Positions 1 to 64,000 of a stretch of DNA of 64,000 nt are shown here, piece after piece. The DNA lies in contig HF990416.1 in assembly GCA_000432775.1 (NCBI GenBank), positions 44,683 through 108,682 on the forward strand, written 5' to 3'. Position numbers and translations under genes: made by a program. The stretch's first letter is position 1, and every line of letters starts with the position of its first letter. Below the pieces are notes generated by a model, which did not search any database, was not told the DNA's origin, and saw only the letters and a program-made list of their open reading frames with translations. The DNA comes from Alistipes sp. CAG:831 (lineage in GTDB: Bacteria; Bacteroidota; Bacteroidia; Bacteroidales; UBA932).

Positions 1-179
1 CCGAAACATTTGAATATACCCTTGCTCGGAGATACCGAGAACGAGGGGGTCTTCTCGTTGTGGAAGGGGCAGCAGGCGATATAGTTGGCTCCGCGCCTCC
101 TGAGAGTGACGAAATCGCTGATGACGTCTACTATCTCGGTCGCGTCCAATATCTTTTCAACGGTGGCTCTGTCTATCAT
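1..179 (-). CDS. dnaG: DNA primase DnaG, N-terminal fragment (gene continues beyond window start)
   Basis: Reverse-strand translation from the ATG at 179 gives MIDRATVEKILDATEIVDVISDFVTLRRRGANYIACCPFHNEKTPSFSVSPSKGIFKCF. This carries the CHC2 zinc-finger motif CPFH..EKTPSF..CFGC of primase. The ORF runs off the window edge, so it is absent from the ORF track. Confidence 0.8.
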   Translation of the reverse strand, partial: MIDRATVEKILDATEIVDVISDFVTLRRRGANYIACCPFHNEKTPSFSVSPSKGIFKCF

Positions 180-247
180 AGGTTACAAAAATATGGATTT
201 TTGAAATATTCTGTCTACTTTTGTTTGATTTTGCATTTTTTCACGTC

Positions 248-1369
248 ATGCCCGATTACAACGTCAAGAACATATCCGCCCTGAAGACCAGAATTCAGAT
301 TTTCGACAAGGTCATCGTGGTCGTATGGGTAGGGCTGATAGTCCTGCTGTACTACGATATAAGCTGGGCTGTCGCACTCCTGCTGGTGGCCCAGCTGACA
401 CTGTACATCATCCGCCGCAGGATGAAGAAGGAACTCAACCAGAAAGAGATACTGGCCAAAATGGTGGAAGAGCGCACCACGGACCTCCGCCAGGAAAGGG
501 ACAAGGTGGTACAGGAGTCCAAGGAATTGTCCGACGCCCTCGATGCCCTGGCAAAGGCCCAGGACGAGCTGGTACGCAAGGAGAAGATGGCCACTGTCGG
601 CAACCTCACCTCCGGTCTGGTCGACCGTATTCTCAACCCGGTCAACTACATCAACAACTTCTCAGGCCTCACACTCAGCACCATGCAGGAACTGCGCGGG
701 GAGATCGAATCCGTCCGGGACAGCATCCCCGCCGACAAGTATGAGGACATCTCCGAGACCCTGGCCATCATAGACACCAATCTCGGCAAGATCAATGACC
801 ACGGCTGCAACACGGTCCGTATAGTCAAGGCCATGGAGGAACTCATCAAGACCCGCCACAGCAACATAACCCTCACCGATATCCGGACCGTGTGCCGCGT
901 GAACGTGGATCTGGCCCGCAAGCATTTCGCCCAGCAGATAGAGCTCAACGGGATAGACCTGCGCCTCAACCTGCCTGTCACCCCCGTACCGGCCGAAATC
1001 AGCATCGACGAGATGAACAAGGTACTGCACCACCTCATAAGCAACAGCATCTACGCTGTCATCAAGAAGCTCCAGAAGCAGAATTTCTCCCCCGAGATCA
1101 TAATCCGCGTCATACCTCTGCCCGGAGAGCATACCGAGATATCCGTAAGGGACAACGGCATAGGCATCGAGGACACCATCAAGTCCCGCATCTTCGAGCC
1201 GTTCTTCACCACCAAGCCTACCTCAGAGGCCGCCGGAACCGGTCTCTATCTGTGCCGCGAGATGATTCTCAACCACAAGGGAACCATCGACGTGGAAAGC
1301 CGTCAGGGCGAATACACAGAATTCCGCATCACCATTCCCAACCATCAAGACACTACATCCGATGAATGA
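248..1369 (+). CDS. Membrane-anchored histidine-kinase-like protein with a degenerate H-box (phosphoacceptor His replaced by Asp), N-terminal TM helices, coiled coil and an intact HATPase_c domain
   Basis: The first ATG is at 248; the ORF track starts at a TTG at 221. There are two hydrophobic helices (VIVVVWVGLIVLLYY, WAVALLLVAQLTLYII). The dimerisation region MATVGNLTSGLVDRILNPVNY aligns with the downstream kinase's LASLGMLTAGIAHEIQNPLNF, but has D-R where that kinase has H-E. ATPase motifs are present (DNGIGI, FTTKP, GTGLYL). Confidence 0.75.
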   Translation: MPDYNVKNISALKTRIQIFDKVIVVVWVGLIVLLYYDISWAVALLLVAQLTLYIIRRRMKKELNQKEILAKMVEERTTDLRQERDKVVQESKELSDALDALAKAQDELVRKEKMATVGNLTSGLVDRILNPVNYINNFSGLTLSTMQELRGEIESVRDSIPADKYEDISETLAIIDTNLGKINDHGCNTVRIVKAMEELIKTRHSNITLTDIRTVCRVNVDLARKHFAQQIELNGIDLRLNLPVTPVPAEISIDEMNKVLHHLISNSIYAVIKKLQKQNFSPEIIIRVIPLPGEHTEISVRDNGIGIEDTIKSRIFEPFFTTKPTSEAAGTGLYLCREMILNHKGTIDVESRQGEYTEFRITIPNHQDTTSDE

Positions 1370-2204
1370 GGACTCATACCAGGAACTGGCCCGGCTGCGG
1401 GAGCAGGTGACCAAACAGGAGAAACTGGCGTCGCTTGGCATGCTCACTGCCGGCATTGCCCACGAGATACAGAACCCGCTGAACTTTGTAATCAACTTCA
1501 GCAAGATGTCCTCCAAGCTGATGGAGGACCTCGAGGACATAGTCTCCGAAGTCTCCGGCAGCCTTTCTGAGGACGACCGCGAGGAACTGGGAGAAATCAT
1601 CTCCGACCTCAAGAGCAATATCACGCGCATCGGGGAGAACGGCGAGCGGGCCTCCAGCATCATCCGCAACATCCTGCTATACTCCCGCGGCAAGGAAGAC
1701 GAATACCTGCCGACCGACCTCTGCCGCCTGACCAAGGAGTACGTCGCCCTCTCCTACCACGCCATGCGGGCCAACCACAAGAACTTCAACGTCACCTTCG
1801 AGGAGGATTACGACGAGACCCTCCCACAGGTCAATGTCATACCCCAGGACTTCAGCCGGGCCGTGCTCAACATCATGAACAACGCCTGCTATGCCGTATT
1901 CGCCAAGTCGCGCGGAGCCACTGACTGCGGCTACAGTCCGACGATAAGCATATCCCTGCGCAGGGACGGGGACAACGCCCGTCTGGTCATCGAGGACAAC
2001 GGCACCGGCATCCCAAAGGATATCCGCAGGCATCTGTTCACCCCCTTCTTCACCACCAAGCCTGTGGGAGAGGGCACAGGACTGGGTCTGTCTATCACCA
2101 AGTCCATCATCGAGCAGAAGCACCGCGGGAAGATAGAAGTCGAGTCCGAGCCCGGACAGTACAGCCGTTTCATCATCACCATTCCACTCAATCTTAAAAA
2201 ATAG
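1362..2204 (+). CDS. Cytoplasmic sensor histidine kinase (HisKA + HATPase_c), translationally coupled to the upstream pseudo-kinase
   Basis: H-box AHEIQNPL, N box LNIMNNACYAV, G1 EDNGTGIP, G2 GTGLGLSI. There are no TM segments. The start ATG overlaps the upstream stop by 8 nt (ATGAATGA). Confidence 0.85.
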   Translation: MNEDSYQELARLREQVTKQEKLASLGMLTAGIAHEIQNPLNFVINFSKMSSKLMEDLEDIVSEVSGSLSEDDREELGEIISDLKSNITRIGENGERASSIIRNILLYSRGKEDEYLPTDLCRLTKEYVALSYHAMRANHKNFNVTFEEDYDETLPQVNVIPQDFSRAVLNIMNNACYAVFAKSRGATDCGYSPTISISLRRDGDNARLVIEDNGTGIPKDIRRHLFTPFFTTKPVGEGTGLGLSITKSIIEQKHRGKIEVESEPGQYSRFIITIPLNLKK

Positions 2205-2216
2205 AAATCCGACAAT

Positions 2217-3527
2217 ATGGCACTCAAAATACTAAGCGTAGACGACGAGGTAGATTTGGAAATCCTGCTCACACAGTATTTCCGCCGCAAAATAAAAAAG
2301 GGCGAGTACGAATTTTCCTTCGCCCACAACGGGGTCGAGGCCCTCAGGATGCTCCTGGAGCACCCTGACTTCGACATCATCCTGAGCGACATCAACATGC
2401 CCGAAATGGACGGACTGACCCTGCTCTCGAAGATCAACGAGATGCGCAACCCGGCCCTCAAGTGCATCATGGTCTCCGCCTACGGCGACATGGACAACAT
2501 CCGCAGTGCCATGAACCAGGGTGCCTTCGACTTCACCACCAAGCCCATAGACCTGAACGACCTGGAACGCACCATCGAGAAAGCCGCCGAACAGATAGCC
2601 TTCGTCAAGAAGGCCCAGGAGGAGCATTCCCAGCTGGCCTCGATACAGAATGACCTGCACGTGGCCCAGGAGATCCAGGAGACCATCCTGCCCAAGGAAC
2701 TGCCGGCCTTCCCAGAAGAGGTACGCCGCCGGTTCGACCTGGCCACCAGCATGAAAGCCGCAAAATATGTCGGGGGCGATTTCTACGACTATTTCAAGAT
2801 CGACGACACCCGCCTCGGCATAGTCATCGGCGACGTCTCGGGCAAGGGAGTCCCCGCCGCCATCTTCATGGCCATCAGCCGGACCATCCTGCGCACCATA
2901 GCCCTATCCTGCCCGTCGTGCGCCGACTGCCTCCGTCAGACCAATAACATCCTCAGCAAAGACAGCGTAGAGGACATGTTCGTCACCGTATTCTACGGTA
3001 TCCTCGACCTGAGCACCGGCCATATCAAATACTCCAACGCCGGCCACAACCCTCCCGTTCTCATCCACCGCGACGGAAAGGCCTCCCTGCTCGAGCCCAC
3101 CGGAGACATCGCCCTCGGAGCCGTCCCCGACGTCCCCTACTGCGAGAAAGAGACCGTCCTGACCCCTGGAGACAGCCTGCTGCTCTACACCGACGGAGTC
3201 ACCGAAGCCATGAGCCGCAGCGAAGAGCTCTTCGGAACCGCCAGGCTGCTGGAGCTCTGCACGCAGATCTCCGGAACACTGACACCCGGCATACAGACTC
3301 CCGAAAGTTCCCATGCCGCCGATGCTGATAACACAGCTGCTGCCGATGCCGCGAATACTGCCGATGCCGCCACACCTTCCGGCCAGACCAAGACCGTCTC
3401 GACCAACCCTTCCAGGCCCACCGCACCGGACCTCCTGCTGTCAGGCATAGACACATCCCTTTCCGCCTTCACCGACGGAGCCCCCCAGTCCGATGACATC
3501 ACCCTGCTGGCCCTCACCTACAAGTAA
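2217..3527 (+). CDS. Response regulator receiver domain fused to a PP2C/SpoIIE-type serine phosphatase (RsbU/RsbY-like)
   Basis: REC motifs LSVDDE...ILSDINMPEMDG...KP. PP2C/SpoIIE motifs GGDFYDY, GDVSGKGVPAAIFMA, YTDGVTEA. The C-terminal Ala/Asp/Thr-rich low-complexity tail contains AADADNTAAADAANTADAAT. Confidence 0.85.
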   Translation: MALKILSVDDEVDLEILLTQYFRRKIKKGEYEFSFAHNGVEALRMLLEHPDFDIILSDINMPEMDGLTLLSKINEMRNPALKCIMVSAYGDMDNIRSAMNQGAFDFTTKPIDLNDLERTIEKAAEQIAFVKKAQEEHSQLASIQNDLHVAQEIQETILPKELPAFPEEVRRRFDLATSMKAAKYVGGDFYDYFKIDDTRLGIVIGDVSGKGVPAAIFMAISRTILRTIALSCPSCADCLRQTNNILSKDSVEDMFVTVFYGILDLSTGHIKYSNAGHNPPVLIHRDGKASLLEPTGDIALGAVPDVPYCEKETVLTPGDSLLLYTDGVTEAMSRSEELFGTARLLELCTQISGTLTPGIQTPESSHAADADNTAAADAANTADAATPSGQTKTVSTNPSRPTAPDLLLSGIDTSLSAFTDGAPQSDDITLLALTYK

Positions 3528-3699
3528 TCGCCCTGCCACAGAAAGTTTCACGCACCTGATTGCCCCGCCCGCACAGCCGGCAATCAGGAGGCCTACCCCT
3601 ATCCCCCTGTTTTCGGAAACTATCCGGAGCCTCGCGACAATCTCCCCTTCCTGGGAAGGGGCCGGGGGTTGGGTCATGGAAGACGCCCGCCTGGGCACA

Positions 3700-3735
3700 A
3701 AAAAAGTGAGAATCTTTCGATTCTCACTTTTTTTG
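3700..3735. terminator. Bidirectional rho-independent terminator (A-run, 10-bp stem, T-run)
   Basis: AAAAAAA-AGTGAGAATC-TTTC-GATTCTCACT-TTTTTTT. It lies 3' of the REC-PP2C gene on + and 3' of tRNA-Leu on -. Confidence 0.75.
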
Positions 3736-3736
3736 T

Positions 3737-3820
3737 GCCCGGAACAGGACTCGAACCTGCACAGCCTTGCGGCCACTAGTCCCTGAAACTAGCGTGTCTA
3801 CCAATTTCACCATCCGGGCA
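3737..3820 (-). tRNA. tRNA-Leu (anticodon CAG), type II with a long variable arm
   Basis: The reverse complement reads GCCCGGATGGTGAAATTGGTAGACACGCTAGTTTCAGGGACTAGTGGCCGCAAGGCTGTGCAGGTTCGAGTCCTGTTCCGGGCA. Cloverleaf: D arm, anticodon stem CTAGT/ACTAG with loop TTCAGGG, long extra arm, T arm GGTTCGAGTCC. CCA is not encoded. Confidence 0.9.
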
Positions 3821-3847
3821 GACACTTCCTTTTTTCAAAGGGACTGC

Positions 3848-3877
3848 AAAGATAGTGCTTTTTTTGTATATCGCAAA

Positions 3878-3878
<1 letters not shown>
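3848..3878 (-). promoter_or_regulatory. Bacteroidetes-type promoter for tRNA-Leu (-33 TTTG, -7 TAtcTTTG)
   Basis: The - strand reads AATTTGCGATATAC...CACTATCTTTGCAGTCCC. The 16-mer CTATCTTTGCAGTCCC is shared with the tRNA-Asn promoter. Confidence 0.5.
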
Positions 3879-8339
<4,461 letters not shown>

Positions 8340-8351
8340 ATCACAGAGAAA

Positions 8352-10418
8352 ATGAAAGAGTACAAACGTTATCTTGTCACCTCCGCTCTGCCTTACGCGA
8401 ACGGACCTGTTCACATCGGTCACCTGGCGGGAGTCTACGTGCCCGCCGATATCTACGTCAGATATCTCCGAATGTGCGGCAGGGACGTGTTCTTCGTAGG
8501 CGGCTCGGACGAGCACGGGGTGCCCATCACCATCCAGGCCCGCAAGCAGGGCTGCTCGCCCCAGGATATCGTGGACAAATACCATAAGCTGATCAAGGAG
8601 TCTTTCGCAGAGCTCGGCATCAGTTTCGACATTTATTCCAGGACTACGTCCAAGACCCACTACAAGACCGCATCCGAGTTCTTCCGCAAGCTCTACGACG
8701 AGGGCAAGTTCGTCGAGAGGGAGAGCGAGCAGTACTACGATGAGGAGGCCGGACAGTTCCTGGCAGACCGCTACATCGTAGGAACCTGCCCCAAGTGCGG
8801 CAATGAGAGGGCCTACGGAGACCAGTGCGAGAAATGCGGTTGCACCCTCAGCCCCGACGAACTGATCAACCCCCATTCCGCCCTTAGCGGCAAGCCGCCC
8901 GTAAAGAGGCGTACCAAGCACTGGTACCTGCCTCTGAACGAGTACGAGCCCTGGCTCCGCCAGTGGATCCTCGAGGAGCATAAGGAGTGGAAGGTCAATG
9001 TCTACGGCCAGTGCAAGTCCTGGCTTGACGGCGGTCTCCAGCCCAGGGCGGTGAGCCGTGACCTCGACTGGGGCATCCCCGTGCCGGTGGAAGGAGCTGA
9101 GGGCAAGGTGCTCTACGTCTGGTTCGACGCCCCCATCGGCTACATTTCCAACACTATAGAAGCCCGTCCCGATGACTGGGAGAAATACTGGAAGAGCCCC
9201 GACACCAAGATGGTGCACTTCATCGGCAAGGACAACATCGTCTTCCACTGCATCGTCTTCCCCTGCATGCTCAAAGCCTACGGAGACGGTTACATCCTCC
9301 CGGACAACGTGCCTGCCAATGAGTTCCTGAATCTCGAGGGCGACAAGCTCTCTACTTCCCGCAACTGGGCCATCTGGCTGCACGAGTACCTGCGGGACTT
9401 CCCCGGCAAGCAGGACGTGCTGCGCTATGTGCTCTGCGCCAACGCTCCGGAGACCAAGGACAACGATTTTACATGGAAGGACTTCCAGACCCGCAACAAC
9501 TCCGAGCTGGTGGCCATCTACGGCAACTTCGTCAACCGTGCCGTCGTTCTGACCCACAAGTATTTCGACGGAAAAGTGCCTGCGGACCTGAAGCCGGAGG
9601 CCATTGACTCCGAGACCCTTGCCCAGGTGCCTGCCATTAAGGCCGCCATCACCGATGCCCTTGAGCACTACCGTTTCCGCGAGGCCCTCAAGGAGGCCAT
9701 GAACCTCGCCCGTCTCGGCAACAAGTACCTCACCGACACCGAGCCGTGGAAGGTGGCCAAGACCGACATGGACCGTACTGCCTCCATCCTCAACGTGTCC
9801 CTGAAACTCTGTGCCGACCTGGCCATAGCCTTTGCGCCCTTCATCCCGTTCTCGTCCGACAAGCTCCTGAAGATTCTCAACCTGCCGGAGGATGTCCTCA
9901 AGTGGGACAATATAGGCCGGGAGGATTTGCTGCCTGAGGGACATCAGCTGGGCAAGGCCGAGCTGCTCTTCGAGAAGATAGAGGACGAGGCGATAAACGC
10001 CCAGATGGAGCGTCTGGAGAATATCCGTAAGGCCAATGCCAAGGCTGAGGCCTCTGCGGCAGCCGCAGAGGCACAGGTCGAACCGCAGAAACCCGAGTGC
10101 ACCTTTGACGAGTTCGGCAAGATGGACATCCGGACGGCTACCGTCCTGGAGGCCGAAAGGGTGCCCAAGACCGACAAGCTGCTGAAACTTACCATAGATA
10201 CCGGCATAGACAAGCGCGTGATAGTTTCCGGCATAGCCGAGTACTATACCCCGGAGGAGATGGTCGGCAAGCAGATATGCATCCTGGCCAATCTGGCTCC
10301 CCGCAAGATCCGCGGTATCGAGTCCAAGGGTATGATCCTGATGGCCAAGCAGCCCGACGGCAAGATGCGTATCGTGTCTCCAGAGGAGAGGCTCTGCAAC
10401 GGTGCGACGGTAGGATAA
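8352..10418 (+). CDS. metG: Methionine--tRNA ligase with C-terminal tRNA-binding (EMAP/Trbp111-like) domain
   Basis: The N-terminus [27 protein letters not shown] carries the HIGH motif. KMSKS-region (KLSTSRNW) and zinc knuckle (CPKCG...CEKCG) are present. The C-terminal domain reads [26 protein letters not shown]. Confidence 0.95.
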
Positions 10419-10426
10419 TCTCTAAT

Positions 10427-10605
10427 CTCAACGAATAAACTTCGGGATGCAAGGCGATTTGCAAGTCCCGGAATATCAGTGATATAAGAAATGGAGTGCA
10501 CATTTGCCATGTTTTGAAAACGGGCAAATGTGCACTTCGTTTTTTTGTGGTCTTGATAGTCAGATGTTTACGAAGCAGACTGCACCACGAAGTTTATTCG
10601 TTGAG
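10427..10605. repeat. MITE-like palindromic element, copy 1 (18-bp perfect terminal inverted repeats CTCAACGAATAAACTTCG / CGAAGTTTATTCGTTGAG), enclosing the metG terminator
   Basis: 18/18 inverted repeat bounding 179 bp between the convergent metG and HU-like genes. Related to copy 2 at 12069-12239. Confidence 0.6.
10497..10547 (+). terminator. Rho-independent terminator of metG (13-bp perfect stem)
   Basis: GTGCACATTTGCC-ATGTTTTGAAAAC-GGCAAATGTGCAC followed by TTCGTTTTTTT. It lies inside a TIR-bounded element. Confidence 0.8.
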
Positions 10606-10634
10606 TGGAGTGTCCGTGATGTTCTGTACCGATA

Positions 10635-11471
10635 TTATAGTCCGTGCTGCTCCAAAAGCTCCAGTTCTTCGTCTGAGTAGATGAGACGGTCCAGCTTGCC
10701 GCTGCGGCCCAGAGCTACGAGGATGACAGCGGCTACGATGATTGCTGCCAGTATGCCCATGATGAGGTACCAGATGCGGTAGCCGTCCCATTTCCCGCCC
10801 TGCTTCTTCTCCTTGTCAGCCGTATGCTTGCCGTCGCTTCCCTGGCCTGTTCCATCGCTGTGTTCCCTCCTGTCTTCCTGCGTTTTTCCGCCGCTCTGTC
10901 CTTTTCCGTCGCCAGTCGGACCTGCATCAGATGCTCTGCGTGTCCCGGACTCTGCAGAGGTCTGCTGCGTCCTATCCACGTCTGCTGTCTGCGCACCGGT
11001 GTTCTCCATGCCTGAGGAAAGTCCCGTGGCAACCGTCTGTCCCGTCCTTATCGGCTTGAGAGTTATCGGCTCGAATCCGAAAGCCTGGGCGAAGATGCCT
11101 CCATCCTGCTCCGCCACGAAATAGACATTGCCTTCGAGGGTGTTCCGCAACCATCCAAGTCCGGGGAACTCGATATTCTTCCTCTCTTTCAGAGTAACTT
11201 TCAACTGCTGAAGGAAAGCCTCCAGTTCGGTCGCCGCCGTCTTCCCGTCCATGCCCGTGCCTGCGGCATAGTACTTCGCTACCAGGTCTCCGACAGCCCT
11301 GTCGTCCCCTTTGAAGGAGATACGCTTTGACGGAGGGTAGATGGTCTTGCCGTCTTCGGAAAAATGTGCCGGCATAGGCTCTGTCTGGAAATATCCCATT
11401 CCAGGCAGCGGAATGCGGTCATTATCAATGATAAGTTCCTTGAGCAGGCGGGAGAGAAGAAGAACGTCCAT
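10635..11471 (-). CDS. HU-like (HU-CCDC81 type) tandem DNA-binding domain protein with Gly/Asp/Lys-rich linker and a single C-terminal TM helix
   Basis: Two HU-like half domains (LLKELIIDNDRIPLPGMGYF...; ELEAFLQQLKVTLKERKNIEFPGLGWL...). These are followed by a low-complexity linker, then TM WYLIMGILAAIIVAAVILVAL, then a short tail. No SPOR domain. Confidence 0.55.
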   Translation of the reverse strand: MDVLLLSRLLKELIIDNDRIPLPGMGYFQTEPMPAHFSEDGKTIYPPSKRISFKGDDRAVGDLVAKYYAAGTGMDGKTAATELEAFLQQLKVTLKERKNIEFPGLGWLRNTLEGNVYFVAEQDGGIFAQAFGFEPITLKPIRTGQTVATGLSSGMENTGAQTADVDRTQQTSAESGTRRASDAGPTGDGKGQSGGKTQEDRREHSDGTGQGSDGKHTADKEKKQGGKWDGYRIWYLIMGILAAIIVAAVILVALGRSGKLDRLIYSDEELELLEQHGL

Positions 11472-11512
11472 AAGGCTTTTCTAAAAATTTCTGCACAAAG
11501 TTAAATTATTTT

Positions 11513-11542
11513 TTTGCAAGTTGAAAAAAATATCTATCTTTG
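11513..11542 (+). promoter_or_regulatory. Bacteroidetes-type promoter for tRNA-Asn (-33 TTTG at 11513, -7 TATCTTTG at 11535)
   Basis: TTTG, an 18-nt spacer, TATCTTTG, then GCAGTCCC. Identical -7/downstream 16-mer as the tRNA-Leu promoter. Confidence 0.55.
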
Positions 11543-11560
11543 CAGTCCCGAAAGGAAAAT

Positions 11561-11634
11561 TCCTCTTTAGCTCAGTTGGTTAGAGCACCTGACTGTTAAT
11601 CAGGGGGTCCTAGGTTCAAGTCCTAGAAGGGGAG
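11561..11634 (+). tRNA. tRNA-Asn (anticodon GTT)
   Basis: TCCTCTTTAGCTCAGTTGGTTAGAGCACCTGACTGTTAATCAGGGGGTCCTAGGTTCAAGTCCTAGAAGGGGAG. The anticodon loop is CTGTTAA and the T-loop is GTTCAAG. CCA is not encoded. Confidence 0.9.
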
Positions 11635-11668
11635 CGAGATTTACTATGTTTTCATAATGTTATTTTTT

Positions 11669-11706
11669 CCTCCTTGCGCCGTGACGGTGGCAAGGAGGTT
11701 TTTTTA
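11669..11706 (+). terminator. Rho-independent terminator downstream of tRNA-Asn
   Basis: CCTCCTTGC-CGTGACGGTG-GCAAGGAGG followed by TTTTTTTT. Confidence 0.75.
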
Positions 11707-11892
11707 TGGAGAAAAACAGGACAAAACTTTTTCCCCCCGGCACATTCCAGAAAATGGGGAGTGATATCGCGTCACTCTGCAGGAAGGCTCAGATGCGCTC
11801 GAATATAACCAACTAATATGACTATCCGCAAAAATACCCCCAGGCCGCAAGAACCTCTCCTAAACCCACTTCCACCGCAAATCTTTTCTACG

Positions 11893-12045
11893 CTCCTTCC
11901 GAAGGAGTAAGGGACGCTCACCATCGCTACAGGCACCGGAAAGCCATTTTCGCCGTAGATCTGCCCTTCACTCCTTCCGAAGGAGTCGCATTTTCCGGCA
12001 TTTCCCAACTCCTTCCGAAGGAGTAGGGGACGCTCACCATCGATA
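11893..12045. repeat. Cluster of three 15-bp palindromes CTCCTTCCGAAGGAG (11893, 11971, 12009). Two are extended as a ~45-bp direct repeat CTCCTTCCGAAGGAGTARGGGACGCTCACCATCGMTA.
   Basis: Direct inspection. The middle copy is nested in a longer hairpin (CCGGAAAGCC...GCATTTTCCGG). A related copy lies at 40251-40265. Confidence 0.6.
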
Positions 12046-12068
12046 GGGATACACGAAGAGCTACTTTG

Positions 12069-12239
12069 ACGAATTTACTTCGGGGTGCACTATGATTTTT
12101 AACAAATTGAAAATCAGCGGCCTGCAAATTCCGCTGCACATTAGACCTGTCGCAAAAGAGAGCGAATGTGCAGCACGTTTTGTAACTATTTGATTAACAG
12201 AAAGGTTTTCCTTCCCTGTGCACCCCGAAGTAAATTCGT
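12069..12239. repeat. MITE-like palindromic element, copy 2 (TIR ACGAATTTACTTCGGGGTGCAC / GTGCACCCCGAAGTAAATTCGT), 171 bp
   Basis: 22-bp terminal inverted repeats. Internal imperfect palindromes (GCTGCACATT / AATGTGCAGC). The TIRs are homologous to those of copy 1 (AACGAATWWACTTCG). Confidence 0.6.
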
Positions 12240-12408
12240 TTAAAGCAGGTTCGAATATTCTGTCCATCACTTGCCCAAAATCAAGAGATTTTCATTATGC
12301 GGCAGTTCTCAGATTGTCATACACTCCCTTAATTGCAACAATATACGGAAAGTGCAAAATATGATCGTTTCTTGTGGCAAGGGGTATTTTTGCGGACAGC
12401 CATTTCAA

Positions 12409-12579
12409 CTAAATTTTGTAGGGGAGGAAACGCATTGACTAACCTAATGATTGTCAGGCATATAATTCTTCATCACCCCGCCGTAAGCGATTCCAAATGG
12501 CTCACGGGAATACTCTAAAATACCAATACACAGCATATCAATTACTTAACAACAATGTTTCCTCCCCGATAAAATTTAG
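12409..12579. repeat. Second family of TIR-bounded element (CTAAATTTTGTAGGGGAGGAAACGCATTG / CAATGTTTCCTCCCCGATAAAATTTAG), 171 bp
   Basis: ~28-bp imperfect terminal inverted repeats separated by ~115 bp of non-coding sequence. Confidence 0.5.
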
Positions 12580-12770
12580 TTCCTTTCTACTATGCATCGG
12601 CAGACAGGCAAACCGGGAACGCCCATCGGACAGACCCCATCGGGACCAGCCGAGCAAGACCGGGAAATCAACACAGAACCCGCACCGGGCAATCCGATAA
12701 CCGGTTCTCTTTCTATGCCGTGGAAGGGCTCTACCAAGGCCATACGGCCTCACATGGTGCTATACAGCCG

Positions 12771-14369
12771 TCAAACCTTCGTGAGAGCAGCCTGAATGAC
12801 GTTGTCAATCGCAGCGATGATGGGATAGAAGGCCCTGTCGTCCAAAGGAGAGTAGCGGCCTATGAGGGCCCGGAGCTGGATGAGGACGATATCTCCCGAG
12901 ACGGCCCACTGACGCGAATCGACGGAAACACCGCACCGCGAAAGATATGACAGGAAGCCTTCCTCCAGATTCATGCTGTCCAGCAAGACATTCAGCTCAT
13001 CCAGGTTATCTACCCCGCGCAGTTGCCGGCGGTACATGTCCGCAACCTCCGAAGAGTATTTGACTGCCAGGGCCTGACGGTTGATACGCACCAGCAGGTC
13101 CGTCACTCCGACAGTGTCCACGGGGACGAACACATCGGGGATGATGCCGCCTCCGCCGTAGACCACCTTGCCTTTGGGCGTCACATAGCGCAGGGAGTCG
13201 TTGCGCACTATGCTGTCCGCACTGGTCATCTCCCCATGCTCGTATCTTTCATAGATATCGTAGACATATCCCAGATCATCTCCGGGAACGTAAGGCTTCT
13301 GGATGCATCTGCCGGTAGCGGTATAGAAACGGGCCACAGTCAGGCGGATACCAGAGTTGTCGGTAAAGAATATAGGTTCCTGGACCATACCCTTGCCGTA
13401 GGTGCGGCGGCCGTAGATTACCGCCCGGTCATTGTCCTGCATGGCACCTGCGAATATCTCGCTGGATGAGGCACTGCCCTCGTTGACCAGCACGGAAAGC
13501 TGCACGTCCAGGCACTTACCGCTGCCGTCCGCATAGAAATTCTGTCGCGGGCGGTGCGCTCCTTCCATATAGACTATAAGGCTTCCCTCAGGCAGAAACT
13601 CGTTGGAAAGCGGCAGGGCCTGGTCCAGGTATCCTCCGGTATTGTCCCTCAGGTCGAATATCAGCCGTGTCATCCCGGCCTCAAGCATAGGAGGCAGGGC
13701 TGTGGAGAACTCCGCGTAGCTGGTACGGGTGAATTTGGAGAGTTTCATGTATCCGGTAGTATCGTCTATCATGTAGGCCACGTCGATACTCTTGACAGGT
13801 ATCTTGTCCCGGATGACGTCGAACTCTACCATCTCCCTGTCCCTCATGATTCCCAGATGAACGGTAGTTCCCGAAACTCCCTTGAGCATTCCCACCAGGG
13901 AGTCCTGATTGATCTTCACCCCGGCCACAACGCGACCGTCCACCGATATGATACGGTCTCCGGATATCAGCCCTGCCCGCTCGGAGGGTCCGCCGGCTAT
14001 CACACTGATGATGATGGCAGTATCTTCCGGCACGTTGAATGTCACCCCGATACCGTCGAAGTTGCCTTCCAGCTCGGCATTGGCCTCCTCGAGACTCTTG
14101 GGCGGCAGGTAGACCGAGTGCGGATCGAGTTCACGGAGTATAAGCGGCAGGATATCCTCGGTCACCTTGTCATAGTCTATGCTGTCCACATAGTTCTGCT
14201 CTATCTGCTCCAGCACCAGCTTTACCTTGTCCCAGCCGTGGCCGGACTCCAGCATGGCCTGACGCTCCGCCCTACGGTTCATGAGATTGGCCAGAATGCC
14301 TCCGGCCATGAGCAGAATCAGCGCCCAGAGGACATTCCTGAGAATCTTTAATCTATCAGGTTCAGGCAT
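12771..14369 (-). CDS. S41 family C-terminal processing peptidase (tail-specific protease, with PDZ domain)
   Basis: N-terminal signal/TM, PDZ (GLISGDRIISVDGRVVAGV), S41 catalytic region. Confidence 0.85.
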   Translation of the reverse strand: MPEPDRLKILRNVLWALILLMAGGILANLMNRRAERQAMLESGHGWDKVKLVLEQIEQNYVDSIDYDKVTEDILPLILRELDPHSVYLPPKSLEEANAELEGNFDGIGVTFNVPEDTAIIISVIAGGPSERAGLISGDRIISVDGRVVAGVKINQDSLVGMLKGVSGTTVHLGIMRDREMVEFDVIRDKIPVKSIDVAYMIDDTTGYMKLSKFTRTSYAEFSTALPPMLEAGMTRLIFDLRDNTGGYLDQALPLSNEFLPEGSLIVYMEGAHRPRQNFYADGSGKCLDVQLSVLVNEGSASSSEIFAGAMQDNDRAVIYGRRTYGKGMVQEPIFFTDNSGIRLTVARFYTATGRCIQKPYVPGDDLGYVYDIYERYEHGEMTSADSIVRNDSLRYVTPKGKVVYGGGGIIPDVFVPVDTVGVTDLLVRINRQALAVKYSSEVADMYRRQLRGVDNLDELNVLLDSMNLEEGFLSYLSRCGVSVDSRQWAVSGDIVLIQLRALIGRYSPLDDRAFYPIIAAIDNVIQAALTKV

Positions 14370-14371
14370 GG

Positions 14372-14794
14372 CTACGGCATATCATATTTGCAGACCTCGA
14401 CACCTGCCCTGCGCAGCAGTTCGATACCGTCCCGCACACTGTACTCGATAAGATATACGACCCGCCTGATACCGGCCTGGATGATGAGCTTGGCGCACTC
14501 CATGCAGGGGGCGTCGGTAACATAGAGGGTCGCACCCTGGCTGTTGTTGCCGGACTTGGCCACCTTGGTGATGGCGTTGGCCTCGGCGTGCAGCACGTAG
14601 GGCTTGGTCTTGCCTGTAGCGGGATCCTCGCAGATATTCTCGAAGCCGGCGGGGGTCCCGTTGAAACCGTCCGAGATGATCATCCGGTCCTTGACCAGGA
14701 GGGCCCCCACCTTCCTGCGGGTACAGTAGGAGTTTTTCGCCCATACCCTGGCCATTTCCAGATAGCTGCGGTCAAACTGCTCTTGTTTGGTCAT
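14372..14794 (-). CDS. dCMP deaminase (CMP/dCMP deaminase zinc-binding family)
   Basis: HAEANAI...PCMECAKLIIQAGIRRVVY zinc-binding motifs. Confidence 0.8.
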   Translation of the reverse strand: MTKQEQFDRSYLEMARVWAKNSYCTRRKVGALLVKDRMIISDGFNGTPAGFENICEDPATGKTKPYVLHAEANAITKVAKSGNNSQGATLYVTDAPCMECAKLIIQAGIRRVVYLIEYSVRDGIELLRRAGVEVCKYDMP

Positions 14795-14813
14795 ATTGTC
14801 CTATATAAATAAA

Positions 14814-16514
14814 CTAATTGTTGTTTCGCTGATAGAGATATCTCTTGATGCTCTTCTTGGGGGTCTTCTCGAACTCCTCGGGGAAGAGCTCGACGGCTCC
14901 CACCTTGCAGTAATTGGGCTGATGGGTGTTCATCTCCTTGACGCTCTGCTGTATCCTGGCCAGCATCTCGTCCTTGGTAAGCCCGTCGGCGGCAGCCAGC
15001 TCGGTGTCGGCATAGACCAGGGCGCGGAGTCCGCCGTTGTCCTCTATCACGAGGGACTCGATTACGTAGGGCATATTGTTGATCTCGCCCTCAATCTCCT
15101 CGGGATAGATGTTCTGTCCGGAAGGACCGAGAATCATGCTCTTGCAGCGGCCTTTGATGAACAGGAATCCGTCGGAGTCAATCACACCCATGTCTCCGGT
15201 ACGGAACCAGCCGTCTTCGGTAAATGCCTCGGCAGTAGCCTCTTCGTTCTTGTAATAGCCCAGGAAGACGTTGTCGCCCTTGACCAGAATCTCACCGGGC
15301 ACGTTCTGGGGATCGGCAGAATCTATCATAATCTGCATCCTCGGGGCAGCCTTGCCGCAGGAGTAGAGCTTGGTCTGGTTCCAGCGGGCGTATGTGATGA
15401 TGGGGCCGCACTCTGTCATCCCGTAGCCCACGGTGAATCGGAATCCGATACGGCGGAAGAATGCCTCGGCCTCGCGGTTGAAGGCTGCACCTCCGATAAT
15501 CACCTCGTCGAACTTGCCGCCGAAGGCCTCGTCGAGCTGGTTGTTGATCTTCTTGAGTATCTTCTCGTCGATGACGGGAAGCCTGAGCAGCAGGCGGATG
15601 TCCCTGCGGTTGATGATAGGCTCGAGCTTCTTCTTGTAAATCTTCTCGATGACCAGAGGTACGGTGACGATAAGGTCGGGCTTGACGGAGCCCATGGCGT
15701 CGAGGATGATCTTGGGTGTCGGAAGTCTGGTGAGGAAATGCACGTGGCTGCCGGAGCAGAACTCCACCAGGAACTCGAACATCATACCGTACATGTGGGC
15801 GGTGGGGAGCATGGACACGCAGTTGGAGGCATTGTCCAGATGGCCGTGCACCTCGAAGCCGAAAAGGACGTTCGAGAGCAGGGAACGGTACGGCAGCATG
15901 ACCCCTTTGGAGAATCCGGAAGTCCCGGAGGTATAGTTGATCATGGCCAGCTCCTCGGGGGAGTCCTCGTAGTAATTTACACAGTCCGGATGGAAGCTCC
16001 GGGGATATTTCTTGCCAAAGAGCTCGTTGAGGTGCTCCCGGGTATGGGTTATCTTCTCATTGGAAGCATAGAGCAGGGAAAAATCGTTCATCAGGATGAT
16101 GGCGTCGAGGCCGGGCATCTCCGACTGGGAGAGACCTTCCCACACCATGTCACCCACAAAGAAGACGCGGGCTTCGGAGTGGTTCACCAGATGATAGATG
16201 TTTCCGCTCTTGAACTCGTGCAGCAGGGGAACGGGCACGGCTCCGTAGGTCAGGGCGGCCAGGAATGATACGGCCCAGTTGGCCTGGTTCCTGGAGCAGA
16301 TGGCGATCTTGTCGCCGCGCTGCAGTCCGCACATCTCGAGCATGATGTGGATCTTCTCGATCCTGCGGGCCACGTCCCGGTAGTAGAGGGTCACTCCGTT
16401 GTAGTCGGAGAGCGCGGGGCAGTCCCAGTTCTTCTTGATGCTCGCTTCGATGATCTTGTTCAGTGATTTAGGCTGTTCCATACTGTAGGTTTTAGTAGTG
16501 TTGCTGTTATTCAT
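14814..16514 (-). CDS. AMP-dependent synthetase/ligase (long-chain fatty acid--CoA ligase-like)
   Basis: AMP-binding motif YTSGTSGFSKGV and adenylation core GYGMTE. Confidence 0.8.
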   Translation of the reverse strand: MNNSNTTKTYSMEQPKSLNKIIEASIKKNWDCPALSDYNGVTLYYRDVARRIEKIHIMLEMCGLQRGDKIAICSRNQANWAVSFLAALTYGAVPVPLLHEFKSGNIYHLVNHSEARVFFVGDMVWEGLSQSEMPGLDAIILMNDFSLLYASNEKITHTREHLNELFGKKYPRSFHPDCVNYYEDSPEELAMINYTSGTSGFSKGVMLPYRSLLSNVLFGFEVHGHLDNASNCVSMLPTAHMYGMMFEFLVEFCSGSHVHFLTRLPTPKIILDAMGSVKPDLIVTVPLVIEKIYKKKLEPIINRRDIRLLLRLPVIDEKILKKINNQLDEAFGGKFDEVIIGGAAFNREAEAFFRRIGFRFTVGYGMTECGPIITYARWNQTKLYSCGKAAPRMQIMIDSADPQNVPGEILVKGDNVFLGYYKNEEATAEAFTEDGWFRTGDMGVIDSDGFLFIKGRCKSMILGPSGQNIYPEEIEGEINNMPYVIESLVIEDNGGLRALVYADTELAAADGLTKDEMLARIQQSVKEMNTHQPNYCKVGAVELFPEEFEKTPKKSIKRYLYQRNNN

Positions 16515-16529
16515 AATCTCAGTCTGTTT

Positions 16530-18356
16530 CTAGTTGAATGTCTGCATCTCGCACAGGTGGGAGTAGAGTCCGCCAGCGGCCAGGAGCGCCTGATGGGTAC
16601 CTCTCTCCACGATACGGCCCTCCTTCATGACGAGTATCTCGTCGGCATGCTGAATAGTGGAAAGACGGTGGGCAATGACTATGGAAGTGCGGTTCTCCAT
16701 CAGTTTGGTAAGGGCGTCCTGAACCAGACGCTCGCTCTCGGTATCGAGGGCCGAAGTGGCCTCGTCCAGGATAAGGATCGGAGGGTTCTTGAGCACCGCA
16801 CGGGCTATGGCGATCCTCTGCCTCTGGCCGCCGGAAAGCTTGCCTCCGCGGTCTCCGATATTGGTGTCATAGCCGTTCTCCATCTGCGATATGAATTCGT
16901 GGGCATTGGCGATTCTGGCCGCACGGATGACATCCTCCTCGGGTACGTTCTCCATTCCGAAGGTGATGTTGTTGCGGACAGTGTCATTGAAGAGTATCGC
17001 CTCCTGGGTCACGATGCCCATAAGGGATATGAGTTCCTTGGGATAGTACTGACGGATATCCGTACCGTCTATGAAGATGCCGCCGTCAGTGACATCGTAG
17101 AACCTGGGCAACAGGTCCGCGAATGTGGACTTGCCGGCCCCGGAGGGTCCCACAATAGCGACCATCCTGCCTTTGGGAATCGTGACATCTATATCCTTGA
17201 GCACATAGTCCGTGGAATACTTGAATGATACATGGCGGTACTCGACAGCCTCCCTGAACTCGGAGATATGCACCGGATGGTCTGCCTTGCGGATTGAGGG
17301 CACTGCATCCAGTATGGCGAATATCCTGTTGCCGGAGACCAGCCCCTTCTGCACGTTGGAATAGGCTGCGGCTATGGCCTTGGACGGCTCCAGCACCCTC
17401 CAGTAGAAGGCTATGTACACGATAAAGCCGGAAAGACTCATGCCCAGCTCGCCTTTCATCTGCAGAATTCCGCCATAGAAGAGCACAGCGGCAGCCACGG
17501 ATATGCCCAGGAATTCGGACAGGGGCGAGGCCAGTTCCTGGCGGGTGTACATGGACCGGCTCACATTCTTGTGTTCCTCATTAGTGCGGTCAAAGTGGTC
17601 TCTCACATATTTCTGGGCATTGAAGGCCTTGATGATTCTGGCTCCCGAAATCGCCTCCTCGAAATGGCTGATGATCTGTCCCATCAGCGCCTGTGTCCTG
17701 GTAGCTCCGCGCTTGAGCTTACGGGTGACGGCCCCGATGACGAATGCCGAGATGGGCAGGGTTATCAGCGTCAGTATAGTCAGCTTGGGCGACATGTAGA
17801 ACAGACCTATCAGAAAGCCTATGATGAGCAGCGGCTCGCGGAAAAGTATGTGAAAGCTGCTGGCGACGCTGTTCTGCACCTCGTTCACGTCATTGGAGAC
17901 GCTGGAGAGAATGTCCCCGGTACGCTTCTGCTTGAAATAATCGACGTTGAGCCGCGTAATCTTGTTGAACAGGTCCGTGCGGATGTTCTTCATCACGTAG
18001 GTCTTCATGTTGACCAGTATCTTCTGGGAGAGGAACCTTGTCAAGTTGGAGAGGAATGATGTGATTATCAGGACCACACACACGAACATCAGCCCCTTTA
18101 GAGGACCACTGGCCTCCAGTATCTTTGTAAGGTAATACTGGAACACGCCATAGAAATATTCCACGGTCAGGGAAAATTCCGGCATGGTTGAGAACTTCTC
18201 CACTGCATCCGGATCGAACAGTACCTCCAGCAGAGGCTTGATCAGAGCATAGTTTACTACGCCGAATATTACGGACAATATGGAAAAAGCCAGATACCCG
18301 GGCCAGAAGCGGCTGTAGGGCTTGGCGTATGAAAGAATTCGTTTGAATGCACTCAT
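16530..18356 (-). CDS. ABC transporter permease/ATP-binding protein (MsbA-like lipid exporter)
   Basis: Six-TM N-terminal domain. Walker A GPSGAGKST, signature LSGGQRQR, Walker B ILILDEATSALD. Confidence 0.85.
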   Translation of the reverse strand: MSAFKRILSYAKPYSRFWPGYLAFSILSVIFGVVNYALIKPLLEVLFDPDAVEKFSTMPEFSLTVEYFYGVFQYYLTKILEASGPLKGLMFVCVVLIITSFLSNLTRFLSQKILVNMKTYVMKNIRTDLFNKITRLNVDYFKQKRTGDILSSVSNDVNEVQNSVASSFHILFREPLLIIGFLIGLFYMSPKLTILTLITLPISAFVIGAVTRKLKRGATRTQALMGQIISHFEEAISGARIIKAFNAQKYVRDHFDRTNEEHKNVSRSMYTRQELASPLSEFLGISVAAAVLFYGGILQMKGELGMSLSGFIVYIAFYWRVLEPSKAIAAAYSNVQKGLVSGNRIFAILDAVPSIRKADHPVHISEFREAVEYRHVSFKYSTDYVLKDIDVTIPKGRMVAIVGPSGAGKSTFADLLPRFYDVTDGGIFIDGTDIRQYYPKELISLMGIVTQEAILFNDTVRNNITFGMENVPEEDVIRAARIANAHEFISQMENGYDTNIGDRGGKLSGGQRQRIAIARAVLKNPPILILDEATSALDTESERLVQDALTKLMENRTSIVIAHRLSTIQHADEILVMKEGRIVERGTHQALLAAGGLYSHLCEMQTFN

Positions 18357-18374
18357 CAGTAATCTCTGCTAAAT

Positions 18375-18608
18375 CTATTTCTTCTTCTCGTCCACTTCCT
18401 CGAAGTCCACATACTCTCCTACGTGGTCCCCGAATATCTTTTCTCCGGCAGCAGCGTCCTGGCCTGATACCGTAACCTCGCCCTCGCGGTTTTCCCTGCG
18501 GCGTCCGAAATTCCGGATCCGCCCGTGGATAATTTTGAGAAACAGGAGCGGCAGGGCGATGACAAGCACCAGCGCACCTATGATAAATGTCACTACAAGA
18601 CTTAACAT
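18375..18608 (-). CDS. Small membrane protein (DUF4834-like; single TM helix, basic juxtamembrane region and acidic C-terminus)
   Basis: MLSLVVTFIIGALVLVIALPLLFL...GEYVDFEEVDEKKK. 13-nt gap to the neighbouring genes. Confidence 0.5.
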   Translation of the reverse strand: MLSLVVTFIIGALVLVIALPLLFLKIIHGRIRNFGRRRENREGEVTVSGQDAAAGEKIFGDHVGEYVDFEEVDEKKK

Positions 18609-18621
18609 ATCTACTATATCT

Positions 18622-20865
18622 CTATCGTTTCCTGAACGAACCGTCGCTCAGGTCCAGAATCACTGCACGTCCGTCAGCCGTTGTGACTCCCACCTCATGG
18701 GAGGAAAGAGGCTCGACCTGCGTATCTCTGGTCAGTTTGCGTTTCTTGCTGAAATCTGCACATATCGTGCCATCCGCACGGTAAATCAGGGTCTGATAGG
18801 AAGTCCTCACTACCCAATAGATACCGTCTCCCACCTTTACCTGCTCCGGCAGCGATACTATGCGCTCAGCCAGAGTGACCGGATTCCAACCCGGAACCGG
18901 TTTACCGTCTATGTCATACTGCATCAGAGTATTGTCCGTGTGCAGCACCATCAGGGTATAATTCTTGTTTCCCTTGAAATCGTACACGTCCGGACCGAGA
19001 AGTATCTCCTTGCCCAGGCTTATGGGGAAACGTCCTACCGTGCGTCCCAGACGGTCCAGAAGATGAATGTTCTCCCCGGCACCGAAAAGCATCTGCAGCT
19101 TATTGTTCTTAAGATAATCTATCTGCCTCACTGTTCCGCAGAGCGGCTTGTCGAACTTGACTGTCCACACCGGACGGCGGGAACTGTTGAGCAGACGTAT
19201 GTCATGGTTGTCCAACTGCTCCAGGTAATTGGTGGAGCCGTCGATAAAATTCTTGACCTTAAATGGTCCTTCCGGCACTTTCACCGGTACATCCTCCACT
19301 ATCGCAGGTACTTCCCCCTCAGCAGCACCCTTAGGCTGAGGCAGTGCATCCAGATTCTCCCTGTACACGGAAGATCTTATACCCAGCGAATTGCTCACTT
19401 TGAACATATTGACGGACAGGAACTCAAAATTGGAGTTGCCCATATGCCGTCTCAGAATCCCGGTATAGGGTTCCCTCAGGAATGAGGCCAGGGTATCAGC
19501 ATATCTCCCCACGTTGACGATCAGCGACATATTCGAAAGTTCCCTGAGCTCGTCAGCGGCCGGTGTCTGCGCAAGATAGTCCGACAGAGAGAAAAATGTG
19601 CCCTGCGCCATGGCCTTCTGCATGGAGGTTATTTCCTCCTTGCCGCCGACTAAAATCCACTCTCCCGCCGAGCACCAGCTCTCTTCGGAGGAGGGGGCGA
19701 AGACATTGCCCAGCAGGGCCTTCACGTACCCTTTGAAACGGTACGGACTGACAGGAGTATCATAACTGCCCATCGCCTCCCTGCTCCGGACTCTCATTGC
19801 CAGAATCTTCCTCTCCCCTATCCCGTCAAAAGGAGCCGAGAACACTGCTATCTCACTAAGGCCCAACGACTCTACGAACTTGGACGTAGTCATTCCGCCG
19901 GTATCTCCCGACGGCAGCACCGAATTGATGTAGTCGTAGTCTTTCTTCTGCCCTACGGCAGCGATATATGCATCGTATGCCCTGATATAATCAGGATAGG
20001 ACGTAAGGGGAATCGTAAGTACATAGGAGGAGGTATGGGGCACTACCGTAAATGCCTCGGGCTTCCTACCCCTCTGGGAAAGAAGGACATCAGAGAAATT
20101 CTCCCCGGAGCGCACACCCAGGACCCTGCCGTCGAAGGACAGCGGGGAATCCCCGTCGCCCTCACCGAACGCACCCCAGTCGGCGAAACTCTGGAAAAAT
20201 GAGGCATACTTCACATATCCGGTTCCGGCTGCTCCTGAGAAGATTTTCCCGAGATTGTTGAAGCTGACATGCAGCACGCCTCTGTCGGAGGTCACCCCGG
20301 CTATTTTGGAGTACAGGGGATCGTCCTTGATTGAGGTCCCGGTCTCCAGATGACGCAGGGAAGACTCGACGATCACCAGCGAGGGGCTGGCTATAAGAAA
20401 ATGGCCGTATACCGCGAAGGAAGCATCAGGCACTGCGGACTTGTGGACTGTCACCGAGCCGTAACGCTTGTCCACCACACCGCCGCACTCCCTGAGTATC
20501 CGGTCCATGAATGCCCCGGCATCCTCGTCCCCGGGCAGGGAAAGGACCAGCAGGGGCGAGACAGCATTCTTGCTGGAATAGTGCATGGAAAGAGCGGCCT
20601 CCCATTCTGACGCAGCGTCGGGAATGCATCCCAGCAGTCTGCCGAGTGCACTCCCGTCGTCGGTCAGTTTATCTATTTCTGACAATGAACCGGCTTCGAA
20701 GAGGAATATCGCATCGGACGGGACAGCCTCCACTCCGTCAGTCAGCCGGTCTGTCCTGACAGTATTCCCCTCATCTCTGAAAAACAGAGAGAAAAAGAGC
20801 CAGCCGATACCCGCGAGCAGCAGTACCGTAACTACCGTACAGATGATTATACTCCTCCTGTTCAT
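18622..20865 (-). CDS. Hypothetical 747-aa membrane-anchored protein (N-terminal TM, large periplasmic/extracytoplasmic domain with beta-propeller-like C-terminal repeats)
   Basis: Long ORF with strong codon usage, N-terminal TM, no recognisable catalytic motifs. Confidence 0.6.
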   Translation of the reverse strand: MNRRSIIICTVVTVLLLAGIGWLFFSLFFRDEGNTVRTDRLTDGVEAVPSDAIFLFEAGSLSEIDKLTDDGSALGRLLGCIPDAASEWEAALSMHYSSKNAVSPLLVLSLPGDEDAGAFMDRILRECGGVVDKRYGSVTVHKSAVPDASFAVYGHFLIASPSLVIVESSLRHLETGTSIKDDPLYSKIAGVTSDRGVLHVSFNNLGKIFSGAAGTGYVKYASFFQSFADWGAFGEGDGDSPLSFDGRVLGVRSGENFSDVLLSQRGRKPEAFTVVPHTSSYVLTIPLTSYPDYIRAYDAYIAAVGQKKDYDYINSVLPSGDTGGMTTSKFVESLGLSEIAVFSAPFDGIGERKILAMRVRSREAMGSYDTPVSPYRFKGYVKALLGNVFAPSSEESWCSAGEWILVGGKEEITSMQKAMAQGTFFSLSDYLAQTPAADELRELSNMSLIVNVGRYADTLASFLREPYTGILRRHMGNSNFEFLSVNMFKVSNSLGIRSSVYRENLDALPQPKGAAEGEVPAIVEDVPVKVPEGPFKVKNFIDGSTNYLEQLDNHDIRLLNSSRRPVWTVKFDKPLCGTVRQIDYLKNNKLQMLFGAGENIHLLDRLGRTVGRFPISLGKEILLGPDVYDFKGNKNYTLMVLHTDNTLMQYDIDGKPVPGWNPVTLAERIVSLPEQVKVGDGIYWVVRTSYQTLIYRADGTICADFSKKRKLTRDTQVEPLSSHEVGVTTADGRAVILDLSDGSFRKR

Positions 20866-20881
20866 CGTCCTGTGCGTTTAC

Positions 20882-21622
20882 TTATTTCTTGTCATTCTCA
20901 GGTTCCTCGACAGCCTTGGAAACATTGATGAGCTCCACGTCGAAGATCAGGACGCTGTTGCCGGGAATAGGGCCCGTACCGCGCTGACCGTAACCGAGGT
21001 CAGAGGGAATGAACAGACGGATCTTACCGCCCTCCTTGATATATGTGAGGCCCTCGCCCCAGCCCTTGATCACTCTGTTGAGGGGGAATGTGGTGGTCTC
21101 GCCCCTCTCATAGGAAGAATCGAATACCGTTCCGTCAAGCAGACGGCCCTCATAATTCACCTCGACTGTATCCTTGGGACCGGGAGCCACTCCTGTACCT
21201 TCGTTCTCAATGATATACTGCAGGCCGCTCTCAGTCTCCACCACGCCTTCCTTTTCCTTGTTGGCTGCCAGGAACTCCTTGCCCTCCTCGAGGGTGCGCT
21301 CTGCCAGATATACCTGCTGCACCATAAGATGATTCTGGATAATCATGCTGAGCTTGGTCTCGTCAAGCATGGTCTCCTTGCCGTCGAGCACATCCATGAA
21401 TCCTTTCCTGAGCTGCCCGAGGTCCACCTCACCGAACGGGGAGCTGGTCATCATCTTTCCATAGTACATACCGAGGGCATAGCTGACTGTGTCTATGTCC
21501 GCTGATGTAATTTCAGGGGCTTTTTTACCTTTCTGATAAGTTCCTGCGCAGGAAGAGAGCGCGAGTACTGCCGCACAGGAGGCGGCGATTACAAATGCAA
21601 ATCTTTTCATTTTAAATGACAT
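20882..21622 (-). CDS. FKBP-type peptidyl-prolyl cis-trans isomerase (FkpA-like lipoprotein)
   Basis: Lipobox LSSCAG and the FKBP domain VEVNYEGRLLDGTVFDSSYERGETTTFPLNRVIKGWGEG...GSVLIFDVELINV. Confidence 0.85.
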   Translation of the reverse strand: MSFKMKRFAFVIAASCAAVLALSSCAGTYQKGKKAPEITSADIDTVSYALGMYYGKMMTSSPFGEVDLGQLRKGFMDVLDGKETMLDETKLSMIIQNHLMVQQVYLAERTLEEGKEFLAANKEKEGVVETESGLQYIIENEGTGVAPGPKDTVEVNYEGRLLDGTVFDSSYERGETTTFPLNRVIKGWGEGLTYIKEGGKIRLFIPSDLGYGQRGTGPIPGNSVLIFDVELINVSKAVEEPENDKK

Positions 21623-22844
21623 TGTTTTTATCTGTTTTCTTTGTCGTCAAATATAATGCCGCAATGCCCAGGCAGGCGGCCAGGAATGAGGTGGCGAGGA
21701 TGGCCAGCTTACCGGCATTTATCATCGCCGGATCGGTAAAGGCCAGGTTGTCGATGAATATGGACATCGTAAAGCCTATACCGCCGAGTATTCCCAGAGC
21801 CAGTATCTGTATCCACCGCGTTCCCTCGGGTTTGCCGGCCAGACGCAGCTTGACCGCCAGCCAGCTGAAAACGAAGATTCCCAGAGGCTTGCCAAGCAGC
21901 AGCCCGAAGAAGACTCCGGGTATGACCGCAGGCATCGCACCATTGCCCAGGGAGGACGGATCTATCACCACTCCGGCATTTGCGAGCGCAAATATAGGCA
22001 TAATAAAGAAATGGACCCACGGATGCAGGGCCGTTTCCAGTTTTCCAAGCGGAGAGTCCGGACCGGTAAAAGCCCTGATATCGTCCTTTGACGTCTTGGC
22101 GGGAATGGTCATGGCCAGAATCACACCGGCAATGGTAGCATGAACTCCCGACTTGAATACGAAAATGAAGAGCACCGCACCGAGAATGAGATAGAACAGC
22201 AGGGATCGTATCCCGGCCCTGTTGAGCACCACCAGTGCCAGCACTGTCACCGCCGCGTAGACCAAGTAGATAAGATGGAGGTCATGGGACGGATAGAACA
22301 CCGCCAGGACTATGATGGCTCCTATATCGTCCACAACTGCGAGTGCCACCAGCAGGACTTTCAGGCCTATGGGGCAGCGCTTTCCCAGAAGTGACAGGAC
22401 TCCTATGGCGAAGGCTATGTCTGTGGCCATGGGTATGCCCCAGCCGGCGGCGGAAGGCGTACCGGCATTGAAGTATGTGTAGATGAGGGCCGGGAACACC
22501 ATCCCGCCCAGAGCCGCAAACATCGGCAGCATGGCCTTTTTCACCGTGGAGAGTTCTCCGACCAGGAGTTCCCTCTTGATCTCCAGGCCCACCGAGAAGA
22601 AGAAGACCGCCATCAGCACATCGTCCACCCACTGCCGCACGGACATGGTGAAGGAGAAATCGCCGAAGGAGAATCCCAGGCCTATATCCCAGAACCGGTG
22701 AAGCCAGCCGAGCGCCGGAATATTGGCCGCCGCCACTGCCACCACCGCGCACAGCAGGAGGAGAACACCCCCCGTCATACTGTTATGAAGAATCTTTTCG
22801 AGCAGCACTCGTCTGCGAAGCACGTACATTTTCGGATCAATCAT
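21612..22844 (-). CDS. nhaA: Na+/H+ antiporter NhaA
   Basis: NhaA signature GIPMATDIAFAIGVL, 11-12 TM. Confidence 0.85.
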   Translation of the reverse strand: MIDPKMYVLRRRVLLEKILHNSMTGGVLLLLCAVVAVAAANIPALGWLHRFWDIGLGFSFGDFSFTMSVRQWVDDVLMAVFFFSVGLEIKRELLVGELSTVKKAMLPMFAALGGMVFPALIYTYFNAGTPSAAGWGIPMATDIAFAIGVLSLLGKRCPIGLKVLLVALAVVDDIGAIIVLAVFYPSHDLHLIYLVYAAVTVLALVVLNRAGIRSLLFYLILGAVLFIFVFKSGVHATIAGVILAMTIPAKTSKDDIRAFTGPDSPLGKLETALHPWVHFFIMPIFALANAGVVIDPSSLGNGAMPAVIPGVFFGLLLGKPLGIFVFSWLAVKLRLAGKPEGTRWIQILALGILGGIGFTMSIFIDNLAFTDPAMINAGKLAILATSFLAACLGIAALYLTTKKTDKNNVI

Positions 22845-22888
22845 TACTTTAATAGGTTTGTTTCAGGTTATCAAGCCTACAAATATAA

Positions 22889-24010
22889 TCATTTTTCCCT
22901 AACGGAGAAAGTCATGGCCGCAAGGAGTCTGAAAAGCATACGGACTCCGGCATTTGCGTCCCACTCCCCTATGCCCGGAGCTACCTCGCAGAGGTCAAAA
23001 CCCACAATTCTCCTGCCTGAAAGGGCCAGGCGGTACAGAAGCCAGTCGGCCTGGGCAAAAGACAGTCCTCCGGGTACAGGGGTGCCGGTTCCCGGACAAT
23101 ACTCCGGAGACAGCCCGTCTATGTCGAAGCTTACATATACATCCTGAGGCAGCGCCGCTACCATCCTGTCGCAGAGCTCTCTCCAGGTAACTCCGTTGTA
23201 GAGGCCGTCCTTCAGGGAAAAGTCCGTAAATGTCACGAATCTGTCAGAAGAAGATGTCAGGGAATGCTCTGCAGAGCAGAAATCCCGTATGCCGACCTGT
23301 ACTATACGGCTGACACCGGGAACCTCCTTCATCACGTTGTACATGATGGAGGCATGTGAGTACCTGAATCCCTCGTACGCCTCCCTGGTATCGGAATGTG
23401 CGTCAATATGCAGTACACCCATCCCCGGGAAACGCCCGGCGAGAGCCCTTATCAGCCCTAAAGGTACACTGTGCTCGCCTCCTATCACAGCCACCTTTTT
23501 ACCTTGAGAGAGATATTTCTCAGCAGTGGACTCAACATACGAGTTTACAGCCTCTGACGCCATGTCCACATGAGAACAGAGTCCGGTCAGGACCGCCGGA
23601 TCAGCCCCTTGCTCCAGTGCAGAGACGACCATGGCCGATATCTTCCCGGCCTCGACATTCAGCCCGGCAATACGGTCATCCTGCGGCAGGGTCCACACTT
23701 TCATGCCGGCCACGTCGGGATACCTCTCGTCGAACAAGTCCACCTGGAGGGAGGCTCCGAGCATTGCCGCCGGTCCTTCGGCAGTCCCTTTGCCGTATGA
23801 GGCAGTAGCATCCCACGGAACCTGCACCAGCACCGTATCCGCCTCCTGCTCCGTACAAGGCAGACCGAAGAAATTGCCGTTCGCAATGCCTATGCTGTCC
23901 GGGTCAAAATCCTCCGCGCTTGTATTTCTCACACCTCCGTCTGACTGCACGACCTCCCCGAGAGTAGTCTCTGAGGCATATTTTCTCAATTTTTCAATTA
24001 GATTTTTCAT
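22889..24010 (-). CDS. Arginase/agmatinase/formiminoglutamase-family ureohydrolase
   Basis: Ureohydrolase motifs VIGGEHS, HIDAHSDTR, SFDIDGLSP. The first ATG is at 24010; the ORF track starts at a TTG at 24022. Confidence 0.7.
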   Translation of the reverse strand: MKNLIEKLRKYASETTLGEVVQSDGGVRNTSAEDFDPDSIGIANGNFFGLPCTEQEADTVLVQVPWDATASYGKGTAEGPAAMLGASLQVDLFDERYPDVAGMKVWTLPQDDRIAGLNVEAGKISAMVVSALEQGADPAVLTGLCSHVDMASEAVNSYVESTAEKYLSQGKKVAVIGGEHSVPLGLIRALAGRFPGMGVLHIDAHSDTREAYEGFRYSHASIMYNVMKEVPGVSRIVQVGIRDFCSAEHSLTSSSDRFVTFTDFSLKDGLYNGVTWRELCDRMVAALPQDVYVSFDIDGLSPEYCPGTGTPVPGGLSFAQADWLLYRLALSGRRIVGFDLCEVAPGIGEWDANAGVRMLFRLLAAMTFSVREK

Positions 24011-24067
24011 TTTAATTTGCAAGAAACTGAACTTTTGGGTAATTTTAGACGCGCAAAGGTAACAAAT

Positions 24068-26271
<2,204 letters not shown>

Positions 26272-26275
<4 letters not shown>

Positions 26276-27618
26276 GACATGCCCTGTATCATGAAGAGCT
26301 TGCCGTTGACATAGTCGAGAGCTTCTTCTACGAATTTATAGGCTTCGCTATCCTTATTTTCAGTGCGGTCCATAAATTCCCGGTAGCACTCAGCAGCATT
26401 CTTCCAGTCCTCCAGACGCTCATAGCAATAACCGAGGGAAGGCAGCATCGTAAGACGCTCCGGAGCATAAGCCCGCGCCTCCAGATACCTGTCCCTGGCC
26501 TCCGCAAACCGCTCTTTCCGGAGCAGCCAGTCCCCGTAGGCCGAATAGATGCGGTACATCACTTTCGGATCAGGCCGCATCATGCCGATGGCTCTGTCAA
26601 ACATACTGTAAGTAAGCGAATCACGTCTGGTCACACGACCCAGGATGCAGGCATACTGATACACCCCCTCTATATTCGTCGTATCGGCATTGTATGCATC
26701 CTCGAAGGCATACAGAGCCTTCAGCGGGTCAGTCTCCAGATAATTCAGACCCAGATAAAAATTCGTACTGTATGTCGAATCTCCCATCGCCCTCATCCTC
26801 TCGAACAGCCTGAGGGATTCGGGATATGTCTTCATGAGATAAAATGTCATTGCACGGATTCCGAGCACATTGAGCGAAGTATCCTGCTCGAGATACCTGC
26901 CGGTCATCTCCATCACGTCCCCGTACTGCTTCTGATCCAGTAGGATACTGGACGCCTTGTCTATGAGGTTCGCATTATAGGGGTTGAGTTCCAGTGCCTC
27001 CCTGTAGCATACCAGGGCCGAATCGGGCCGGCCGAGCATATTCCAGCTGTCTCCGGCGAGTGAGACTATCGCAGGTATACTGTCCACAGCCATTATCTTC
27101 TCCGCATTTGCAATACAGTCCTCGTACAGTCCGCAATAATAGAACAGAAGTGTCTGCTGCACCCTGAAATACAGATTCACAGGATCGAGCATGGTCACCA
27201 CCCCGTACAGGTTCAGAGCCTCCGTCAGGTCTCCCTGCTGAATACGGCAGTCAGCAATCTCAGCCATCACCGGTACCGGATTGGCCGCCCGGTCCAGTGC
27301 AATCACGGCCCCCAGCGCCTCCACCGCCTCATCGAAACGGTAGAGCTTCCGCAAGCACTGCGCCCTCCTGCCCTGAACCCACTTCTGAAGGCTCCTCTCT
27401 TCAGTAGACAAAGCCGCAACTGCCAATGAGTCATTCACATCTACCGTTATCATACTGTCCAGTCCGATCAGTGCCCCGTTGAAGTCATATCCTGCCATCT
27501 GCTCATCAATCCTCTTCTGCACGCCCCCATCCTGTGCAGCAGCGGTGAACTGCCCGACAAAAAGCACTGAGACAGCAGTCAGTGCCAATATTCTCAAGTA
27601 TCCCATATCCTTTGACAT
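26272..27618 (-). CDS. Secreted tetratricopeptide (TPR) repeat protein
   Basis: Signal peptide, multiple TPR-like helical repeats. Confidence 0.7.
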
Positions 27619-27737
27619 TTAGATTTTCAACAAAGATAACTTTTTTTCGTTATAAAACCGCGCACATATAAAAAAGATGGTGCGTCAAAAAAGAATATTT
27701 TTGCACACCACCTTCAGGACCAGTCAGCGACAACAGC

Positions 27738-28652
27738 CTACTTCCAAAGATGCTCCGGATAGACTCCGTCAGCTATCAGGCGGGCAATGCGCTCCACCAC
27801 GTAGGGCCTGTCCTGCTTGTAGGTCACTCCGAACCACTGGGCATCGCTGTTGAGGACTTTTAAGGAAACCTTACCCTCATTGATCAGCTGATTGACGCAC
27901 AGGGGGATGAAGAACTCGGCCTTGGGATTGGCCATATTCGCGGGATCGGACAGGAACTTTCTGAAAAGCGTCTCTGACTCGGCAAAGAAGTCCTGGGTGA
28001 AACCGAACAGATTCATGGAGACGACGGTATTCTCATCCAGCTGGTGCAGGCCTTCGGCATCCTTATACATGATACGCCCGTCTTCCACACGCTCTATGGC
28101 TGTGCGCTCGACAATGGAAACAAGGTTGCCTTCCGCATCGACACGGCACTCGCCTCGGGACACGCTGCCGTAATCCGAGAGAGTATTGCACAGATTGTAG
28201 CCGACCATAGAATACTTGCCGCGCATACCGTCTACCGAGCGCAGGTAATCCGCCAGTACCACATATCCCTCACGACCGTAGAAATCATCGGAGTTGATTA
28301 CCGCAAAGGGTGTTTTCACAGCCGGAGCCGCCATCATTACCGCATGACAGGTACCCCAAGGCTTTTCCCTACCTTCGGGAACGCTGAATCCCTCCGGCAG
28401 ATAATCCAGTTCCTGAAATACGAACTCTATCTCGACCTTGCCTCCGAAATGCTCGGGAGTGAAAATCTCCCGGAACTCCTTCTCGAAAGAATGTCTGATA
28501 ATAAACACCACCTTCCCGAACCCGGCACGGACTGCATCGTAGATCGAATAGTCGATAATAGCCTCTCCGTTGGGACCTACTCCGTCCATCTGCTTCAGGG
28601 AACCATAGCGGGAACCCATACCCGCTGCCAATACTACTAAAGTCGGTTTCAT
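27738..28652 (-). CDS. Sugar-phosphate nucleotidyltransferase family protein
   Basis: N-terminal LAAGMGSRYG..K nucleotidyltransferase glycine-rich loop. Confidence 0.65.
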   Translation of the reverse strand: MKPTLVVLAAGMGSRYGSLKQMDGVGPNGEAIIDYSIYDAVRAGFGKVVFIIRHSFEKEFREIFTPEHFGGKVEIEFVFQELDYLPEGFSVPEGREKPWGTCHAVMMAAPAVKTPFAVINSDDFYGREGYVVLADYLRSVDGMRGKYSMVGYNLCNTLSDYGSVSRGECRVDAEGNLVSIVERTAIERVEDGRIMYKDAEGLHQLDENTVVSMNLFGFTQDFFAESETLFRKFLSDPANMANPKAEFFIPLCVNQLINEGKVSLKVLNSDAQWFGVTYKQDRPYVVERIARLIADGVYPEHLWK

Positions 28653-28703
28653 ATACTGTCAAATACTTAAAATGCGTAATTCAAAACAAGAAATTATATC
28701 ACT

Positions 28704-28748
28704 AATTGAAAAAGAGGCCGTATCGAATCAACTTTCGATTACGGCCTC
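28704..28748 (-). terminator. Rho-independent terminator for the DUF1015-serA-serC transcript (- strand)
   Basis: The - strand reads GAGGCCGTAATCGAAAGTTGATTCGATACGGCCTC followed by TTTTTCAATT. It lies ~135 nt downstream of the DUF1015 stop. Confidence 0.6.
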
Positions 28749-28885
28749 CTTTAACGTACTTCAAGGTGCGTCAGAATGGGTAAGATGCAAGGCACTGAGG
28801 GTGAGCGCAAAGGAGTTTACTGCTGTAAATGACTGCCGCGCTCATCCCGAAAGTAACGCAGCAGATTGCCCATTATGACGCGCCA

Positions 28886-30130
28886 CTACCGTTCCAGCTT
28901 GTGGATAGCCAGACCGCTGCGCAGCTTGGGCTCGAACCAGGTAGTCTTGGGAGGCATGATATTGCCTGTGTCGGCTATCCTGATAAGCTGCTTCATGGAT
29001 ACGGGATACAGAGCGAAAGCCGCTGCCATCTCGCCTGAGTCGACTCTCTTCTTGAGCTCGCCGAGACCTCTGATACCTCCCACGAAATCAATGCGCTTCG
29101 AAGTACGGAGGTCCTTGATGTCGAGGAGCTTGTCGAAGATAAGGTTGGAGCAGATGGTCACGTCGAGGCATCCGATGGGATCGTTGTCGTCGTAGGTACC
29201 CTTCTTGGCTGTGAGGGAATACCAGTGGCCCCCGAGGTACATCGAGAAGTTGTGCAGGTTCTTGGGCTTGTAGATCTCGGTACCCATGTCCTTGATCTCG
29301 AAGTCAGCGCCCAGTTTCTCAAGGAACTGCTCTGGAGTAAGACCGTTGAGATCCTTCACAACGCGGTTGTAGTCGATAATCTTGAGGTGGCTCTCGGGGA
29401 ATACCACTGCCATGAAGTAGTTGTACTCCTCTGTTCCGTTGTGATTGGGATTCTGACGGCGCTTCTCCTCGCCTACGAGAGCGGCTGCAGCCGTCCTGTG
29501 GTGACCGTCGGCAACGTAGAATGCAGGAATGGTCGAGAATATCTCGGTGATCCTCTTGATATCCTCGTCATTGTCGATTACCCAGAAATGATGTCCGAAA
29601 CCGTCGTCCGGAGCCACGAAGTCGTACTCGGGCTTGCCGTCGGTGTACTTCTTCACGATGGCGTTGATCTCGGTGTTGTCAGGATAAGCGAAGAATACGG
29701 GCTCGATGTTGGCGTTCTGGATGCGGACGTGGATCATGCGGTCCTCCTCCTTGTCCTTGCGGGTGAGCTCGTGCTTCTTGATCTTGCCGGTGAGGTAGTC
29801 GTCCACATTGGCGCAGAGCACGATTCCGTACTGGGTACGGCCGTTCATCGTCTGGGCGTAAACATAGTAGCACTCCTTCTTGTCCTGTACCAGCCAGCCT
29901 TTCTCCTGCCATTTCTTGAAGTTCTCTACAGCCTTGTCGTATGCCTGCTGCGAGTGCTCGTCGATGATGGGGTCGAAGTCAATCTCGGGCTTGGTTATGT
30001 GGAGAAGGGATTTCTCGCCTGCCTCTTCCTTAGCCTCCTGGGAGTTGAGCACGTCGTAGGGACGGGCTGCCACCTCGGTTACTATGGCCTTGGGAGGGCG
30101 GATAGCTGCGAAAGGTTTTACTTTTACCAT
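28886..30130 (-). CDS. DUF1015 family protein (conserved partner of serA/serC in Bacteroidetes)
   Basis: The N-terminus MVKVKPFAAIRPPKAIVTEVAARPYDV matches the DUF1015 consensus. Adjacent to serA/serC. Confidence 0.7.
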   Translation of the reverse strand: MVKVKPFAAIRPPKAIVTEVAARPYDVLNSQEAKEEAGEKSLLHITKPEIDFDPIIDEHSQQAYDKAVENFKKWQEKGWLVQDKKECYYVYAQTMNGRTQYGIVLCANVDDYLTGKIKKHELTRKDKEEDRMIHVRIQNANIEPVFFAYPDNTEINAIVKKYTDGKPEYDFVAPDDGFGHHFWVIDNDEDIKRITEIFSTIPAFYVADGHHRTAAAALVGEEKRRQNPNHNGTEEYNYFMAVVFPESHLKIIDYNRVVKDLNGLTPEQFLEKLGADFEIKDMGTEIYKPKNLHNFSMYLGGHWYSLTAKKGTYDDNDPIGCLDVTICSNLIFDKLLDIKDLRTSKRIDFVGGIRGLGELKKRVDSGEMAAAFALYPVSMKQLIRIADTGNIMPPKTTWFEPKLRSGLAIHKLER

Positions 30131-30149
30131 ATCGTTTCTCTCCTATATG

Positions 30150-31070
30150 CTATTTGTTTACCTGGAACTTGCGGTTGCCTGTAGCGAAGAAGTCGCAGAT
30201 CTGGTTGGCAGCGGCTACTCCGGCATTGACATTGGCCTCGGCGGTCTCGGCACCCATCTTCTTGGGGGTAGCGAAGACTCTCTTGCCGAACTTCTCGTTG
30301 AGCTCGGCCTGGTTGCCGGCAGCGATGTCGGTGATGTACTTCAGGTCCTGTCTCTCCTCGAGCACCTTTACGAGCTCGGGCTCGTTGATGACTTCCTTGC
30401 GGGCGGTGTTCACGAGGCAGCCTCCCTTGGGCATCTTCGAAAGAAGAGCATATCCGATGGAACCCTTGGTCTCGTTGTTGGCAGGGATGTGGAGGGATAC
30501 GAAATCACTCTTGGCATAGAGGTCCTCGAGGGAAGCGGCAACTTCCACTCCTTCTGCCTGGATCTTCTCGGCGGGAACGAAGGGGTCAAAGGCCATGATC
30601 TTCATGCCAAAGCTCTTTGCGTGAGCGGCTACCAGACGGCCGACGTTGCCGTAAGCCTGGATACCGAGGGTCTTGCCCTTGAGCTCTGTACCTGTACCGG
30701 GGGTGAACTGGTTGCGGGAGATGTAGATCATCATGCCGATGGCCAGCTCAGCCACTGCGTTGGAGTTCTGGCCGGGAGTGTTCATGGCTACGATGCCTCT
30801 CTCGGTGCAGGCTGCCAGGTCGAGGTTGTCATAACCGGCACCGGCACGCACTACTATCTTCAGCTTGGGAGCAGCTGCGATGACCTCCTTGGTCACCTTG
30901 TCGGAACGCACGATGAGGGCGTCAGCATCAGCCACTGCTGCATAAAGCTGCTGAACATCGGTATATTTCTCGAGAGTTGCAAGCTCATGGCCGCCTTTCT
31001 CCACGATTTCGCGGATCTGGTCAACGGCTACCTTTGAGAAAGGTTTCTCGGTTGCTACTAATACTTTCAT
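30150..31070 (-). CDS. serA: D-3-phosphoglycerate dehydrogenase (short form without ACT domain)
   Basis: 2-hydroxyacid dehydrogenase NAD-binding motif GIQAYGNVGRLVA, catalytic R/E/H region. Operon context with serC. Confidence 0.8.
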   Translation of the reverse strand: MKVLVATEKPFSKVAVDQIREIVEKGGHELATLEKYTDVQQLYAAVADADALIVRSDKVTKEVIAAAPKLKIVVRAGAGYDNLDLAACTERGIVAMNTPGQNSNAVAELAIGMMIYISRNQFTPGTGTELKGKTLGIQAYGNVGRLVAAHAKSFGMKIMAFDPFVPAEKIQAEGVEVAASLEDLYAKSDFVSLHIPANNETKGSIGYALLSKMPKGGCLVNTARKEVINEPELVKVLEERQDLKYITDIAAGNQAELNEKFGKRVFATPKKMGAETAEANVNAGVAAANQICDFFATGNRKFQVNK

Positions 31071-31097
31071 TTCGTTGTAAGTTTTAAAGGTCCTGGA

Positions 31098-32171
31098 TTA
31101 TTTGTGCATTTTCTCAAACTCCTGCATGCAGGCGATCAGAGCCTCTACGGCCTCGATGGGGCAGGCGTTGTAGATGGAGGCGCGGAATCCGCCGACTGAG
31201 CGGTGGCCCTTGATACCTACCATGCCTCTCTCTTTTGCGAAGGCGAGGAACTCGTCCTGGAGGTCCTCATGACCGGGAGCCATCACGAAGCATACGTTCA
31301 TCAGGGAGCGGTCCTCCTTGGCGGCTGTACCTACGAAGAGGGAGTTGCGGTCGATCTCGTCATAGAGCATGCCGGCTTTCTTCTTGTTGAGCTCATACAT
31401 GGCCTTCACGCCGCCCTGAGCCTTAACCCACTTCAGGGTCTCGGTCATAACGAAGATGGAGAATACAGGAGGGGTGTTGAACATGGACTCGCCCTCAATG
31501 TGTGTACGGTAGTCGAGCATGGTGGGCAGATAGCGGGAAACCTTGCCGAGAATCTCGTCCTTTACGATAACGAATACCACGCCGGCAGGACCTACGTTCT
31601 TCTGGGCACCACCGTAGATCAGAGCATACTTGGAAACATCCACGGGACGGCTCATGATATCGGAAGACATATCGGCTACGAGGGGCACGGGGCAGTCCAT
31701 ATCCTCATGGATCTCGGTACCCTTGATGGTGTTGTTGGTTGTGATGTGGAAGTAGTCGAGGTCTGTGGGGATCTCATATCCTTTGGGGATATAGGTGTAG
31801 TTCTTGTCAGCTGAGGAAGCAACTGCATAAGCATTTCCGATGCCCTTTGCCTCTTTCAGAGCCTTCTTTGCCCATACACCTGTCTCCAGGTAACCGGCCT
31901 TGTTCTCGAGGAGGTTCATGGCGACATAGAGGAACTGGAGGGATGCACCGCCACCGAGGAAGAGGACGCTGTATCCGTCGGGAATGTTGAGAAGCTCTTT
32001 CCAGAGGGCGCGGCACTCGTTCATCACGGCCTCCCACTCCTTGCTTCTGTGAGACACTTCTATTACGGACATTCCTGTTCCCTTGAAATCCTTAAGGGCT
32101 TCGATAGCCGCTTCGATAGCCGGTTTGGGCAGAACGCAGGGACCGGCGTTGAAATTGTAAGCTTTTTTCAT
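31098..32171 (-). CDS. serC: Phosphoserine aminotransferase
   Basis: [16 protein letters not shown]-terminus, class V aminotransferase PLP region. Confidence 0.9.
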
Positions 32172-32246
32172 ATTGTATTAAAAATTTTAAAGGTTATGAA
32201 TTTTAAATTAATTAAAGCCAAAGTTATAAAATATTTCTCACAAAAT

Positions 32247-32696
32247 TCAAATGTCTGTGATTTTCTCACAATATGAGCACTGAAGTCTTATTTCCGAGCC
32301 TTTTACGATGGTTTTGAATCTGGTCGGGATGTTCTCATGGTTGGTGACGCACATGGGGTTGATGCACTTTACTATGCCGGTGATGGTCTCGGGGATGGTG
32401 AGCACCTTCTTCTCCACCACCTCGAAGTCGCGGATGATATTGACGCTGGCATTGGGGGCGATGAGGGCTATCTTGTTGAGCTCGTCATCCTTGAAAAATC
32501 TCTCCGATATCTTGATGATGCCCTTGCTGCCCATGGACTTGCTGTCCAGATTGACTCCGAATGTCACAGGATGGGCCGAATCATAAAGTCCCAGGATATC
32601 TATCACCTTGAACACCTGGCCCGAGGGTATGTGGTCGAGTACCGTCCCGTTCTTGATGGCACTTACCTTGAGCTGTTTCTCCTTATTGTTTTCCAT
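32247..32696 (-). CDS. pyrI: Aspartate carbamoyltransferase regulatory subunit
   Basis: KVSAIKNGTVLDHIP, C-terminal zinc domain CINPMC...CSYCE. Confidence 0.9.
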   Translation of the reverse strand: MENNKEKQLKVSAIKNGTVLDHIPSGQVFKVIDILGLYDSAHPVTFGVNLDSKSMGSKGIIKISERFFKDDELNKIALIAPNASVNIIRDFEVVEKKVLTIPETITGIVKCINPMCVTNHENIPTRFKTIVKGSEIRLQCSYCEKITDI

Positions 32697-32707
32697 TGCC
32701 TTTCCTC

Positions 32708-33616
32708 CTATCTTTTACCGAGTAAGTATGAGATAATGGCCATACGGACGTACATTCCGTTCTCAGCCTGTTTGAAATACCATGCGTGGGGAGTGTCGTC
32801 CACGTCCACGGCTATCTCCTGCAGCCTGGGCAGGGGATGGAGGATCTTCATGTTGGGCCGCACGCCGGAAAGCATGGAGGCATTGAGACTGTAGACATTC
32901 TTGACCTTCTCGTACTCCACCGGGTCCGTGAAGCGCTCCTGCTGGATCCTGGTCATGTAAAGGATGTCCGTGCTGTCCAGGTACTCGCGCAAGTCGGAGG
33001 TCTCCTTGTAGGGAATGCCCTTGCTGTCCATGAAGTCGCGGTACTCCTGCGGCAGCTTCAGCTCGTCGGGGGCCGTAAACTCGAACTCCGGCGAGAAATG
33101 GCTCATGGCCTGCAGCAGCGAGTGGACCGTCCGTCCGTACTTCAGGTCACCTACCATGTTGATGTTGATCCCGTCCAGACGGCCCTGGGTCTGCCTGATG
33201 GTATAGAGGTCGAGCAGGGTCTGGGTCGGATGCTGGTTGGCACCGTCACCGGCGTTGATGACAGGGACGGAAGCCACCTCGGATGCATAGCGGGCACTGC
33301 CTTCCAGCGGATGCCTCATCACTATCAGGTCCACGTAGTTGGACACCATCTTGATGGTATCCTTGAGACTCTCGCCCTTGCGGATGCTGGTGTTGGCGGC
33401 GTCCGAGAAACCGATAACCCTGGCCCCCAGCCTGTTGGCAGCCGTCTCGAAACTCAGGCGCGTCCTGGTGGAAGGCTCAAAGAAAATACAGGCCACCACC
33501 TTGTCGCTCAGGAAAGTCTGAGACTTGTTGTGCTCAAACTCCTCAGCCACGTCGAGGATGTGCAGGATCTCCTCCTTGGTGAAATCCTGAATTGAAATTA
33601 AACTCTTTTTAGCCAT
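32708..33616 (-). CDS. pyrB: Aspartate carbamoyltransferase catalytic subunit
   Basis: STRTRLSFE and HPTQTLLD, with the ...HPLPR.. motif. The ATG at 33616 is chosen; the ORF track starts at a TTG at 33628. Confidence 0.9.
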
Positions 33617-33624
33617 ATCTTGTA

Positions 33625-34239
33625 TCAAAATATTTCCTCAACCCTCGCCTCCGCATCCTCCATCCTCTGCCGGAACCGCTCCACATCACTGAGCCTCACC
33701 CTCATCTCCATCCTGCACACCTCCTCGGCAAGATACTTGGAAGGAGCTATGCCCATGTCCTTCAGGACTCTCATCACCCGGTCCATGGCTGCATAATCGA
33801 ACGTAACCGCAAATCCGCCGGAGGCCACCTTCTCGAGCACCTCCGCATGGTCCAGGGCATCCGCCGCAGCTGTCCTATAGGCCCGGATCAGGCCCGGAAC
33901 CCCCAGCTTTGTCCCCCCGAAATACCTCACCACGACGATCAGCACATCGCTCAGCTCCCGCGAGAGTATCTGCCCGTATATCGGACGGCCCGCCGTGGAG
34001 GAAGGCTCTCCGTCATCATTGTACCTCCACACATTCCCGCTCAGTCCCAGCCTGTAGGCATAGCAGTGATGACGGGCATCGTAGTACTCCTTGCGTATCC
34101 TTGCCAGATGCGCCTTGACCTCATCTTCCGAGACCACAGGGTATGCAAAAGCGAGAAACTTACTCCCCTTTTCCTTATACAGCCCTTCAGCTGGGCTTGA
34201 AATGCTTCTGAAAGTATCGTTTCTCTGCTCTGATTCCAT
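33625..34239 (-). CDS. yigZ: IMPACT/YigZ family protein (UPF0029)
   Basis: N-terminal IMPACT domain [12 protein letters not shown]...[10 protein letters not shown]. Confidence 0.8.
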
Positions 34240-34302
34240 GACCGGCCATTTGAGGCCCTAAGTTAGCAATTTTTTTTAACTTTGGGACCCTATTTCGGAA
34301 AA

Positions 34303-35331
34303 ATGGAAAGGAACGATTTTATAATAAGGTATGCCGCCCTGGGCGACCGCATCAGAAGATGGGCCGGAGGCTGCGGGCAATGGCCGGAGCTGGATACGGC
34401 GGTGGAACTGTCCGCACGCGACAATGTGTTCTTCACCCCCTGGATGCAACGGCAGGCCCTGGAGGCTCTGGCAGACGGAATGCTGAGGGAGGATGTGCTG
34501 AGGAAGTGGCTGGGACAATACCCTGAGCCCGGTCCCGGGGCCGCAGGGAAGGTCTGCGGAGTGGTCGCGGCCGGCAACATCCCGGCGGTGGCGTTCCACG
34601 ACATACTGACGGTGCTGGCCGCAGGATGGCGGCCCCTGGTCAAACTGTCATCAAAGGACTCCCACCTGCTGCCGGTACTTTTCCCGGACGCGGAATTCCG
34701 CAACTCGACCGATGGATGGAGAGTGGACGCCCTGCTGACGATGGGCGGGGACGCTGCGGCGGATTTTTTCCAGGAGCGGTTCAGCGGCACTCCCATGCTC
34801 ATCCGCGCCGGCAGGTTCAGCGCCGCAGTCCTTACCGGAAATGAGGACGGGAGCACCCTCGAAGCCCTGGCCCGGGACATGCTCCTTTACTACGGCATGG
34901 GCTGCCGCAGCGCGACTTGCCTTCTGGTGCCGAAAGGATACGACATGTCCGGAATAATGGCTGCCGCGGAGACATTCGCACTGGCCCGCCTCGGACAACC
35001 GGCGGTGGACTTCCACCGCAAAAACAGGGCTGTACTCACACTCGCCGGAGAAAAATTCCTGGACAGCGGCACCATCATTTTCCGGGACCTCAGGGACCTG
35101 CTGCCTGGAGCAAAGGAGGACATCGGACTGTGCAGACCGTGGGGGCAGTCCCTGCACATAGGAGAGATATGGTATGCGGAATACGGTACGGAAAAGGAGC
35201 TGGAAAAATTTATCGGAGCCAATGTGGACAGAATTCAAAAAATTATCCGTAACTTTGGTTCGGTTCAGAGGCCCTCTCCGGACGACTGGCCCGACGGAGC
35301 GGACGCTCTGGACATGCTTATACGACTTTAA
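34303..35331 (+). CDS. LuxC-like acyl-CoA reductase family protein
   Basis: ~340 aa with VVAAGNIPAVAFHDILTVLAAGW, typical of Bacteroidetes LuxC-family reductases. ATG at 34303; the ORF track starts at a TTG at 34282. Confidence 0.6.
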   Translation: MERNDFIIRYAALGDRIRRWAGGCGQWPELDTAVELSARDNVFFTPWMQRQALEALADGMLREDVLRKWLGQYPEPGPGAAGKVCGVVAAGNIPAVAFHDILTVLAAGWRPLVKLSSKDSHLLPVLFPDAEFRNSTDGWRVDALLTMGGDAAADFFQERFSGTPMLIRAGRFSAAVLTGNEDGSTLEALARDMLLYYGMGCRSATCLLVPKGYDMSGIMAAAETFALARLGQPAVDFHRKNRAVLTLAGEKFLDSGTIIFRDLRDLLPGAKEDIGLCRPWGQSLHIGEIWYAEYGTEKELEKFIGANVDRIQKIIRNFGSVQRPSPDDWPDGADALDMLIRL

Positions 35332-35341
35332 CTTCAACGCC

Positions 35342-35848
35342 ATGATACTAAGATACAAAGCAACTATCCCTGGGAACAGGACATTCATGCGGGAATACGA
35401 TGTGGATTCCGGCATGAGTCTGTACAAGTTCCGTGAATATATGGACAGGGAACTGGGCTTCTCGCCCGATCAGATGACGGTGTTCGAGACTCTCTCGGCC
35501 GCCGGAAAGCTATCCAGAAGGATAGGCCTGTTCGACTTCGGAGACGGCTCCATGGACAGGATCACCATCGACAACACCGTCTCCCACGAGGAAACCGTCC
35601 TCCGCTACATCTACAATCTGACCCTGAATCTCTGCATCGAACTCCGGCTGGAGGGAGAGCAGGAGTTCAACCGCCGCCTCTCCTACCCCGTACTGGTAGC
35701 TGAAAAAGGCCGGAATCCGGACCAGTTTTCCGCCGTGTACGAAGACTACGAGGAATTTTCCGACCGTCATGTCTCACAGTCAGCCGCACCCGAAGAAGAG
35801 GATTCCTTCGAGGAAGACGAGCTGCCCGAGGGCGAGGAGAGCCTGTAG
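35342..35848 (+). CDS. Hypothetical protein with acidic C-terminal tail, weakly resembling the pRiA4b ORF-3/TnpR-passenger family
   Basis: MILRYKATIPGNRTFMREYDV...LFDFGDGSMDRITI...EEEDSFEEDELPEGEESL. The ATG at 35342 is 11 nt after the LuxC-like stop. Confidence 0.5.
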   Translation: MILRYKATIPGNRTFMREYDVDSGMSLYKFREYMDRELGFSPDQMTVFETLSAAGKLSRRIGLFDFGDGSMDRITIDNTVSHEETVLRYIYNLTLNLCIELRLEGEQEFNRRLSYPVLVAEKGRNPDQFSAVYEDYEEFSDRHVSQSAAPEEEDSFEEDELPEGEESL

Positions 35849-35857
35849 CTGCCCGGC

Positions 35858-36712
35858 ATGAGCGGGAAAAAGCTGATACAGGTACTGGGGCCTACGGCTG
35901 TGGGCAAGACGGACTATGCCATACGGTTGGCCCTGAAATATTCATCCCCGGTAATATCCTGCGATTCCAGACAGATATTCAAGGAGATGCGCATCGGCAC
36001 CGCCCCTCCCTCCGAGGCTCAGCTGCGGCAGGTACGGCACTACTTCATATTCAGCCACTCAGTGGCGGACTACTATTCCGCCGGGCTATACGAAGTGGAG
36101 GCCATGGAGCTGCTGGGCAGGCTGTTTCAGGAGCATGACGTACTGATAATGGTCGGTGGCTCAGGACTCTATGCCGACGCCCTCTGCTACGGACTGGACG
36201 ATTTTCCTCCCGCCGATCAGGAGTTGCGCAGACTCTTGACGGAAAGGGCGTTGAAGGAAGGAGTCGCCCCCCTTGCCGAGGAGCTGCGACGGGTGGACCC
36301 CGAAAGCTGGGCCACCATCGACCACTCCAACCGGCAGCGTGTAGTCCGGGCACTGGAAGTAACCCTCTCTACCGGACGCAAATTCTCTTCATACAAATCC
36401 AACCCCCGTAAAGTCAGGCCATTTGAAATACAGAGACTCTGCCTGACCCTCCCCCGCGAGGAACTATACCGCCGGATCGACCGGCGGGCCGAAGCCATGT
36501 TTGAGGCCGGACTGGTGGAGGAAGTCCGGAGTCTTGCTCCATACCGGCAGATGCCGGCACTGCGCACAGTCGGCTACCGGGAAGTCTTCGACTGTCTGGA
36601 CGGAAAGATTTCCCTGGACGAGGCGCTCGCTCTGGTGCAGCGCAACACGCGCAGATATGCCAAGAGGCAGATTACATGGTTCGCTCCCATTGAGGAGAAA
36701 ATATCCCTCTGA
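35858..36712 (+). CDS. miaA: tRNA dimethylallyltransferase
   Basis: P-loop GPTAVGKT, IPT-family motifs. Confidence 0.9.
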   Translation: MSGKKLIQVLGPTAVGKTDYAIRLALKYSSPVISCDSRQIFKEMRIGTAPPSEAQLRQVRHYFIFSHSVADYYSAGLYEVEAMELLGRLFQEHDVLIMVGGSGLYADALCYGLDDFPPADQELRRLLTERALKEGVAPLAEELRRVDPESWATIDHSNRQRVVRALEVTLSTGRKFSSYKSNPRKVRPFEIQRLCLTLPREELYRRIDRRAEAMFEAGLVEEVRSLAPYRQMPALRTVGYREVFDCLDGKISLDEALALVQRNTRRYAKRQITWFAPIEEKISL

Positions 36713-36758
36713 CCCTGCACGATATCCTCCATGCACCGCCGAGGGCTTTGGACTTATT

Positions 36759-36793
36759 TTTGCATACTGTTTTTCAATTTTTGCGTACCTTTG
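36759..36793 (+). promoter_or_regulatory. Bacteroidetes-type promoter (-33 TTTG, -7 TACCTTTG) upstream of the antiporter gene
   Basis: TTTG at 36759 and TACCTTTG at 36786, 23-nt spacer. Confidence 0.45.
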
Positions 36794-36838
36794 TAGGCAA
36801 ACACCAATAGTCATCATTTAATCCGCCAAGATCCGCTT

Positions 36839-38491
36839 ATGACCCTCACATTGCTCCTGCTGGTAGCCGCCGTCGTGATAGTGCTGTGCGTAGTGCTCAA
36901 CAACGTGTCCAACAAGATAGGAATCCCTATGCTGCTGGCATTCATCCTGTTGGGCATGGCGTTCGGCTCCGAGGGGATAGTCAAGATCCCGTTTGACAAC
37001 TTCGATTTCACAGAAAGCATCTGTACGGTGGCCCTGATATTCATCATGTTCTACGGCGGATTCGGAACCAGATGGAAAGAAGCCAGGCCGGTAGTGGTAA
37101 AGGCCGGCATCCTGTCCACCCTCGGAGTGGCGATGACGGCGGCCCTGACCGGACTATTCTGCCACTACGTCCTTAAGATGCCCGCTGCCCTGGGTTTCCT
37201 GATCGGGGCGGTGCTCAGCTCGACTGACGCGGCGTCGGTCTTCTCAATTCTGCGTTCCCGCAAGCTGGGTCTGAAATACAACACAGCCTCCCTCCTCGAG
37301 ATCGAGAGCGGTAGCAACGACCCGTGCTCCTACATGCTGACAGTAATCATGATGTCAGTCATCGAGGGGACAGTCTCCGGCGGGGCAATAATATATAAGG
37401 TATTCGCCCAGATAGTCTACGGTGCCGCCATCGGAGCCGCCATCGCTGTCGCTGCCGTATGGCTGATGAAGAGATTCCGCGCCACCACCTCAGGGTTTGA
37501 CACCCTCTTCGTACTGGCCGTGGCCATATTCTCCTACGCCATTCCCAACCTGATAGGCGGCAACGGCTACCTGAGCGCCTACATCGTGGGCATTGTCCTG
37601 GGAAACGCCAACATCCGAGGCAAGAAGACCCTGGTACCCTTCTTCGACGGACTGACCAGCCTCATGCAGATTATCATCTTCTTCCTGCTGGGACTGCTCT
37701 CCTTCCCCTCACAGCTGCCGGCGATTGCCATACCGGCCATCCTGATAGCCCTGTTCATGACATTCATTGCCCGTCCCCTGTCCGTATTTGCCATCATGGC
37801 CCCCTTCCGGAGCAAATGGAGACAGCAGCTGCTGGTATCATTCGTGGGTCTCAGGGGCGCGGCATCCGTAGTATTCGCCATCATGGCCCTGCCGGCATCC
37901 CGCCAGCTCACAGGCAACGAGCACGACCTCTTCAACATAGTGCTGATGATTGTACTGCTGTCAATCTCCCTGCAGGGGTCGCTCATTCCCCTTGTGGCCA
38001 GGAAGCTGAAAATGACATCCCGGGAGGAGGATATCCTCAAGACCTTCACCGACTATTCCGACAACATGGACGTAAGCTTCGTCCAGCTGAATATCAGCGA
38101 GAAGGACTCCTGGTGCGGGAAAGTCATAAAGGACCTGCCGATACCTCAGGAAACACTTATTGCGGTAATACTCAGGAATGACAAGGCTATCGTCCCCAAC
38201 GGGAAAACAAAAATACTGGCCGGAGACAAGGTCATCATGAGCGCCCGCGACTTCGATGACGAGGACCTCATGCAGCTTTCCGAAAGGCGCATCGAGAGAG
38301 GCAGCGAATGGATCGGCAAGAAGGTATTCCAGTACTCTCCTGACAGCAACGAGCTGATAGTGCTCATCAAACGCGGTGAAAGGGCAATCATCCCGCGCGG
38401 CAACACCGTGATACACAAGAACGACATCATGGTCGTAAACAAAATACGCAGGGAATCCCTCCAAACGGAGCCGGCCCGCACCGGAAAATAA
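36839..38491 (+). CDS. CPA1-family K+(Na+)/H+ antiporter (NhaP2-like) with C-terminal TrkA-C domains
   Basis: 13 TM N-terminal exchanger domain, two RCK_C/TrkA-C-like C-terminal repeats. Confidence 0.8.
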   Translation: MTLTLLLLVAAVVIVLCVVLNNVSNKIGIPMLLAFILLGMAFGSEGIVKIPFDNFDFTESICTVALIFIMFYGGFGTRWKEARPVVVKAGILSTLGVAMTAALTGLFCHYVLKMPAALGFLIGAVLSSTDAASVFSILRSRKLGLKYNTASLLEIESGSNDPCSYMLTVIMMSVIEGTVSGGAIIYKVFAQIVYGAAIGAAIAVAAVWLMKRFRATTSGFDTLFVLAVAIFSYAIPNLIGGNGYLSAYIVGIVLGNANIRGKKTLVPFFDGLTSLMQIIIFFLLGLLSFPSQLPAIAIPAILIALFMTFIARPLSVFAIMAPFRSKWRQQLLVSFVGLRGAASVVFAIMALPASRQLTGNEHDLFNIVLMIVLLSISLQGSLIPLVARKLKMTSREEDILKTFTDYSDNMDVSFVQLNISEKDSWCGKVIKDLPIPQETLIAVILRNDKAIVPNGKTKILAGDKVIMSARDFDDEDLMQLSERRIERGSEWIGKKVFQYSPDSNELIVLIKRGERAIIPRGNTVIHKNDIMVVNKIRRESLQTEPARTGK

Positions 38492-38515
38492 GACAACATA
38501 CAGCTACACAACATT

Positions 38516-39664
38516 ATGGATAAAGCAAAAGTCTACTTCACAGACCTGCACACCTCCACCAGACTTCCGCTGGTAGAGAAGATGAAAGCCGTGGCCAAGG
38601 CCGCCGGCATCGGGCAGATCGACTTCAAGGACAAATTCACAGCCATCAAGATGCACTTCGGAGAACCCGGAAACCTGGCATTCCTCCGTCCCAACTACGC
38701 CGCCGGCATAGCCGAACTCGTCCGCTCCCTGGGCGGCAAACCGTTCCTGACTGACTCCAATACCCTGTACTCAGGAGGCCGCTCCAACGCCGTGGACCAT
38801 CTCGACAGCGCGATACGCAACGGCTTCAACCGTCTGAGCGCAGGATGCGACGTAATCATCGCGGACGGACTCAAGGGCACCGAATGCCGCGAGCTGCCGA
38901 TAGAGGGCGGCACCTACTGCAAGACGGCCAAGATAGGCTCAGCCATCGCGGATGCGGACGTAATCATCGCACTGAGCCACTTCAAGGGCCATGAGCAGAC
39001 CGGTTTCGGAGGCGCCCTGAAGAATATGGGCATGGGCTGCGCCAGTGTGGCCGGCAAGCTCGAGCTGCATTCGTCCTCGAAGCCGGTGGTCAAGGTCGAG
39101 AACTGCCGCTGCTGCGGAATCTGCGTAAAACACTGCGCCCACGACGCCATTCATCTTGAAAAGATTGACGGCGTGAACTACTCCGGCAAGAATATCGCCG
39201 CAGTCATAGATTACTCGAAGTGCGTAGGCTGCGGACAGTGCGTGGCCCTCTGCCAGTACGAATCCGCAGTGCTGAAGGACTGGGACACCTCCGAGACCCT
39301 CAACGGCAAGATAGCCGAATACACCAAAGCCATCGTCACCGGCCATCCCTGCTTCTACATCAACCTGATAGTCAACGTATCCCCCGAGTGCGACTGCTGG
39401 AACCACAACGACGCCGCCATAGTACCCGACCTCGGCATAGCCGCCTCCTTCGACCCCGTGGCCCTCGACCAGGCCTGCGCCGACATGGTTATGGCAGCCC
39501 CTGCCCTTCCCGGCAGCAAACTGGAGAAAAACCATCCGCACGAACACCTCTGCGGCGAGGACAAATTCCATATCCTCCACCCCGACACCAACTGGCAGGC
39601 CGGCCTCGAGCACGCTGAAAAGATAGGCATCGGCACCCGGCAGTACGAGCTCGTCACCATCTGA
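38516..39664 (+). CDS. DUF362 domain iron-sulfur protein with 2x[4Fe-4S] ferredoxin motif
   Basis: N-terminal DUF362 region. Cys clusters CRCCGICVKHC and CVGCGQCVALC. 24-nt gap after the antiporter gene. Confidence 0.75.
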   Translation: MDKAKVYFTDLHTSTRLPLVEKMKAVAKAAGIGQIDFKDKFTAIKMHFGEPGNLAFLRPNYAAGIAELVRSLGGKPFLTDSNTLYSGGRSNAVDHLDSAIRNGFNRLSAGCDVIIADGLKGTECRELPIEGGTYCKTAKIGSAIADADVIIALSHFKGHEQTGFGGALKNMGMGCASVAGKLELHSSSKPVVKVENCRCCGICVKHCAHDAIHLEKIDGVNYSGKNIAAVIDYSKCVGCGQCVALCQYESAVLKDWDTSETLNGKIAEYTKAIVTGHPCFYINLIVNVSPECDCWNHNDAAIVPDLGIAASFDPVALDQACADMVMAAPALPGSKLEKNHPHEHLCGEDKFHILHPDTNWQAGLEHAEKIGIGTRQYELVTI

Positions 39665-39924
39665 GCAGTACCCGAACGGGGCTATTGATGTACCAGGTCG
39701 ACGACCTGACTGACGACACCGCATGACTGACACGATGTGCAGGCCAAGCCGTCCGCCCCGACTGAACGGCATGAATTGCAAGGTCACAGCATAAACAGCG
39801 GCGACAGCCTGTACGGGCCCGCCACTGCCTGACCACTACCCGGATGGGACTGCGGAACAGATGCACACCTTAATCTGCACTGGTCGCACACTCTTTTCCG
39901 TTAACCACCTGACAATCAAATAAT

Positions 39925-39988
39925 TACCACTTTACCGTGTGCTTTCGTCAGTTTTAAAACCGATATGAAAGCACATAGCAAAGTGGTA
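39925..39988. repeat. Long imperfect hairpin (22-bp arms TACCACTTTACCGTGTGCTTTC / GAAAGCACATAGCAAAGTGGTA) inside a ~700-bp non-coding spacer
   Basis: Inverted repeat with 3 mismatches over 22 bp and a 20-nt loop. Confidence 0.5.
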
Positions 39989-40367
39989 TTCATCTCATTA
40001 TCAAACACTTGCAACACACCTGCGTGCCGGCAATTCAAGACCGCAGAACTGATCGCAGAGCTGACCGCTGCCTGACCGCAAACTGACAGACTGCCGGAAT
40101 CGACATCCCGTAGTACCTACCGCAACGGCACCGAATCGCGGAAATCGCTGCCAGTGCGGAACGAGACGGAGGGGTATAGGAAGGAGTGGAAGTGGGATTT
40201 CCGGCGAAAATGGCCTCTCAGATCTCCGTCGTGGAAATGCGCGTTTCCTACTCCTTCGGAAGGAGTGGGAAGAGTGGTAGGAGTGGTAGCGGGATGCGCG
40301 GTTATGTGGTGATATGCGGATAGAAATCTCTGCGAATCCGAATGTTTTGTGTAGATTTGCGCGCGGA

Positions 40368-41273
40368 ATGATAGAACACGTAAGAATAAATTCGGTGAGG
40401 GCTTGGGTGCTCGCCGCCAGACCGAAGACTCTGGCCGGGGCGGCCGCGCCCGTGATTATGGGAGGAGCCTGCGCCTGGATGTGGCTGAGCGGAAATGCGG
40501 AAGTCAACATGTTCAACTGGTGGGCCTTCGCTCTGTGCATCCTGTTTGCGTGGATAATGCAGGTGGACGCCAATTTTGTCAACGACTATTTCGATTTCAA
40601 AAAGGGCGGAGACACTGAGCAGAGACTGGGGCCGAAGAGGGCCTGCGCGCAGGGCTGGATAACTCCACGGGCAATGAAGACCGGCATCATCGTCACGACT
40701 GCCCTGGCCTGCGCCGTCGGCCTGCCCCTGATATGGATTGGCGGGCTGTGGATGATAGCCGTCGGAGCTGCCTGCGTGGTGTTCTGCTTCCTGTATACCA
40801 CGAAGTTCTCGAGGATGGGACTGGGCGACCTGCTGGTACTGGTGTTCTTCGGAATTGTTCCGGTAGGATTCACATTTTTCCTGCAGACCGGGACGTGGAA
40901 CCTGCAGGCCACTCTCGCCGGACTCTCCTGCGGTCTGGCCGTGGACTGCCTGCTGATGGTCAACAACTACCGCGACCGTGCCGAAGACGCGCAACAGGGC
41001 AAGCGGACCATCGTCGTCCGCCTCGGAGGCAGCGCCGCCATTGTCCTGTACTACCTCCTCGGACTGTGCGCGACGATGTTCGCAGCAGCCGTCATTGTAC
41101 TGAGCAAGCCGGGATGGTGCGCCGCCCCGCTGCTGCTGTACGCAGCCCTGCACCTAGCCACATCCAGACGGATAAGCGCCACCGACGGAGCCGCTCTCAA
41201 TCCATTCCTGGGCAAAACCTCCCGCAATTTCTTCTTTCTTTCCGTGCTTTTTTCAGTAGGATGCCTCCTGTGA
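40368..41273 (+). CDS. menA: 1,4-dihydroxy-2-naphthoate polyprenyltransferase (UbiA family)
   Basis: UbiA-family TM profile with the Asp-rich motif NDYFDFKKG. ATG at 40368 (MIEHVRINSVRAWVLAARPKTL). Confidence 0.8.
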   Translation: MIEHVRINSVRAWVLAARPKTLAGAAAPVIMGGACAWMWLSGNAEVNMFNWWAFALCILFAWIMQVDANFVNDYFDFKKGGDTEQRLGPKRACAQGWITPRAMKTGIIVTTALACAVGLPLIWIGGLWMIAVGAACVVFCFLYTTKFSRMGLGDLLVLVFFGIVPVGFTFFLQTGTWNLQATLAGLSCGLAVDCLLMVNNYRDRAEDAQQGKRTIVVRLGGSAAIVLYYLLGLCATMFAAAVIVLSKPGWCAAPLLLYAALHLATSRRISATDGAALNPFLGKTSRNFFFLSVLFSVGCLL

Positions 41274-41331
41274 CTTGTACGCGCAGGCATATTTTTCATA
41301 CCTTTGTAGGTTGGATAAAATTCATTCCTCA

Positions 41332-43014
41332 ATGAAAAGGACAACAGTATTGATAGCAGTTGCCATCCTCTGCCTTGCGGGCTACAGGGGCATGGCCCAG
41401 TCTGAGACCGTGACCCGTACAAGTTCACTGAACATATCCGAAGAGGTCCGTCCCCCTGTGCTCAGAATTACGGATATCCGGCTCGAGGATCCTTCCGGGA
41501 ACAATGCCATAGATGCCGGAGAGACCTGCTGTATAGTCATGACAGTCAGGAATGAAGGCTTCGGAGACGGCATCGGACTGAGAGGGGTTGTCAGCGGTTC
41601 GGGTTCGGTCCAGGGGCTCGAATACAGTGACATCGGCATAAACGACATCCCGGTGGGAAAGACAGAGACGGTGCGGTTCCCGATAACTGCGACCACGGAA
41701 ACTGAGGACGGCAGGGCCGAATTTGCACTGAAGATCGAAGAGCCCATGGGCTTCGGCACTGACGAAGTCACCATAGCCGTGGATACCAGAAAATTCGAGC
41801 ACCCCATGGTGCGTCTTGTGGACTACTCCGTCACAGGACAGCAGGGGTCGCTTAAAAAGATGCAGGTATTCAATCTCCAGGTACTGGTGCAGAACACCGA
41901 ACACGGACGCGCACAGGACGTCAGCGTGGATATGAAACTTCCTTCCGGTGTTTTCCTGATGGACGGTAAGGCAGACCACACATTCACCGGCCTCGGTCCC
42001 GGCGAGACCATATCCCTCGAATACGCCCTGATCGTAAACAACGACTACTCTTCCAGGGAAATCCCGATACATTTCGGCATCTCGGAAAGCTACGGGCTCT
42101 ATGCTGAAAACAAAGATATCACCCTGACCATCGACCAGCAGCTCGCATCCCACATGATAGAGATTGAGTCTGTTGCAGGGAATGCCCCTGGCCGGATAGA
42201 GGTGGCGTCACTCCGTTCCGACGTGGACCGCAACATTCCTGTCACCGGCACAGTGCATCCCGACCGATTCGCCATCATAATCGGGAACGAGGACTACCAT
42301 TCCTACCAGAAAGGGCTCTCGGATGAGGCCGACGTACCGTTCGCAGCCAATGACGCAGCGGTATTTGCCCGCTACTGCAACAGTGTCCTCGGCATACCTG
42401 ATGACAATATAGTCCTGCTCACAAACGCACGCTGGTCTGACATGAACTGGGAAATAAACCGCATCACCGGCATCGTCAGCCTCCGGGGCAGCGACGCGGA
42501 ACTGATACTTTACTATGCCGGACACGGATTCCCGGATGAGCAGTCCAGGGAGTCCTACCTCATCCCGGTGGACATTTCCGGCACGGACTACGAATCCGGA
42601 TTCAGACTCTCGGACATCTATGAGCAACTCGCCTCCACCGGCGCAGGAAGAATAACCGTATTCATGGACGCCTGCTTCAGCGGCGGCGGACGGCGTGCCG
42701 GACTGCTGGCGGCCAGAGGGGTCAGGGTCGTACCCAAGGAGACACCGCTGAAAGGCAATCTGGTCGTATTCTCAGCCACCACTGACGACCAGGTGGCCCT
42801 GCCCTACACCGAGAAGCAGCACGGCATGTTCACCTATTTCCTGCTCAAGAAACTGCAGGAGACTTCCGGTGACTGCACCTACTCCGAACTGTCCGATTAC
42901 CTCACATCGGAAGTATCCGAATACAGCCTCAGAGTCAACTACAAGCAACAGAATCCCGAGACCGCCTGCTCCTACGAGGTGGAGCATGAGTGGGAAGAAT
43001 GGAAGTTCAACTGA
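41332..43014 (+). CDS. Secreted peptidase C14 (caspase-domain) protein with two N-terminal CARDB-like beta-sandwich domains
   Basis: Signal peptide MKRTTVLIAVAILCLAGYRGMAQS. Catalytic dyad motifs YYAGHG and DACFSGG. The N-terminal repeats resemble CARDB. Confidence 0.8.
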   Translation: MKRTTVLIAVAILCLAGYRGMAQSETVTRTSSLNISEEVRPPVLRITDIRLEDPSGNNAIDAGETCCIVMTVRNEGFGDGIGLRGVVSGSGSVQGLEYSDIGINDIPVGKTETVRFPITATTETEDGRAEFALKIEEPMGFGTDEVTIAVDTRKFEHPMVRLVDYSVTGQQGSLKKMQVFNLQVLVQNTEHGRAQDVSVDMKLPSGVFLMDGKADHTFTGLGPGETISLEYALIVNNDYSSREIPIHFGISESYGLYAENKDITLTIDQQLASHMIEIESVAGNAPGRIEVASLRSDVDRNIPVTGTVHPDRFAIIIGNEDYHSYQKGLSDEADVPFAANDAAVFARYCNSVLGIPDDNIVLLTNARWSDMNWEINRITGIVSLRGSDAELILYYAGHGFPDEQSRESYLIPVDISGTDYESGFRLSDIYEQLASTGAGRITVFMDACFSGGGRRAGLLAARGVRVVPKETPLKGNLVVFSATTDDQVALPYTEKQHGMFTYFLLKKLQETSGDCTYSELSDYLTSEVSEYSLRVNYKQQNPETACSYEVEHEWEEWKFN

Positions 43015-43032
43015 CAATAAATCCTCACCGAA

Positions 43033-43917
43033 ATGAGAACAGGGAAAATACCCGCATTCGTAACTGCACTGGCAATACTGTGCGCTGCCAATTTTCAGGC
43101 CGTCGCCCAGAACGTCTCCGCCGCCACGTTCCGGCAGGACGGGAAAAAAGTCATAGTGACCTTCAGCCTCGACCGGGAGGCGGACATAAGCCTTTTCGTA
43201 TCCACAGACGGGGGCAGCACGTTCCTGGGCCCGCTGGAAAAGGTATCCGGGGATGTAGGAGAAAAGGTTTCTTCCGGGAAATGCAGCATAACATGGGACC
43301 CGATAGCTGAATTCGGAGGAATCAGCGGCAGCGACATCTGTTTCAAGGTCAAGGCAGAACCGGCAAGGAAACCCGCCACAGCCGCATCCTCCCGCAGCAA
43401 AGCCGGCAAGGAACCCTTCGCCAGATTCGGTGTGGGCGCCGGCATAGGCACAATGCAGATAGGCACTGAGTCCCTGCTCACCTACCATATTCCCATAGAG
43501 CTGCTCCTGGGCCGCAACAGCCAGAGACTGAATTTCAGCATCGGAGAGACTTTTTCCTTCTTCAAGAATACCGTCCAGTTCTCCACTGCAGCGACCCTGA
43601 AGGTCAATTTTGCCGACATGTTCTACATCGGAGCCGGAGGTGGCCTCAACATCAATGTTTACACTGACGAGGAAGGTTTTCTGGAGGATTTGGACTATTT
43701 CGACCTGGACTTCGATTTCGACGATGACGGTCCGGATGATGCCGACAGCATGACCGAATCTGTCCAGTTGCCTGAGTTTACCGGATTCATACTTGCCGAA
43801 GTGGGCATACGCATATCCGGGTTTGATCTGTCGGTATTCTACAAATACGATTCCTACAGAATAAACGGCGCTCCGACCCCCGGAACCTTTGGCGGAGTTT
43901 TCAAATATTACTTTTAG
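43033..43917 (+). CDS. Hypothetical outer-membrane beta-barrel protein with N-terminal soluble domain
   Basis: Signal peptide ending AVAQ. Gly-rich amphipathic strands. C-terminal FKYYF (aromatic terminal residue typical of OMP barrels). 18-nt gap after the caspase gene. Confidence 0.55.
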   Translation: MRTGKIPAFVTALAILCAANFQAVAQNVSAATFRQDGKKVIVTFSLDREADISLFVSTDGGSTFLGPLEKVSGDVGEKVSSGKCSITWDPIAEFGGISGSDICFKVKAEPARKPATAASSRSKAGKEPFARFGVGAGIGTMQIGTESLLTYHIPIELLLGRNSQRLNFSIGETFSFFKNTVQFSTAATLKVNFADMFYIGAGGGLNINVYTDEEGFLEDLDYFDLDFDFDDDGPDDADSMTESVQLPEFTGFILAEVGIRISGFDLSVFYKYDSYRINGAPTPGTFGGVFKYYF

Positions 43918-43937
43918 ATAAGCAAAAGTGCACGATT

Positions 43938-43970
43938 TTTGCTGCACTTAGGCGATTTGGTCTATATTTG
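43938..43970 (+). promoter_or_regulatory. Bacteroidetes-type promoter (-33 TTTG, -7 TATATTTG) for the RND efflux operon
   Basis: TTTG at 43938, TATATTTG at 43963, 21-nt spacer, ATG at 43991. Confidence 0.5.
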
Positions 43971-43990
43971 CACCGCTATATTGCAACACT

Positions 43991-45379
43991 ATGCAGATTA
44001 ACATCCCTACAGAGAAATTTACCAGGACCGGCCGAAGGATGGCCGCAAGAATCAGAAAAATCAGACGACTGCCCAAGTGGATATGGTACGTCATTCTCGG
44101 AGTGCTCGTCGCAGGCATTACCGTATGGATAATACTGTCATGGCCGGAGCCGCCCAAACCGGTATATCCGATAGTGGAGGCTCAGCCCGTGGTTATCGAT
44201 GATGTGGAAATCTACGGTGAGTACGCCGGAAAGATCAGTGCCCAGCAGTTCGTGGAAATCAGGGCCAGAGTCGAGGGCTATCTGGAAGAGATGCTCTTCG
44301 AGGAAGGCACCTACATCAAGAAGAATCAGGTGCTTTTCATCATCGACCCGAAGCCCTACAGAGCCAGCGTGGAGAAGGCCAAGGCCCAGCTCAACAAGAA
44401 CAAGGCCCTGGAGCTCAAGGCTGAAAGAGACCTCGAGCGCATACGCCCGCTGTTCGAGCAGAATGCTGCCAGCCGTCTGGACCTGGACAACGCCATCGCT
44501 TCCTACGAGAGCGCAAAGGCCGAGGTGGTCATGAGTGAGGCAGACCTTACCCAGGCCGAGATAGCCCTCGGATACACCACTGTCCGCTCCCCCATTTCCG
44601 GATTTATCAGCGAGAGGAACGTGGACCTCGGAACCCTTGTCGGTCCCGGAGGCAAGTCCCTGCTGGCGACCATTGTCAAGAGCGACACCGTACAGGTGGA
44701 CTTCAGCATGACCTCCCTGGACTACCTCAAGAGCCGCGAGAGGAACGTCAACCTGGGCCAGCAGGACACGGCCCGCAACTGGAATCCGTACGTGACCATC
44801 ACGCTGGCCGACAATACCGAATACCCCATGAAGGGCTTCGTGGACTTCGCTGATCCGCAGGTGGACCCCAACACCGGAACATTCTCGGTAAGGGCCGAGA
44901 TGGCCAATCCCGACAGGGCCCTCCTCCCGGGACAGATCACCAAGGTGCGCCTGCTCCTCGACGTGCGTGAGGACGCTATAGTCGTGCCCACCAAGGCCCT
45001 GGTCATCGAGAAGGGCGGAGCCTACGTCTACGCCTGCCGCCCGGACAGCGTGGTGGAGAAAAGATTCATCGAGCTCGGACCGGAGATAGGCAATAACGTA
45101 GTGGTGGAGCGCGGACTGGGACCGGACGAGATGATTATCGTCGAAGGCTTCCACAAGCTGAGTCATGGAGTGAAAGTGGCCCCCGTCATCGTGGAGCCCG
45201 AGAAGCCGCAGATAGATCCGGAGGACGAAGGCCGTTTCTCCTTCGGCTCTGACAGCACCGACTCGTCAGCCGCCGACACCACTGCCGCCGCCAGGACATC
45301 CGGTCCTGTATCCGCAGAACCCTCTACAGACAGCATAACAGGCACAAAGACAGAGAATACTACCGCCAATGAAAAGTGA
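43991..45379 (+). CDS. RND efflux periplasmic adaptor subunit (membrane fusion protein) with disordered C-terminal tail
   Basis: N-terminal TM anchor. Biotinyl/lipoyl-like, coiled-coil and beta-barrel MFP domains. The C-terminal tail is Ser/Thr/Ala-rich. Confidence 0.85.
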   Translation: MQINIPTEKFTRTGRRMAARIRKIRRLPKWIWYVILGVLVAGITVWIILSWPEPPKPVYPIVEAQPVVIDDVEIYGEYAGKISAQQFVEIRARVEGYLEEMLFEEGTYIKKNQVLFIIDPKPYRASVEKAKAQLNKNKALELKAERDLERIRPLFEQNAASRLDLDNAIASYESAKAEVVMSEADLTQAEIALGYTTVRSPISGFISERNVDLGTLVGPGGKSLLATIVKSDTVQVDFSMTSLDYLKSRERNVNLGQQDTARNWNPYVTITLADNTEYPMKGFVDFADPQVDPNTGTFSVRAEMANPDRALLPGQITKVRLLLDVREDAIVVPTKALVIEKGGAYVYACRPDSVVEKRFIELGPEIGNNVVVERGLGPDEMIIVEGFHKLSHGVKVAPVIVEPEKPQIDPEDEGRFSFGSDSTDSSAADTTAAARTSGPVSAEPSTDSITGTKTENTTANEK

Positions 45380-48300
45380 TTTCTTCATAGACCGGCCGAT
45401 ATTCTCCACGGTCATATCCATCGTCATCGTGCTGGTGGGCATGATAGGCCTGTTCCTGCTGCCTATCGACCAGTACCCCAACATCGTACCTCCGGTAGTG
45501 CAGGTCTCGGCCTCCTACCCCGGAGCTGACGCGGAGACCGTTTCACAGGCCGTAGCCACCCCTATAGAGCAGGAGCTCAACGGAACTCCCGGAATGCTCT
45601 ACATGGAGTCGCGGAGCACCAACTCCGGCTCCTTCACCGTCACCATCACCTTCGACATCGACACTGACCCCGACCTTGCCGCCGTCGAGATTCAGAACAG
45701 GGTCAAGCAGGCCGAGGCCCGTCTCCCGGCAGAGGTCATACAGAACGGTATATCCGTGGACAAGCAGGCATCCAACAAGCTGATGACCATCACCCTGCTG
45801 TCCAACGATCCCAAGTTCGACGAGGTGTACCTCAGCAACTACGCCACCCTCAACGTACTCGACATGCTCCGCCGTATTCCCGGAGTGGGCCGCGTATCCA
45901 ACGTCGGCAGCCGCTACTACGGCATGCAGATCTGGGTACAGCCCGAGCGTCTGGCCAGCCTCGGCCTGACAGTCCAGGACATCCAGAGCGCACTCAGGGA
46001 ACAGAACCGCGAGTCAGCGGCCGGAGTGCTCGGCCAGCAGCCCATGAACGGGGTGGACGTGACCGTACCTATCGTAGCCCAGGGCCGTCTGTCGACTGTC
46101 AGCGAGTTCGAGGACATCGTCCTCAGGGCCAATCCGGACGGTTCCATCATCCGTCTGCGCGACGTGGCCCGCGTCTCCCTCGAGGCCCAGTCCTACAACA
46201 CCGAGAGCGGTATCAACGGAGGCAATGCCGCCGTGATGGACATCCGCATGCTGCCCGGCATGAACGCCATGGAAGTATCCGAGTCCGTCAAGAAGGCCAT
46301 GGACGAGATCAGCCGCAATTTCCCCGAAGGTATCTCCTACATGATACCTTTCGACATGACTGAGTACATCTCGCAGTCGATTCACGAGGTTTACAAGACT
46401 CTGTTCGAGGCCCTATTCCTCGTAATCCTAGTGGTGTTCCTCTCCCTGCAGAGCTGGAGGGCCACCCTCATCCCGGCCATAGCGGTTCCCATCTCCCTTA
46501 TCGGTACATTCGGAGTGATGCTCATCTTCGGCTTCTCCCTCAACACCCTGACCCTCCTCGGTCTGGTCCTGGCGATCGGTACCGTCGTGGACGACGCGAT
46601 AGTCGTGGTGGAGAACGTGGACCGCATCATGAACGAGGAGAAACTCTCGGCATACGAAGCCACCAAGAAAGCCATGAACGGACTGGGCAGCGCCCTGATA
46701 GCCATGTCGCTGGTACTCTGCGCCGTGTTCATACCCGTGAGCTTCCTTTCCGGCATCACCGGAGCCCTCTACCGCCAGTTCACCATCACCATAGCCGTTT
46801 CCGTAATCATCTCCACCATTGTGGCCCTGACGATGAGCCCCGTGATGTGCGCCCAGTTCCTCAAACCGAAAAAAGAAGGCGAAGAAGAGCGCAAGAACTT
46901 CATATTCCGGGCCATCAACCGCTGGCTCGCCAAGGGACAGACGGTATATGCCCGCATTATACGCAACTTCCTGAGCCACTCGAAACGCTCATTCGCCGCA
47001 TTCGGCATAGGCATAGTAAGTATCTGGGCCATGGCCCAGCTCGTACCCCAGAGCTTCCTGCCCCAGGAAGACCAGGGATATTTCACCGTAGAGTTCGAAC
47101 TTCCTGAGGGAGCCACCCTCGAGAGGACCCGCGAGGTGACGGACCGCGCCATGGCATGGCTGCTGGAACAGCCGGACGTGCGCTACGTCCTCAATGTCAC
47201 CGGTTCCAGCCCCAGGGTCGGAACCAACCAGGCCCGCAGCCAGATGACCGTCATCATGAAGCCCTGGGAAGAGAGGGAGGATCCGGACCTGCCTGCCTTC
47301 ATGGCCCGCGTCACCGATGAATTCTCCCAGTACCCCGAGAGCAAGGTCTACCTCAGCACTCCTCCTGTCATCCCCGGACTGGGTACCTCGGGAGGTTTCG
47401 AGATGGCCCTCGAGGCCCGCGGTGACCTGACCTACGAGGAGCTGCAGAGAGCTTCGGACACTCTCGTCTACTACGCATCACAGCGCAAGGAACTGGCCCG
47501 CGTAAGCAGCTCGATGCAGGGCGACATCCCGAAACTGTACTACGATGTGGACCGCGACCGGGCCAAGCTCCTCGGAGTCTCCGTCTCGGACCTCTTCACC
47601 ACCATGAAGGCCTTCACCGGCTCCGTCTACGTCAACGACTTCAACCTCTTCAACCGAGTCTACCGAGTATACATCCAGGCCGAAGAGCCCTACCGTCAGT
47701 GGCGTGACGACATGAACATGTATTTCGTCCGCGGCAACGGAGGCGCCATGATTCCTGTAACCTCCATCGGTACCACCGAATACACCACCGGACCGGGTAC
47801 CATCAAGCGCTTCAACATGTACTACGCCGCCACCATCACCGGTGAAGCCGCCCACGGCTACAGTTCCGGCCAGGCGATGGACATCATGGAGGAGATAGTG
47901 CGCGAGAAACTGCCTGCCAATGTGGGCATCGAATGGAGCGGACTGTCCTACCAGGAGAAACAGCAGAGCGGTCAGACCGGACTCGTCCTGGCCCTGGCCT
48001 TCCTCTTCGTATTCCTGTTCCTGGCCGCCCAGTACGAGAGCTGGTCAGTGCCCATAGCCGTCATCCTCTCCCTCCCCGTGGCCTGCATCGGAGCCTTCCT
48101 GTCGATTCTGGTCCTGGGCATGGAAAACAACGTCTACTTCCAGATCGGACTCGTAATGCTCATAGGCGTGGCCGCCAAGAATGCTATTCTCATCGTGGAG
48201 TTCGCCAAGGAAGAGGTGGAAAAGGGCAAGGACATAGTAGAGGCCGCCATAGCAGCATCGGAGCTGCGTTTCAGGCCCATCGTCATGACCTCCCTGACCT

Positions 48301-48497
48301 TCATCCTCGGTATGCTGCCCCTCGTGCTTGCCACCGGACCCGGCTCGGCCAGCCGTCAGGGTATCGGCGTCGGAGTATTCTTCGGCATGATAGCGGCCAT
48401 CACCTTCGGAATAGTATTCGTACCTTTCTTCTTCGTCTGGATATACAGGCTCAAGGAGAGATTTGCCAACAGGAAAAAGAAGAGACTGAAAGCATGA
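45369..48497 (+). CDS. RND multidrug efflux transporter permease (AcrB/MexB family)
   Basis: 1042 aa, 12 TM with two large periplasmic loops. Overlaps the MFP gene by 11 nt. Confidence 0.9.
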   Translation: MKSDFFIDRPIFSTVISIVIVLVGMIGLFLLPIDQYPNIVPPVVQVSASYPGADAETVSQAVATPIEQELNGTPGMLYMESRSTNSGSFTVTITFDIDTDPDLAAVEIQNRVKQAEARLPAEVIQNGISVDKQASNKLMTITLLSNDPKFDEVYLSNYATLNVLDMLRRIPGVGRVSNVGSRYYGMQIWVQPERLASLGLTVQDIQSALREQNRESAAGVLGQQPMNGVDVTVPIVAQGRLSTVSEFEDIVLRANPDGSIIRLRDVARVSLEAQSYNTESGINGGNAAVMDIRMLPGMNAMEVSESVKKAMDEISRNFPEGISYMIPFDMTEYISQSIHEVYKTLFEALFLVILVVFLSLQSWRATLIPAIAVPISLIGTFGVMLIFGFSLNTLTLLGLVLAIGTVVDDAIVVVENVDRIMNEEKLSAYEATKKAMNGLGSALIAMSLVLCAVFIPVSFLSGITGALYRQFTITIAVSVIISTIVALTMSPVMCAQFLKPKKEGEEERKNFIFRAINRWLAKGQTVYARIIRNFLSHSKRSFAAFGIGIVSIWAMAQLVPQSFLPQEDQGYFTVEFELPEGATLERTREVTDRAMAWLLEQPDVRYVLNVTGSSPRVGTNQARSQMTVIMKPWEEREDPDLPAFMARVTDEFSQYPESKVYLSTPPVIPGLGTSGGFEMALEARGDLTYEELQRASDTLVYYASQRKELARVSSSMQGDIPKLYYDVDRDRAKLLGVSVSDLFTTMKAFTGSVYVNDFNLFNRVYRVYIQAEEPYRQWRDDMNMYFVRGNGGAMIPVTSIGTTEYTTGPGTIKRFNMYYAATITGEAAHGYSSGQAMDIMEEIVREKLPANVGIEWSGLSYQEKQQSGQTGLVLALAFLFVFLFLAAQYESWSVPIAVILSLPVACIGAFLSILVLGMENNVYFQIGLVMLIGVAAKNAILIVEFAKEEVEKGKDIVEAAIAASELRFRPIVMTSLTFILGMLPLVLATGPGSASRQGIGVGVFFGMIAAITFGIVFVPFFFVWIYRLKERFANRKKKRLKA

Positions 48498-49897
48498 GAC
48501 AAAGTTTAGTAAAAATATCAGCCGCAGCAGCAGTATGCAGTGCGCTCATCCTCCTGCAGGGATGCGGGGCCGCAGTGAGAAAATGCATCGACCCCCAGCT
48601 CGACATCCCGGAGACCATCCTGCCGGGAGGCTACGCCGACTCGCTCTGCCTGGCCGACCTCGAGTGGTCTGAGCTATTCTCCGACCCTCTGCTCAAGGAC
48701 CTCATAGAGAAGACTCTGGAAAATAACAGGGACATGCTTACGGCAGCCGCCAGGGTCCGCGAGCTCGAGCGTCTCCACAGGGTAGTCCGCGCCGACCAGT
48801 TCCCGTCCTTCAACGCCAGAGGCTATCTGGACCAGGAGAACTATCAGTACACTGATGCTGACCCAGTCAAGGACAATGAGTTCGGTCTGAAGGCCGGAGT
48901 CTCCTGGGAGGTGGATTTCTTCGGCCGCCTGCGCTGGACCAACCGCGGGGCTATCGCCCAGTACCTCGGCTCCATCGAGTCGCAGAGAGCCATGCAGATG
49001 ACCCTCGTAGCCGCAGTGGCCACGGCATACTTCGAACTGGCCGCCCTGGACAACGAACTGGACATCGTCCTCCGCACCCGTGACACCTGGAGAGAGAACG
49101 TCAAGCAGGCCCGCCTCCGTTTCGAAGGCGGACTGACCACTGAGATACCTTACCAGCAGGCACAGGTTGAGTATGCCAGCACTGCGGCTCTCGTACCTGA
49201 CCTTCAGCGGGATATTGCCATAAAGGAACATGAAATAGCTCTACTTGCCGGAGAGTTCCCTTCCTACGTGGAGCGCTCCAAGCTCAACACCCAGGACAGG
49301 TTCCCCGACCTGATGCACGTGGGAGTACCCTCCGAACTGCTTCAGCGCCGTCCCGACCTGCTGGCCGCCGGACAGGCCCTCAAGGCCGCCATGGCCGATG
49401 TGGGAATAGCCTGGGCCAACCGTTTTCCCAGACTGGAGATATCCTTCACTGCAGGTGTGGAGAACAACACCTTCACCCACTTCTTCACAGGCCCCTACTG
49501 GTATCCTGTCCTGAACCTGACATCCCCCCTCTTCGCATTCGGCAAGAACAGGGCCCGCTACCAGGCAGCCATAGAGGCCTACAACCAGGAGAGATACCAG
49601 TACGAGCAGAAAGTCCTCGAAGTCTTCAAGGAGGTCAATGACGCCGTCGCTTCCTACAACTCCGCACGCGAGAAAGTCTCCCTTCTGGGCAACCTGCAGG
49701 ACGCCTCCCGCAAATACGTGGAGCTCGCCCTCTTCCAGTACCAGAACGGCTACATCAGCTACATGGATGTCCTCGACGCCCAGCGAAGCTACTTCAATGC
49801 CGAGATAGACTATTCGAATTCAGTCAGGGACGAGTTCCTGGCCATCATCGAACTCTACAAGGCCCTCGGCGGCGGCTGGTCCGACGACGCGGAATAA
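48494..49897 (+). CDS. RND efflux outer-membrane factor lipoprotein (NodT/TolC family)
   Basis: Lipobox LLQGCG, two TolC-like repeats. The ATG at 48494 overlaps the RND stop (ATGA). The extended ORF start at 47933 is rejected. Confidence 0.85.
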   Translation: MRQSLVKISAAAAVCSALILLQGCGAAVRKCIDPQLDIPETILPGGYADSLCLADLEWSELFSDPLLKDLIEKTLENNRDMLTAAARVRELERLHRVVRADQFPSFNARGYLDQENYQYTDADPVKDNEFGLKAGVSWEVDFFGRLRWTNRGAIAQYLGSIESQRAMQMTLVAAVATAYFELAALDNELDIVLRTRDTWRENVKQARLRFEGGLTTEIPYQQAQVEYASTAALVPDLQRDIAIKEHEIALLAGEFPSYVERSKLNTQDRFPDLMHVGVPSELLQRRPDLLAAGQALKAAMADVGIAWANRFPRLEISFTAGVENNTFTHFFTGPYWYPVLNLTSPLFAFGKNRARYQAAIEAYNQERYQYEQKVLEVFKEVNDAVASYNSAREKVSLLGNLQDASRKYVELALFQYQNGYISYMDVLDAQRSYFNAEIDYSNSVRDEFLAIIELYKALGGGWSDDAE

Positions 49898-49898
49898 C

Positions 49899-49920
49899 AA
49901 AAAACGTTGCAACGTTTTTT
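49899..49920. terminator. Perfect palindromic terminator AAAAAACGTTGCAACGTTTTTT
   Basis: 11-bp stem including the A/T runs, immediately after the stop of the outer-membrane factor gene. Confidence 0.7.
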
Positions 49921-49968
49921 GTTGCAACAATTTTTGTTATATTTGCATGGAATTGTAATTTCACGCTT

Positions 49969-51102
49969 ATGGAGGCTCCTTTTATTTTTGGGAAAATCGC
50001 GACGGACGACAATTTTACTGACCGCGAACAGGAGACCGCGCATCTGGTCGCCAATTTCAAGTCGTTGATAAACACTATCCTGATATCGCCGAGACGATGG
50101 GGGAAGAGTTCGCTCGTCAACAGGGCTGCGGAACTTGCACTCAAAAGCGACAGCCGCCTGAAAATCTGCCTCGTAGACCTGTTCAACGTGAAAAGCGAGG
50201 AACATTTCTACCAGCTGCTGGCTGAGGATGTCATCAAAGCTACATCATCCAGATTGGAGGAAGCCGTGGGGAATACAAGAAAATTCATCTCGCAGCTTAT
50301 CCCCAGAATCACTGTAGGCAATGAAATCTCCGGCGACATCTCACTGGGGTTCGACTGGGAAGAACTGAAACGGACACCGGACGAGGTGCTGGACCTGGCT
50401 GAAAATATCGCGACCGCAAAGGACTTGAGAATAGTCATCTGCATCGACGAGTTTCAGAATGTGGCCGAATTCGAAGACCCGCTGTACTTCCAGCGCAGGC
50501 TCCGCTCCCACTGGCAGCGACATCAGAAAGTATCCTACTGCATCTACGGCAGCAAGCGCCACATGATGACGGACATCTTCACAAATCCACAGATGCCTTT
50601 CTACAAATTCGGAGACCTGTTCTTCCTGGAAAAAATCAAGACCGAATACTTTGCCCCCTTCATCGCGGAGCGGTTCGCCGCCACCGGGAAATCCATAGAC
50701 CATGAGGCCTGCTTAGAGATAATATCGCTCGCAGACAACCATCCCTATTATGTCCAGCAGCTTGCCCAGATTTCCTGGCTGCGGGCAACTGACGGGCACT
50801 GCACCACCGGAATAGTCAGGCAGTCGCATGAAACCCTCGTCCAGCAGCTCAGTCTCCTTTTCGTCACCATAACCGAGGGACTTACCAATCAGCAGCTCGC
50901 CCTGCTCCACGCCATGACTGCCGGAGAAACAGCATTTACCTCTGCTGAGGTCATGAAAAAATACCGCATATCCTCCTCCATGTCTGTTTCCCGCTCAAAG
51001 AAATCCCTCGTCGAGAAAGACATCCTCGACATCAACGCCGGAACCATCTCATTCCAGGACCCGATCTACGCCTGGTGGCTCCGGCACTGCTATTTCATTT
51101 AG
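49969..51102 (+). CDS. AAA+ ATP-binding protein of the PF01637 (archaeal-type ATPase) / DUF234 family
   Basis: Walker A SPRRWGKSS, Walker B ICIDEFQNV, and a C-terminal DUF234-like winged-helix region. Lower GC than its neighbours. Upstream -7 box TATATTTG at 49938. Confidence 0.75.
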   Translation: MEAPFIFGKIATDDNFTDREQETAHLVANFKSLINTILISPRRWGKSSLVNRAAELALKSDSRLKICLVDLFNVKSEEHFYQLLAEDVIKATSSRLEEAVGNTRKFISQLIPRITVGNEISGDISLGFDWEELKRTPDEVLDLAENIATAKDLRIVICIDEFQNVAEFEDPLYFQRRLRSHWQRHQKVSYCIYGSKRHMMTDIFTNPQMPFYKFGDLFFLEKIKTEYFAPFIAERFAATGKSIDHEACLEIISLADNHPYYVQQLAQISWLRATDGHCTTGIVRQSHETLVQQLSLLFVTITEGLTNQQLALLHAMTAGETAFTSAEVMKKYRISSSMSVSRSKKSLVEKDILDINAGTISFQDPIYAWWLRHCYFI

Positions 51103-51153
51103 CACACTTTAGAGGATTTTGCGTAACTTTGTAAGTTGAAAACAAAAACAGAT

Positions 51154-51945
51154 ATGGTACAGTTCAAGGATAAGACCCTGCTGATCACCGGCGGGGGCAC
51201 AGGAATAGGCGAGGCGATCGCCTATCAGTTCGCACAGAGAGGTACTAACGTGATACTCACCGGGCTCGGCGAGGAGCAGCTGACGAAGGTGGAGGAGCGC
51301 TGCCGGCAGTACGGCGTGAAGGCCTGGCACCGTGAGGTCAACCTGGAGGACCCTGCGTCCATCGACGCCCTGGTCGAGTACGTGGACAGCCTCGGCCTGA
51401 AACCGGACTTCTTCGTGCTCAACGCCGGCATCTCCCAGAGGGCCCTTACCCTCGACTGCGACATCTCCCTGGACCGCAAGCTGATGGAGATAAACTATTT
51501 CGGCGGCATCTACATCATCAAGAAATTCAAGGAACACCTGAAAACAGCCAAGGAAGTGCACATCGCCGTGACCACCTCGATCTCCGGCCTGTTCGGCTTC
51601 CCGCTCCGCTCGGCCTACTGCGCCTCGAAGCACGCCCTGTTCGGATTCTACGAGTCACTGGAGCTGGAGTACCCCAACATAAAGGTCACCTTTCTCATCC
51701 CCGGCCGCATCCGCACCGAGATATCCAAGAGCGCCCTGCTCGCCTCCGGAGAGAAGTTCGCCAGGATGGACCCCGGCCAGGCCAACGGCATGGACGTGAC
51801 CAAATGCGCCAGGGTGGCCCTGAAGGCCATAGCAAGGGAGAAGCACAAGAAACTCATCGGCGGCAAGGAGCTGCTGATGGCTTACTTCTACAAATACACC
51901 CCCTGGCTGTTCTACATCCTGGCCCGGAAAGTATCGGCTCATTAA
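51154..51945 (+). CDS. SDR family oxidoreductase
   Basis: TGGGTGIGEA NAD(P)-binding motif, catalytic YCASK. ATG at 51154; the ORF track starts at a TTG at 51136. Confidence 0.8.
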   Translation: MVQFKDKTLLITGGGTGIGEAIAYQFAQRGTNVILTGLGEEQLTKVEERCRQYGVKAWHREVNLEDPASIDALVEYVDSLGLKPDFFVLNAGISQRALTLDCDISLDRKLMEINYFGGIYIIKKFKEHLKTAKEVHIAVTTSISGLFGFPLRSAYCASKHALFGFYESLELEYPNIKVTFLIPGRIRTEISKSALLASGEKFARMDPGQANGMDVTKCARVALKAIAREKHKKLIGGKELLMAYFYKYTPWLFYILARKVSAH

Positions 51946-51973
51946 TCATTTACGGATAAAATTCAAGGACAAT

Positions 51974-53047
51974 ATGGATAAAATCATCTGTGGCATACAG
52001 CAGGTCGGCATCGGCGTAAGGAACGTCGCCGAGTCGTGGAAATGGTACAAGGACAATTTCGGCTTCGACACCAAGATCTTCGGAGCCGAGGGCGTGGCCG
52101 AGAGGATGCTGCCCTACACCGGCGGCAAGCCCCAGCCCCGCTACGCTATCTTAGTGTACAACCTCCGCGGAGGCGCCGGCTTCGAGGTATGGGAGCCCCG
52201 CGGCAGGGAGCTGAACTACGTAAGTTTCGAGCCTGCTCTCGGAGACCTCGGCATCTACGCCTGCAAGATCAAGTCCCGCGACGTGCAGGCAGCCTACGGG
52301 CAGCTGGGCAAGGCTCCCGGCGCCCGCATCCTCACCCCCGTGACCAAGAACCCCGCCGGCAAGGAGCATTTCTTCCTCTATGACCCCTGGAACAATCTCT
52401 TCGAGGTCGAGTCCGACTCCTACGTCTTCATCGACGAGGACAAGAACCTCGGCGGCGGCAACGGAGCCGTCCTGGGAGTCACGGACATGGACCGTTCCAT
52501 AAAATTCTACTCAACCCTCATGGACTACGACAAGGTCGAGTACGACGTGACCGGAGTCCAGGCAGACCTGGAAGGTGTTCCCGGCAGCCAGTACCCCCTG
52601 CGCAGGGTGATGCTCTCCCGCAGCAAGCCCATCGAAGGCCCTCTGAGCGAAGTGATGGGGACATCCCATATCGAGCTGGTGCAGCGCATTCCAGAAGGCT
52701 TCGGCGTGCCCGCCCCGAAAAAGATCTACGAAGGCCGCTACTGGGGTGACCCTGGCTTCATCCACCTGTGCTTCGACATCCGCAACATGGAGGCCATCCG
52801 CGAATGCGCCGAGGGGCTGGGACACAGTTTCGTATGCGACGGAGGCCGCGACTTCAAGATGGGCGAGGCAGACGGACACTTCACCTACGTGGAAGACCCC
52901 GACGGTACCCTCATCGAGTTCGTGGAGACCTTCAAGGTGCCCATCCTCAAGAAATGGGGCATCTACCTCCACCTCGAGAAGCGCGATCCCCACAGGCAGC
53001 TTCCCCGCTACATGACCCGGGCCCTGCGCTTCCTGCGTTCAAAATAA
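51974..53047 (+). CDS. VOC (glyoxalase/bleomycin-resistance/dioxygenase) superfamily protein, two-module
   Basis: Tandem glyoxalase-like beta-alpha-beta-beta-beta modules, 357 aa. Confidence 0.65.
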   Translation: MDKIICGIQQVGIGVRNVAESWKWYKDNFGFDTKIFGAEGVAERMLPYTGGKPQPRYAILVYNLRGGAGFEVWEPRGRELNYVSFEPALGDLGIYACKIKSRDVQAAYGQLGKAPGARILTPVTKNPAGKEHFFLYDPWNNLFEVESDSYVFIDEDKNLGGGNGAVLGVTDMDRSIKFYSTLMDYDKVEYDVTGVQADLEGVPGSQYPLRRVMLSRSKPIEGPLSEVMGTSHIELVQRIPEGFGVPAPKKIYEGRYWGDPGFIHLCFDIRNMEAIRECAEGLGHSFVCDGGRDFKMGEADGHFTYVEDPDGTLIEFVETFKVPILKKWGIYLHLEKRDPHRQLPRYMTRALRFLRSK

Positions 53048-53054
53048 ATCTGGA

Positions 53055-54035
53055 ATGGAAGATAACAATAAGATACTTATATATACGGATAGCGACGGTC
53101 GTACAAAGATTGACGTAAAGCTTGAGGAGGATACATTGTGGCTTACACAAGCTCAGATGTGTGAGTTGTATCAGACCAGTAAATCCAATATAAGTGAACA
53201 TATTAAGCATATATTTGAGGAAGGGGAACTGCAAGAGGACTCAGTTGTTCGGAAATTCCGAACAACTGCATCTGACGGTAAGTCATATATGACAACCTTT
53301 TACAATCTGGACATGATAATTGCCCTCGGCTATCGTATCCGTTCCCTCATAGCAACCCGTTTCCGCCAATGGGCGACAAAGCGTCTGAAAGAATATATGA
53401 TTAAAGGTTTCACACTTGATGATGAACGCTTGAAACAATTAGGTGGCGGAGGCTATTGGAAAGAGCTTCTGGAACGTATCCGGGATATCCGCGCCACCGA
53501 AAAAGTGTTTTATCGGCAGGTGCTTGAGATATATGCCACAAGTATAGATTACGATCCGCGAGCGTCTGTTTCGCAAGAGTTCTTCAAAAAAGTACAGAAC
53601 AAGATACATTATGCAATACATGGTCACACTGCTGCAGAGTTAATCGTAGAACGTGCTGATGCCGAAAAGGATTTTATGGGATTATTTACCTTCAAAGGCA
53701 ATCAACCTACTTTGGTTGAAGCCCGTACAGCTAAAAACTACCTGAATGAAAAAGAACTTCGCTCCATGGGACAATTAGTTTCAGGTTATCTGGATTTCGC
53801 GGAACGACAGGCTGAACGGGAACAAGTGATGACCATGAACGACTGGGCGAATTATCTGGACAGAATTCTTACCATGTCTGGAGAACAACTTTTGCCGGAT
53901 AGTGGCAAAGTATCACATTCAGAAGCGATGGAACATGCCACAAACGAATATCGGAAATACAAGCAGCGCACACTCAGCGATGTGGAAAAAGACTATCTGG
54001 ACGCTATTAAACGCATTCAGGATATAGGGAAATGA
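53055..54035 (+). CDS. RhuM-family protein (PF13310), low-GC horizontally acquired gene
   Basis: MEDNNKILIYTDSDGRTKIDVKLEEDTLWLTQAQMCELYQTSKSNISEHIKHIFEEGEL matches the RhuM N-terminus. ~42% GC against ~60% in flanking genes. Confidence 0.8.
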   Translation: MEDNNKILIYTDSDGRTKIDVKLEEDTLWLTQAQMCELYQTSKSNISEHIKHIFEEGELQEDSVVRKFRTTASDGKSYMTTFYNLDMIIALGYRIRSLIATRFRQWATKRLKEYMIKGFTLDDERLKQLGGGGYWKELLERIRDIRATEKVFYRQVLEIYATSIDYDPRASVSQEFFKKVQNKIHYAIHGHTAAELIVERADAEKDFMGLFTFKGNQPTLVEARTAKNYLNEKELRSMGQLVSGYLDFAERQAEREQVMTMNDWANYLDRILTMSGEQLLPDSGKVSHSEAMEHATNEYRKYKQRTLSDVEKDYLDAIKRIQDIGK

Positions 54036-54064
54036 AGATTGAAAATAAATTAAACAAACATTTT

Positions 54065-54096
54065 CTTGCATTGTTCCCGACATATGCATATATTTG
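54065..54096 (+). promoter_or_regulatory. Bacteroidetes-type promoter for rpsP-rimM (-33 TTG, -7 TATATTTG)
   Basis: TATATTTG at 54089, TTG 20 nt upstream, ATG at 54162. Confidence 0.45.
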
Positions 54097-54161
54097 CGGG
54101 CCTTTTCTCGAGAAGATAAGGAGGTTTTAAATTATTAATTCACTAATAACCTGTAAGTACA

Positions 54162-54728
54162 ATGGCAGTTAAAATCCGTTTGGCACGCCACGGCAAGAAG
54201 AACCACGCTTTCTTCCACATCGTAGTAACCGACATCCGCTCACCCCGTGACGGACGCTACATCGAGCAGCTCGGCATCTACAACCCCAACACCAACCCCG
54301 CAACCATCAAGATTGACTCCGAGAGAGCCCTCTACTGGCTCGGCACAGGCGCTCAGCCTTCTGACACCTGCCGCCGCATCCTCTCATACGAGGGTATCCT
54401 TCTGAGGAAACATCTCAACGGCGGTGTTGCAAAGGGCGCTATCACCCAGGAAGTAGCCGACCAGAGATGGAACGCATGGAAAGCTGAGAGAGACGCCAAG
54501 ATCGAGTCCAAGAAGCAGAACCTCAAGAAGACTGACAATGAGACCCGCCGCGAGCTCCTCAACGCCGAGGCTAAGGTAAACCAGGAGAGAGCAGAGGCCA
54601 TCAGCAAGCGCAAAGCTGAAGAGGCAGCCGCAAAGGCAGAGGCTGAAGCCAAGGCAAAAGCCGAGGCTGAGGCTGCAGAGGCTGCTGCAAACGCTGAGGC
54701 CGCAGAGGCCGCTCCTGCAGCAGAGTAA
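54162..54728 (+). CDS. rpsP: 30S ribosomal protein S16 with Ala/Glu/Lys-rich C-terminal extension
   Basis: [42 protein letters not shown]. The C-terminal tail is [28 protein letters not shown]. Confidence 0.9.
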
Positions 54729-54735
54729 AGCGACA

Positions 54736-55272
54736 ATGCTTCCCGCGGAAGACACATTGCTGCCCGTCGGCAGGATCGTCAAGTCCTACGGCACTGAGGG
54801 AGAGGTGATGATCGCCTTCCAGGAGGGCATTGCAGACTTGCTCAAGAGAGATGAACCGGTATGGCTGTTCTATGACGGCCTGCCGGTTCCTTTTTATATC
54901 ACTTCGATCCAGCCGAAAGGCCCCCGCAAGGCTGTCGTCCGCTTGGAAGATATCGACACCCTCGCGGATGCGGAGGAAGCCGCCGGCAAGGATATCCGGC
55001 TCGACCCGGCCGATTATCCGGAACTCTCCGGCACTGACGCACATACCATCACCGAGGACGGACTCACTCTCGAGGACCTCATCGGATTCAGCCTGCAGGA
55101 CCAGGACGGCCGCAGGGCAGGCACCATCGGGGACATCCAGGACTTCTCCGGCAACATCTGTCTGGAACTCTGCGGCTCCGGAGCCCTCATCCCCTTCCAC
55201 GACGACCTTATCATCGACATCGATATCGAAAAAAAGACCCTCACCATGTCCATCAGTGAAGGTCTGCTGTAA
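54736..55272 (+). CDS. rimM: Ribosome maturation factor RimM
   Basis: LPVGRIVKSYGTEGEVMIAF N-terminal RimM motif, PRC barrel C-terminus. Confidence 0.85.
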   Translation: MLPAEDTLLPVGRIVKSYGTEGEVMIAFQEGIADLLKRDEPVWLFYDGLPVPFYITSIQPKGPRKAVVRLEDIDTLADAEEAAGKDIRLDPADYPELSGTDAHTITEDGLTLEDLIGFSLQDQDGRRAGTIGDIQDFSGNICLELCGSGALIPFHDDLIIDIDIEKKTLTMSISEGLL

Positions 55273-55339
55273 TCCTATTCGCGTTTCCTGGAAGTACAGA
55301 TACTCTGAAAAGTACGCGCCTACGGCGCTATCCCTCCCA

Positions 55340-55398
55340 CCGTGAGTATCATCTCGTTACTTCGTAACGCGGTGATACTCATGGCGGGCCCCTCCCGC
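55340..55398 (+). terminator. Compound hairpin structures 3' of rimM (nested 12-bp and 5-bp stems, followed by a GC hairpin)
   Basis: CCGTGAGTATCA...TGATACTCATGG with inner GTTAC-TTC-GTAAC, then GCGGG-CCCCT-CCCGC. No clean T-run. Confidence 0.4.
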
Positions 55399-55411
55399 TA
55401 ACAGGCCGCGG

Positions 55412-56506
55412 GTGGCATGCTTGGCAGATCAGCGCCTGCTTCTGCCGCAGAACCGGGAGCTGGCGGAGCGTCTGGCCGAGGAGAGCATTGTCCTGCTGAA
55501 AAATGAGGGAGGCCTCCTTCCCCTTCAGGGACAGCGCACGATAGCGGTGCTCGGGCCGATAGTGGATGCGCCGGGAGAGCTTCTGGGCAGCTGGAGCGGG
55601 CACGGACGGGGAGAGGAGGTGTATCCCGTGCGGGATGCCCTGACAGAGGAATTCGGGGGAACGTCGCAGGTGATTTTCCACGCGGGCTGCCCCTTCGACG
55701 GGGATGACCGGAGCGGCTTCGCCTCCGCCCTTGAAACGGCCCGGGAGGCGGATGTGGTGGTGCTCTTCATGGGCGAGCGGCGCGGATGGAGCGGGGAGAA
55801 TGCCTCGCGCTCCTGCATTGAACTGCCGGAGATTCAGGAGGAATTTATCATGGAAATGCAGAAGGCCGGGAAGCCGATGGTGCTGGTGCTGTCGAGCGGA
55901 CGGCCCTTGGCGCTGCAGCGGGTGGAGCCTCTTTGCGACGCCATCGTGGAGATGTGGCAGCCGGGTGTGCCTGGAGGACGTCCTGTGGCCGGGGTATTGT
56001 CCGGAAGGGTCAACCCTTCGGGTAAGCTGAGCGTCACTTTCCCGCGCACTACCGGGCAGATACCGGTGTATTACAACCGGCGTCAGAGCTCGCGTCCCCG
56101 GCAGGGACTGTATCAGGACATTCCGTCTACGCCCCTGTATGAGTTCGGACACGGTCTGAGCTATACGTCTTTCGAATATGGGGACCTGAAACTTTCCCGC
56201 GAGTCGGTAACCGGGGGAGAGACCCTGACCGCCGAGATATCCGTGACCAATACCGGAGAGCGGGACGGAGCCGAGACCGTGCACTGGTTCATTTCCGACC
56301 CTGCATGCCGGATTACCCGTCCGCTCCGCGAGCTGAAGCATTTCGAGAAGCAGGTGATACCGGCGGGAGAGACCCGCGTCTTCCGCTTCGGGATCGACCC
56401 GGCGCGGGACCTGAGCTTCGTCGACAGTGACGGCAACCGCTTCCTGGAGCCAGGGGATTACTACATCATGGTCAAGGACCGCAAGGTGCGTCTGCAGGTT
56501 TATTGA
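55412..56506 (+). pseudogene. N-terminally truncated glycoside hydrolase family 3 (BglX-like) remnant: GH3 C-terminal domain plus Fn3-like domain only
   Basis: The translation matches GH3 from roughly residue 390 onward (LLKNEGGLLPL...AVLGP; KPMVLVLSSGRPL; PSGKLSVTFP; fibronectin-like C-terminus). The ~390-aa catalytic N-domain is absent. The ORF begins with GTG only 139 nt after rimM. Confidence 0.6.
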
Positions 56507-57603
56507 AACTTCCGCAGGATCAGTCTGTAATGGGCTTCCGGCTCATCCGGAAGGAAGGTGGATATCAGCCAGCCGTCCCGGTAGTCGAGGATGCCGCTCA
56601 TGCAATCCTCTGAACTGTCTGAATTGCTCCAGTAGACAGTCTCAGTGTCCAGATCGGCCAGAAAATACGGGTATTCCCCCTTTCTCATAGCCTGTCCGAG
56701 GATGTAGCGGTCTGTGACAGTGAATATCTTGTACAGATAGGAGCTGCTGCACAGGATTTCGATATAGCGGTCGTCATTGTCTCCAAGGCTGCTTATATCA
56801 TTGTGAGTGAGTGCATCCGGGCCGAAATCCACGCGGTAGTGGCGGAGAATCTCTCCTGTGCCGTCGTCTATCAGATAGATGTCCGGGTCGATGGGGTGAC
56901 AGTGCAGATATCCGTCCTGAGTCCGTATCAGGGACCCGTCCCCGAATGTGTAGACGTAGCCGGTGCGCTGGCTGTGGCTGTAGCGGAGCAGTTCTCTGCG
57001 GCCGTCATGGCGGAACATGGTGTCTGTCACGGCGATTTCTATCTGAGTGGAGTCCCATTGGGAGACATTGACCAGCACCTCGCCGTTTTCGAGAAACTCC
57101 ATGTTGTCTATGTCGTACGGCATCGGATAGGTGTCGATGTACTCGAGGCTGCTGCTGTAGTGGAGCATGTTGTCCATGCCGGCGTCATTGATCCACAGAC
57201 TTCCGTCCGGTGCCACCGCGAAATCGGATATCACGAAATACTCTCCAGGTCCGCGTCCCTGCCTGCCGATTTTCTGCATCAGCCTTCCGTCGCTGTCGAA
57301 AGCGAGCATCTGCCATTTCCTCGGTCCTTGGTTGTCAAGCACGTATATGCGGTCTGCCGTGAATTTTACCCGTTCAGGGTATACCGGTACAGTCAGGTCT
57401 TCTCCTGCCGAAAGTTCTATTACTCTGATTTCCTGTGCCATGCTGTCCAGCATTCTGTCCGTCAGCATTCCCCCGTCCTCGTACCCGTACAGGTCGACAA
57501 TCTCAATTCCGTTGTCTTTCCCTCCGCATCCGCTGAGAAAAAGCATGCCTGCGGTGAGGAAGATGGCCGCGGCTGTCTTCAATAAACTGTATTGATGTCT
57601 CAT
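56500..57603 (-). CDS. Lipoprotein, putative 6-bladed beta-propeller (NHL-like repeats, BF3164-like family)
   Basis: Lipobox FLSGCGG. Repeated GRGPGEY-type motifs. Confidence 0.5.
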   Translation of the reverse strand: MRHQYSLLKTAAAIFLTAGMLFLSGCGGKDNGIEIVDLYGYEDGGMLTDRMLDSMAQEIRVIELSAGEDLTVPVYPERVKFTADRIYVLDNQGPRKWQMLAFDSDGRLMQKIGRQGRGPGEYFVISDFAVAPDGSLWINDAGMDNMLHYSSSLEYIDTYPMPYDIDNMEFLENGEVLVNVSQWDSTQIEIAVTDTMFRHDGRRELLRYSHSQRTGYVYTFGDGSLIRTQDGYLHCHPIDPDIYLIDDGTGEILRHYRVDFGPDALTHNDISSLGDNDDRYIEILCSSSYLYKIFTVTDRYILGQAMRKGEYPYFLADLDTETVYWSNSDSSEDCMSGILDYRDGWLISTFLPDEPEAHYRLILRKFQ

Positions 57604-57608
57604 AGGCG

Positions 57609-57639
57609 TTTGTATTTCTGTTCAAATATAGTAAATTTG
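57609..57639 (+). promoter_or_regulatory. Bacteroidetes-type promoter for rnr (-33 TTTG, -7 TAAATTTG)
   Basis: TTTG at 57609, TAAATTTG at 57632, 19-nt spacer, ATG at 57663. Confidence 0.5.
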
Positions 57640-57662
57640 TCGCAGATAACAGAATAGCGTAT

Positions 57663-59972
57663 ATGACAAGAAAGAAACGACCCTCTTCCCGGCCGCGCGG
57701 CAAAGGCGGGAAGAATCAGACGCCTGACCAGAAGGCAATGCAGAAAGAATTGAATCTCAAGAGAAAAGAACGCTCAGGTGGAAAGAAGAAATCAAAGGGC
57801 AAGAAAGAACATTTCAACAAGGAGGAACTGACCGGTACGGTGAGCATGACCCGGGAGGGCTATGGTTTCGTGGAAGTGCCGGACAGGGATACCGATATAT
57901 TCGTGCCTCAGCACAAGATGAGGGGGGCGCTAAACGGAGATATTGTCAAGGTACTTACCACCAAGGCCAAGGGTGTCGGCAAGGACGGCAAGCCCAAGCG
58001 CATCGAGGGTGAGGTGATTACTGTCCTCGAGCGTTCCTCCAAGCCTCATATCGGGGTGTTGCAGATATCCCGCGGCGAGGCCTGGCTGATCATGGAGAGC
58101 CGCAACATGCCTTACGACATCAGCATACCGCTGAAAGAAATAGACAGGTGCTTCGGAGAAGACGGACAGCGGACCTGGAAGCCGGGCGATGTGTCCGGTC
58201 TGAAGGCAGCTGTCATAGTGACCGACTGGCCCCGCAAGGCTTCTGCTCCTACGGGCCGTATCGTGGATGTACTGGGTGAGCCCGGTGCCAATGACACCGA
58301 GATGCACGCCATTCTCGCCGAATACGGTCTGCCCTACCGTTTCGAGCCCGAGGTGGAGGCTGCAGCCGAGGCCGTGCCCGACAGGATAACTCCGAAGGAT
58401 ATATCCGAGCGCAGGGATTTCCGGAAGGTGACCACTTTCACCATCGACCCTGCCGATGCCAAGGACTTCGATGACGCTCTGTCGTACCGCGAGCTCGGTG
58501 ACGGAAACATTGAGGTGGGAGTGCATATCGCCGATGTAACACATTACGTTACTCCCGGCTCGGTTATCGACAAGTGCGCTTACGAGCGCGGAACGTCCGT
58601 CTACCTGGTGGACCGTACCGTGCCCATGCTTCCTGAGAAACTCTCGAACAATCTTTGCTCCCTTCGCCCCGGAGAGGAAAAGCTCTGCTTCTCAGCTGTA
58701 TTTGACATAGCACCTACGGGAACGGTCAAGAAGACCTGGCTGGGCCGCACCGTCATCAAGTCCGACTACCGTTTCAACTACGACGAGGCCCAGGCCATAA
58801 TAGAGACCGGACAGGGTCCTCTCGCCAAGGAGATACAGACCCTGCACAAGATCGCCTCTGTCCTCAGGAAGAAGCGTTTCACGGCTGGAGCCATCGCCTT
58901 CGAGCGTCCCGAGATGAAGGTCGAGGTGGATGAGACCGGCAAGCCGATAAGGGTCTATGAGAAGATATCGAAGGAGGCCAACTGGCTCATCGAGGAGTTC
59001 ATGCTGCTGGCCAACCGTGCCGTGGCCGAGTATGTGGGCAAGGTGCCCAAGACGAAGAAGGCCAAGACCTTCGTTTACCGTGTCCACGAGGATCCCAACG
59101 AGGAGAAGCTCGGAGTACTCCGCAAGTTTGTCCGTCTCTTCGGCTACGACTTCCCGATGGAGCCGGGAGCGATGGAGGACGGTCAGAAAAAAGAGGAGCC
59201 CAAGCGGTTCCCCGAAGGTGTGAAGGTAAAGGAGATAAAAGGCAAGAATGTGGCCCAGCGTATCAACAACCTGCTCGGCACCGTCAAGGGCCGTCCTGAA
59301 GAGGAGGCTGTGGTGATGATGGCCCTGCGCTCCATGGCCCGTGCCCATTACACAACCGACAATGTTGGCCATTACGGACTGGCATTCAAATACTACACCC
59401 ACTTCACCTCACCTATCAGACGATATCCAGACATGATGGTGCACCGCCTGCTGGCCATGTATCTGGCCGGAGTCGAGTCCCAGAATAAGGAATACTACGA
59501 GACCTGCTGCCAGTACGCATCCCAGCGCGAGCAGATAGCCACCGAGGCCGAGCGTTCCAGCATCAAGTACAAGCTCTGCGAGTACATGCAGGACAAGGTC
59601 GGCCAGATATTCCCCGGAACTGTCTCCGGCCTGACCGAGTGGGGTCTGTATGTGGAGACCGAGCCGGACAAGGTGGAGGGTATGGTGCCTGTCAGGGACA
59701 TTCCCGGAGACTTCTACCAGTTCGACGAGGAGACCTACTCCATCGTCGGCCGTTCCCGCGGACGCCGTTTCACCATGGGTGACAAGGTCTGGATCCGGGT
59801 GGTCCGTGCCTCATTGGAGCAGAAGATCATCGATTATGAATTAGTTGAAATGGAAGACGATAAAGGTCTGATCCAAAGCGATGAACCACAGTCAGTTTCC
59901 CAGCAGCCAGCAGCAGAGCAGCCGGCCCCTGCAAAGCCGGCGTCCCGTAGAACCCGTAAGCGCAGCAAGTAA
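57663..59972 (+). CDS. rnr: Ribonuclease R with basic N-terminal extension
   Basis: Cold-shock/OB N-domains, RNB catalytic domain, C-terminal S1 domain and a lysine/arginine-rich tail. Confidence 0.9.
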   Translation: MTRKKRPSSRPRGKGGKNQTPDQKAMQKELNLKRKERSGGKKKSKGKKEHFNKEELTGTVSMTREGYGFVEVPDRDTDIFVPQHKMRGALNGDIVKVLTTKAKGVGKDGKPKRIEGEVITVLERSSKPHIGVLQISRGEAWLIMESRNMPYDISIPLKEIDRCFGEDGQRTWKPGDVSGLKAAVIVTDWPRKASAPTGRIVDVLGEPGANDTEMHAILAEYGLPYRFEPEVEAAAEAVPDRITPKDISERRDFRKVTTFTIDPADAKDFDDALSYRELGDGNIEVGVHIADVTHYVTPGSVIDKCAYERGTSVYLVDRTVPMLPEKLSNNLCSLRPGEEKLCFSAVFDIAPTGTVKKTWLGRTVIKSDYRFNYDEAQAIIETGQGPLAKEIQTLHKIASVLRKKRFTAGAIAFERPEMKVEVDETGKPIRVYEKISKEANWLIEEFMLLANRAVAEYVGKVPKTKKAKTFVYRVHEDPNEEKLGVLRKFVRLFGYDFPMEPGAMEDGQKKEEPKRFPEGVKVKEIKGKNVAQRINNLLGTVKGRPEEEAVVMMALRSMARAHYTTDNVGHYGLAFKYYTHFTSPIRRYPDMMVHRLLAMYLAGVESQNKEYYETCCQYASQREQIATEAERSSIKYKLCEYMQDKVGQIFPGTVSGLTEWGLYVETEPDKVEGMVPVRDIPGDFYQFDEETYSIVGRSRGRRFTMGDKVWIRVVRASLEQKIIDYELVEMEDDKGLIQSDEPQSVSQQPAAEQPAPAKPASRRTRKRSK

Positions 59973-60882
59973 GGCCGGATCGCAGACATCCGGCATCATC
60001 CTCGCTGCAGTCTCTTCACTGACATTCGGCTTCGTTCCCTTTTTTTCCGTCACCCTCATGGACGCGGGCTTCTCGCCTTTCGAGGTGCTCGCCTACCGCT
60101 GGGGTGTGGCCACTCTCATCCTGCTGGCCGTGGGCATACTCATGCACAAGTCCTTCCGCATACCGAAAGGTGCCTGGCTGCCGCTGCTTGCCGTCAGTTT
60201 TTTCTGTGCCCTTACAGCCATCAGCCTGCTGATAGCCTACAGGAACATAGCCAGCGGGGTTGCCTCGACGATACATTTCATGTATCCGCTCTTCGTGGCT
60301 GCCGTCATGATGACGGTCTTCCGCGAGCCCCGCTCATGGATCAAAATCGGTGCCATCATCCTATCCCTGATCGGGGCCGGACTTTTAGCCGGAGGGGACA
60401 TACGGCTTGAAGGGGGCAATGTCACGGCAGGTGTCCTGTGGGCAGCCCTTTCCGTCATTTCCTACGGCACCTATATCGTGGGTGTGCGCAAGACCAAGGT
60501 CCAGGAGATGCCGTCCCTGCCGCTTACCGTCTATGTGATGGGGTTCGGGGCAGTGAGTTTCACCGTCCTCGGCATGATATTCGGCGGAGTCCGCCTGGTG
60601 CCCCTCTCCGACGGCTTCCTCTGGGCCAATATCCTCGGTATCGCCCTGCTCGGCACCGCAGTCTCCAACATTACCCTCGTGGCAGCCATCAAGCGTATCG
60701 GTCCGACCCTCAGTGCCATCCTCGGAGCCCTCGAACCCCTCACCGCAGTAGTCATCGGTGTCCTTGCCCTCTCCGAGGCATTTACCCTCCGCACAGCCGC
60801 CGGCATCATCCTGATCATCATAGCCGTCACCGCCGTAGTCCTCTCCGAAGGCCGGCATACAAGAAGTAGATATTTTCAGTAG
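59881..60882 (+). CDS. EamA/DMT-superfamily transporter (10 TM); start uncertain
   Basis: Two EamA repeats. The only in-frame canonical start (ATG at 59881) overlaps the rnr 3' end by 92 nt. TM1 begins at GIILAAVSSL, just after the rnr stop. Confidence 0.65.
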   Translation: MNHSQFPSSQQQSSRPLQSRRPVEPVSAASKAGSQTSGIILAAVSSLTFGFVPFFSVTLMDAGFSPFEVLAYRWGVATLILLAVGILMHKSFRIPKGAWLPLLAVSFFCALTAISLLIAYRNIASGVASTIHFMYPLFVAAVMMTVFREPRSWIKIGAIILSLIGAGLLAGGDIRLEGGNVTAGVLWAALSVISYGTYIVGVRKTKVQEMPSLPLTVYVMGFGAVSFTVLGMIFGGVRLVPLSDGFLWANILGIALLGTAVSNITLVAAIKRIGPTLSAILGALEPLTAVVIGVLALSEAFTLRTAAGIILIIIAVTAVVLSEGRHTRSRYFQ

Positions 60883-60909
60883 TTTTGTGCAAAGAAAAAA
60901 AGGAATACA

Positions 60910-61521
60910 ATGGAAATAGTTTTTGCAACGGGCAACCGCCACAAGGTGGAGGAGGCCGCACAGATTTTAGGTCCGGAGTTCCGTCTGAGGACTCCGGCGG
61001 AATTGGGTATAACGGAGGATATTCCGGAGACATCGGATACGTTGGAGGGCAATGCGCTCCAGAAAGCGGAATATGTCTTCAGACGCACGGGAATGCCCTG
61101 CTTCTCGGATGATACGGGACTGTTCGTGGACGCTCTAGGCGGGGCTCCCGGGGTGCTCTCGGCCCGCTATGCCGGTCCGGGGAAGAAGGCTGAGGACAAT
61201 GTCCGCAAGCTCCTCTTCGAATTGAAGGACGTACCCGCAGAAGAGGAAGGCCGCAGGTTGCGTACCGCCCGTTTCCGCTGCGTGGTGGCCTATGTCAGCG
61301 GCAGCGGGGAGAAGGTGTTCGAGGGTAGGGTGGAAGGGGAGATAGCCGCAGCCCCATCCGGTAAGGACGGCTTCGGCTATGACCCGGTATTCCTTCCGGA
61401 AAAATACGGCCTGGAGAAGACTTTCGCCGAGCTTACGCATGAGCAGAAGAACGCGATATCCCACCGGGGCGATGCCATGAGGAAGTTCGCGGAGTGGATG
61501 CGGACGCAGGTAAACCGATGA
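60910..61521 (+). CDS. rdgB: Non-canonical purine NTP pyrophosphatase (RdgB/HAM1 family)
   Basis: MEIVFATGNRHKVEEA...FGYDPVF...SHRG motifs. Confidence 0.85.
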   Translation: MEIVFATGNRHKVEEAAQILGPEFRLRTPAELGITEDIPETSDTLEGNALQKAEYVFRRTGMPCFSDDTGLFVDALGGAPGVLSARYAGPGKKAEDNVRKLLFELKDVPAEEEGRRLRTARFRCVVAYVSGSGEKVFEGRVEGEIAAAPSGKDGFGYDPVFLPEKYGLEKTFAELTHEQKNAISHRGDAMRKFAEWMRTQVNR

Positions 61522-62195
61522 TGATAGTCCTTCATACCACGCGCTACGGCGACACCTCCCTGATAGTCCACGGCTATACCCGGGAGGAAGGCCGTATGAG
61601 CCTGATGCTGCGCGGGGCTTTCCGCACTTCAGGGAAACGGCGGCCCTCCCATCCCGGGGCTGTCCTGCTGCATCCGCTCAGTATTGTCAATTACGTAGCT
61701 TCCCGGAGCCCGAAAGCCGGAATGGCCTACCTGAGGGAATTTTCCCCTAAGTACCGCCTGCACTCGATAAGGGAGGATATCGGTAAGATTTCCATAGCCA
61801 TGTTCATCAGCGAGCTGCTATTCCGCACTCTCCTGCATTCCGAGCGGGACGAGGACCTGTACGATTTTCTGGAGGATGCCGTGCTGAGGCTGGAGGCGCT
61901 GGAGGGCAATGCCGCGAATTTCCACCTGTGGTTTCTGGACCGGTACGCCGCTTATCTGGGATTTCCCTTTGAGCGTGGTTTCAATCTGGATTACAATCCG
62001 TTCACACCGCAGCAGACAGGACGCCTGCAGACTCTGCACGAGGCGGCGTTCGAGGAGGCCATGACGCTGCCGATGACCGGAGCTGAGCGCAAGGATCTTG
62101 TCGAGGCCGTCCTGCGCTGGCTGGAGTACCACACAGGCTCCCGTATCGACCTGCGTTCGGTGGCCGTTCTGCACCAGATATCGAAAATCCGTTGA
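61518..62195 (+). CDS. recO: DNA repair protein RecO
   Basis: MMIVLHTTRYGDTSLIVHGYTREEGRMSL matches the RecO N-terminal OB-fold consensus. 4-nt overlap with the rdgB stop. Confidence 0.8.
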   Translation: MMIVLHTTRYGDTSLIVHGYTREEGRMSLMLRGAFRTSGKRRPSHPGAVLLHPLSIVNYVASRSPKAGMAYLREFSPKYRLHSIREDIGKISIAMFISELLFRTLLHSERDEDLYDFLEDAVLRLEALEGNAANFHLWFLDRYAAYLGFPFERGFNLDYNPFTPQQTGRLQTLHEAAFEEAMTLPMTGAERKDLVEAVLRWLEYHTGSRIDLRSVAVLHQISKIR

Positions 62196-62247
62196 CTTTT
62201 CCGGAATTCTCGTTAACTTCGCCTGCGTTTTAAAAGCACGGTAAGTC

Positions 62248-63795
62248 ATGTCACTAATCAACAAAACAGTGATGGCGGCGCTGAGTCCGCTGCTCAGAAG
62301 TTTCGACCGGGGTTGTGAGCATCCCGGGGCGGTGCAGGAGAATGTCTTCAGGGAGTTGCTGTCCGCAGGGTGTGAGACGGCTTTCGGCAAGGAGCACGGT
62401 TTCGGCCGGATCAAGGATTACGCGGACTACAGGCGTCTGGTGCCTGTCCGGGAATACAACGGCTTCGCCCCTTACATCGAGCGCCTGCGACGGGGAGAGA
62501 ACTACGTGTTGTGGAACCAGAAGGTCAAGTGGTTCGCCAAGTCCAGCGGCACCAGCTCCGACAAGAGCAAGTACATCCCGGTGACTCCGGCCAATCTGTC
62601 AGGCTGTCACTACCGCGGCTTCAAGACCATGCTCGCAGCCTATATCCGGCGCTATCCCGATTCGCGGCTCTTCAACGGCAAGGCTCTCACCCTCGGCGGC
62701 AGTGTCAAGGTGGACGAGCTCTCGGACGGCGGGGCCAGGAACGGGGACCTCTCGGCCATCCTGTTGAGCAACAGTCCGTCGGTGGCCGAGATTGTCCGTA
62801 CTCCGTCGCGGGACGTAGCCATGCTGCCGGATTTCAAGCAGAAGATAGAGGGAATCTGCCGGGTGTGCTCGAAACAGAACGTGACCAATTTCTCCGGCGT
62901 ACCGTCCTGGAACCTGATTATGATAGAACGGCTGCTGGAGTATAATCATGCTCAGTATCTGACGGATATATGGCCTAACCTCGAGCTTTTCATGCATGGG
63001 GGCATCAGTTTCGAACCTTACCGGGAGCAGTACCGCCGCCTCATCCCTTCGGACCGGATGCATTATCTGGAGAACTACAATGCCTCGGAAGGCTATTTCG
63101 CCCTGCAGGACGATCCGTCGCAGAAAGGCATGGCGCTGACCCTGGACAACGGGGTGTTCTTCGAGTTCATTCCGATGAAATCGCTGGAGAAGGTGCTGGC
63201 AGGGGAGTCGGAGGAGGTCTATACTGTGGATGAGGTGCGCACAGGAGTGACGTATGCCATGGTGATAACTACCGACAGCGGTCTTTGGCGGTATCTGATA
63301 GGGGACTGTGTGGAGTTTACCTCACTCTGTCCTCACCGGATTATCATTACCGGACGCACTCAGCTTTACATCAATGCATTCGGAGAGGAACTCATGATTC
63401 ATAATGCCGAGGAGGCTCTTTCGGAAGCCTGCCGGGTCTGCGGGGTGGAGGTGACCGACTATACGGTGGCTCCGGTATTCATGGACGGGGCTCATGCCAA
63501 GGGGGCGCATCAGTGGGTGGTGGAGTTCTCGGCAGGAAGTCAGGAGGCAGTGCGGGATCCTCGGAAGCTGGAACAGTTCAGGGATGAGCTGGACGCCGCT
63601 TTGTGCCGCCGCAACTCGGATTATGAGGCCAAGCGCAGCGGGGATGTGACGATGACGGTTCTGGAACTTACTCCCGTTCCGCCGGGGACATTTTACAGAT
63701 GGATGGAGGGACGCGGCAAGACCGGAGGGCAGAACAAGGTGCCGCGCCTGAGCAATGACCGCCGATTCGTCGATGGAATTCTCGGAATGGTATAA
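62248..63795 (+). CDS. GH3 (Gretchen Hagen 3, auxin-responsive promoter family PF03321) adenylate-forming enzyme homolog
   Basis: The WFAKSSGTSSDKSKYIP motif aligns with the GH3/JAR1 ATP-binding motif SSGTS. 515 aa. Confidence 0.75.
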   Translation: MSLINKTVMAALSPLLRSFDRGCEHPGAVQENVFRELLSAGCETAFGKEHGFGRIKDYADYRRLVPVREYNGFAPYIERLRRGENYVLWNQKVKWFAKSSGTSSDKSKYIPVTPANLSGCHYRGFKTMLAAYIRRYPDSRLFNGKALTLGGSVKVDELSDGGARNGDLSAILLSNSPSVAEIVRTPSRDVAMLPDFKQKIEGICRVCSKQNVTNFSGVPSWNLIMIERLLEYNHAQYLTDIWPNLELFMHGGISFEPYREQYRRLIPSDRMHYLENYNASEGYFALQDDPSQKGMALTLDNGVFFEFIPMKSLEKVLAGESEEVYTVDEVRTGVTYAMVITTDSGLWRYLIGDCVEFTSLCPHRIIITGRTQLYINAFGEELMIHNAEEALSEACRVCGVEVTDYTVAPVFMDGAHAKGAHQWVVEFSAGSQEAVRDPRKLEQFRDELDAALCRRNSDYEAKRSGDVTMTVLELTPVPPGTFYRWMEGRGKTGGQNKVPRLSNDRRFVDGILGMV

Positions 63796-64000
63796 AGCAA
63801 CACCCGGAATGCATGTAATCCCCAAACCTTGCACTCCGGGTGTCAGAAGCTTTTCATCGTAATTTTTTTAACTGAAACAAATTTAGAGAACAGATGTGTT
63901 TCCACCAAAAAAATAATCTTAGTTTGGTGGATTGGATAAATCGTTGATAATAAGTGAAGTATGCTGATTTGCTAAGATTTTTCCATGTCGGAAAATATGG

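Follow-up and report, generated by a model that had tools for sequence, protein, structure and literature searches.

The window, the whole 64-kb stretch of DNA that was analysed, comes from a gut Bacteroidales bacterium and contains three open reading frames on the same strand, which encode a kinase homologue (HK1, 248-1369), a second kinase (HK2, 1362-2204) and a response regulator (RR, 2217-3527), with the following features.

216-223, forward strand: TACTTTTG, 25 nt 5′ of the HK1 ATG, which tentatively fits TAnnTTTG, the -7 consensus of Bacteroidetes promoters.
248-1369, forward strand: HK1 (373 aa), a histidine-kinase homologue of the D-R type that lacks the His and is anchored in the membrane (ORF, Pfam, AF2, Foldseek).
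308-415, forward strand: membrane hairpin of HK1, residues about 21-56, two hydrophobic helices with a 3-residue loop, followed by RRRMKK; no extracytoplasmic domain.
614-640, forward strand: degenerate H-box of HK1, G123-L-V-D126-R127-I-L-N130-P131 (BLASTP to HK2, family alignments).
1022-1342, forward strand: CA domain of HK1, residues 259-365, with N266, D302-N-G304-x-G306, F316-x-P-F-F-T-T-K323 and G330-x-G332.
1362-1369, forward strand: 8-nt overlap ATGAATGA of the HK2 start codon with the HK1 stop.
1362-2204, forward strand: HK2, a soluble, sensor-less canonical histidine kinase, 280 aa (Pfam HisKA and HATPase_c, no hydrophobic segment).
1452-1478, forward strand: H-box of HK2, G31-I-A-H34-E35-I-Q-N-P.
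2217-3527, forward strand: RR, a REC-PP2C regulator, 436 aa; REC at residues 5-120 (nt 2229-2576) with D58 at nt 2388-2390, PP2C/SpoIIE from residue 196.
3273-3413, forward strand: low-complexity insertion of 47 residues (353-399) within the PP2C domain, rich in Ala, Thr, Asp and Pro (from an alignment of 56 REC-PP2C proteins).

HK1 can start at the ATG at 248, giving 373 aa, or at a TTG at 221, giving 382 aa. The ATG is favoured because TACTTTTG falls within the alternative reading frame; orthologues are mostly 371-380 aa long and start at a Met equivalent to it. The -7 consensus is one that we take from Bacteroides promoters, and TACTTTTG, read off the sequence, may be such an element. At the junction of the two kinase genes, cgATGAATGAgg, the HK2 ATG lies at 1362 and the HK1 TGA at 1367-1369, an overlap consistent with translational coupling, and 12 nt separate the end of the HK2 TAG (2204) from the RR ATG (2217). 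The sequence-only reading had described these three genes, with the second kinase starting inside the stop of the first and the regulator 12 nt downstream; the coordinates of both junctions follow directly from the sequence, and the description is correct in every detail (ORFs, Pfam profiles, BLASTP and junction sequence).

Profile searches find both HisKA and HATPase_c in HK2, Response_reg and SpoIIE in RR, and HATPase_c alone in HK1 (71 bits, 1.2e-19). HK1 does not match Pfam HisKA (PF00512) even at E ≤ 1, and precomputed PF00512 matches are absent from all of its 120 best orthologues. Its AF2 model (pLDDT 78) consists of helices at residues 3-36, 39-155 and 162-202 followed by an alpha/beta CA domain, and the best Foldseek matches of this model are HK853, ZraS, LvrB and DivL, the first two at E of about 1e-16; by AF2, Foldseek and Pfam together, HK1 has the helical hairpin of a DHp domain, followed by an ATP-binding domain of the GHKL type. 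Of the motifs of the latter, HK1 retains the N, G1 and F boxes and, for the most part, the G2 box, whose first Gly is replaced by Ala. Adjacent hydrophobic segments lie at about residues 21-36 and 39-55 in a Kyte-Doolittle scan, which detects none in HK2 or RR. The second membrane helix (query residues 31-44 onward) aligns with the single transmembrane helix that follows the periplasmic sensor in long family members.

HK1 and HK2 are homologous over the DHp and CA domains (BLASTP, 30% identity, E=7e-39), and the alignment pairs D126-R127 of HK1 with H34-E35 of HK2 (GLVDRILNP versus GIAHEIQNP). The acceptor His is therefore replaced by Asp126 and the catalytic Glu at H+1 by Arg127, while Asn130 at H+4 is kept; Asp126 falls in a column that is 100% His in 148 H-E kinases. 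This His-to-Asp substitution, proposed from inspection of the two H-boxes, is borne out by BLASTP and by the family alignments, and a His elsewhere in the dimerisation helix, which would have spoken against it, is absent from residues 95-155 (helix alpha1). H185, the one DHp histidine of HK1 that is conserved, was considered as a compensating acceptor and rejected, because it is kept in the D-R (96%) and H-E (81%) families alike. The alignments and the model support the view that HK1 is a real His-less kinase homologue and not a canonical HisKA-type histidine kinase.

HK2 has the profile matches of a canonical HisKA-type kinase (HisKA 37 bits against a cutoff of 26.9; HATPase_c 89 bits), an H-E box and no sensor, in agreement with its description as an intact soluble kinase. 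It belongs to a cohesive subgroup of partner kinases, where the nearest neighbour is another partner in 265 of 270 cases. The proposal that the two kinases are clear paralogues holds as regards homology and fails as regards local duplication, since HK1 and HK2, judged by sequence comparison, represent two subfamilies that separated long ago and are found together across Bacteroidota.

RR has both an intact receiver and intact PP2C catalytic residues, as expected of the phosphatase-output regulator first described (Response_reg 83 bits, SpoIIE/PP2C 172 bits). Among 56 orthologues, the receiver active site (D9, D10, D58, S87, K109) and the PP2C metal site (GGD188xxD191, GD206VSGKG, AGH277, TD326G, D426-D427) are at least 95% conserved. 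The low-complexity insertion is missing in more than 80% of the 56 aligned orthologues, members of the 90% cluster of RR are 387, 411, 430 or 436 aa long, and a DNA tandem repeat was not detected at the insertion. The closest solved structure is that of Pseudomonas aeruginosa RssB (3eq2, E=1e-28, residues 10-355), which has the REC and PP2C architecture in common with RR. RssB acts as a proteolysis adaptor for RpoS, and RR shows no sign of such a role; orthology was rejected because the best NCBIfam model, RR_RssB_Pseudo, scores 123 bits, far below its cutoff of 700.

The loss of the acceptor His is a property of the whole family. Among the 120 best HK1 orthologues, down to 47% identity, D-R is found in 115 of the 116 H-boxes that could be matched, and the single exception reads A-R, so that a His at this position in close orthologues, the other observation that would have told against the substitution, does not occur. 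In aligned cores, D-R is present in all 164 family members, whose mean pairwise identity is about 43%, against H-E in 148 of 148 H-E cores. Across the 164 D-R sequences N266, D302, G304, G306, K323, G330 and G332 are at least 98% conserved and F316 is 95% conserved; 25 positions are invariant across 21 diverse members. The stretch I-L-N-P-x-N-Y-I-N-N-F, which corresponds to the RR-docking region, is nearly identical to its HK2 counterpart, and in the H-E group all CA motifs are 100% conserved. The His-to-Asp change is thus, on alignment evidence, far beyond chance or sequencing error, and D-R is a selected new state and not a product of decay, because D126 and R127 are 100% conserved and the ATP-site residues at least 98% conserved in the 164 cores. 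The possibility that HK1 is a non-functional duplicate in decay, or an artefact of sequencing or assembly, for which nothing speaks except the missing His, is refuted by these conservation data, since D-R recurs in so many independent assemblies and family members together with the 25 invariant positions; we regard its probability as negligible.

The trio recurs across Bacteroidota. In a search for its synteny, 63 D-R genes had sufficient sequence downstream, and immediately after 55 of them lies the gene of an H-E kinase without a sensor (234-321 aa, with 54 of these at 272-321 aa); a REC-PP2C gene is present in 56 of 67 D-R loci. The overlap of the kinase genes is also conserved in relatives, 12 of the 55 pairs being joined at -8 nt and most between -17 and +18. 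In one locus (L071) the order is D-R, D-R, H-E. Seven D-R genes (L026, L032, L035, L046, L052, L065 and L075) are without an adjacent H-E gene, which argues against a strict one-to-one, obligate pairing of HK1 and HK2; two of them lie in genomes that also have a complete set (L032 with L033, and L075 with L071), which fits with several sensors converging on one kinase. Two others, L035 and L046, adjoin a REC-PP2C gene. Sensor domains are found on the D-R protein and never on its H-E partner: in other lineages the D-R protein is a periplasmic-sensor protein of 900-1300 aa, the form in Prevotellaceae and Cytophagales being 900-1280 aa long with a large periplasmic propeller sensor, and among seven long representatives (over 900 aa) Pfam finds Reg_prop in six and Y_Y_Y in five.

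Partner switching had been suggested from the architecture of the regulator, together with the statement that STAS or anti-sigma partner genes are absent from the window. The latter is confirmed by tblastn and by profile HMMs on all six-frame ORFs, which find neither STAS nor RsbW-like genes encoded with the phosphatase in the 64-kb window (best E 0.46 and 1.1), and none is found near the trio in the loci of the closest relatives (L004-L009). The suggestion itself is strengthened by other loci. STAS and RsbW-like HATPase_c_2 genes lie immediately 5′ of the trio in 10 Parabacteroides/Tannerellaceae loci, and cultured Parabacteroides species (L010-L012) have the full five-gene operon. In L040 a STAS gene lies just 5′ of the REC-PP2C gene, and a gene for a Cache-PP2C-RsbW fusion comes before that STAS gene. 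The phosphoserine motif Y-[IV]-S-S-x-G-L-R is retained in the STAS proteins. Because STAS and RsbW-like genes directly precede the trio in Parabacteroides, a phospho-STAS protein is a candidate for the phosphatase target that had been left open, and it is the likely PP2C substrate. No sigma factor gene was noticed in linkage with the trio at any locus, and none is adjacent in the five-gene operons examined.

The trio appears to be undescribed, and is a new version of the known arrangements FasBC, DivL-CckA and RsbK-RsbY. The tandem kinase homologues FasB and FasC of Streptococcus pyogenes form a heterodimer with split functions, supported by two-hybrid data (PMC12675982). As is proposed for the trio, signalling to a single response regulator, FasA, requires both of two kinase homologues encoded by neighbouring genes that are transcribed together, and the sensor, acceptor His and catalytic domain are distributed between two proteins (PMC12675982). 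In Fas, however, the essential His is on the membrane sensor, FasC, which can do without its CA domain, whereas HK1 lacks the His, has a conserved CA domain and is paired with a soluble partner; the Fas proteins also belong to a different kinase family, both with six transmembrane helices, and act on a DNA-binding regulator. DivL of Caulobacter is a pseudo-histidine kinase that controls the true kinase CckA (PMC4211667, PMC9430884). Its acceptor His is likewise replaced, and its fold matches the HK1 model; unlike D-R and H-E, DivL and CckA are neither adjacent genes nor a conserved operon pair, DivL has a Tyr in place of Asp-Arg, its output is a CtrA phosphorelay and not REC-PP2C, and in the D-R family the ATP-binding motifs are conserved.

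Two-component input to a PP2C partner switch is found in RsbK-RsbY-RsbV-RsbW of Bacillus cereus, HptB-HsbR-HsbA of Pseudomonas and CrsR-CrsA of Shewanella. In these systems a histidine kinase phosphorylates a REC-PP2C protein, whose substrate is a STAS anti-sigma-antagonist; an RsbW-type kinase phosphorylates the latter. Exactly these parts make up the five-gene operon of Parabacteroides, whereas the trio of the window is without STAS and RsbW. The systems named use one ordinary (hybrid) kinase and have an identified sigma factor or FlgM target, whereas here a His-less sensor and a sensor-less kinase occur and no linked sigma gene was noticed. RetS-GacS of Pseudomonas and RocA-CovS of Streptococcus are alike in that a membrane kinase-like protein modulates another kinase by direct contact (DHp heterodimer or membrane domains), but RetS keeps its His and has receiver domains of its own, the catalytic domain of RocA is degenerate, and neither forms an operon-coupled, phylum-wide pair.

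We consider it somewhat probable that the trio is a conserved three-protein phosphorelay of Bacteroidota, in which a His-less sensor controls a dedicated soluble kinase that acts through REC-PP2C on a partner switch. HK1 would be the input module; it probably cannot be phosphorylated at the canonical site, because the invariant Asp-Arg replaces His-Glu, and its DHp hairpin and ATP-binding domain would be under strong selection. HK2, presumably co-translated from the overlapping gene and without a sensor of its own, would carry the sole phospho-acceptor His. A physical heterodimer of HK1 and HK2 is plausible, with indirect support from the adjacency of the kinase genes in 55 of 63 loci, their short overlaps or gaps and the restriction of sensor domains to the D-R member; association through the DHp domains, as a heterodimer or higher-order complex, would set the level of phosphorylated HK2, and the CA domain of HK1 may phosphorylate His34 of HK2 in trans. 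Phosphorylated HK2 would then transfer its phosphate to Asp58 of RR and thereby switch the phosphatase activity; the phosphatase would dephosphorylate a phospho-STAS protein, which would capture an RsbW-like kinase or antagonist. The HK1-HK2 complex, the direction of control, trans-phosphorylation, the STAS substrate in this organism and the final output are the steps that we infer, from observed domain content, the invariant D-R, catalytic motifs that are intact in all three proteins, conserved gene order and overlap, and the STAS/RsbW linkage of relatives. Counting against this phosphorelay, the CA domains are intact in both kinases, with no obvious catalytic division of labour, seven D-R genes are without an adjacent H-E gene, the window and L004-L009 are without nearby STAS/RsbW genes, and a linked sigma factor gene was noticed at no locus.

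The opposing activities of a normal bifunctional histidine kinase may instead be divided between the two paralogues, with HK2 as a constitutive kinase of REC-PP2C and an HK1 homodimer as a signal-regulated phosphatase or sink for phosphorylated RR, the two forming no complex. Several HisKA kinases, such as EnvZ and NtrB, do not need the phospho-acceptor His to act as phosphatases, the invariant Asn130 (H+4) is retained in HK1 together with the complete RR-docking stretch, and the D-R genes of L035 and L046 adjoin REC-PP2C in the absence of H-E. However, the acidic H+1 residue, which belongs to the E/DxxT/N phosphatase motif, is always Arg in D-R proteins, the ATP-binding residues of the G1, F and G2 boxes are more strictly conserved than a pure phosphatase should need, and the conserved gene overlap suggests stoichiometric co-production; this division of activities is unlikely. 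We give a similarly small probability to an HK1 dimer that, in the manner of DivL or RetS, binds HK2 or REC allosterically and switches HK2 between kinase and phosphatase modes without phosphoryl chemistry. There is precedent for the control of a true kinase by a pseudo-histidine kinase (DivL-CckA; PMC4211667, PMC9430884), and DivL (4q20) is one of the structures that the HK1 model matches, but near-invariant nucleotide-binding residues are unexpected in a CA domain that is only a docking surface. Such allosteric control differs from the favoured phosphorelay solely in stoichiometry and the use of ATP.

With its ATP-binding domain intact and its His lost, HK1 might have been repurposed as a Ser/Thr kinase or other ATP-dependent enzyme, like the RsbW/SpoIIAB branch of GHKL proteins, acting for example on STAS, RR or HK2; the window holds no RsbW-like kinase, so any STAS protein would need another kinase. 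This is very improbable, because the five-gene operons have a dedicated RsbW-like kinase besides HK1, and because HK1 itself still has the complete DHp architecture and the RR-docking motif that characterise histidine kinases. It is also quite improbable that Asp126 is chemically active, either by autophosphorylation to an acyl-phosphate by the GHKL domain and relay to His34, or as part of an Asp-Arg mimic of phospho-His. The former would be an Asp-to-His-to-Asp relay beginning at a new class of Asp-autokinase; in the latter, the invariant Asp-Arg would hard-wire the asymmetric state of a heterodimeric kinase with one active protomer. Both versions are compatible with the 100% conservation of D and R and the fully conserved ATP site.

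In the usual view a histidine kinase is a homodimer in which a single protein does the sensing, the autophosphorylation and the transfer of phosphate. A whole phylum, including the abundant gut genera Parabacteroides, Prevotella and Coprenecus, seems to have split these jobs, and the database annotation of D-R sensors as ordinary "sensor histidine kinases" is misleading. A further outcome is a probable STAS/RsbW/PP2C partner switch in Bacteroidota that is driven by two-component signalling; since Bacteroidota are not known to have sigma-B/F-type factors, its output is probably something new. The cultured Parabacteroides species with the five-gene operon make experiments feasible. If the pair works as a complex, it would be a natural, widespread, heteromeric and intrinsically asymmetric kinase, in which cis- and trans-phosphorylation could be told apart directly and half-of-sites models put to a direct test.

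To judge from the sequences of its relatives, the loss of the phosphoacceptor His from the membrane kinase homologue HK1 is a stable, selected state within an otherwise well-preserved kinase scaffold. As the sequence-only reading had claimed, Asp takes the place of the H-box His: D126-R127 of HK1 lies opposite H34-E35 of the sensor-less soluble histidine kinase HK2 (BLASTP, identity 30%, E=7e-39), and D-R was found in 115 of the 116 recognisable H-boxes among the 120 best database relatives of HK1, which range from 100% down to 47% identity and come from many independent assemblies. The remaining H-box reads A-R, and His, which that reading had proposed to look for in close orthologues, occurs at this position in none of the 116. 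When 1.84 billion cluster representatives were searched exhaustively without a profile, 96 of the best 150 matches had G-[LI]-[VI]-D-R-I-L-N-P-x-N-Y-I-N-N-F, and the other 49 recognisable H-boxes belong to a sister family with A-G-I-A-H-E-I-x-N-P-L-N-F-V-N-N-F. In an alignment of 164 D-R and 148 H-E cores, D126 and R127 are 100% conserved in the former, as are H and E in the latter and N130 and P131 in both; further family-specific positions are Y134/F, E197/L and L200/S (D-R versus H-E cores). The ATP-site residues N266, D302, G304, G306, K323, G330 and G332 are kept in at least 98% of the D-R cores, the sole change at this site being that of the first Gly of the G2 box to Ala. Sequencing error or a strain-specific substitution is excluded by the constancy of D-R across the orthologues and the 164 family cores.

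A conserved His elsewhere in the dimerisation helices was also sought, and helix alpha1 of HK1 contains none. H185, in the 'EHG' at the start of helix alpha2, is present in 96% of the D-R family and 81% of the H-E family and is Asn in HK2; its conservation in the two families marks it as a structural residue common to both rather than a relocated acceptor. H343, the other candidate, sits in the CA (ATP-binding) domain and was rejected.

The ORFs of HK1, HK2 and the REC-PP2C response regulator RR are arranged head to tail in the following setting.

3-179, - strand: 5′ end of dnaG (Zn_ribbon_DnaG), upstream of the trio and divergent
248-1369, + strand: HK1, ORF of 373 aa
1362-2204, + strand: HK2, ORF of 280 aa
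2217-3527, + strand: RR, ORF of 436 aa
3273-3413: insertion of 47 residues (353-399) within the PP2C domain of RR, low-complexity, rich in Ala, Thr, Asp and Pro
3735-3819, - strand: tRNA-Leu(CAG), downstream of the trio
3878-5086, - strand: MFS transporter, downstream of the trio
about 5124-8339, + strand: GH2 beta-galactosidase, downstream of the trio
8352-10418, + strand: long ORF that resembles methionyl-tRNA synthetase; in relatives, its syntenic counterpart has tRNA-synthetase class I domains

The start of HK2 overlaps the stop of HK1 by 8 nt (junction cgATGAATGAgg) and 12 nt separate HK2 from RR, just as had been read from the sequence. An alternative HK1 start, a TTG at 221, would add nine residues; the majority of HK1 orthologues are 371-380 aa long and start at a Met equivalent to that of HK1. 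The sequence TACTTTTG at 216-223 is a tentative match to the Bacteroidetes -7 promoter consensus, and a scan for sigma-70 promoters and terminators, which is unsuited to Bacteroidetes promoters, found none on the + strand. In the close relatives L004 and L006, genes with class I tRNA-synthetase and GH2 domains are encoded on the other strand and the regulator is followed by an HU-CCDC81-like gene; because these neighbours differ in strand and content, the region downstream of the trio has been rearranged in CAG:831. The database proteins CCY35465.1 and CCY35466.1 ('Alistipes sp. CAG:831') are identical to HK2 and RR, respectively, and close relatives bear the name Candidatus Coprenecus, placed by NCBI taxonomy in Bacteroidales, Rikenellaceae incertae sedis.

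The proposed domain searches matched both HisKA and HATPase_c in HK2 and both Response_reg and SpoIIE/PP2C in RR; in HK1 only HATPase_c was matched in Pfam, HisKA being absent even at E<=1. HK2 and RR are soluble according to a hydrophobicity scan, and HK1 has hydrophobic helices at about 21-36 and 39-55, with a 3-residue joint between them and RRRMKK after the second, so that its N-terminus is predicted to span the membrane as a hairpin and to lack an outside domain. An AF2 model of HK1 (pLDDT 78) consists of a helix at 39-155, a turn, a helix at 162-202 and an alpha/beta domain, and Foldseek matches it to HK853, ZraS, LvrB and DivL (E about 1e-16 to 1e-13); model and matches together indicate that HK1 has a real DHp (dimerisation helices) and CA fold with an unusually long hairpin.

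For a survey of D-R loci, the D-R family alignment was compared with one genome per species, the best 80 of more than 594 confirmed loci were kept, and the ORFs of all fetched loci were called and classed by phmmer and H-box typing. In the fetched loci there are 67 D-R genes, of which 63 have 900 nt or more of sequence after them, and a sensor-less H-E kinase (234-321 aa; 54 of them 272-321 aa) directly follows 55 of the 63, mainly at a spacing of -17 to +18 nt; a REC-PP2C gene is present in 56 of the 67 loci. The pairing spans the phylum: the synteny sought in related Bacteroidales is present, and it extends to Cytophagales, in four recurrent layouts.

Coprenecus type (the window, L004-L009): D-R (373), H-E, REC-PP2C
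Parabacteroides/Tannerellaceae (L001-L003, L010-L016): STAS, RsbW-like, D-R, H-E, REC-PP2C
Prevotellaceae/Bacteroidaceae (about 27 loci): REC-PP2C, in most cases a WD40-like membrane protein (examined in L017, L021 and L040), D-R (870-990 aa), H-E
Cytophagales (Spirosoma, Dyadobacter, Larkinella, Nibrella, Hymenobacter) and one Bacteroidales MAG (8 loci): D-R (1240-1285 aa), H-E, REC-PP2C

All taxon-named D-R loci are from Bacteroidota, and every alphaproteobacterial and cyanobacterial locus of the survey is of the H-E type. Representatives of the long D-R proteins carry the periplasmic sensor domains Reg_prop and Y_Y_Y, and because their single transmembrane helix aligns with the second of HK1, HK1 is a short form that lacks the outside sensor. 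Nearest-neighbour analysis separates D-R proteins, H-E partners and other H-E kinases into three cohesive groups. Since the partners share more identity with ordinary H-E kinases (42%) than with D-R proteins (29%), HK1 and HK2 are ancient paralogues, and a recent local duplication is excluded.

Several loci depart from these layouts or add to them. In Hymenobacter rubidus (L071, 4082-10944), a D-R gene (1248 aa), a sensor-less D-R gene (307 aa), an H-E gene and a REC-PP2C gene lie in a row, and an orphan D-R gene (L075) is found in the same genome. In Prevotellaceae/Bacteroidales, a gene for a protein of 517-552 aa (L017, 3462-5015; L021, 3465-5051; L040, 3708-5366) stands between the REC-PP2C gene, whose end it overlaps, and the long D-R sensor; the protein has a membrane helix at its N-terminus and a coiled coil, is matched weakly to WD40/beta-propellers, and may serve the system there as a fourth component. 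Arrays of 4-6 consecutive sister-family H-E kinases of 430-770 aa each, with a CheY-like receiver and another receiver protein (about 350 aa) behind them, occur in Mucilaginibacter, Hymenobacter and Chitinophagales (L068, L073, L077, L083, L084) and are unrelated to D-R pairing.

Seven D-R genes in the fetched loci have no adjacent H-E gene. Two genomes hold both an orphan and one full set (L032/L033 and L075/L071), which suggests that several sensors can feed one kinase. In L046 (7958-10468) and L052 (7832-10240), an orphan long D-R sensor is followed by a gene of about 800 aa assigned by Pfam to TonB-dependent receptors, with a Plug match in the former and Plug and beta-barrel matches in the latter; such genes suggest a second usage of the D-R family. 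A gene of about 800 aa that resembles these two in length and C-terminus also follows an orphan long D-R gene in L026 (7863-10352).

The substrate of the PP2C domain is most likely a phospho-STAS protein, as suggested by the genes linked to the trio in relatives. In ten Parabacteroides/Tannerellaceae loci, the trio begins 1-6 nt past an RsbW-like HATPase_c_2 gene, which is itself preceded by a 99-aa STAS gene, and the STAS proteins have an invariant Y-x-S-S-x-G-L-R that includes the expected phosphoserine. One gene call (L001, 8001-9527; P0029, 508 aa) joins the RsbW-like and D-R genes, which are separate in the other Parabacteroides loci; either the two are truly fused there or a stop/start was missed. 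In L040, a STAS gene sits immediately before the REC-PP2C gene, and ahead of it lies the gene for a Cache-PP2C-RsbW(HATPase_c_2) fusion of 724 aa (51-2532 for fusion and STAS genes together), so that a single STAS protein may be acted on by two different PP2C inputs. In the Coprenecus clade the trio stands apart from STAS/RsbW genes, with dnaG or prfA upstream, and the sequence-only reading was correct that the window has no such genes (tblastn, and profile HMMs on all six-frame ORFs). Among the 120 STAS matches listed in a protein-database profile search, only the Tannerellaceae type was found, none being attributable to Coprenecus or 'Alistipes sp. CAG:831'.

In RR, the receiver residues D9, D10, D58, S87 and K109 and the PP2C metal ligands D188, D191, D206, H277, D326, D426 and D427 are kept in at least 95% of 56 orthologues. 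Among solved structures, P. aeruginosa RssB comes closest to it (3eq2, E=1e-28), and because RR scores 123 bits against the RssB NCBIfam model, far under the cutoff of 700, it is not an RssB orthologue. The 47-residue insertion, placed just ahead of the final catalytic DD motif, is missing in more than 80% of orthologues, and it differs in length between proteins that share at least 90% identity (total lengths 387, 411, 430 and 436 aa); a search for a DNA tandem repeat that could be its source found none.

The best-supported model is that D-R and H-E proteins would be two subunits of one kinase system with output to the PP2C, the former taking in the signal and the latter carrying the phosphoryl group. 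HK1 would set the level of HK2~P, probably inside a putative DHp-mediated hetero-complex, and its conserved CA domain possibly trans-phosphorylates HK2; HK2~P would then phosphorylate D58 of RR, and the PP2C, activated or inactivated, would govern the phosphorylation state of the STAS protein. The model is favoured by the invariable placement of sensors on the D-R protein and their invariable absence from its partner, by the tight coupling of the two genes, by the invariance of the D-R pair and of the ATP site, and by the orphans of the two genomes that also have one full set; the FasB/FasC heterodimer is a precedent (PMC12675982). Against it count the CA domains, which are intact in HK1 and HK2 alike, and the seven D-R genes without an adjacent H-E gene.

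Division of kinase and phosphatase activities between the two proteins is a weaker explanation, because the D-R protein has Arg at H+1 of the phosphatase motif. Conservation of the ATP site likewise weakens the view of HK1 as a DivL-like allosteric regulator that uses no ATP, and a repurposing of HK1 as a Ser/Thr kinase has lost ground because full operons already hold a dedicated RsbW-like kinase. The subunit model with PP2C output, taken with the STAS and RsbW-like proteins, resembles in its logic the RsbK-RsbY-RsbV-RsbW pathway of B. cereus.

No description of the D-R family or its operon was found in the literature searched, the coverage of which was incomplete, so that absence is not proof; the precedents found are from other phyla, and source annotations give the D-R proteins generic names ('sensor histidine kinase', 'HAMP domain-containing histidine kinase', 'ATP-binding protein'). 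Because pseudo-kinase/kinase pairs and kinase/REC-PP2C/STAS pathways are both already known, the D-R system is not categorically new, and its interest lies in its breadth, in the invariant D-R replacement and in its experimental tractability.
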